NCBI GenBank assembly: GCA_043738765.1
Contig: JAYUFH010000188.1
Location: forward strand, 1-36,025
DNA length: 36,025 nucleotides
Source of the DNA: Pseudomonadota bacterium
Lineage (GTDB): Bacteria > Pseudomonadota > Gammaproteobacteria > Acidiferrobacterales > UBA6901
Direction: 5' to 3'
In this document: positions 1 through 36,025 of the stretch, in pieces
Position numbering within the stretch: the first letter of the stretch is position 1
How the letters are laid out: each line of letters begins with the position of its first letter
The notes under the pieces: generated by a model
What the model was told of the DNA's origin: nothing
Seen by the model: the letters and a program-made list of their open reading frames with translations, nothing else
Databases searched by the model: none
Program-made: the position numbers and the translations under genes

Positions 1-128
1 AACAGATTTGGACCGAAACCGGTGCGCTTGATGGATTTAAGATATTGCTTCGGGATAATGGCGTCGGTGTCCACGTTCACGCGGTCCAGCGGCACGACCA
101 AGCCGGTTAATTTTTCAAACTTTTGCAT
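1..128 (-). CDS. leuD: 3-isopropylmalate dehydratase small subunit, N-terminal fragment (gene runs off the left edge)
   Basis: Reverse-strand translation from ATG (126-128) reads [43 protein letters not shown], a typical LeuD N-terminus. It lies directly downstream of leuC on the same strand. It is absent from the ORF track because it is truncated by the window edge. Confidence 0.85.
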
Positions 129-157
129 ACATAAACCCTCGAAGAAAAACCCTTGCA

Positions 158-224
158 CCGCCAAGACGCCAAGAAAAACAGGATTTCATTTTTATAATCT
201 TGGCGTCCTTGGCGTCTTGGCGGT
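158..224. repeat. REP-like palindromic element, family B (CTTGGCGTC units), inside the leuC-leuD spacer
   Basis: ACCGCCAAGACGCCAAG (158-174) is the exact reverse complement of CTTGGCGTCTTGGCGGT (208-224), giving a 17-bp stem. The loop holds an extra CTTGGCGTC copy (199-207). Related copies occur at 3039-3107 and 27923-27941. Confidence 0.8.
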
Positions 225-233
225 TCAAAAAAA

Positions 234-1640
234 TTATTTCAACTCTCTGACATCGACAAAATGCCCGGCGACCGCGGCGGCGGCGGCCATGGCGGGGCTC
301 ACCAGATGGGTGCGTCCACCGGGACCCTGACGGCCCTCGAAATTTCGATTCGAGGTGGATGCACAACGCTCGCCCGGTTCCAATCGATCCGCATTCATCG
401 CCAGACACATAGAACATCCCGGCTCACGCCACTCGAAACCGGCATCGAGAAACACCCGGTGCAATCCCTCGCGCTCCGCCTGCGCCTTGACCAGCCCGGA
501 CCCCGGTACCACCAGGGCCAGTTTGATGTTTTGCGCAACGCGCCGACCCTTGACCACCTCCGCCGCGGCACGCAGATCCTCGATGCGCGAATTGGTGCAC
601 GAACCGATGAAGATTTTGTCGATGGCGATGGAACGGATCGGCGTGCCAGGCCGGAGGTCCATGTACTTGAGGGCATGCTGCATGCTCTCGCGCCGCACCG
701 GATCGGTCTCGTTCCGCGGATCGGGCACCACCCCACCCACCGCCACCACCATTTCCGGTGACGTGCCCCAGCTCACCTGGGGCTGCAGTTCCACCGCCGA
801 CAACACCACTTCATGCTCGAAGGCAGCGTCCGTGTCGCTCTGCAATCCGCGCCAGGCGCTCACCGCCTGATCCCACAGGGCGCCGGTCGGCGCATAGGTG
901 CGTCCGCGGAAATACTCGATGGTCTTGTCATCCGCTGCGATCATGCCGGCACGGGCGCCCGCCTCGATGGCCATGTTGCACACCGTCATGCGACCCTCCA
1001 TGGACAATGCCTGGATAGCTGAACCGGCAAACTCGATGGCACAGCCATTGCCCCCGGCGGTGCCGATGCGGCCGATGATCGTCAGCACGATGTCCTTGGC
1101 GGTGACCCCCGGCGGAATATCCCCCTCGACCCGCACGCGCATATTTTTGGCTTTCTTGAGGATCAGGCATTGGGTCGCCAAGGCATGTTCCACCTCCGAC
1201 GTGCCGATGCCAAAGGCCAGAGCGGCAAAAGCGCCGTGGGTGGAGGTATGGGAATCGCCGCACACCACCGTCATACCCGGCAGGGTGGCACCCTGCTCCG
1301 GGCCGATGACGTGTACGATGCCCTGACGTGGGTCATTCATGCCGAACTCGGTGATACCGAATTCGCGACAGTTATCATCGAGGGTCTGGACCTGCAAAAG
1401 TGAAATGGGGTCCTGGATCCCGCTGCTGCGGTCCGTGGTGGGCACGTTGTGATCCGCTGTGGCCAGGTTGGCATCCGCCCGCCAGGGTTTGCGTCCCGCG
1501 AGGCGCAGTCCCTCGAAGGCCTGGGGGCTGGTCACCTCGTGCACCAGGTGACGATCGATGTATAGCAGACAGGTACCGTCCTCGTTGGCGCGCACCACGT
1601 GGGCCTCCCACAACTTGTCGTATAAGGTTCTTCCTGCCAT
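234..1640 (-). CDS. leuC: 3-isopropylmalate dehydratase large subunit
   Basis: Track ORF 234..1868(-). The internal ATG at 1638-1640 gives [16 protein letters not shown]..., a typical LeuC start. Aconitase-family blocks are present: [35 protein letters not shown]. The upstream 76 codons of the track ORF cross the divergent promoter region and are not credible. Confidence 0.97.
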
Positions 1641-1686
1641 TACCCACCCCTCGCGATTGATCTTGCGTGAAGTGTAGGGAAGGACT

Positions 1687-1714
1687 ATAAATAACTCAAA
1701 TTCATATTTATAAT
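1687..1714. promoter_or_regulatory. Candidate LysR-type operator and -10 element in the leuC / LysR divergent region
   Basis: A/T-rich 94-bp divergent spacer. Inverted repeat ATAAAT (1687-1692) N13 ATTTAT (1706-1711), overlapping TATAAT (1709-1714) 21 nt upstream of the LysR ATG. Motif reading only. Confidence 0.3.
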
Positions 1715-1734
1715 ATATTCGATTACTAAAAATT

Positions 1735-2604
1735 ATGGATATCGCCGCCCTCCAGGCCTTCGTAGCCATCGCCGATTCGGGTTCATTTTCCCGCGCCGCC
1801 GACGCCCTTTTTTTAACCCAACCCGCCATCAGCAAACGCATTGCCACCCTGGAAACAGAGCTGGGCATCCCCTTGTTCGATCGGATCGGTCGTGGGGTAC
1901 AACTCAGCCCTGCGGGAATCGCGTTACTGGATCAGGCGCGGCGTATCCTGAATGAAGTGGCGGAGGCCAAACGCCGCATCGCCGGGCTGTCCGGTCAAAT
2001 CAAAGGTCCCCTCACCCTCGGGACCAGCTATCACATCGGCCTGCATCGTCTGCAACCGGCGTTGAAGGCCTTCAGCCAGCAACATCCCGAGGTCCACTTG
2101 GACCTGCGCTTCATGGATTCCGAGGCCGCCGCCCAGGCGGTGGAAAATGGGCAGCTGGAGTTGGCGATTGTCACCCTGCCGAACCGTCCCGCGGCGTCGC
2201 TGCACTGCGAAACCCTGTGGGACGACGCCCTGGAGGTGGTGGTGGGTCACGACCACGCCCTGGCGGGTAACCAAGCCACCCCCCTCGACGCATTGACACA
2301 TTACCCCGCCATACTGCCTGTGGCCGGTACCGCCACGCGGGAAATCATCCTCGCTGGATTGGCGCCCATACGCGATCGCCTGCATATCGGCACGCAAACA
2401 AATTATCTGGACGTGATTAAAATGCTGGTGTCCATCGGACTGGGCTGGAGTGCCCTGCCTCACACCTTGATTGACGCTGAACTCAAAGTGGTCCAGATTG
2501 AAGGGATACGGATACGACGCCAGCTGGGTAGCGTAACCCATGTGTCCCGCACCCTGTCCAACGCGGCCCAGGCGATGATCGCCATGGTGAAACAAAACGT
2601 ATGA
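1735..2604 (+). CDS. LysR-family transcriptional regulator, divergent from leuCD
   Basis: N-terminal wHTH ([61 protein letters not shown]) followed by a LysR substrate-binding-type C-terminal domain. 289 aa. Confidence 0.9.
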
Positions 2605-3011
2605 AATTCATTCAATTGATCGAACAGCTCGCGCGTCAGGTGGGCACCCATCAGATACCGCTCAATCCCGCGGCCACCCAGCGACAGGGCTTGATCGAAT
2701 CCAGCGCCCTGCATTACGCACTCATCACCCGCATTGTCGACGCCATCTACAAAAGAAACCGCTGTCGCCGACTCACCGACCCGGTGGAACGGGATACGAC
2801 GTTCGAGGCATTGGCCCCGATACGGCAGGAGGTGTTGCGCGCCAGCGACACCGACGTCGACGCGGCACGTCTACTGGAGGATCTCTGCGCCTCCATCGCC
2901 ATGGTGTTCGAGCAACACGACCCGGCGAGCTCCGTCGCCCCACGCGCACCGAGCAATCCCCGGAACACGCCGCCGGTACGCCTCAATCCGCTGCGCCGCC
3001 GTATCAAATAA
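2601..3011 (+). CDS. Hypothetical protein (136 aa), translationally coupled to the LysR gene
   Basis: Its ATG overlaps the LysR stop (ATGA at 2601-2604). Third-position G/C bias is typical of neighbouring genes. It is followed by a REP-B hairpin and a T-run. I recognised no family. Confidence 0.6.
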   Translation: MKFIQLIEQLARQVGTHQIPLNPAATQRQGLIESSALHYALITRIVDAIYKRNRCRRLTDPVERDTTFEALAPIRQEVLRASDTDVDAARLLEDLCASIAMVFEQHDPASSVAPRAPSNPRNTPPVRLNPLRRRIK

Positions 3012-3038
3012 ATTAAGAATCTCTAAAATAGGATGCTG

Positions 3039-3107
3039 AACCGCCAAGGCGCCAAGAAAGACTCCTTAATCAACCAGAATAAACTTGGCGTCCTTGGCAT
3101 CTTGGCG
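3039..3107. repeat. REP-like element, family B, between convergent genes (probable bidirectional terminator)
   Basis: AACCGCCAAGGCGCCAAG (3039-3056) faces CTTGGCGTCCTTGGCATCTTGGCG (3084-3107) as an imperfect inverted repeat, followed by ATTAATTTCTTTTTG. Confidence 0.75.
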
Positions 3108-3137
3108 ATTAATTTCTTTTTGTAAGGGACCTAGGCG

Positions 3138-4277
3138 TCATCGGGCTGTCCGGGGATGGAGAAGGAAGTACGCCACGATGAAGGCCATCGTCGCGGCGCC
3201 CGCGGCGATGGCGAACGTCGTCGACGGCCCCAGACTCACCCAAGTCTGCCCACTGTAATAACTCCCCACCGCACCACCAATGCCGAAACTCGCGGAACCG
3301 TAAATGGCCTGCCCGCGATGCTGATGGCGCCCGGTAAAAAACCGATGCACCATCTGCATGGCGGTGGCATGGAACGAGCCGAAGGTGGCGGCGTGCAGCA
3401 CCTGCGCCAGTATCAATACCGAAAGGTGCTGCGGGAAATAACCGATCAGCAGCCAGCGCACCGCCGCGAGAAAAAAACTCGCCAGCAATACCGGCCGCAG
3501 GGCCACGCGCAGCAGCAGGCGCTGCATCAGCAGAAACACACCGATTTCACACACCACGGCAAACGCCCAGAGCAGGCCGATGACACTCTTGCTGTAACCA
3601 TGGTCCTCCAGGTAGATCGAGTAAAAAGTGTAGTACGGGCCGTGACTCACCTGCATGAGAAAACACGCCAGGAGAAAGGCGAACACCTCGGGGCGCAGGA
3701 TGGTTTTCAAAAATGGTTGCGGGTGAGGTAGGTGCACCTTGAATTCGCTTTCCGGCAGGGACAGGCTGTACAACCAAATGCCCGTCATCAATGCCAGCAG
3801 GCTGGGCAATACCCACCACGGACCATGGCGATCGATCACCGCCCCCAGGGCGGTGACACTGAGAATAAAACCGATGGAGCCCCACAACCGCACGCGACCG
3901 TAGGCGCCTGGCTGCGCGCCCAGGTGATTCATGGTGCTGACCTCCACCAAGGGCAACGAGGCGTGCCAGAAAAAACTAAACGCCAGCATCACCAAGGCCA
4001 GCCACCAGAAGCGGGTGTCGAAGAACACACCTATAAAAGCCACGGCGGTGAAAAACGATGCCGCCCGCACCACCGACATGCGGCGAGCGCGATGGTCGGC
4101 GATCCAACCCCACACCAGGGGTGCGACGATGCGCGATACCATCAACAGCGCCACCAGGCTGCCGATGTCTTCCGGGCTGAATCCCACGGATTTCAGATAC
4201 AACCCCCAGTACGGCACCAGCACACCGAGGGTCGCGAAATAGAAAAAGTAGAATCCGGAAAGGCGCCAGTAAGGCAT
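3138..4277 (-). CDS. MFS transporter (MFS_1_like / HcaT-like family), about 12 TM
   Basis: 379 aa, hydrophobic throughout. The N-terminus MPYWRLSGFYFFYFATLGVLVPYWGLYLKSVGFSPEDIGSL is characteristic of the HcaT/PPP-type MFS branch. Confidence 0.85.
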   Translation of the reverse strand: MPYWRLSGFYFFYFATLGVLVPYWGLYLKSVGFSPEDIGSLVALLMVSRIVAPLVWGWIADHRARRMSVVRAASFFTAVAFIGVFFDTRFWWLALVMLAFSFFWHASLPLVEVSTMNHLGAQPGAYGRVRLWGSIGFILSVTALGAVIDRHGPWWVLPSLLALMTGIWLYSLSLPESEFKVHLPHPQPFLKTILRPEVFAFLLACFLMQVSHGPYYTFYSIYLEDHGYSKSVIGLLWAFAVVCEIGVFLLMQRLLLRVALRPVLLASFFLAAVRWLLIGYFPQHLSVLILAQVLHAATFGSFHATAMQMVHRFFTGRHQHRGQAIYGSASFGIGGAVGSYYSGQTWVSLGPSTTFAIAAGAATMAFIVAYFLLHPRTAR

Positions 4278-4381
4278 CGTCAGATAGAGCCTGGGGTTAA
4301 TGTAGCGCTGGCTGATGGAAAGCCGCAGGCCAGGAGTGAAGCTGGTTATTCAAACATAGCGATATCGACAACGCCTAGTTT

Positions 4382-4406
4382 GTAGGGTGGGCGATGCCCA
4401 CCCTAC
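4382..4406. repeat. REP-like palindrome, family A (GTAGGGTGGGC-GAT-GCCCACCCTAC)
   Basis: Perfect 11-bp stem with a 3-nt loop, 38 nt downstream of the aroC stop. Confidence 0.85.
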
Positions 4407-4443
4407 ATCGAATGCCACCCGAGCAAGTATTTCAATTATTTCT

Positions 4444-5541
4444 TTAGACGCTGCCGGGGATAACCGGTGTGGTGCGCACCACATCGGCGTTCTGCGCCCG
4501 GTGGCGCAAGGCATGATCCATCACCACAATGGCCAGCATGGCCTCGGCGATAGGGGTGGCGCGTATGCCGACGCAGGGGTCGTGCCGGCCGGTGGTGATG
4601 ACCTCCACGGTTGCGCCATTTATATCCACCGTACGCCCAGGCAAGCGGATGCTGGAGGTGGGCTTAAGGGCAATACTCGCCAGGATGTCCTGGCCGGTGG
4701 AAATACCGCCGAGCACGCCGCCGGCATGGTTGCTGAGAAAACCCTGGGGCGTGATTTCATCGCGATGTTGCGTGCCTTTCTGTTCGACACTGGCGAAACC
4801 GGCGCCGATCTCCACCGCCTTCACCGCGTTGATGCTCATGAGGGCATGGGCGATATCCGCATCCAAGCGGTCGAAGACCGGTTCGCCCAGTCCCAGGGGC
4901 ACATTGCTGGCCACCACGTTGATGCGCGCACCGATGGAATCCCCCTCCTTGCGCAGGGCGTCCATGTAGGCCTCAAGCTCCGCTACCTTGCCGGGGTCGG
5001 GGCAGAAAAATGGATTGCGCTCCACCTCCTCCCAATCGAGTTTGTCGATACGTATGGGACCGAGCTGCGCCAGGTAGCCGCGGATCAGCACATGGTAACG
5101 TTCACGCAGATATTTCTTGGCGATGGCGCCCGCCGCCACGCGCATGGCGGTCTCGCGCGCCGACGAGCGCCCGCCGCCGCGATAGTCCCGCAGGCCGTAT
5201 TTTTGCTGGTAGGTGTAATCCGCATGACCCGGGCGGAAGCGGTCGGCAATCTTGGAATAATCCTGCGAGCGCTGGTCGGTATTGCGTATCAAAAGACCGA
5301 TGGGTGCGCCGGTGGTGCGGCCTTCGAATACGCCGGACAGGATTTCCACTTCGTCCGCCTCGCGCCGCTGGGTGGTGTGGCGCGACTTGCCCGGCTTGCG
5401 CCGGTCGAGGTCATGCTGCAAGTCGCTGGCCGCAAGCCCCATGCCCGGCGGGCAACCATCGACGATGCAGCCGATGGCGGGACCATGGCTCTCGCCAAAG
5501 CTGGTGACGGTAAAGAGTTTGCCTAGGGAATTTCCGGACAT
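4444..5541 (-). CDS. aroC: Chorismate synthase
   Basis: [33 protein letters not shown]..., 365 aa, with full-length resemblance to AroC ([11 protein letters not shown] block present). Confidence 0.97.
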
Positions 5542-5612
5542 GGCGCCATGGTAGTGAATAAACGCGCGCGGCGACAGCTCAACTTGGGATCAAGTGCGAC
5601 GCGACGCGAAAT

Positions 5613-5921
5613 TCAGAACCCCTCCTTGTGTGCGGTGTTCAGGGCGCCGAGCAAAATATGGAACGGGATGCGCGAACGCCACTGACGCACCAGGGGCATA
5701 AAGGGCAGATCCTGCTTGTCGCCAAACTTGTGCGTGCCGGCCACCACCTCCGCGCGCAATGTCTGCAGGGCTTGGGTGAGTTCCAGATAGACCGGCATTT
5801 GGCTGGCAAACTCCGCGATGCCGGCGTCCTCTTCTTCCGCGCAGCGTATCAGGTCTTCCATCTCGAAGATCGCCTGGCCCAGCAGCTCCAGATAGTCCTC
5901 GGTGGTTTTCGGTTGATACAT
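5613..5921 (-). CDS. Hypothetical acidic helical protein (102 aa)
   Basis: The track ORF 5613..6050(-) is trimmed to the ATG at 5919-5921, which is preceded by GGAGCAGGC (SD). This gives MYQPKTTEDYLELLGQAIFEMEDL... I recognised no family. Confidence 0.55.
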   Translation of the reverse strand: MYQPKTTEDYLELLGQAIFEMEDLIRCAEEEDAGIAEFASQMPVYLELTQALQTLRAEVVAGTHKFGDKQDLPFMPLVRQWRSRIPFHILLGALNTAHKEGF

Positions 5922-5997
5922 GCCTGCTCCTGGATTGACACAATGATTGCCCAGTTTAACGGGTCGGAAAACGAATATCCACGATGTCCGTCCTGGA

Positions 5998-6834
5998 TCA
6001 GGGTGCGACCTCGACCAGCGTGGCGGATTGCGCAAAGAACCATGCCACACCGAACCCGGCCATGAACGACCGATGCACCCGTATCAGTGGACTGTCCGCA
6101 AAGCGCGTGCCGGACAGATCGTCATAACGCGCGAAGGTACCGATCCAAAAATCCTTGTAGCGCTTGCTCAGCGCCAGGGTCAGGCGCGCGCCGCTGTAAC
6201 CGGCGCGCGCATCGTAGGCCGGGCGTGTGGGCGTGGCGAAGACCGGATCAACCTGATAGTAGTAGTCATGATTCTTCTCGCTGGCATACAACGGTCCTAG
6301 GGCTACGCCGAAATTCCAGCCACTGTGCGGCCCGATGTTCTTGATATCCAGATTGAGATGCGGGTTGAACACCCAACCGGCGCTGTTCACATGGGAAAAG
6401 TTCGTGGCAAACACCGCACGCAGGGGCAAACGCAATTGCACCACCGTGTCCGCGACACAGCTATGCCACAAGCAGACCTCCAGGGACGGGCCAACCTCGA
6501 CGGTGGGATCCAGATCCGGCATACCGGCACGTGCCGTGTTTTTGCGGCTCTTGGCCGGAACACCGGCATCGAAACTGAGGTCGAGCCTGACGTTCTCGGT
6601 GCGCAGTAATCGTCCATAAATGCCGGACCGATCCACCCGCAGAACCTTGCCGCGATAGACTATATAAGGTACCGGCAGGAGGTAGCCGCGCTGTTCATCG
6701 GAGCCACGATAATCCGGCGCCGTGAGGCCGCCGAATCCAAATCCCAGCTCCCACAACGGTTGCGTCTCGGCGACCGCGGACAACGGCATGCCCATCACCA
6801 GCACGAGGATCAACCCCCACCCAAATCGCTGCAT
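5998..6834 (-). CDS. mipA: MipA/OmpV-family outer-membrane protein
   Basis: Signal peptide MQRFGWGLILVLVMGMPLSAVA, then ETQPLWELGFGFGGLTAPDYRGSDEQRGYLLPVPYIVYRG, and a C-terminal aromatic-rich beta-barrel ending. The start is chosen at the ATG preceded by GAGGG; upstream in-frame starts at 6849 and 6876 are possible. Confidence 0.85.
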   Translation of the reverse strand: MQRFGWGLILVLVMGMPLSAVAETQPLWELGFGFGGLTAPDYRGSDEQRGYLLPVPYIVYRGKVLRVDRSGIYGRLLRTENVRLDLSFDAGVPAKSRKNTARAGMPDLDPTVEVGPSLEVCLWHSCVADTVVQLRLPLRAVFATNFSHVNSAGWVFNPHLNLDIKNIGPHSGWNFGVALGPLYASEKNHDYYYQVDPVFATPTRPAYDARAGYSGARLTLALSKRYKDFWIGTFARYDDLSGTRFADSPLIRVHRSFMAGFGVAWFFAQSATLVEVAP

Positions 6835-7027
6835 TAATCTTACCCTCATTATTATCGATGTCGCGGCGACAGCCAAAAAAAACCAGTCGGCGCGTGTCGT
6901 GCGCTACGCGGCACGCCCCACGCATGCCACGAACCCGCTGCATTGTAACTGCATTCCGCACCCGGGGCACAACCCCAGGGAACCTCTGAATAAGCCCCAT
7001 CTCGCTATGTACGGAATACAGCCGCTC

Positions 7028-7095
7028 GTAGGGTGGGCATCGCCCACCACACGGGGCGTCGATATATTCCGCTGGGTGGGCGATGCCCACCCTAC
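7028..7095. repeat. REP-A doublet
   Basis: GTAGGGTGGGCATCGCCCACCACAC (7028-7052) and GCTGGGTGGGCGATGCCCACCCTAC (7071-7095) are two hairpin units 18 nt apart. Confidence 0.85.
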
Positions 7096-7138
7096 TCGCC
7101 TGACCCAGCCGCTGTGCGTCCAGGAGGTTACCGCACCA

Positions 7139-7166
7139 TTTACATACAGCGTCATTCGATTATAGT
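7139..7166 (+). promoter_or_regulatory. Sigma70-like promoter for the peptidase/ATP-grasp operon
   Basis: TTTACA (7139-7144), 16-nt spacer, TATAGT (7161-7166), about 115 nt upstream of the ATG at 7281. Confidence 0.4.
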
Positions 7167-7280
7167 AAAAGCACGATAGGGGCTGGACCTCTGCCCATCA
7201 CCGGATTCCGGGAGGCCGTCGGAAAATCAGCGGCGGGCTTTGACGTACCAGCGCTAGCGACACACAGCACGAAACGAGCT

Positions 7281-8330
7281 ATGCAAAAGAAACGCAAAAA
7301 AATAGCGCGCCGTACGCCGCCCCGTGGCTGGTCATCCTGGCCAAAAGAAAAACTCCTGGATCTGCGCGTGCGTGACCTGGGTCTGCGCATCAACGGCAGC
7401 GAACTCAAACCACGACTGCGCCAACTGTACAGCGAGTTGCAACGACGCGGCTTTGTTTTCCGTCCGCACTTCTGGCTGTCGGATGAATGGTACTGTCCGG
7501 ATGGCGTCCCGGGTATCGCCATTCCGTTTTACCTGGCGCACCCGCGCCTGAAGAGACTTGAACGCGACTTCATGCTGGAAGTGGAAGGTGGTTCGCAGGA
7601 GGCCAGCATGCGCCTGCTGCGTCACGAAACCGGCCACGCACTGCTGAATGCCTACCAGCTGAACCGGCGGCGCGACTGGCAGCGACACTTCGGCAAATCC
7701 AGCACCAAGTATCCCGACACCTATCTGCCCAGGCCTTACAGCAAACGCTTTGTCATGCACCTGGCCAACTGGTACGCCCAAAGTCATCCGCATGAAGACT
7801 GGGCCGAGACCTTTGCCGTCTGGCTCAAACCCGGCTCTGATTGGCGCAAGCGTTATCGCGGCTGGCCGGCGTTGAAAAAACTCGAATACGTCGACGGCCT
7901 GATGAACGAAATCCGCGAGCTGCGTCCACGCATACGCAATACACGCGAACAACTTCCGGTGAGCAGTATGCGCATCACCTTGCGCGAATATTACGCCGAT
8001 AAAGAGGCGCGCTACGGCAAAGACAGCCCGGAGTTCTTCGATCGCGACCTGCGCCGGCTGTTCTCCGATGCGGAGGAACACCAACGCAACGAGAAGGCCT
8101 CGCGTTACATCCGCCGGGTACGCGTCGGGATTATCGACATCGTCAGCCGCTGGACATCCGAGTACGACTACCGTATCAACGAAGTACTCAAGGAGATGGT
8201 CGATCGCTGCGACGAACTCGACCTGCGCGTGGTGCGCAGCGAAGAGGAAATGAAACCCGAGATGGCCGCCTGTCTCACTATGTTGGTGATGAACAAATTG
8301 CACAGCAATGGATTCCACGTCTCCCTATGA
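7281..8330 (+). CDS. Putative zinc metallopeptidase (HExxH; Peptidase_Mx-like)
   Basis: 349 aa. Basic N-terminus MQKKRKKIARRTPPRGW. HExxH is present as LLRHETGHALLNAY. The overall sequence resembles the 'putative zinc-binding metallopeptidase' family as I recall it. Confidence 0.75.
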   Translation: MQKKRKKIARRTPPRGWSSWPKEKLLDLRVRDLGLRINGSELKPRLRQLYSELQRRGFVFRPHFWLSDEWYCPDGVPGIAIPFYLAHPRLKRLERDFMLEVEGGSQEASMRLLRHETGHALLNAYQLNRRRDWQRHFGKSSTKYPDTYLPRPYSKRFVMHLANWYAQSHPHEDWAETFAVWLKPGSDWRKRYRGWPALKKLEYVDGLMNEIRELRPRIRNTREQLPVSSMRITLREYYADKEARYGKDSPEFFDRDLRRLFSDAEEHQRNEKASRYIRRVRVGIIDIVSRWTSEYDYRINEVLKEMVDRCDELDLRVVRSEEEMKPEMAACLTMLVMNKLHSNGFHVSL

Positions 8331-9352
8331 AAAAACTGCGCGTCATGCTGCTGGTGCACTACAGCCTGGTCCCGCCGGAGGACCTGACCGATGTCAACGA
8401 TCCGCGCATGCCGACCTACGAGACGGAGTACGACGTCAAGACCGCATTGCTCAAACTCGGCCACGAAGTCCGGGTGATCGGCGTTTATGACGACTTGGCA
8501 CCGATCCGCAGCACCATCGAGGAATGGAAACCGCATATCGCCTTCAACCTGCTGGAGGATTTCGCTGGCAACAGCGCGTTCGACTACTATGTGGTGAGTT
8601 ATCTGGCGATGCTCAAGACACCCTACACCGGCAGCAATCCGCGCGGCCTGCTGCTGTCGCGCGACAAGGCCTTGTCGAAAAAACTGCTCACCTACCATCA
8701 CATCAACGTGCCGGATTTCATGGTCTTCCCGCACGGCAAGAAACTCGGCCGCCTGCGGCGTCTGCGCTTCCCCATGATCGTGAAATCCCTGATCGAAGAG
8801 GGCTCGGTCGGGATCGCCCAGGCGTCGCACGTGGAGAATGAGGCGCAATTGCGCGAGCGCGTGGTGCTGTTGCAGGAAATGACTCAAGGCGACGTCATTG
8901 CCGAACAATATATCGAGGGCCGGGAGCTGTACGTCACGCTGCTGGGCAATACGCGCCTGGATGTCCTGCCGTTGCGCGAACTGGTGTTCGACAAGGTCGA
9001 TGCAGGCCTGCCGCGCATGGCCACCTACAAGGTCAAGTGGGACAAGGAATATCGCGAACGCTGGGGCATCGATTATCAATCGGTACGCAACCTGCCAGCG
9101 GGCATGACCGAACGCATCACCCGGCTAAGCAAGCGCGCCTACCGCATCCTGGACCTGAGCGGTTATGCACGCCTGGATCTGCGTCTGACGCGCGACGGCC
9201 AGATCTACATCCTCGAGGCCAATCCCAACCCAGGTATCGCGCGCACCGACGAATGCGCCTCGTCGGCACTCAAGGCCGGCATCCACTATGAGGAACTGAT
9301 CCAGCGTATACTCAACCTCGGACTCAAGGCCGGCAGCGCGTCAACCGTTTAG
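8327..9352 (+). CDS. ATP-grasp ligase, D-Ala-D-Ala ligase-like family
   Basis: 341 aa. Its ATG overlaps the upstream stop (ATGA 8327-8330). It has a Ddl-like N-domain (MKKLRVMLLVHYSLVPPED...YDVKTALLKLGHEV), an ATP-grasp core (SRDKALSKKLL...PMIVKSLIEEGSVGI...EQYIEGRELYV) and a C-terminal ARLDLRLTRDGQIYILEANPNPG block. Confidence 0.85.
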   Translation: MKKLRVMLLVHYSLVPPEDLTDVNDPRMPTYETEYDVKTALLKLGHEVRVIGVYDDLAPIRSTIEEWKPHIAFNLLEDFAGNSAFDYYVVSYLAMLKTPYTGSNPRGLLLSRDKALSKKLLTYHHINVPDFMVFPHGKKLGRLRRLRFPMIVKSLIEEGSVGIAQASHVENEAQLRERVVLLQEMTQGDVIAEQYIEGRELYVTLLGNTRLDVLPLRELVFDKVDAGLPRMATYKVKWDKEYRERWGIDYQSVRNLPAGMTERITRLSKRAYRILDLSGYARLDLRLTRDGQIYILEANPNPGIARTDECASSALKAGIHYEELIQRILNLGLKAGSASTV

Positions 9353-9376
9353 CTGTCGATAAACAGGAATACACAC

Positions 9377-9781
9377 ATGACCGACGACATACTGCCCACA
9401 GACCGCCAACCCACCTTGCGCGTCGTACCCATGCCGGCGGACGCCAACGCCTCGGGCGATATTTTCGGCGGCTGGATCATGTCCCAGGTGGACGTGGCCG
9501 GTGGCGTGGTCGCCGCCCGCCGTGCCCAAGGGCGCGTCGTCACGGTGGCGGTCAACGCCTTCCAGTTCAAGAAGCCGGTGTTCGTCGGCGACCTGGTCAG
9601 CTTCTATGCCGAGGTGATCGGCGTCGGGCACACCTCCCTGACGATCAACGTCATCGTCTATGCCGAGCGTGGATTGCTGGGCACCGCCAAGCCCGGTGGC
9701 GTTGTCCGGGTCACGGAGGCTACGTTGACCTATGTGGCCCTGGACCACCACGGCGGCAAGCATCCTGTGCCACTATCCTAG
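9377..9781 (+). CDS. Acyl-CoA thioesterase, hotdog fold (YciA-like)
   Basis: 134 aa, MPADANASGDIFGGWIMSQVDVAGG...VTVAVNAFQFKKPVFVGDLV. SD AGGAAT precedes the ATG. Confidence 0.85.
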   Translation: MTDDILPTDRQPTLRVVPMPADANASGDIFGGWIMSQVDVAGGVVAARRAQGRVVTVAVNAFQFKKPVFVGDLVSFYAEVIGVGHTSLTINVIVYAERGLLGTAKPGGVVRVTEATLTYVALDHHGGKHPVPLS

Positions 9782-9797
9782 TTTCGTGCGGGCACCC

Positions 9798-9982
9798 GTA
9801 GGGTGGGCGACCGCCAGGCGAGCCCATGGATGGGCGAGGTAGAGCGCTGTCGGGAACAGGCGCCGAGAGGGCGGAAGTACTGGCGCCAGGCCCCTTGGGG
9901 CAAACGCAGGAGCATTTTCCAGTGAATCGCCCAACCGCTACACGACCGCCGACACCCCTGCTGGTGGGCGATGCCATCCTAC
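9798..9982. repeat. Degenerate REP-A half-sites flanking about 150 bp of non-coding DNA
   Basis: GTAGGGTGGGCGACCGCC (9798-9815) and GGTGGGCGATGCCATCCTAC (9963-9982). Confidence 0.55.
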
Positions 9983-10146
9983 AGAACAGTAGTCGCCGTC
10001 AAGGGCGGAGATACAACGGAACTTCCTGGTGACTCCCATCTTTATATAGACGAACTGCGCGCAGAATGGGCAACTGCACAACACTAACTTGATGTGCCAC
10101 AACTTGCCCCCATGTCCTGCGTTATCCGTATTCTGGGAACCTCAAC

Positions 10147-10959
10147 ATGGAAACCCTACGCCCCGCCGCCGTCGCCGGACTGTTCTATCCCGCTGACGCC
10201 ATGCAACTCAAGCAGTTGGTCACAACGCTGCTGGAAGCAGCGGCAGCGGCGCCGACCCTCGACACACCGCCGCCCAAGGCCCTGATCGCCCCCCATGCCG
10301 GCTACCTCTATTCCGGCCCCATCGCCGCGAGCGCTTACGCATCGCTGGCGATGGTGGCTGACCGCATTCATCGGGTCATTTTGCTTGGACCGGTACACCG
10401 CGTAGCGGCGCGCGGCCTGGCACTGCCCGGCGTGGAAGGTTTTGCCACTCCCTTCGGTATCGTCCGCATCGACGCCGACGCCGTGGCCACCATCCGCCAC
10501 CTGCCGCAGGTCATCACCAGCCCGCGCGCGCACGCCCAGGAACACTCCCTCGAAGTCCACCTGCCATTTCTGCAACAGATATTAAAAGACTTCATCCTGC
10601 TGCCCCTGGCGGTCGGCGACGCCACGACAGAGGACGTCGCCGAAGTGTTAAATCTGCTATGGGGCGGAGCCGAGACGTTGATCGTCATCAGCTCTGATTT
10701 GTCCCACTACCTGCCCTATGCGCAAGCGCGCGTCCAGGATGCCGACACGAGCGCCACCATCCTCGCCCTCACCCACGCGCCGATCCGTCACGAGCAGGCC
10801 TGCGGCGCTACGCCGATCAGCGGACTGCTGCACGCGGCGCGACAACATGGGCTGCAATCGCGATTATTGGATCTGCGCAATTCCGGCGACACCACCGACG
10901 ATCGTGACCGGGTGGTTGGATACGGGGCCTTCGCCTTCACCGAAGGAATGACCGCATGA
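10147..10959 (+). CDS. amrB: AmmeMemoRadiSam system protein B (Memo-like)
   Basis: METLRPAAVAGLFYPAD... and ALIAPHAGYLYSGPIAA (Memo-family signature). 270 aa. Confidence 0.9.
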   Translation: METLRPAAVAGLFYPADAMQLKQLVTTLLEAAAAAPTLDTPPPKALIAPHAGYLYSGPIAASAYASLAMVADRIHRVILLGPVHRVAARGLALPGVEGFATPFGIVRIDADAVATIRHLPQVITSPRAHAQEHSLEVHLPFLQQILKDFILLPLAVGDATTEDVAEVLNLLWGGAETLIVISSDLSHYLPYAQARVQDADTSATILALTHAPIRHEQACGATPISGLLHAARQHGLQSRLLDLRNSGDTTDDRDRVVGYGAFAFTEGMTA

Positions 10960-11525
10960 ACCAGGAACAGGGTACAACACTGCTGACCCTGGCGCGCAAC
11001 GCTATCGCGGAAGATCTGGGCGTCCCACGGCAGGCCTGTGCCGAGGCGCCCTGGCTGGAGAGTCCGGGGGCATGCTTCGTGACCCTGACGCAAAACGGTG
11101 AACTGCGCGGCTGTATCGGCAGCCTTGAGGCCAGTCGCTCCCTGCGTGCAGATGTGCAGGCCAATGCGCGGGCGGCGGCCTTTCGCGATCCACGCTTCCA
11201 ACCGCTGACGTTGGAAGACTACCCGAGCGTGCGCATAGAGGTCTCTGTGCTGTCCCCGGCGGCGCCCCTGCACGTTGATTCCGAGCCGCAGGCACGGGCA
11301 CAACTGCGCCCCGGTATCGACGGCGTCGTCCTGGAATACCGGCGACAACGCAGCACCTTCCTGCCCCAGGTGTGGGAACAACTGAAAGAACCACGCGCCT
11401 TTATGGATGCCCTGAAACAAAAGGCCGGATTAAACGCCGACTTCTGGCACGCCGATATAAAACTGTCGCGCTATAGCGTGGAAAAGTGGCGTGAAGGCGA
11501 GCACGATGAGCATCGACCGGAGTAG
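10956..11525 (+). CDS. amrA: AmmeMemoRadiSam system protein A (AMMECR1 domain)
   Basis: ATGA overlap with amrB (10956-10959). GACFVTLTQNGELRGCIGS is the AMMECR1 signature. Confidence 0.9.
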   Translation: MNQEQGTTLLTLARNAIAEDLGVPRQACAEAPWLESPGACFVTLTQNGELRGCIGSLEASRSLRADVQANARAAAFRDPRFQPLTLEDYPSVRIEVSVLSPAAPLHVDSEPQARAQLRPGIDGVVLEYRRQRSTFLPQVWEQLKEPRAFMDALKQKAGLNADFWHADIKLSRYSVEKWREGEHDEHRPE

Positions 11526-11527
11526 TC

Positions 11528-12613
11528 ATGCACGACACGCCTTATAAAGCACGTTGGTGGCACAGGCTCGACGACGGACGCCTGCAGTGCGATCTGTGTC
11601 CGCGCGACTGTAAGTTGCACGCAGGCCAGCGCGGCGCATGTTTCGTGCGCCAGCGCATCGGCGACGAGATGATCCTCACCACCTATGGGCGTTCCTCCGG
11701 ATTCTGCATCGACCCGATCGAAAAAAAACCCCTCAATCACTTCTATCCTGGTTCGAGCGTGCTGTCCTTCGGCACAGCGGGCTGCAATCTTGCCTGTAAG
11801 TTCTGCCAGAACTGGGACATCAGTAAATCGAAGGACTTCGACAAGCTGGCGGATCAGGCGCAACCAGAGGAAATCGCCACGGCCGCCAGGAATGCCGGTT
11901 GCAGGAGTGTCGCCTTCACTTACAACGACCCCACCATTTTCGCCGAATACGCCATGGACGTGGCGGATGCCTGCCACGCCTACGGAATTAAAACAGTCGC
12001 CGTCACCGCCGGTTATATTCATTCACAACCGCGCCACGCGCTCTATGCCAAAATGGATGCCGCGAATGTCGATCTGAAATCCTACAGTGAGGATTTTTAC
12101 TTCAAGCTCACCGGCGCGCACCTGCAACCAGTGCTGGATACCCTTCTGTACCTGCGGCATGAGACCGACGTGTGGCTGGAGATCACCACGCTGTTGATAC
12201 CGGGGAAAAATGACTCCGATGCGGAGCTCCGCGCAATGAGCGCGTGGATCGCCACACACCTCGGCGACAGCGTGCCACTACACTTCAGCGCCTTTCATCC
12301 GGACTACAAGATGCTCGACATCCCGGCGACGCCCCTGCACACCTTAAACCGCGCGCGCGACATTGCCCTGGCTGCGGGCTTGAAGTACGTCTACACCGGC
12401 AACGTGCACGACCACGCCGGCGGCACGACGTTTTGCCCCGCGTGCCGTGAACCGCTGATCGTGCGTGACTGGTATCAAATAGAAGATTACCGCCTGCATG
12501 ACGACGGCCGTTGCCTGGTATGCGATGTGCACCTCGCCGGTCGCTTCGAACACTACACCGGCCAGTTCGGCCATCGCCGCGTTCCAGTGTCGATACATCG
12601 TCCGAACACCTGA
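11528..12613 (+). CDS. amrS: AmmeMemoRadiSam system radical SAM enzyme
   Basis: Starts 2 nt after the amrA stop. CNLACKFCQNW (CX3CX2C) is present, and the C-terminal zinc-ribbon-like CPACREP...CLVCD is typical of this family. Confidence 0.92.
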   Translation: MHDTPYKARWWHRLDDGRLQCDLCPRDCKLHAGQRGACFVRQRIGDEMILTTYGRSSGFCIDPIEKKPLNHFYPGSSVLSFGTAGCNLACKFCQNWDISKSKDFDKLADQAQPEEIATAARNAGCRSVAFTYNDPTIFAEYAMDVADACHAYGIKTVAVTAGYIHSQPRHALYAKMDAANVDLKSYSEDFYFKLTGAHLQPVLDTLLYLRHETDVWLEITTLLIPGKNDSDAELRAMSAWIATHLGDSVPLHFSAFHPDYKMLDIPATPLHTLNRARDIALAAGLKYVYTGNVHDHAGGTTFCPACREPLIVRDWYQIEDYRLHDDGRCLVCDVHLAGRFEHYTGQFGHRRVPVSIHRPNT

Positions 12614-12728
12614 GGAAAGTATCGCGTTTTCCACCAGCCAACCGACGCTAGCGCGGCATTCTCAGCAGTCGCGCCATTTCATAAAATTCATCGAACCTGC
12701 CGCCCTCGCCGTGGTCTAGCCATCGCTC

Positions 12729-12817
12729 CTTACACAAAACTTTCGAGCGTAAGCGTGCACATCTATCTCGACTTACAGAAAATCTGTAAGGCAATTTATC
12801 CCTATGCACTATATAAT
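12729..12817 (+). promoter_or_regulatory. Candidate response-regulator boxes and -10 element upstream of the two-component operon
   Basis: CTTACA at 12729-12734 and 12772-12777. Perfect inverted repeat CTTACAG-AAAAT-CTGTAAG (12772-12790). TATAAT at 12812-12817, only 6 nt before the ATG at 12824, with no SD. Confidence 0.3.
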
Positions 12818-12823
12818 ATATCG

Positions 12824-13498
12824 ATGCATGTACTTCTCGTCGAAGACGACCCCATACTCGCAGATGGCATAAGGCGCTCGCTGCGCCAGTTGTCCTATTC
12901 CGTCGACTGGGTCAGCAACGGTACCGACGCGGATCTCCGTATTGCCGAGCTGAATTACGATGCGATTATCCTCGATCTTGGACTGCCCGGTATGGATGGT
13001 CTCGAGGTTTTGCGCAAACTACGCAAACGCGGCTCCCCTGCACCGGTGATGATCCTGACTGCGCGCGACAGTGTGCTGGACAAGGTCACCGGCCTGGACC
13101 TGGGCGCCGACGACTACCTCGTGAAGCCGTTCGATCTGGCCGAACTGGAGGCGCGCCTACGCGCGCTCATCCGGCGCGGCACGGGCGGAACCGGATCCAT
13201 ACTCGAATTCGCCAACCTGCGCTATGACATGGACGGAAGACGCGTCACCATCGATGGTCATGCCATCGAATTGTCTGCGCGCGAGCTGGCGGTTTTCGAA
13301 CTGCTTTCCATGCGTGCCGGCCGTGTCGTCAGCAAGGATCAACTGATCGATCACCTGTGCGAACGCGGTGAGTCCGTCTATCTCAATGCCGTTGAGGTGT
13401 ATGTGCACCGCCTGCGCAAAAAACTGGGAGGCGGCCTGGTCACAATCCGAACTATACGCGGCCTGGGATACTTGCTGGAGAAACCGCGTGTTATTTAA
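12824..13498 (+). CDS. OmpR-family response regulator (TctD/QseB-like)
   Basis: MHVLLVEDDPILADG..., acceptor region AIILDLGLPGMDG, LVKPF lysine, and a winged-helix C-terminus (VYVHRLRKKL...RTIRGLGYLL). The track ORF begins at an upstream GTG (12755), which adds an implausible 23-aa extension. Confidence 0.9.
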   Translation: MHVLLVEDDPILADGIRRSLRQLSYSVDWVSNGTDADLRIAELNYDAIILDLGLPGMDGLEVLRKLRKRGSPAPVMILTARDSVLDKVTGLDLGADDYLVKPFDLAELEARLRALIRRGTGGTGSILEFANLRYDMDGRRVTIDGHAIELSARELAVFELLSMRAGRVVSKDQLIDHLCERGESVYLNAVEVYVHRLRKKLGGGLVTIRTIRGLGYLLEKPRVI

Positions 13499-14867
13499 AG
13501 TCTCGTCCACCCGCGGACAACTCCTGGTGTACCTGCTCGTGCCCCTGTGTTTTTTGCTGCTGCTTAGCATGGTAGTCACTTATTACGTGGCAACGCGTTA
13601 TGCCAGGACCGAGGATGATCGTTCACTTTTCGATACAACGGAAACCCTCGCCCGCCAAGTACATTTTAATGATGGACAGGTCAAAGTGACACTTCCCCCG
13701 GCAGCCTGGGACATACTTGGATATGACCAGTACGACAAAATGTACTTTCAAGTTCGAGGCATAGACGGTAGTTTTATTATGGGAGACAAGGAATTGCCAC
13801 TGCCACCGAAAGAGCTGCGGACCATAGACAAGGCGATCTATTTTGACGCGACCTACCATGGCGAATCGGTCCGCGTCGCCTCGATCTACCTGCCAGTCGC
13901 GGACGACGACACACATGGCCAGGTACTTGTGCAGGTGGCCGAAACACTCGTCCAACGCAAACTCCTTGCGCAGGAGGTGCTTTCCAGCGTGACGCTATTC
14001 GGTCTTGCTTTAATTGTCCTTTCCGCGGCATCGGTCTGGATCGGCATCGGTCGGGCACTGGCGCCGCTAACACGTATCCGTTACGCCATCCAAAATCGAT
14101 CACCCAATGATCTTGGACCGGTGCCAGAAGACGCTGCTCCGACCGAGGTACGCCCCCTATTGCATGCGATCAACGACATGCTCGAACGTTTGGCAAAAAC
14201 GATGGCCGTGCAGCAGCGATTTATCGCCGACGCGGCACACCAGCTACGTACGCCGCTTGCCGGTATCAAGACTCAGGCCGACTATGCCCAGCGTGAGACG
14301 GATCAAACCGCGGTACGGCACGCGTTGCATCAGATTAGCCTCAGCGTGGATAGAACCACTCATCTGGCCCAGCAATTACTTTCCCTGGCCCGCGCCGAGG
14401 CCTCGCCCAACGGCGTCCCTAACGAAACTATCGACCTGAGCGAATTACTCCGATCCACCACCAGCGACTCTGTTCCGAACGCCGTGAGTAAAGATATCGA
14501 TCTTGGCTACGACGACCCTGGTCATCCCGAGTGGATACAGGGTAATGCAATATTGCTACGTGAAATGCTGACTAATCTTCTCGACAACGCCATACGCTAT
14601 ACCGAGCCAGGCGGCAAGGTTACCGTTTCCCTCAACCAGGACCATGGTCCCGTCATTAGTGTAGAAGACAACGGTCTCGGTATTCCGTCCGACGAACGCG
14701 TGCTTGTGTTTGAACGATTTCACCGCGTGATCGGCACGCCGGGCGACGGTAGCGGACTGGGCCTGGCCCTGGTTAGAGAGATCGCCAACATACACGGTGG
14801 CGAGGTATGGATAACCACGCCATCCTCTGGACACGGTGCGCGCATCAACGTCAGGTTCAAAAATTAG
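13488..14867 (+). CDS. Sensor histidine kinase (TctE/QseC-like, 2CSK_N-type periplasmic domain)
   Basis: A GTG start overlaps the regulator's end by 11 nt. Two TM segments flank a periplasmic domain. H-box FIADAAHQLRTPL, N-box LLDNAIRYT, G-boxes EDNGLGIP and GSGLGLALV. The start is uncertain. Confidence 0.85.
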   Translation: MLFKVSSTRGQLLVYLLVPLCFLLLLSMVVTYYVATRYARTEDDRSLFDTTETLARQVHFNDGQVKVTLPPAAWDILGYDQYDKMYFQVRGIDGSFIMGDKELPLPPKELRTIDKAIYFDATYHGESVRVASIYLPVADDDTHGQVLVQVAETLVQRKLLAQEVLSSVTLFGLALIVLSAASVWIGIGRALAPLTRIRYAIQNRSPNDLGPVPEDAAPTEVRPLLHAINDMLERLAKTMAVQQRFIADAAHQLRTPLAGIKTQADYAQRETDQTAVRHALHQISLSVDRTTHLAQQLLSLARAEASPNGVPNETIDLSELLRSTTSDSVPNAVSKDIDLGYDDPGHPEWIQGNAILLREMLTNLLDNAIRYTEPGGKVTVSLNQDHGPVISVEDNGLGIPSDERVLVFERFHRVIGTPGDGSGLGLALVREIANIHGGEVWITTPSSGHGARINVRFKN

Positions 14868-15123
14868 CGGCAAACCGCCAGATCTTCCGATCCAGATCGG
14901 CAAACAAAATAGATTTCATAACACCCCTATCTACACAATCCGCAGGTTCATATTTCGCTTTTTTACATCTAAATTCTTACACGAAGCTTTCATCTTCATT
15001 GCAAGTTCTTTGATTGATTCAATTTTTTATGCCCCGGCATTCACGTCAGCTGGCCGTAAGGTTTAGTCACTATTGTTCGTTAGAGGGGCTGTGAAGACAG
15101 CCAATAAGATAAGGAACTAAACG

Positions 15124-15648
15124 ATGACATACGCCGTTACCGATAAGGCCCCTCCAAATGCACTCGGAACACAGCTGCTAATCGAATTACACGATTGCCA
15201 TACAGAATTTTTTGATGACATCGAATGGGTCAGGGAAACCCTGGTTGAAGCCGCAAAACGTGCGCAGGCCACGATAGTGGATGTGGTATTTCACAAGTTC
15301 AACCCCATCGGAATTTCGGGCGTCGTCGTTATTTCAGAATCACATTTCGCCATACACACATGGCCGGAACACCGTTACGCGGCACTCGATATTTTTACCT
15401 GCGGCACAGTGTTGGACTCGAATGCGGCGATTGCCTACATTACTCGGCACTTCCGTAGCACACACTACGAGGTGACATCGCTGTCACGTGGATTGATGTA
15501 CCCGAAAAAAGGCAGACACCCACGCCCGGTGCACAGTCATGCAGCGCAGACAACGGCCGCGCCCGATGAGAAACGCGTTGTTTCCGCTGATCACCCGGTT
15601 GCCTTAAATCAAACTACATCCCCATCGGTGGCGTTATTCAGCAAATGA
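15124..15648 (+). CDS. speH: S-adenosylmethionine decarboxylase proenzyme, small pyruvoyl (SpeH/class 1) type, with about 50-aa C-terminal tail
   Basis: GTQLLIELHDC...GVVVISESHFAIHTWPEHRYAALDIFTCG, with the self-cleavage motif E72|S73. SD AAGGA lies 9 nt upstream. Confidence 0.88.
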   Translation: MTYAVTDKAPPNALGTQLLIELHDCHTEFFDDIEWVRETLVEAAKRAQATIVDVVFHKFNPIGISGVVVISESHFAIHTWPEHRYAALDIFTCGTVLDSNAAIAYITRHFRSTHYEVTSLSRGLMYPKKGRHPRPVHSHAAQTTAAPDEKRVVSADHPVALNQTTSPSVALFSK

Positions 15649-15713
15649 GGCGCCAGCAGAGCCAGGGACAGGTAAAACGTCAACCCAACGAAATCTGGAA
15701 GGAAATTAATAAA

Positions 15714-16817
15714 ATGAATACTGCCATTAAAACTCTCCCCCTGCAAAAAACGACCACCCCGGCGATTACTCGTCCGTACCCGCTCCCACCCCTGCCGGAA
15801 AATATGTACTATGTGGACGATCCCAGTCCTGAAATGCTGGGAAACGGGTCACTGCTTTTCGTAGAGGATTCGGATCCCTACGACTTATACAGCTACCGTC
15901 TTTCCAAGGTACTGTACAGCGGTAAAACTGCGTTTCAAAACGTCATGATCGCCGATACGCTGAATTACGGACGCGCCCTGATGCTGGACGGCGCCATCCA
16001 GAGCGCTGAAGACGACGAATCGCTGTACCACGAAATGCTGGTCCAGCCCGCCATGCTACGCCACCCGGAGCCACGCGACGTACTCATCATCGGCGGCGGC
16101 GAAGGCGCCACGCTACGCGAAGTACTCGTGCATCGTTCGGTGCGCTCTGTCACCATGGTCGATATCGATCGCGAACTCGTGGAATTGTGCCGCGAGCATT
16201 TACCGACCTGGCATTGCGGTGCCTTCGATGACCGGCGCGTGCGTCTGGTATTTGACGATGGACGGAAATTTCTTGAAAACGACGGTACGCGCTATGACTT
16301 GGTCATTATCGACCTAGTCGACATGCTCGACAACGGTCCGGCGCAAAAGCTGTACACGCGACAGTTCTATGAGATGTTACGGCCACGTCTGCGGCCGGAC
16401 GCCCTTGTCGCGATCCAGGGCATGGAGTTCTCGTTCGTGGACGACAAGGCGCACGCGGCGCTCACGCGTACCCTGCGCAGCGTGTTCCCCGAGGTCCATA
16501 GTTATCGCGCACATATTCCATCCTTCCTGTCGGCTTGGGGATTTATTCTCGCCTCAGATTGGTTCCGTCCCAGCGATTGGTCGGCGCAGGACATCGACCG
16601 GGCGATTCAAAACAAGCTCGGCTTGCACTGGCTGGATCATATCACGGGGGATTTTGTGCGCAGCAGTTTCAGTATGTGCAAGGAAACCCTGTTCCTGTTA
16701 TCGCAACCAGGACCGATACTGGAGGACGGTGTCGACTTTATTCCACCGCCCTACATTGAAGACGTTGAGCCCGTGTTCGTGCAATTTCCCATCCTCCCAG
16801 CCGAACACGATCGATGA
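15714..16817 (+). CDS. speE: Polyamine aminopropyltransferase (spermidine synthase family, Thermus-like GGGEGATLREV type)
   Basis: SGKTAFQNVMIADT...LMLDGAIQSAEDDESLYHEMLVQPAM...VLIIGGGEGATLREVLVH...MVDIDRELV...VIIDLVD. The start is chosen at the ATG after GGAAGGAAA. Alternatives are 15645 (ATGA overlap with the speH stop) and 15804. Confidence 0.88.
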   Translation: MNTAIKTLPLQKTTTPAITRPYPLPPLPENMYYVDDPSPEMLGNGSLLFVEDSDPYDLYSYRLSKVLYSGKTAFQNVMIADTLNYGRALMLDGAIQSAEDDESLYHEMLVQPAMLRHPEPRDVLIIGGGEGATLREVLVHRSVRSVTMVDIDRELVELCREHLPTWHCGAFDDRRVRLVFDDGRKFLENDGTRYDLVIIDLVDMLDNGPAQKLYTRQFYEMLRPRLRPDALVAIQGMEFSFVDDKAHAALTRTLRSVFPEVHSYRAHIPSFLSAWGFILASDWFRPSDWSAQDIDRAIQNKLGLHWLDHITGDFVRSSFSMCKETLFLLSQPGPILEDGVDFIPPPYIEDVEPVFVQFPILPAEHDR

Positions 16818-17683
16818 ACATTTCGGCGGAAATTCTGCGCTTTAATACAGACAATATTCTGCTGCGGCGTATCCGGTTTGTGGATAGCCGGCCAGACCAC
16901 ATCGATGTCGTTATGGAATTCGACGGTCTACAGCCGCGCTATGCCATCAGTGAAACCGTGGATTTCGATGGCCTTCCGCCGGTCGCCACCGGTCCCGAAC
17001 CAACGAACGAGTTGTATCTGGTGCTACTGCTTAGCGGTTCAGCCACACCGTTCGATCTGCAGCGGCGGGCGGAACAGTGGATGCTGAGGCCAGAGTTGCC
17101 GGGCGCCCGTGCGACGGTGGAACTGGTGACACACGGCGATCGGATACTCTGGCGCCCCGGTCGCACGCTTGTTATCGGTGCGTCCGAGCGTTTTGAAGAA
17201 CTGATGGCAGCGTTGGTGGATTTCTCCTTCCACGAGGGAGCACTGCGCCGGCTGGAAAACGCCATCGAAACGGACTACCGGGCCGCCGCTCAGGACATCG
17301 CCCTAACCCATCAGGTGGACGAAGCGGCTATCGCCCGCTGGCCGCATGTCAATTCCATGATCCGGGCGGTGACCAGTTATCGCATGGCCTTCGTCCCCCT
17401 CGAAGCGCGTCTGGAAAAATCGTCCAATCAATTGACCGGACCCGCCCGTATACTAGTTTCGGAACTGGTTATGCAAACCGATGTGACGGATCGCCTGTCC
17501 CTGCTCGACGACAAACTGGAGGTGCTCGAAGACCTTTACGAATCGGCCAATGACCGGATATCGGAGTACTCCTACTTTAAACGCGAATATCGCCTTGAGT
17601 GGGGAATACTCTTTGTCCTGGTACTGGAGGTGGTCATCATGCTATGGGAAATATATTACCTTGCGCGACCGGGTATGGAATGA
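16814..17683 (+). CDS. Hypothetical protein with C-terminal TM anchor; DUF155/RMND1 (COG1723)-like C-terminal region
   Basis: ATGA overlap with the speE stop (16814-16817). 289 aa. The C-terminus VTDRLSLLDDKLEVLEDLYESANDRISEYSYFKREYRLEWGILFVLVLEVVIMLWEIYYL matches the coiled region plus R-LEW plus TM pattern I recall for DUF155 proteins. Confidence 0.7.
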   Translation: MNISAEILRFNTDNILLRRIRFVDSRPDHIDVVMEFDGLQPRYAISETVDFDGLPPVATGPEPTNELYLVLLLSGSATPFDLQRRAEQWMLRPELPGARATVELVTHGDRILWRPGRTLVIGASERFEELMAALVDFSFHEGALRRLENAIETDYRAAAQDIALTHQVDEAAIARWPHVNSMIRAVTSYRMAFVPLEARLEKSSNQLTGPARILVSELVMQTDVTDRLSLLDDKLEVLEDLYESANDRISEYSYFKREYRLEWGILFVLVLEVVIMLWEIYYLARPGME

Positions 17684-17900
17684 CCCTCCCGCCGATCAAG
17701 CCCGGCGAAGGGAACAGCGCCGACCCAGAGTCCGTCCCGGTTGACACTGTGCGTGCCTGTGCGGGCCGGTCCTTGAGATTGCACACCGCGTAACACCTCT
17801 GCAAGCCCGGCTGAAGGCCATGCCACGACTCTTACAACCGCTCGACGGGTCGATATGATCTGAATATCCGATCATGCTTGCCCACACCCTGTGCTGAGAC

Positions 17901-17926
17901 CCAGCCCAAGTCCGAACTTGGGCTGG
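17901..17926 (+). other. Perfect 11-bp stem / tetraloop hairpin between the polyamine operon and metH
   Basis: CCAGCCCAAGT-CCGA-ACTTGGGCTGG. There is no following U-run, so its function is unknown (terminator, processing site or metH leader element). Confidence 0.5.
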
Positions 17927-18009
17927 CCGGCGGGGTCCTGTATGTTCCTAAGCTTTTGCAGCGACTTTTGGTACACTTGCGCGCAAATCAAGCAACCGGG
18001 TGACTTATC

Positions 18010-21000
18010 GTGGCGAATGCATCAACGGCCCGTGCGCAGCGGCTGGCCAAGCTCGAACAACAACTACAAGACCGCATACTGATCCTGGACGGTGCCATGG
18101 GCACCATGATCCAGCGCTACAAGCTGGAAGAGAAGGACTATCGCGGGGTGCGGTTTGCCGGGTATGCCCACGATCTAAAGGGCAACAATGACCTGTTGAC
18201 CCTGACCCAACCACAGATCATCAGCGACATTCATCACGCCTATCTCGACGCCGGCGCGGATATCCTCGAGACCAACACCTTCAACTCCACCTCCATCGCC
18301 ATGGCGGACTACCACATGGAGGACCTGGTGTATGAGTTGAACCGTGAGGGCGCGCGCCTGGCGCGCGCGGCGGCGGATGCGGCTGAAAAAAAACAACCGG
18401 CGCGACCGCGCTACATCGCTGGCGTACTCGGCCCCACCAATCGCACCGCCTCCATCTCGCCGGATGTGAACAATCCCGGTTTCCGTAACATCGGCTATGA
18501 CGCCCTGGTCATCGCCTACACCGAGGCCATTCGCGGCCTGTTGGACGGCGGCGCCGATGTGCTGCTGGTGGAAACCGTGTTCGATACCCTGAACTGCAAG
18601 GCCGCCCTGTTCGCCATCGACCAGTACTTTGAAGATCACAGCCTGCGTGTGCCCATCATGATCTCCGGCACCATCACCGACGCCAGCGGCCGCACCCTGT
18701 CGGGACAGACCACCGAGGCCTTCTGGAACTCCCTGGCGCACGCACGACCCTTAAGCATCGGTCTCAACTGCGCCCTCGGCGCCGATCAGTTGCGCCAGTA
18801 CGTGGAGGAGTTGTCGCGCGTCGCCAACGTGCACCTCAGCGCCCACCCCAACGCCGGCCTGCCCAACGAGTTCGGCGGCTACGACGAAACCCCGGAGACC
18901 ATGGCGGTGCATATAAAGGAATGGGCGCAGAGCGCCTTCCTGAATATCGTCGGCGGCTGCTGTGGCACCAGCCCGGCACACATCAAGGCCATTGCCGAGG
19001 CCGTGGCGAATATCAAGCCGCGCAAACGCCCGGTGATCGAGCCGCAGCTGCGCCTGGCCGGGTTGGAACCACTCAATGTCGGCCCGGATTCCGTGTTCGT
19101 CAACGTGGGCGAGCGCACCAACGTCACCGGTTCGGCCGTGTTCAAGAAACTCATCCTCAACAACGACTACGACAAGGCCCTGGACGTGGCGCGCCAACAG
19201 GTGGACAGCGGCGCACAGATCATCGACGTCAACATGGACGAGGCCATGCTCGACGGTGAGGCCGCCATGGCGCGCTTCCTCAGCCTCATCGCCTCGGAGC
19301 CGGACATCTCGCGCGTGCCGGTGATGATCGATTCGTCCAAGTGGACGGTGCTGGAATCGGGCCTCAAGTGCGTACAGGGCAAGCCGGTGGTGAACTCCAT
19401 CAGCCTGAAAGAAGGCGAGGAAAAATTTATCCGCGAGGCGCGCCTGGTGCGACGCTACGGCGCCGCCGTCATCGTCATGGCCTTCGACGAAACCGGCCAG
19501 GCGGACACGCACCGGCGCAAGGTGGACATCTGCGCCCGCTCCTACAAGATACTCACGCAGCAGGTCGGCTTCGCGCCGCAGGATATTATTTTCGATCCGA
19601 ATATCTTCGCCGTCGCCACCGGCATCGAGGAACACAACAACTACGCCGTGGATTTCATCGAGGCGACGCGGGAAATCAAGCGCGCCCTGCCCTACGCGCT
19701 GATCTCCGGCGGCGTGTCCAACGTGTCGTTCTCCTTCCGCGGCAACAACGCCGTGCGCGAGGCGATTCACTCGGTGTTTCTGTATCACGCCATCCAGGCG
19801 GGCATGGACATGGGCATCGTCAACGCCGGACAGCTGGCGGTGTATCAGGACATCCCCAAGGACCTGCTGGACTGCGTCGAGGACGTGATCCTGAATCGGC
19901 GCGCCGACGCCATGGAGCGCCTGCTGGCCCTGGCGCCCAAGTATGCCGGCGAAGGCGGCAAGGTGACGGTGCAGGACCTCACCTGGCGCGAGGCAACCGT
20001 GACCGAGCGCATGACCCATGCCCTGGTGCACGGCATCGACGAATACGTCAATCAGGATACGGAAGAGGTGCGCCTGCTGTTTGAAAAACCGATCCAGGTG
20101 ATCGAAGGCCCCCTCATGGACGGCATGAACGTGGTGGGCGATCTGTTCGGCGCCGGCAAGATGTTCCTGCCACAAGTGGTGAAGAGCGCGCGCGTGATGA
20201 AAAAGGCCGTGGCCTATCTGCTGCCCTACATCGAGGCGTCCAAGACCGCCGACAGCCGCGCCAACGGCAAGATCCTCATGGCCACGGTGAAGGGCGACGT
20301 GCACGATATCGGCAAGAACATCGTCGGCGTGGTGCTCGCCTGCAACAACTACGAGGTCATCGATCTCGGCGTCATGGTGCCCGCGAGCAAGATCCTGGAA
20401 GCCGCGCGCAGGGAAAACGTGGACATCATCGGCCTGTCCGGTCTCATCACCCCATCGCTGGATGAAATGGCGCACGTGGCCAAGGAGATGCAGCGCGAGG
20501 GCTTTACCATACCGCTGCTCATCGGCGGCGCCACCACCTCGCGCGTGCATACCGCCGTGAAGATCGCGCCGCATTACAAAGGCACAACGGTGTGGGTGAA
20601 GGACGCCTCGCGCGGCGTGGGTGTTGCCTCCAGCCTGCTGAGTGACGAGCTCAAGGCGGAGTTCGCGGCCAAGGTCTTAAGCGAATACGAGGAGGTACGG
20701 GCACGCCACGCCGGCAAGCAATCCAACGTGCGCATGTTGCCCCTGGCGGACGTGCGCGCCAACAAGAGCAAGATCGACTGGAACGGTTACGTCCCGCCGA
20801 CGCCAACCTTCCTCGGCATTAAGGCGTTGGATAACTACCCCCTGGATGAACTGGCGCGTTATGTCGATTGGACACCGTTCTTCCAAACCTGGGAGCTGAG
20901 CGGTCGTTTCCCCGCCATCCTCAAGGATGCGGTGGTGGGCGACGCCGCGACCAAGCTGTACGCAGACGCGCAGGAGATGTTGCAGCGCATTATCAAAGAC

Positions 21001-21717
21001 AAGCTGCTCACGGCACGCGCCGTGATTGGCTTGTTCCCGGCCAACAGCGTGGGCGACGACGACATCGAGGTCTATACCGACGACGCGCGCAAGAAAGTGC
21101 GGACGGTCCTGCACAGCCTGCGACAACAGGACGAGAAGCCTCCGGGTCGACCCAATCGGGCGCTGGCGGACTTTATTGCGCCGAAAGCATCGGGGCTGAA
21201 AGATTATATCGGCGCCTTCGCGGTCACCACCGGTATCGGCACCGAGGCGCTGACCAGGAAATACAAAGACCAGTACGACGACTATAACGCCATCATGGTC
21301 CAGGCCCTGGCGGACCGGCTGGCGGAGGCCTTCGCCGAACGTCTGCACGAACGCGTGCGCAAGGAGTTCTGGGGTTATGCGCCGAACGAGAATATAGCGG
21401 GCGAAGATCTGATCAAAGAGACCTACCAGGGCATACGCCCGGCGCCGGGTTATCCCGCCTGCCCCGACCACACGGAAAAAGCCACGCTGTTCGAGCTGCT
21501 CGATGCGACCCGCAACGCCGGCATCTCGCTCACCGAGAGTTTCGCCATGTGGCCGGGGGCCAGCGTGAGCGGGTTCTATTTCTCCCACGGGGAATCGCGT
21601 TACTTCGCCGTCGGCAAACTCAATCCCGACCAGATCGAGGACTACGCCCGCCGCAAAGGATTGGGCATACCGGTCGTGGAACGCTGGCTGTCATCCAGTT
21701 TGGGATATGAACCTTAG
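18010..21717 (+). CDS. metH: Cobalamin-dependent methionine synthase
   Basis: 1235 aa, GTG start. It has all modules: Hcy-binding ([13 protein letters not shown]), pterin-binding, the B12 domain with [11 protein letters not shown] (DxHxxG), and the AdoMet reactivation domain. Confidence 0.97.
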
Positions 21718-21789
21718 TGGTCTCTAGGCTGGACTCTCCCGCCTGCTCAGCCGTCCCGCTACGCGCTGTTTACCCTGGCACATGGCCTG

Positions 21790-21809
21790 GCCGGTGATCC
21801 GGCTTTTCT
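21790..21809 (+). terminator. Possible rho-independent terminator after metH
   Basis: GCCGG-TGAT-CCGGC followed by TTTTCTG, about 75 nt after the metH stop. The stem is short. Confidence 0.35.
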
Positions 21810-21930
21810 GTGCGCATTGGATGTGGATAGCACGCGTCAGCGGGTTCGCGTCAGCAAGGAAATATTTTCCCCTTCCGACCACGGGTAGCCACGGCGGGTA
21901 TCGCATCTTGCGTTAGCGCCACGCTGCGCA

Positions 21931-22845
21931 TCAACCCAGACCTTCGATACTGTATTCAACCTGCAGTTGATGTTCACTGCCCGGGGCGACAGTCACCACA
22001 TCCACGTCGGCATTGGTGGATTCGACACACAGCATGCCGAGATAACCCTCGGGTCCGAAGTCACCCATCTTTTCAGCTTTTTCGATCCATGGATTCCACA
22101 CGACAGTGGAATGACTATGGCGTTTCGCAATGCGTATGCGGCGATTGAATCCCGGGTCTTCGATCAGGCAGTCGCGGGCTGAGTCGAGATAAATACGATC
22201 GGTTTCAGCACTGATGTGGACGCCGCCTGACTGCATCTTGCGCTTCGAACCATCCACCTTGTCGATATAGGGGCAACCCTCGAGTCCATAAACAACGACC
22301 CGGCGTACATCGCTCACTGCGAAATAGGTATGCAGCGCATCGCCCAGGACAAATGCCTGTTGACCGGTGTTGCGTGTGGTCAAATTCATCCCCAAGTGCG
22401 CACCGATGGTGACCGTCATGCTTACGTCCGACGGAGTCGACCACTGCTGCAGATTCTTGCTGGCGGCCGCAAGACGTAGCACGAGACGTGTGGCGCCTTC
22501 CCCGGTTGCTTGCGTGGACAGCACCTCCCACAGCACGGTGCGCGCAAATCCGTGGCCGGGAAACGCTGCGTCACTGGCGTGCGGACCAAACCATGGCCAG
22601 CAGATGGGCACGCCGCCGCGGATGGATTTTCCCGGGGAAAACTTGGCGTACCCACTCAGCCATAAAACCGGCTCCTGGCCCTTGGGTTGGAAGGTCATGA
22701 CATGCGCGCCCTGCAACGCCAGCATGGCCGTAGCATGGGCGTTGTTGATTTTCGCCACCACCAAACCGCCCGGGCCACTCTCAAAGCGCACATGCTTGTC
22801 GATGGCGAATTCACGGTTAAGCCGGTCGATATCGGCCGTTGTCAT
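21931..22845 (-). CDS. yeaD: D-hexose-6-phosphate mutarotase (aldose 1-epimerase family, YeaD-like)
   Basis: 304 aa, with the IRGGVPICWPWFGPH signature. SD AAGGGGG lies upstream. Confidence 0.88.
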   Translation of the reverse strand: MTTADIDRLNREFAIDKHVRFESGPGGLVVAKINNAHATAMLALQGAHVMTFQPKGQEPVLWLSGYAKFSPGKSIRGGVPICWPWFGPHASDAAFPGHGFARTVLWEVLSTQATGEGATRLVLRLAAASKNLQQWSTPSDVSMTVTIGAHLGMNLTTRNTGQQAFVLGDALHTYFAVSDVRRVVVYGLEGCPYIDKVDGSKRKMQSGGVHISAETDRIYLDSARDCLIEDPGFNRRIRIAKRHSHSTVVWNPWIEKAEKMGDFGPEGYLGMLCVESTNADVDVVTVAPGSEHQLQVEYSIEGLG

Positions 22846-23117
22846 GCAACACCCCCTTGGGAGAAATAATGGTAAGCATTGTGCTGCCAGGAATCTACTG
22901 ATAGCGGTACGAGGTACGTCTCATGAATTTCGCACGCAGTATATCCACACCTGCCCAGCGGCCTCAACGCTCCCTGCCTGGGCGCAACGCCATTGTGGGC
23001 CGGCGGGTGCCCACAACCGGGCAACAACACAACCCTGTACACGACGCGGATAACCAGGCAGCAGACAATCGCTTTAACCTGAAAACAGCATTTGAACCGC
23101 CGGGGTATTCGTTGACC

Positions 23118-23148
23118 TGCACCCGGTGCCAAGCTCCCACCGGGTGCA
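23118..23148 (-). terminator. Strong hairpin immediately downstream of the protease gene
   Basis: TGCACCCGGTG (23118-23128) and CACCGGGTGCA (23138-23148) form a perfect 11-bp stem with a 9-nt loop, 7 nt from the stop codon. There is no clear U-run. Confidence 0.4.
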
Positions 23149-23154
23149 TTCGGC

Positions 23155-24675
23155 TCAAGGCTTGATCAGGACAAACAACTTACCGCCACCGCGGTTAATC
23201 AGCAGCAGCACACTGTCCTTTTTACCCAGCTTATTCACGGCACGCTGGTAATCGCCGATCATGCGTATCGGCGCGCGATTGACTTCCACGATAACGTCTC
23301 CGCGACGCACGCCGGCGGCCGCGGCGGGACTCGCGGCATCGACCCCGCTGATCACCACGCCGCCGTTACCCTGAGGCATGCCCAGCTGGCGTGCCACATC
23401 CGGCGTAATGGCCTGCACTTCCAGCCCGGCGAGGGCGGTGTTGCCGCCGACCTGGCTGTCGCCTTCGCTATCGCCCGTGGCAGCATGCTCCATATCCACC
23501 GGCTGTTCGGCGATCTTCACCTTCAGATCCGTGGGTTTCTTGTCGCGAATGACGCGCACTTCCACTTCTTTACCCACCTTCATGTCGGCCACCCGGTTGC
23601 GCAGGGCGGTGGGGCTATCGACGGGTTTCCCGTCCATGGCAACGATCACATCCCCGGCGATGAAGCCGGCCTTGGCCGCCGGGCTGTCTTTCACCACCTC
23701 GCCGACCAGCGCGCCCTGGGCATCGGTTACGCCAAAATTCTTGGCCAGTTCCGGCGTCAACTCCTGTATCGAGACCCCCAACCAGCCGCGCACCACCTTG
23801 CCGGTGGAGATGAGGCTCTGCATCACTTTGCGCACCATATTGCTCGGCACGGCAAAACCCACCCCCATGTAACCGCCGTTGCGGCTGAAGATGGCGGTGT
23901 TGATACCGATCAGTTCGCCGCTCGCATTCACCAGGGCGCCGCCGGAGTTGCCCGGGTTGATGGCCGCGTCGGTCTGAATGAAATCCTCATAATCGGCGAT
24001 ACCCACGTTGGCACGGCCAACGGCGCTGACGATGCCCATGGTGACCGTTTGATTGAGGCCGAAGGGGTTGCCCATGGCCAGCACGTATTCGCCCGCCTCG
24101 AGCTTATCGGAATCGCCCCACGGCACCGTGGGCAGGTCCTTGGCCTTGATGCGGATCACGGCGACGTCGGTTTTCGGGTCGGTGCCCACCACCTTGCCGA
24201 TGAATTCGCGTTTGTCGCCGAGCAGGACTTTAATCTCATCCGCCTTGTCCACCACGTGATTGTTGGTCACGATATAACCGCTGGAATCGACGATCACGCC
24301 GGAGCCCAGGCTGTTCTCCCGCTGGTCCCTGGGCATGGCGTGCCCCTGGGAGAATTGGTCGCCGAAGAACTGGCGGAAGAATGGATCGTTGAAGAAGGGT
24401 GACATCTGCTGCATGTCCTTACCGTGAATGACGCGGGTGGTGGAGATATTCACCACCGCCGGCATGACCGCCTTCACCACCGGGACGAAATTCGACTGCA
24501 CTATATTGGCTGGCGCTGGCGGCATGGCCGGCGTGGACATGGTGGTGCTGCTATTGGCCGGCGCCACCCAATCCATGCGCAGGCTAAAGAACAGGCCTGC
24601 CACCAGCCCCACCAGCAGGAATACCCCTGCCACACCACCGACCTTAAGCATGCGTGCACGACGACCGTCAGACAT
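23155..24675 (-). CDS. Periplasmic serine endoprotease, Do/DegP/MucD family (two PDZ domains)
   Basis: 506 aa with an N-terminal anchor/signal. Triad blocks TNNHVV, DVAVIRI and NPGNSGGALVN are present, followed by two PDZ-like regions. SD GGAGAG precedes the ATG. Confidence 0.93.
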   Translation of the reverse strand: MSDGRRARMLKVGGVAGVFLLVGLVAGLFFSLRMDWVAPANSSTTMSTPAMPPAPANIVQSNFVPVVKAVMPAVVNISTTRVIHGKDMQQMSPFFNDPFFRQFFGDQFSQGHAMPRDQRENSLGSGVIVDSSGYIVTNNHVVDKADEIKVLLGDKREFIGKVVGTDPKTDVAVIRIKAKDLPTVPWGDSDKLEAGEYVLAMGNPFGLNQTVTMGIVSAVGRANVGIADYEDFIQTDAAINPGNSGGALVNASGELIGINTAIFSRNGGYMGVGFAVPSNMVRKVMQSLISTGKVVRGWLGVSIQELTPELAKNFGVTDAQGALVGEVVKDSPAAKAGFIAGDVIVAMDGKPVDSPTALRNRVADMKVGKEVEVRVIRDKKPTDLKVKIAEQPVDMEHAATGDSEGDSQVGGNTALAGLEVQAITPDVARQLGMPQGNGGVVISGVDAASPAAAAGVRRGDVIVEVNRAPIRMIGDYQRAVNKLGKKDSVLLLINRGGGKLFVLIKP

Positions 24676-24735
24676 TGATCTCTCCTGGAAATTGGAAAAT
24701 ATACTTTACCGCAGCGGGAATAACCGGCTACCCTC

Positions 24736-24762
24736 ATTGATCCTGCGGGACGCAAAAAGTTC
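24736..24762 (-). promoter_or_regulatory. SigmaE (RpoE/AlgU)-type promoter for the DegP/MucD gene
   Basis: The reverse strand reads GAACTT (24762-24757), a 16-nt spacer, then TCAAT (24740-24736). This is close to the GAACTT-N16-TCAAA/TCTGA consensus and lies about 60 nt upstream of the ATG. Confidence 0.5.
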
Positions 24763-24890
24763 GTCGGTTTGCTTGAGGGGCATCGTTTTATTCTTGTACA
24801 GCAGCGAGGCAGGCATCGATATTGGGCACAAGTGTCCTGGAGGGATGCCTGATTTCGTCTCACTCACGCTGCCGGCCTTTGGACGAAAGC

Positions 24891-24919
24891 TTGCATGCGC
24901 GCACCGCTGCACATACATT
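24891..24919 (+). promoter_or_regulatory. Possible sigma70 promoter for the lemA operon
   Basis: TTGCAT, 17-nt spacer, TACATT, 37 nt upstream of the lemA ATG. Confidence 0.3.
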
Positions 24920-24955
24920 ATGCGCCTTACTTCTTAACCTGCACCGGAGTTCGCT

Positions 24956-25576
24956 ATGTCCCACCGACTGATGATCGCCTCGCTACTGCTCCTGTTCGGC
25001 CTGTCCGGCTGCGGCTACAACAACCTGCAGGTGAACGACGAACAGATCAAGGCCAGCTGGGGTGAAGTGCTGAATCAGTATCAGCGGCGCGCGGATCTGG
25101 TGCCTAACCTGGTGTCCGTGGTCAAAGGATACGCGACGCATGAAAAGGATGTACTGACCCAAATCACCGAAGCCCGCGCGCGCGTCGGCAGTATCCAGGC
25201 GACACCCGAGCTGCTTAACGACCCACAGGCGTTTTCCCGTTTCCAGGCCGCCCAGGGTCAGCTGGGCTCCGCGTTATCGCGCCTGATGGTGGTGTCGGAG
25301 AACTATCCCAACCTCAAGGCGGATGGTCTATTCCGTGACTTGCAGGCGCAACTGGAGGGCACGGAGAACCGCATCACCGTGGCGCGCAACCGCTATATCA
25401 ACGCGGTGCAGACCTATAATGTGACGGTGCGTTCCTTCCCCAGCAATCTCACGGCCATGGCCATGGGCTACCATGTCAAACCGACCTTCAGCGTGGAAAA
25501 CGAAAAGGCCCTCGCCACCCCGCCCAAGGTGGATTTCGAGAAGCCGGCCACCAGCCCTACCCCCGCCGCGAAGTAA
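24956..25576 (+). CDS. lemA: LemA-family protein (lipoprotein-like signal, LSGC)
   Basis: MSHRLMIASLLLLFGLSGCGYNNLQVNDEQIKASWGEVLNQYQRRADLVPNLV... is typical LemA. Confidence 0.92.
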   Translation: MSHRLMIASLLLLFGLSGCGYNNLQVNDEQIKASWGEVLNQYQRRADLVPNLVSVVKGYATHEKDVLTQITEARARVGSIQATPELLNDPQAFSRFQAAQGQLGSALSRLMVVSENYPNLKADGLFRDLQAQLEGTENRITVARNRYINAVQTYNVTVRSFPSNLTAMAMGYHVKPTFSVENEKALATPPKVDFEKPATSPTPAAK

Positions 25577-25651
25577 CGCTGTCCGCGTCCGTGAGACAAT
25601 GACCCGAGAACTTCGCAACCTGTCCCTGCGCGCCACCGGCAGAGGTGCTGA

Positions 25652-26494
25652 ATGAATTTACGTCTCCGATCGCCCCTGCTTGCCGTCCTGTGGTGGTGCG
25701 CCTGCATGCTGCTGCCGACCGCGGCGCAGGCCGAGGCGGCCATCCCCGCGCTCAAGACTTACGTTACCGACCTGACGCGCACCCTGACGCCCAACCAGCA
25801 GGACAACCTGGTGCAACTACTGAAAAACCTGGACACGCGCAAAGGCAGCCAGATCGCGGTGCTCATCGTCCCCTCCACCCAGCCGGAGGCCATCGAGCAG
25901 TATTCCATCCGCGTCGCGGACGCCTGGAAGCTCGGTCGCAAAGGCATCGATGACGGCGCCCTGCTACTGGTGGCCAAGGACGACCACGCGGTGCGCATCG
26001 AGGTCGGTCGTGGCCTGGAGGGTGTGTTGCCGGATGCCGTGACCAGTCGCATCATCAACGAAATTATTATTCCGTTTTTCAAGCAAGGCGATCTCTACGG
26101 CGGACTCCAGGCGGGCAGCGTGCGCATGATACGCATCATCGAAGGCGAGCCCCTGCCGCCGGTGAGCGCCAAACAACCGGGTTGGTCCGGCGTGCAGGAC
26201 TATCTGCCGATCATCTTTATCGGCATTATCGCCGTGGGCGGCATGCTGCGTGCGATCTTCGGGCGGCTGATCGGTGCCGGACTTGTCGCGGGTATCGCCG
26301 GCATGATCTTTTGGGCGATCCTGGGTACGCTGCTCGGCGCCCTGCTGGTCGGCGTTATTATCTTTCTATTCATGCTGGCGGGCGGCGGACGCGGCTTCGG
26401 CATGGGCGGCCTGGGTGGTGGCATGGGCGGTGGTGGTGGTTTCAGCGGTGGTGGTGGTGGCTTCGGCGGAGGAGGCGCCTCAGGACGATGGTAA
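25652..26494 (+). CDS. TPM-domain protein (YgcG-like) with TM segments and a Gly-rich tail
   Basis: Signal peptide, then a TPM block (VTDLTRTLTPNQQDNL...GSQIAVLIVPS...LLLVAKDDHAVRIEVGRGLEG), 2 TM segments, and a GGGRGFGMGGLGGGMGGGGGFSGGGGGFGGGG tail. Confidence 0.88.
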   Translation: MNLRLRSPLLAVLWWCACMLLPTAAQAEAAIPALKTYVTDLTRTLTPNQQDNLVQLLKNLDTRKGSQIAVLIVPSTQPEAIEQYSIRVADAWKLGRKGIDDGALLLVAKDDHAVRIEVGRGLEGVLPDAVTSRIINEIIIPFFKQGDLYGGLQAGSVRMIRIIEGEPLPPVSAKQPGWSGVQDYLPIIFIGIIAVGGMLRAIFGRLIGAGLVAGIAGMIFWAILGTLLGALLVGVIIFLFMLAGGGRGFGMGGLGGGMGGGGGFSGGGGGFGGGGASGRW

Positions 26495-26991
26495 CGATGC
26501 TCAAAAGACTGTTGCGCCATACCCTCACCCCAAGCTGGCGGGTGCGTCATGTGTTTCCAACGCGCGTCATGCACGCCATTACCGCTGCCATACATCAATG
26601 CGAGACCCAGCACCGGGGTGAGATCCGTTTCGCGGTGGAGGCATCCCTGGACGTGCCGGCCCTGCTGCGCAAACAGTCCGCCCGGGAACGCGCCATCGCC
26701 GTGTTCGCGCAACTCGGCGTGTGGGACACGGAACACAACAACGGCATACTGATCTACGTGCTGCTGGCGGACCGCGACGTGGAAATCATCGCTGACCGCG
26801 GCATCAACCGGCACGTCGGTCGCGAGGCGTGGGAGACCATCTGCCGCGAGATGGAACTCGACTTGCGCCAGGAGCGCTTCCAGGAGGCCGTCCTGCATGG
26901 CATCAGTGCCGTCAGCGCCCATCTCACCCATCACTATCCGGGACAGGGGGAGAAAATCAACGAACTCCCGGATCAGCCGGTTATTCTTTAA
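26488..26991 (+). CDS. TPM-domain protein (second, cytoplasmic type)
   Basis: Its ATG overlaps the upstream stop (ATGGTAA); a second ATG lies at 26497. ETQHRGEIRFAVEASLD...NGILIYVLLADRDVEIIADRGI. The track ORF start at 26182 is an out-of-context extension. Confidence 0.8.
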   Translation: MVTMLKRLLRHTLTPSWRVRHVFPTRVMHAITAAIHQCETQHRGEIRFAVEASLDVPALLRKQSARERAIAVFAQLGVWDTEHNNGILIYVLLADRDVEIIADRGINRHVGREAWETICREMELDLRQERFQEAVLHGISAVSAHLTHHYPGQGEKINELPDQPVIL

Positions 26992-27403
26992 ATCCCTGAC
27001 ACGACCACTCGCCGCACTCCGAGTGACTGCAGTGCCGTCACAACGATGTGGCGTTCTTCGATACGCCTCTGCGACCATCCTTACCCACAGACCCGTGCCG
27101 ATGCGACACGCGCATCTATTGCGCAACCCTAATTAACTTCTGCACTACCTTATTACTCTATGGAATCACGTACGCGCGAAGGGAGGAATGCAGCGGACCA
27201 ACGGCGGTCATCTCACGGTGGTGACATATCGCATGACGAAGCGACCAAACAACGCGCTTAATGGTGCATTTTTGTCTTAAAGCTACCGAGAAAAACATGT
27301 ATATAAGTCAGGGTGAAGCCAAGCGAGGGTAACGGGTGCGCTCCCCTGCCAGCAGCGAATGACGCCACGCTTGCCCGGCATACCCATCTACCAGGGAGTC
27401 AAC

Positions 27404-27844
27404 ATGAAACAATCATCGTATTTGATATTCACTCCGGCGGTACAGGATCGATTCTGGTCGCGCTTGGCGCCTCGGGACGCTGGACTCGAGGGTCACAGGC
27501 AAGATCTACGCGCCGGCGCTGCGCGCCTGGGCCACGACATGGCAGTAAACCCGCGCAAGAAAATTCCCTTCGATGCCCTGGTGGACTACTGGATCACCTA
27601 CTCCATCCCCTGGCACATTCTGGAACTGGGCACGGAAAGCGCCCTGGTAAAAATGGACACCCTGGGACTGCGCGTGGGTGAGCCGACGGATTTTGTGCTG
27701 CGCTTCAAGTGTGATCGGCAGCCGTCAGAACATCATATACCGGCAGTAGTGGAAAAAATCCAGCCGCACGGCGTGACCCTGCGCTTCGCCGATTACACTG
27801 AGGAAACCCGCAGGGACCTGACCAGATTGCTGCGCGCACTCTGA
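27404..27844 (+). CDS. Hypothetical protein, PilZ-like C-terminal domain with non-canonical binding motifs
   Basis: SD AGGGAG lies 5 nt before the ATG at 27404. The C-terminal half follows a PilZ beta-barrel pattern (…GEPTDFVLRF…AVVEKIQPHGVTLRFADYTEETRRDLTRLL), but RxxxR and D/NxSxxG are not conserved. Confidence 0.55.
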   Translation: MKQSSYLIFTPAVQDRFWSRLAPRDAGLEGHRQDLRAGAARLGHDMAVNPRKKIPFDALVDYWITYSIPWHILELGTESALVKMDTLGLRVGEPTDFVLRFKCDRQPSEHHIPAVVEKIQPHGVTLRFADYTEETRRDLTRLLRAL

Positions 27845-27922
27845 TTTCCACGTAATCCGAGCGCGCCGCGCGTCGGACATGCCATGTCTGGGAAAACTCT
27901 AAACATCCCTGAAAATAGGTTT

Positions 27923-27941
27923 AACCGCCAAGGACGCCAGG
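27923..27941. repeat. Solo half-copy of REP family B
   Basis: AACCGCCAAGGACGCCAGG, with no partner arm nearby, immediately next to a REP-A doublet. Confidence 0.5.
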
Positions 27942-27951
27942 AAAAACAGTA

Positions 27952-28018
27952 GTGGTGGGCATCGCCCACCCACCCAGGCCAACCCGCGCCACCTGTGGTG
28001 GGCAATGCCCACCCTACA
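27952..28018. repeat. REP-A doublet
   Basis: GTGGTGGGCATCGCCCACCCAC (27952-27973) and TGTGGTGGGCAATGCCCACCCTACA (27994-28018). Confidence 0.8.
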
Positions 28019-28072
28019 GAACGGCCGTCTTGCACGGTGGCGCCGGCAGTCACCATCGCGAGGCGCTATCGG

Positions 28073-28642
28073 TTAATGCGCAATCGCCACCTGTTCGCGG
28101 ATCAGGGCCTTCTCCACGATTTCATCCGGTTCCGGATAGCGCGAGTAGATCTCATCCAACACCTGGTTGAATTGAACAGGATCGTAGGACGCCTCCGCCT
28201 GCTGTTGCATGTAGGTGAGCAAGGCACGGGAAAATTCGGCGGACAGGCCGAGATCCCGCAGGACCCGCACGATGCCGGTGTCGGCATCCGTCAGTACCAG
28301 CCGCAGTCCCAGGCCCTGACATTCTTCGGCCTCGGGAAAGTCCAGAAGATCCTGCGGAGAACTGTGGGGTGTATAGGCGAGGTCCGACCAGTCGGTCGCG
28401 CCGTCGATGCGATACAGCAGGAGCAATACCGGGCTTTCAAAATAGATCGCCAGTTCGATGTGGCCCGTATTGAACGCGCCGATCTCCTCATCGGTCAGTT
28501 CCGGCCAGAAGAAACGCAACTCCGGCCGGTCGTGTGAACCGCGCCAGCCAAATTCGATACCCTCCGGAAAACCGCTGCGTCCCGCCAAATAGGGCTTGCC
28601 CACTTCCAGGCAGTAGGTCCCGCGTTCCTTTTCTTTTGCCAT
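28073..28642 (-). CDS. Hypothetical protein (189 aa)
   Basis: Strong SD (AGGAG, 6 nt spacing) and host-like codon bias. I recognised no family. Confidence 0.7.
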   Translation of the reverse strand: MAKEKERGTYCLEVGKPYLAGRSGFPEGIEFGWRGSHDRPELRFFWPELTDEEIGAFNTGHIELAIYFESPVLLLLYRIDGATDWSDLAYTPHSSPQDLLDFPEAEECQGLGLRLVLTDADTGIVRVLRDLGLSAEFSRALLTYMQQQAEASYDPVQFNQVLDEIYSRYPEPDEIVEKALIREQVAIAH

Positions 28643-28667
28643 GCTTAACTCCTGTGTGGCGACCGCC

Positions 28668-29099
28668 TCAACCCTGCATCAGTCGAAGCATCTCAGACAA
28701 CCGTGTGGATGCCTTCTCACTTCCTTGTATCTGCCATGACTGCATGGCCTCCCTTCCCTCCTGCACGTACTGCTTGCGCTCATCGTCTTGCATGAACTCC
28801 TCGAGGAGGCGCGTGACGCTGCCCGATTCCGCTGTAGCCACTAGCGGATACTGCTGCAAAAACCTGACATACAATGCCAACGTCTCGGTTTCGCCCAATC
28901 CCTCCTGCCCCGCCAGATGATCGGCCGCGCCAAAGTGAAACGCAATGGCATTACGCTGCTTGCGCGGATGGCGCGCGAAACTGTCTGCCGGGATCGCACG
29001 CATGCAGAGCGCGGCGAAAAGATCGAACTGCCCGGCCAGGCGTTCGAGGGCCGACGGGGCGCGTTGCGTCGTACCGAACCATTTGTCAAATAAACCCAT
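28668..29099 (-). CDS. Hypothetical helical protein (143 aa)
   Basis: Strong SD (GAGGAA, 5 nt spacing). It ends 25 nt upstream of the 189-aa gene on the same strand. I recognised no family. Confidence 0.7.
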   Translation of the reverse strand: MGLFDKWFGTTQRAPSALERLAGQFDLFAALCMRAIPADSFARHPRKQRNAIAFHFGAADHLAGQEGLGETETLALYVRFLQQYPLVATAESGSVTRLLEEFMQDDERKQYVQEGREAMQSWQIQGSEKASTRLSEMLRLMQG

Positions 29100-29172
29100 G
29101 TTGGTTCCTCGCGGGTTGCGGCGACACGTTCTGGCTATTGATCATTGGGCGGATGACAGTCGTGGGGTATGC

Positions 29173-29240
29173 GTAGGATGGACATCGCCTACTGCACCAC
29201 GGCCACCGACGCCCCCGATGGCGGGCGATACCCACTCTAC
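29173..29240. repeat. Degenerate REP-A doublet
   Basis: GTAGGATGGACATCGCCTAC (29173-29192) and GATGGCGGGCGATACCCACTCTAC (29217-29240). Confidence 0.5.
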
Positions 29241-29356
29241 ATTCAAGATTGATGTTACGCATGCATTCGAAGACGGTCACAATTTATTTCATACTCGGTA
29301 ATTGGGGAAATATAACATTTACATTGCAGCATAACGATGGGTCGGGCAGTGCGACA

Positions 29357-30040
29357 TTATTGCAGAGTCTGGCTGGCGCCCACGACATTGGCGATACCTT
29401 GCATCAGCGCCAGGCGCTCCTCCGCCCGGGAGATATCCGCGCCGGGCGGGTGTATGGCATCGAGCAGTCGGCGTGCCTCCTCGCAGAGCGCCGCGAGTTG
29501 CGCGGCATCGAACAGACCCAGCACAACCCGCAAGGCCGCCGGCGACTCGCTCAACAAGGTAGGCACCAGTTCGTCGCCGGCGATAGGCGAATCGGCGCGC
29601 AATAAGTGCGCCGTCAGGGGGTACTCCAGCAAACTCAGGTGCATGGCATGAGCCGCCTGCTCCTGCTCGATCTCTTCCCGGGCCAGCGGGTCGTCGGCGG
29701 ATGCCCGGATCACCACCGTCATCACCACCGCGTGCAGCTTGAGCAGGGCCTTTGCCTCAAGCGCCAGGTTGGCGTCACCCTTGCTGTGGATGTACAGCCG
29801 GTCGATGCGCTCCTTAAACAGTAGAATCACGTCCGCGTCCACCGCGCCCAGCAGGGCCACCATGTCTTCCAGCAGCTGTTTGAAGTCTGTGTGAAAACGC
29901 GCCAGCTCCTGTTGATCACGCTTCCACGCCGTCTCCACATCGGGCTGTTGCGGTGCAGCGGAAAACAATCGCGGGTTTTCGGCCTTACGCTGAATATGCC
30001 GCTCCCAGAAACCGGGTTTGGCGGAGAACCTGATCATCAT
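29357..30040 (-). CDS. Hypothetical helical protein (227 aa)
   Basis: Long ORF with host-like codon bias. Two adjacent ATGs at 30040 and 30037 follow AAGG. I recognised no family. Confidence 0.7.
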   Translation of the reverse strand: MMIRFSAKPGFWERHIQRKAENPRLFSAAPQQPDVETAWKRDQQELARFHTDFKQLLEDMVALLGAVDADVILLFKERIDRLYIHSKGDANLALEAKALLKLHAVVMTVVIRASADDPLAREEIEQEQAAHAMHLSLLEYPLTAHLLRADSPIAGDELVPTLLSESPAALRVVLGLFDAAQLAALCEEARRLLDAIHPPGADISRAEERLALMQGIANVVGASQTLQ

Positions 30041-30357
30041 ACACGACCTTGTCCGGACTGATCTTTAAAGTACAGAAAGCGGCCTAGTGTAACGGAAGCG
30101 GCACGGAAAAGCAGGGTGGAATAACGACGCGGCCGACCCAGGGCCGAATGCCGGCCGGTGGCGGGCCCGCCCGCAGTGCGCTGCGGTGTTCGACAAGGAG
30201 AACTTCCTGTAGCGCCCACGGAGGGTGCGGGACAGGACGCGCTGCGCGGAAATCCGCATGCAAAAACGGCCTTTCACTGATCTCCTTAGTCAAGTCCGTA
30301 GTGGCCCTCCCAGGTAAGCTTGAAGACCACGATGAACGACATCCCGGCTGATCTAAA

Positions 30358-30369
30358 TGATTTAAATCA
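30358..30369. promoter_or_regulatory. Perfect A/T-rich 12-bp palindrome (candidate operator)
   Basis: TGATTTAAATCA, nested in ATGATTT-AAATC-AAATCAT (30357-30375), within an otherwise GC-rich intergenic region. Confidence 0.3.
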
Positions 30370-30504
30370 AATCATGCCAACGAAAAATAACCAATGCGGG
30401 AAGTCGACAAGTGGACGCGACGAACAAGCGGCGTGGAAGATTTGGAACAGCGGGATCGCTGACTAAAGGCGAAACGAGGGTTGTGTAAGATCAGCTCCGG
30501 GGCA

Positions 30505-31431
30505 TCACTTGCATTGACCCAGGGATGCAGCGGCGCACTGACGCCCATCGATCCAGGTGGCCTTGCTGAAGTCGGCGTTCTTGAGTATGGCGTTGCTTAG
30601 GTTGGCGCCCAGAAGATTGGCATAGCTCAGATTGGCATCATTCAGAACGCTGCCGGAGAGGTCGGTGTTGCGTAATTCTGCACCTTTCATGTTGACGGCG
30701 CGCAGGTCGGCGGCGTGCAAATTGACGGCGCTGACATTGGCATAACTCAGATCGCTGGTGGCCAGATGAGCGCCCTGCAGGTCGGCGCCGACCAGAGACG
30801 CATTGCTCAGATTGGCGCCGGTGAGCTGTGCACGCGCCAACTGCGCGCCTTCCATGTGGCAGTAACTCCAGTTGACTCCCGGCGTCGCAGGCGCGGCGCA
30901 GTCTGGAGCACCGGTGACAGCGGGATCGGGATGTCGCAGGTAAAAAAATATTCCTAATAGCAGCACGATGCTTCCGCCCAGGAGTAACGAGGCTAGCAGC
31001 GGGTGGCGCACCGGATCTTCGATGGGACGGGCGAGCTGCGCACGCCGATTGCGATGCACGCGAAAACGGTTGGGCTCGGCGGCGCGGCGGTCGGCGTGGC
31101 GCTTATCCTGGGTCTTGCCTGGATCGTGCCCAAGTGCGGTTTCCGGGGATTCCCGCCGGCGGCCCTCGGCCAGGCGCTCATCGGCGTGCATGCGCGCAAT
31201 GAGCAGGCGCTGCTGGTCTTCTTCGGTTACCACATGGCGCATGACCTCCGGGATCAACACTGGAAGGTCCACCAGGGTTTGCCAATGGGTCTTGTCCGTG
31301 CTTAATTGGTCTGCATCGGTAATACGGCCGAGGAGGATGAAGCTGGAGATCATGGCGGCGGGGAAAGGTCCGCGGACAACGCCGTTACGGCGTGTGTACC
31401 AAAGGTGTGGGTGTTCGTTTTCCCCGTGCAT
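30505..31431 (-). CDS. GYF_2 (DUF4339) domain, TM, pentapeptide-repeat protein
   Basis: The N-terminus HLWYTRRNGVVRGPFPAAMISSFILLGRITDADQLSTDKTHWQTL fits GYF_2. It is followed by a basic linker, the TM segment LLASLLLGGSIVLLLGIFFYL, then about 30 A(D/N)LXX pentapeptide units (ANLSNASLVGADLQGAHLATSDLSYANVS...) bracketed by 4 Cys. Confidence 0.85.
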   Translation of the reverse strand: MHGENEHPHLWYTRRNGVVRGPFPAAMISSFILLGRITDADQLSTDKTHWQTLVDLPVLIPEVMRHVVTEEDQQRLLIARMHADERLAEGRRRESPETALGHDPGKTQDKRHADRRAAEPNRFRVHRNRRAQLARPIEDPVRHPLLASLLLGGSIVLLLGIFFYLRHPDPAVTGAPDCAAPATPGVNWSYCHMEGAQLARAQLTGANLSNASLVGADLQGAHLATSDLSYANVSAVNLHAADLRAVNMKGAELRNTDLSGSVLNDANLSYANLLGANLSNAILKNADFSKATWIDGRQCAAASLGQCK

Positions 31432-31515
31432 GGTGTAATTAAAGCATAGAAATGGTGCAGTGCTGACCGTTTGCGATCATCCCCCGGGATAAAATCCGTC
31501 CCGATCGGCCAGCCT

Positions 31516-32064
31516 TCAAGTGGCAACCGGCTCTTGCAGACAGCTCAACGGGGTTTCCAGGGAGTGATTCCCAACGGCGATATACGCCACGCCACCGGAC
31601 ACCGTCACGCTCCAGTTTACAGATCGCTCGAGATATTCCGCGAGTTGCTGAATCAGGGACTGTTCCACCGTCCAGATCGCCAGATTGGACATACCTGCGA
31701 GGCCGGCCAAATGCTGGCCCTCCCACACCCGGCGACGTTGGCCACTGAGCAGTAACAGCACGCGCGTCGCGTGCCGGCAGGCCTTGGTGATGCGCGTCGC
31801 ATCCGGCAGCCCCACCTCCAACCACAGTCCGACCCGGTTGTCCGCGTCCAGGACCCACAGGTCGGGTTGATCGCCGTCGCTGATGCCCTTGGTGAACACC
31901 AGTCCCGATTCGTAGAACAAGGCGTAGGCCAGCAAGCGCGTCACCAGGCGCTCAGCGGTCTCCGATGGATGCCGTGCGAGGGTGGCGCGCAGCTCTGTAT
32001 AGACCCCGCGATCGGAGTCCGCGAGCTGCACAGTGGCGCGATAAATGGTGGTGCCGGTGGCCAT
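31516..32064 (-). CDS. yaeQ: YaeQ-family protein
   Basis: MATGTTIYRATVQLADSDRGVYTELRATLARHPSETAERLVTRLLAYAL closely parallels E. coli YaeQ. The start is trimmed to the ATG at 32062-32064, 4 nt after the upstream stop. Confidence 0.88.
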   Translation of the reverse strand: MATGTTIYRATVQLADSDRGVYTELRATLARHPSETAERLVTRLLAYALFYESGLVFTKGISDGDQPDLWVLDADNRVGLWLEVGLPDATRITKACRHATRVLLLLSGQRRRVWEGQHLAGLAGMSNLAIWTVEQSLIQQLAEYLERSVNWSVTVSGGVAYIAVGNHSLETPLSCLQEPVAT

Positions 32065-32068
32065 GGGT

Positions 32069-32638
32069 TTACTCGGTGGCAGTACGGGAAGCATCGACAC
32101 GGTCAGCGCTGCCGGCCAACGTCAGGCGCAGGCGCAGACCCGCTTCGGTGGTGTAGCCCACTTCGACAAAACGGATGTGTCCCGCCGCATCCAGGATGAA
32201 ACTCGCGGGTACGCCGCGTATCCCCCAGCGCTTGGCGAGTACGCCGTCGGCATCGTTGATCACGGGAAAGGTCAGATGATGCTGCATCATGTATTGCAGT
32301 ACCACCTTGTCCGCGCCGGACTGCGTGGCGATGGAAAGAACCTGGTGATCTTGCGCGATGGCATTGATGCTGTCCTGCTCCAGTTTGCACACCGGGCACC
32401 AGGTGGCCCAGAAGTGCACCAGCACCGGCCGGCCCCGTAACCCGCTGAGTGAGGCGCTTGCACCATTCAGCAAGCTACCTTCCACTGTCATCGCGCTACC
32501 GGCGGGCAGGTCACGTGTCTGCCAAGCATGCACCCCCGCTAACGCCAGGACAAACAGCGCCACCTCAGCGGCATAGATCCACCAACGCCGCCAACGCCTG
32601 GACTTGGGCGCCGCAGGGACATTCGTTTCTTCATTCAT
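32069..32638 (-). CDS. Membrane-anchored thioredoxin-fold thiol:disulfide oxidoreductase (TlpA/ResA-like)
   Basis: N-terminal TM segment, then VLVHFWATWCPVCKLE (CxxC) and RWGIRGVPASFILD (cis-Pro region). Confidence 0.88.
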   Translation of the reverse strand: MNEETNVPAAPKSRRWRRWWIYAAEVALFVLALAGVHAWQTRDLPAGSAMTVEGSLLNGASASLSGLRGRPVLVHFWATWCPVCKLEQDSINAIAQDHQVLSIATQSGADKVVLQYMMQHHLTFPVINDADGVLAKRWGIRGVPASFILDAAGHIRFVEVGYTTEAGLRLRLTLAGSADRVDASRTATE

Positions 32639-32687
32639 GGAGCATTGCCAGATACGGGCCCATGGACTCCCGGAATATTTTCCACTC

Positions 32688-33122
32688 TCATGTCTGGGCA
32701 GCCTGTGTGGTCAACCCATCCAGCAGGGCGGTCATCTTATCGAGGATCGCGCCGCGCTCGCCGATGGCGTAGCGCTGAGCGATCTCCTGCGGCGCAGCAT
32801 AACCCACCCACACTTGGCCTTGGGTATCCTCCCAAGCCAGCACCCGCAGTGGAAGATCCAGACCGATGCATGGATTGCTTCGCATCAACGGCGACCCCAA
32901 CTTGGGATTTCCGAAGAGCAGAAGTTGGGTGGGAGGCAAGGCCTCGCCGACTTTCTCCGCGGCCAGGGCATGGTCGATGCGCGCGGCCACGGCAATACCC
33001 TTCTCCCCGAGGGCCGCGGCCAGACGGTCGAGGGTAATTTGCACGCTATATCGGCTTTTCTTGCTGATCACTGCCAATACTCCTTTCCTGGGTTCGTCCG
33101 ATACACCATTGAGAAAAGGCAT
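32688..33122 (-). CDS. DUF302-domain protein
   Basis: SVQITLDRLAAALGEKGIAVAARIDHA...LLLFGNPKLGSPLM...GLDLPLRVLAWED is the DUF302 pattern. Its ATG overlaps the upstream stop (TGATG). The track uses a GTG one codon upstream (33125). Confidence 0.85.
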   Translation of the reverse strand: MPFLNGVSDEPRKGVLAVISKKSRYSVQITLDRLAAALGEKGIAVAARIDHALAAEKVGEALPPTQLLLFGNPKLGSPLMRSNPCIGLDLPLRVLAWEDTQGQVWVGYAAPQEIAQRYAIGERGAILDKMTALLDGLTTQAAQT

Positions 33123-34249
33123 CACCCGCGCTTATATTCACGCAGGACCACCCAAAGAATCTGACCGACAAAAACGGCCAACGTGGCGACGGCAGGATAC
33201 ACCGCCCACCCTGCCTCGGCCAGCAGCAACATACCGCATGCCGGAAACATCACCGCACGCAACAGGCTGCCGCGGGCGAGCTGTCCACGCACCCGTGTGG
33301 TCCAATCATTGCTGGCACCGGGCTGCAACCACAGGGGCAATAAATAACTCACCGCCCCCGTCACCAAGGGTAATAAAAACATGAAAAAGAAAAGCATCAC
33401 ACTCAGACGTGGCGCGAGCAGACCCAAGCCGTGCAACAGGCCCGAAAACAGCACCAGGGCAAAGCCAAACAAAGCGCCGACTAAGGCAGTGGCCGCACCA
33501 CGCAGCTGTCGATGTTGGCGCAGCGTCGCCAGTATGAGTGCCGTGAGCGGTGGCATCCACATCAGCAGACCAAGCCCTGCCAGCATCGGGGCCCAAGCCG
33601 CACCGACACCGACGAGCAAGGTCCCGCCGGCAACGTACTTCAGGCCTGAGCGCATGCGCCGGCTGACATCTGGGTCGGCATAGTTGCCCGCCGTGGGCAA
33701 CAGCACCTGCAAGGTACCGATGGCCGTCAGCCCGACGAACCCCACAAGATTGAAATGCAAATGCAGGCGACGCAGCAGCGTCCACTGTTGCGGCCATATC
33801 GTACCCGCGAGTATCGCCAGCAGCCCCAACACCAGAAAGAGCAACGCCGCCTGATACCAGGCCAGTCCTGGGTGCGATACGCCCAGGGACGAACTGCGCC
33901 GTCGGTGCATCCAGCCTAGCATGGCGAGGGCGGCTACCAACGCCAGGAGAGCGCCCGCCTGTAGTAACACGACCGCTGACTTCGCCAACCCCGCCACGGC
34001 CGATGCCCCGCCTGCCAATGCCAACAACGGCAACAGTATAATTGTTTTGTTTTCCGCACCGGTGCGTGTCAGCACCGGGACAAAATGACCCATGACCGCC
34101 AATATCAACGGCAGTATGCCCAGGGCCATCGCCGTGTGCACGCCCCAGTAGGGAATTTCGGCGCCACGCATCAACCACAACACCACGACAAAACTGGTCA
34201 GTGCCAGAAATGCCGGGAGCATTAGTAATTTTCTATTTTTTTTCTGCAT
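33122..34249 (-). CDS. 12-TM integral membrane protein with conserved His; possibly NnrS-like
   Basis: 375 aa with about 12 hydrophobic segments. LHLHFNLVGFVGLTAIGTLQVLLPTAGNY resembles the NnrS HxHxxLxGF...G.LL...P block as I recall it. The functional call is weak. Confidence 0.7.
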   Translation of the reverse strand: MQKKNRKLLMLPAFLALTSFVVVLWLMRGAEIPYWGVHTAMALGILPLILAVMGHFVPVLTRTGAENKTIILLPLLALAGGASAVAGLAKSAVVLLQAGALLALVAALAMLGWMHRRRSSSLGVSHPGLAWYQAALLFLVLGLLAILAGTIWPQQWTLLRRLHLHFNLVGFVGLTAIGTLQVLLPTAGNYADPDVSRRMRSGLKYVAGGTLLVGVGAAWAPMLAGLGLLMWMPPLTALILATLRQHRQLRGAATALVGALFGFALVLFSGLLHGLGLLAPRLSVMLFFFMFLLPLVTGAVSYLLPLWLQPGASNDWTTRVRGQLARGSLLRAVMFPACGMLLLAEAGWAVYPAVATLAVFVGQILWVVLREYKRG

Positions 34250-34428
34250 CGTCGGTCGTCCATTACTTGCGTAGCGTCGCCCACATTAACCATGCCCCTT
34301 GTGCCAGGCAAGGCCATCGGACTGTCCTGGTGACGAATTTGAGAGACTTGCGCACTCATTCGCGCCGCACCGAGGCGCATGGCGATGGCCGCCCTCTGGT
34401 TTTGGAATGCGGGGGCCTGCTCTCGCTT

Positions 34429-34455
34429 AAAAGAAAACGGCGGCAAACCGCCGCC
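34429..34455 (-). terminator. Rho-independent terminator of the REC-GGDEF gene
   Basis: The reverse strand reads GGCGGC-GGTTT-GCCGCC followed by GTTTTCTTTT. Confidence 0.6.
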
Positions 34456-34577
34456 TTGTGGGGCGGCGTCATCCAACAACTTGTGGTTTTACAGTGAGGT
34501 GTTTTGATAACGCAGTGCGAGCAAAATATTATCGCGGGCGCCATAACCGCGCCCCGTTCGGCCAGCTTGACTGCCCG

Positions 34578-35738
34578 TCAGTCCCGAAACAGTCTTTCTT
34601 TGATGGTTTCGATTTCCATATCCAGTTCGAGGGAAAATTTGTTATTGCAGAATTCCAGCAGCGGCAAAGTGTTCAAGGCCAACTGTAATGCATAGGGTTG
34701 GAGCGTCCCGATGTCCTTGCGTGCCAGCATTTCCAGCGCCGCATCCAGACTCGGTTGTTCGATGATGGTCTCCTCGACCAGGGAGGACGAATTCTTTTCA
34801 TCGCTGACACACAGACGATCACCACCATTCGTGCTGGCGGTCTTGAGGCGCCGGTGTGCAATCACCAACATCCCCTCAAGGCCATCGGCGAGATCGTGTC
34901 CCATGGTCACCAGCCCGATGCTGGCAGTGATACGGATATCCTTGCCATCGACGGAAAAAGGTTTGGCGGAAACCTCGGAACGCAGACGCTCGGCCAGTAC
35001 CGCCGCCTCGACGCGTCCGGACGACAGGCTAACGAGAGTGAATTCCGCGTTGCCGATACGTGCAACGGTATCATCCTTGCGAGTTTTGGACTGTAGCAGT
35101 TTCGCCAGCCAGATCAGCACCTGATCGGCAATATCGTCGCCGTGCTGCTGGCGCAGAGTGGCGAAGTTATCCAAGCCGATCTGTATGATGGACAGCGTGA
35201 TGTTCTTCTTTTTCGAGGCCGCGACGATCGCCTCGCTATTGTCGAGCAGATAGCGGCGGCTGTGCAATTGCGTCAGCGGGTCGATATTGGAGGCCGCGCC
35301 AAGGGTCGCCGCAGAATCAGCGAGATCGGCGCCATGCTGATCCGACAATGCATGATTGCGCACGCACGACAGCAACTGCATCGAGTCGATAGGCTTCGTG
35401 ATAAAATCATTTGCGCCGCAGGCGAAGGCGCGTTCGCGCGTGATGTCATCGTCGGCCCCGGTCATCACGATGATGGGGATACCTGCGATGCGCGATAGAT
35501 CCGCGGCGCGTATGCGGCAGATCATGGAATAGCCGTCGAGGCGCGGCATTTGTACGTCGCTGATGATGACCTGCACGCTCTGGTCGCTCACCAGCTTTTC
35601 CCAACCGGCCTCGCCGTCCTCGGCTTCAAGGATATCGAATTCCTGGTTGAGCACCCGGTTGACCGCGTGCCGCATTACCCGCGAATCGTCGATCACCAGC
35701 ACGCGCGTCTTTTCCGCCGAACCGACCGCCCTCTGCAT
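34578..35738 (-). CDS. Response-regulator receiver plus degenerate GGDEF domain protein (GNAEF; RxxD I-site retained)
   Basis: The ATG at 35736-35738 follows AGGAAG. REC: RVLVIDDSR...IISDVQMPRLDG...VMTG...ITKP. GGDEF domain: DPLTQLHSRRYL...RKDDTVARIGNAEF. About 70-aa C-terminal extension. Confidence 0.88.
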   Translation of the reverse strand: MQRAVGSAEKTRVLVIDDSRVMRHAVNRVLNQEFDILEAEDGEAGWEKLVSDQSVQVIISDVQMPRLDGYSMICRIRAADLSRIAGIPIIVMTGADDDITRERAFACGANDFITKPIDSMQLLSCVRNHALSDQHGADLADSAATLGAASNIDPLTQLHSRRYLLDNSEAIVAASKKKNITLSIIQIGLDNFATLRQQHGDDIADQVLIWLAKLLQSKTRKDDTVARIGNAEFTLVSLSSGRVEAAVLAERLRSEVSAKPFSVDGKDIRITASIGLVTMGHDLADGLEGMLVIAHRRLKTASTNGGDRLCVSDEKNSSSLVEETIIEQPSLDAALEMLARKDIGTLQPYALQLALNTLPLLEFCNNKFSLELDMEIETIKERLFRD

Positions 35739-36025
35739 AGTGCTGTCTTCCTGATTTTGTCTAAAGCGCCCGTCGCAAGCCCGTGCAATTCCTTCCTGGC
35801 TCAAACCCAGCCATCAACAGGAAACGTGCACAAATTATGCCAATAGCATGATTATCAATCCATTTCAGCATTGAATTCATGGGCAAGGTAGAGCAAAACC
35901 CCGTCCGCCGCACATATCGACGCAGGACCCACTGCACACAGGCTTGAATGATATCCCCACTCAGCCCACCCTCCGTGGCCCGAATGTGCCGTTTTATCGT
36001 CTGCTCTGACTCTGCGGGCCACCCC

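Follow-up and report, generated by a model that had tools for sequence, protein, structure and literature searches.

The locus raises the question of what a membrane protein encoded directly behind an aminopropyltransferase gene might do for the polyamines made by its neighbours. Within the window, the whole 36,025-nt stretch of DNA analysed here, the ORF at 16814..17683 (+ strand) begins with an ATG inside an ATGA that overlaps the stop codon of the 390-aa ORF at 15645..16817, exactly the translationally coupled start on the speE stop that an earlier note on this DNA had described. The encoded 289-aa protein terminates in ...KREYRLEWGILFVLVLEVVIMLWEIYYLARPGME, and its C-terminal portion runs from a long helix through an R-LEW motif into one transmembrane (TM) segment. 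The membrane anchor which the note had read from a coiled segment, the R-LEW motif and a single C-terminal TM is thus seen in the sequence, and also in an AlphaFold2 model. No Pfam or NCBIfam family, catalytic or other, matched the protein, consistent with the lack of a recognisable catalytic motif noted before, and PDB sequence searches using either the single protein or a 116-sequence profile returned chance-level matches only. Close homologs number 22, and a 98% identical copy is present in MAG GFS_6843 (22-sequence alignment used to scan genomes). Because homologs and clusters of homologs exist, residue conservation spans the full length of the protein in the homolog alignments and the speE junction is a family trait, the ORF is, on the strength of its sequence relatives, a true gene and not a chance ORF.

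Comparison of the window protein with P. aeruginosa PA4775 by BLASTP gave 40% identity over 281 aa (E 9e-60). Homology between the two proteins is full-length (289 aa here, 286 aa in P. aeruginosa), both carry a C-terminal RxEW...E...E TM motif, and both genes lie directly after a speE2-type gene that itself follows a gene for a small AdoMet decarboxylase, with a PmrAB-like two-component pair adjacent. By sequence and gene order, ORF 16814..17683 encodes a PA4775-family member. The P. aeruginosa homolog was taken to be PA4775 from its position between SpeE2 and the response regulator/histidine kinase (RR/HK) pair, together with the description in PMC7179292; the gene order there is lldD, FAD oxidase, AdoMet_dc, SpeE, PA4775, RR (221 aa), HK (477 aa) and MerR. 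The two-component genes are therefore downstream of the operon in Pseudomonas and upstream of it in the window, and the host here is an uncultured gammaproteobacterium, unlike P. aeruginosa. A link to polyamine synthesis, which the author of the earlier note had not seen described, is already known in the form of the PmrAB-controlled speD2-speE2-PA4775 operon, of which PA4775 is the third gene (PMC7179292, PMC3572637, PMC13552734) and in which it has been named ‘speH’ (PMC13552734). Surface polyamines require this operon (PMC3572637), the G3KL MIC rises only when all three of its genes are co-expressed (PMC7179292), and surface norspermidine is lowered ~800-fold by speE2 mutation, as cited in PMC11107197. 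By coating the envelope with polyamines, speD2-speE2-PA4775 helps P. aeruginosa to tolerate aminoglycosides, cationic peptides and dendrimers.

The upstream neighbour at 15645..16817 (+ strand) encodes a SpeE2-type aminopropyltransferase of 390 aa with Spermine_synth (PF01564, E 6e-44) and Spermine_synt_N (PF17284) domains; its start codon is uncertain, with M24 at 15714 as an alternative. The protein scores below the NCBIfam speE equivalog cut-offs and shares 67% identity across 338 aa with P. aeruginosa PA4774, whose thermospermine synthase activity has been established by experiment (PMC11107197). A thermospermine synthase is the more likely product than a spermidine synthase, and the ‘speE’ annotation in the window would be corrected to that extent. 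A 4-nt (ATGA) overlap joins this gene to that of a small SpeD2/SpeH-type S-adenosylmethionine decarboxylase (15124..15648, + strand; AdoMet_dc PF02675, E 2.5e-37; TIGR03330 above cut-off), which is preceded by an AAGGA Shine-Dalgarno sequence 9 nt 5’ of the gene.

Directly upstream of the operon lies a pair best termed PmrAB-like rather than PmrAB. The OmpR-family response regulator (12755..13498, + strand; Response_reg and Trans_reg_C domains) is PmrA/QseB/TctD-like, these being its best NCBIfam matches, all below equivalog cut-offs, and its translation probably begins with the ATG at 12824. The QseC/PmrB-like sensor histidine kinase (13368..14867, + strand) contains a periplasmic 2CSK_N domain together with HAMP, HisKA and HATPase_c domains, has an uncertain start with a candidate GTG at 13488, and shares 30% identity with P. 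aeruginosa PmrB (E 2e-45). The PmrA-box-like pattern YTTAAK-N5-YTTAAK had no match upstream of speH and was not enriched, a result uninformative as to control by PmrA. A promoter/terminator scan and Rfam search of 14000-18500 gave nothing relevant within the operon.

To judge from its spread, the PA4775 family extends well past Pseudomonas, since clustering of the homologs at 50% identity yields 600 clusters at E<=1e-3, of which 275 reach E<=1e-30, in Proteobacteria, Planctomycetota, Cyanobacteria and Acidobacteriota. Gene neighbourhoods were surveyed at 38 independent loci, comprising 6 metagenomic homologs and 32 GTDB loci with upstream DNA. A speE2-type gene is directly upstream in 30/38 loci (6/6 metagenomic homologs and 24/32 GTDB loci), with a junction of -4 to +12 nt between speE and the family gene in most; the survey suggested in the earlier note thus finds the speE adjacency recurring across genomes. 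In cyanobacterial loci the family gene is located between speE and speH. Four divergent loci from Planctomycetota (L034, L035, L042 and L043) have a PF01593 flavin amine oxidase directly upstream instead of speE, the closest solved relative of which is putrescine oxidase, and their flanks are otherwise variable. This oxidase pairing agrees better with a membrane partner that handles polyamines than with a subunit specific to SpeE. Neither speE nor amine oxidase is directly upstream in the remaining 4/38 loci. An RR/HK pair of the same kind flanks the operon in Pseudomonas and at L007, L004 and L021, and an adjacent two-component system is absent from most loci. As far as found, the breadth of the family, its speE2 adjacency and the amine-oxidase swap are new, as are the CorA-like one-TM model and the acidic stripe described below.

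Within the confident single-chain AlphaFold2 model (mean pLDDT 87.2, pTM 0.80), the 289-aa protein is predicted to form a cytoplasmic seven-strand α/β domain plus helices (about residues 15-221), followed by a continuous stalk helix (224-284) of which the last ~20 residues are hydrophobic. The single TM, at about 262-283, ends this helix and leaves an extracytoplasmic tail of 5-6 residues. In a Foldseek search of the PDB, ranks 1-26 were all CorA, ZntB or CmaX (E 2.2e-4 to 4.5e-2, probability 0.75-1.00), with alignments of about 230-335 columns and low TM-scores of 0.21-0.40, and the CorA-type matches included structures of the cytoplasmic domain alone. As modelled, the protein shares with CorA/ZntB/CmaX, over nearly its full length, a seven-strand α/β domain, long helices and a stalk that enters the membrane, together with an acidic character of the interior-facing helix face. 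It stops where the CorA GMN loop would start, after the equivalent of the pore-lining first TM of CorA. Differences from CorA are the lack of GMN, found in the last 60 residues of 0/116 family members, and of a second C-terminal TM helix, only a single hydrophobic stretch being present, whereas three conserved acidic positions fall within the TM helix. PF01544 (CorA) matched neither the window protein nor 115 relatives, and no CorA chain was returned at E<=10 when the PDB was searched by sequence with the window protein alone or with the profile of 116 sequences. The genomic partners of the PA4775 family also set it apart, being polyamine enzymes and not metal homeostasis genes. The fold is predicted to be that of a CorA cation channel reduced to one TM helix and lined by acidic residues.

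The acidic residues follow one face of the stalk into the membrane, with the strongest periodicity at 3.6 residues. On the TM face, the acids E262, E272 and E/D279 are spaced by I265, L269 and M276, and across the 116 members the three positions are acidic in 94%, 97% and 82% of the family, respectively; the mean net charge of the family is -8.5. We tentatively infer from the model and the gene context that the 289-aa protein may act as a CorA-like translocator of polyamines or as a hand-off partner for them at the membrane, a reading to which we give somewhat less than an even chance. The protein would assemble, like CorA, into a funnel-shaped oligomer, the acidic axis of which would conduct thermospermine or its product norspermidine, or hand it over, across the inner membrane. 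Such a funnel would link what SpeD2/SpeE2 synthesise in the cytoplasm to the periplasm and the cell surface, and the membrane-embedded glutamates would be candidate sites at which substrate is bound or protons are coupled. Among bacterial polyamine exporters, the SMR-type MdtJI is known; it has four TM segments and no cytoplasmic domain, and its family typically relies on a glutamate within the membrane for proton/cation antiport. The proposed role of the PA4775 family resembles that of MdtJI in moving polyamine out of the cytoplasm and in the use of a membrane-embedded glutamate, but the architecture is wholly different and no homology is claimed.

Several observations weigh against a translocator. 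Five single helices would form an unusual pore, the TM-scores to CorA are low and there is no sequence similarity to CorA, deletion of PA4775 leaves the colistin MIC unchanged (PMC13552734), and 4/38 loci have neither partner enzyme directly upstream. A passive cation pore would favour uptake, given the inside-negative membrane potential, so that passive export is energetically problematic; export would call for a coupling that is purely hypothetical. The acidic face might just as well serve to dock basic partner proteins, or to sense polyamine or Mg2+ in the cytoplasm. In its fullest form, the proposal would make PA4775-family proteins oligomeric CorA-like funnels with glutamate rings lining the axis, a dedicated conduit for long polyamines and a new transporter class derived from a truncated CorA scaffold, supplying the missing delivery step for PmrAB-induced polyamines to the P. 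aeruginosa envelope; this we regard as unlikely. The family's spread and fixed place beside thermospermine-synthase-type genes, the amine-oxidase swap in some lineages and the acid-lined, single-TM, CorA-like architecture provide a specific, mutant-testable hypothesis for what has been ‘hypothetical protein PA4775’.

The alternative that survives best, possible though on the unlikely side, is a membrane tether or regulatory subunit and no transporter, which would recruit the cytoplasmic SpeE2 (the amine oxidase in Planctomycetota) to the inner membrane, activate it there or alter its product, for example towards norspermidine. The tight translational coupling implies a matched stoichiometry, the large, conserved and highly charged cytoplasmic domain could serve for docking, and SpeE2 proteins possess conserved N- and C-terminal extensions that are missing in canonical SpeE. 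Furthermore, SpeE2 alone in E. coli makes thermospermine and no norspermidine, yet norspermidine in P. aeruginosa depends on the operon (PMC11107197), and the dendrimer phenotype requires all three genes. A tether would, however, leave unexplained both the CorA-like funnel architecture and the near-invariant TM glutamates on the same face as the stalk stripe, and the change of partner between lineages, from aminopropyltransferase to flavin oxidase, makes a shared small-molecule ligand likelier than a specific protein fit.

A CorA-like channel for divalent cations (Mg2+), or a sensor of Mg2+ inside the cell, induced along with polyamine synthesis under Mg2+ limitation, would account for CorA/ZntB/CmaX being the sole significant fold matches, and any cation would be drawn to an acidic funnel. 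The Pseudomonas operon is indeed induced by Mg2+ limitation through PmrAB (PMC7179292, PMC9746822), and a PmrAB-like pair adjoins the operon in the window. This reading is nonetheless rated as improbable because 116/116 members lack both of the features that mark CorA-family Mg2+ channels, GMN as selectivity motif and a second TM; the CorA Pfam profile does not match, the conserved partners are polyamine enzymes of two unrelated families, and most loci do not have the adjacent two-component system. The polyamine translocator or hand-off partner is retained as the preferred reading.

The earlier note had assigned the protein to the DUF155/RMND1 family, and the C-terminal likeness to RMND1 holds. 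The C-terminal motif R-L-E-W-x-I-x3-[LI]-x2-E is shared with RMND1, the R-LEW...E TM motif is kept across the 116 family members, and the overall layout, with an α/β domain and long helices ahead of one C-terminal TM, is common to the window protein and to DUF155 proteins (RMND1, Rmd1/Rmd8, Sif2/Sif3 and Mrx10). The PF02582 profile search that the note proposed did not bear out membership, giving no match for the window protein (E<=1), the 116 members comprising it and 115 relatives (E<=0.01) or the Pseudomonas orthologs (E<=10). As a positive control, human RMND1, 100% identical to a database entry, scored 174.8 bits against a gathering score of 27 bits. Alignment with RMND1 using hhalign and a shallow, tetrapod-only profile was confined to the last ~65 residues (E 3e-4 to 6e-4, probability 30-38%), a region outside the DUF155 Pfam domain, and in a forced global alignment the N-terminal columns were of low confidence only. 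UniRef automatically names some Pseudomonas orthologs ‘DUF155 domain-containing protein’, and the PA4775-family protein has no eukaryotic or mitochondrial context. The DUF155 label for the 289-aa protein is weakly supported. That it belongs to the DUF155/RMND1 family in bacteria and works on ribosomes or RNA, polyamines being the ribosome ligand that links it to speE, is very improbable, since nothing in the analysis points to the ribosome connection raised in the note, no conserved ribosomal or RNA genes were found near the loci examined, and DUF155 homology, even if true, would not imply a ribosome function in bacteria.

The comparison may still open a structural approach to the DUF155/RMND1 family, which has ties to human mitochondrial disease. 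Were the C-terminal similarity to RMND1 true homology, DUF155 proteins might themselves be CorA-like conduits with a single TM, carrying cations or polyamines through the mitochondrial inner membrane, and not ribosome factors as such; no literature linking DUF155 or RMND1 with the CorA fold was found. The RMND1 model is too poor for fold comparison (pLDDT 49), having no significant Foldseek match and placing CorA/ZntB at ranks 10-42 with probabilities of 0.08-0.51. The order of secondary-structure elements in this poor model is alike to that in the model of the 289-aa protein.

The 289-aa ORF at positions 16814..17683 (+) of the window, whose start codon shares the sequence ATGA with the TGA stop of the ORF before it, is present as the earlier note described, as is its C-terminal sequence (...KREYRLEWGILFVLVLEVVIMLWEIYYLARPGME). 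That ORF (15645..16817, +) encodes an aminopropyltransferase ('speE'; PF01564, E 6e-44) with a PF17284 tetramerisation domain, and overlaps by 4 nt the ORF of a small S-adenosylmethionine decarboxylase (15124..15648, +; PF02675, TIGR03330 above cut-off). A two-component pair (12755-14867) lies directly upstream of these polyamine genes. By sequence comparison, the 289-aa protein is a homolog of Pseudomonas aeruginosa PA4775 (40% identity over 281 aa, E 9e-60), with the window SpeE sharing 67% identity over 338 aa with PA4774 and the window histidine kinase 30% identity with PmrB.

A scan of GTDB, with one genome per species, returned 34 loci with a homolog, one of which, from a gammaproteobacterial MAG, carries a copy that is 98% identical. 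Cultured Pseudomonas carrying the gene were P. nitroreducens, P. paraeruginosa ATCC 9027, P. boreofloridensis and two unnamed strains, with the gene order AdoMet_dc, SpeE, PA4775 homolog, response regulator and histidine kinase. Members of the main P. aeruginosa cluster are 286 aa long, and single member sequences occur on up to at least 1000 contigs. The P. aeruginosa order of FMN_dh, FAD oxidase, AdoMet_dc (160 aa), SpeE (375 aa), PA4775 (286 aa), response regulator (221 aa), histidine kinase (477 aa) and MerR corresponds to the published arrangement speD2 (PA4773), speE2 (PA4774), PA4775, pmrA and pmrB (PMC7179292, PMC3572637, PMC13552734). The earlier suggestion that no fixed link between such a protein and polyamine synthesis had been described is therefore incorrect, because the homolog PA4775 belongs to a published polyamine operon.

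According to the literature, PA4775 is co-transcribed with speE2. The increase in dendrimer MIC depends on it as well as on speD2 and speE2 (PMC7179292), and its deletion leaves the colistin MIC unchanged (PMC13552734). No proposed function for PA4775 was found in the literature searched on this operon. PA4774 is a thermospermine synthase that makes no norspermidine from diaminopropane, and an unknown oxidase or dehydrogenase has been suggested to turn thermospermine into norspermidine (PMC11107197). Given its 67% identity to this experimentally characterized enzyme, the window 'speE' is probably also a thermospermine synthase, for which annotation as a spermidine synthase would be inappropriate. 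It scored 237.9 bits, below the NCBIfam speE equivalog cut-off of 260. The first ~46 residues of the window 'speE' (15645-16817, +) do not align with PA4774, and translation may actually begin with the ATG at 15714.

When all loci were searched with the proteins of the window as queries, the adjacency to speE recurred in other bacteria, with a speE2-type gene directly upstream in 6/6 independent metagenomic homologs and in 24 of the 32 GTDB loci having upstream DNA. The upstream SpeE proteins matched that of the window at E 1e-146 to 1e-187. A separate canonical speH-speE pair, whose SpeE matches at only ~1e-61, is also present in two betaproteobacterial loci, so the partner of the family is a specific SpeE2 clade rather than SpeE in general. 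In these MAG loci (L027, 1423-2714 and 4757-6651; L028 likewise) the canonical pair is followed ~2 kb downstream by the speE2-type gene (E ~1e-160) and the PA4775 homolog. Measured from speE stop to family gene start, eight distinct loci have a distance of -4 nt, with ATGA or GTGA at the junction, and most of the remaining loci have one of +1 to +12 nt. Two-component genes adjoin the family gene in roughly a quarter of loci, and in three cyanobacterial/Candidatus Obscuribacter loci (L032, L039 and L040, about 4900-7300) it lies between speE and speH. The best-supported reading of the homology, context, fold resemblance and conservation is that the protein is a membrane component of a polyamine module. 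A rival reading of this close coupling is that the protein tethers the enzyme to the membrane or activates it; the family is also found in loci lacking speE.

Eight loci had no speE, and in four of these (Gemmata, Gemmataceae, Planctomycetota and Tepidisphaeraceae) a same-strand PF01593 flavin amine oxidase was directly upstream of a divergent family member (L034 548-2290, L035 2554-3975, L042 4543-5955 and L043 4370-5842). The closest solved relatives of these putrescine-oxidase-like proteins are putrescine oxidases (E 2e-11), and neither speE nor speH was found within 6 kb of the four pairs. Because the surrounding genes vary among the four loci, oxidase and family gene form a two-gene module. 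The pairing gives the family a second link, independent of the first, to polyamine or diamine chemistry. In one Pirellulales contig (L011, 4129-5422) the family gene comes straight after an AdoMet decarboxylase gene, with no speE in between. The order in five further Pirellulales loci is speH-speE-family gene, and the missing speE may reflect either a deletion or an artefact of assembly. ORFs without a Pfam match were observed between speH and speE (425 aa; L004, 5347-6624) and overlapping the family gene stop by 4 nt (306 aa; contig of family member P0010, 8852-9772).

A word-indexed search returned 22 homologs, none of them named or assigned a Pfam domain. When 1.84 billion representatives were searched exhaustively with a profile, 600 clusters passed E<=1e-3, of which 490 also passed E<=1e-10 and 275 passed E<=1e-30. 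Judged from these sequences, the gene is real and a member of a sizeable, unannotated family, whose hosts include Gamma-, Beta- and Alphaproteobacteria, Acidobacteriota, many Planctomycetota and Cyanobacteria. In an alignment of 116 members, conservation spans the whole protein, with Arg227 invariant and near-invariant positions including Trp113, Glu148, Arg190, Glu236, Tyr242, Arg248, Glu262, Ile265, Leu269 and Glu272. Some members (P0079, P0081 and P0111) carry a ~110-residue extension after the TM segment, presumably extracytoplasmic, and in one of these the stalk helix contains, immediately ahead of that segment, an insertion made up of successive DHELAKS-like repeats.

The AlphaFold2 model, built from the 22-sequence alignment, was confident (mean pLDDT 87.2, pTM 0.80) and predicts seven β-strands together with one helix in residues 15-122, followed by two long helices (124-165 and 176-201), a short one (209-221) and a 60-residue helix (224-284) ending as a TM segment. 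In a Foldseek search of the PDB, ranks 1-26 were all CorA, ZntB or CmaX (E 2.2e-4 to 4.5e-2, probability up to 1.00, alignments of about 230-335 columns), including crystal structures of cytoplasmic domains only, with generic coiled coils appearing only at E>=0.2. TM-scores to these matches were modest (0.21-0.40), and the predicted resemblance is therefore at the level of fold, the helices being packed differently in the monomer model. Neither Pfam, run on the window protein and 116 members, nor PDB sequence searches found any similarity to CorA in sequence. The resemblance could suggest a Mg2+ channel or sensor; however, GMN is present in 0/116 family members, the GMN loop of CorA starts where the family protein ends, and the second TM segment is absent, unlike in CorA.

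Acidic residues in helix 224-282 showed their strongest periodicity at 3.6 residues in the 116-sequence alignment, and the acidic positions (229, 232/233, 236, 239/240, 243, 247, 251, 258, 262, 272 and 279) therefore occupy one helix face. Within the hydrophobic segment this face consists of Glu262 (94% acidic), Ile265, Leu269, Glu272 (97%), Met276 and Glu/Asp279 (82%). The mean net charge of the family is -8.5. Ahead of the TM segment are basic residues (253, 256, 257 and 260), in keeping with an N-terminal domain that is cytoplasmic and an external tail that is very short. As a membrane component of the polyamine module, the protein may assemble into a CorA-like oligomer, with the acidic face presumably turned toward an axis that would bind polycationic polyamines and pass them between the cytoplasmic enzyme and the periplasm. 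Such passage would fit the surface-localised polyamines made by the P. aeruginosa operon. A passive polycation pore would favour uptake under an inside-negative potential, and export would have to be coupled, perhaps to protons by way of the glutamates embedded in the membrane. The direction in the cell could also be the other one, with uptake feeding the oxidase in Planctomycetota. The PA4775 family was already known as a kind; as far as the searched literature shows, its breadth, its specific coupling to thermospermine-synthase-type SpeE2, its alternative coupling to amine oxidases and its predicted truncated CorA-like, glutamate-lined architecture are new. The long-open question of the route of PmrAB-induced polyamines to the envelope and of the role of PA4775 becomes directly testable.

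A ribosome-linked DUF155 role, the view of the earlier note, draws on a C-terminal motif common with RMND1, while the family-defining PF02582 profile gave no match to the window protein at E<=1, to 116 family members at E<=0.01 or to Pseudomonas orthologs at E<=10. Human RMND1, used as positive control with a sequence 100% identical to a database RMND1, scored 174.8 bits on this profile. Profile-to-sequence and profile-to-profile comparisons aligned the family with RMND1 over the last ~65 residues only (E 3e-4 to 6e-4, probability 30-38%), a stretch outside PF02582 with the common motif L-E-x2-I-x3-[LI]-x2-E (RLEWMIVILITIE in RMND1, RLEWGILFVLVLE in the window protein). UniRef names some Pseudomonas orthologs (P0293, P0295 and P0315) 'DUF155 domain-containing protein', and these had no match in Pfam PF02582.19 or in the precomputed PF02582.20 annotation. 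For RMND1, AlphaFold2 gave only a poor model (pLDDT 49), built on a shallow alignment of tetrapod sequences; its order of secondary-structure elements is similar to that of the family model, and its fold search gave no significant match, with CorA/ZntB at ranks 10-42 (probability 0.08-0.51). A remote relationship to DUF155 is possible.

Elsewhere in the window, a LemA family gene followed by a TPM-domain gene (24956-26494, +) represents a membrane pair that is common and poorly understood. Three overlapping genes (10147-12613, +), immediately upstream of the two-component genes, encode Memo (PF01875), AMMECR1 (PF01871) and a radical SAM enzyme (PF04055), an AmmeMemoRadiSam trio whose function is, to our knowledge, still unknown. 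A MipA-family outer-membrane protein (PF06629, E 6e-42) is encoded at 5998-6876 (-), about 8 kb from the polyamine operon, a closeness that may be coincidence; MipA-MipB are reported to be polymyxin sensors in P. aeruginosa (PMC10936184).
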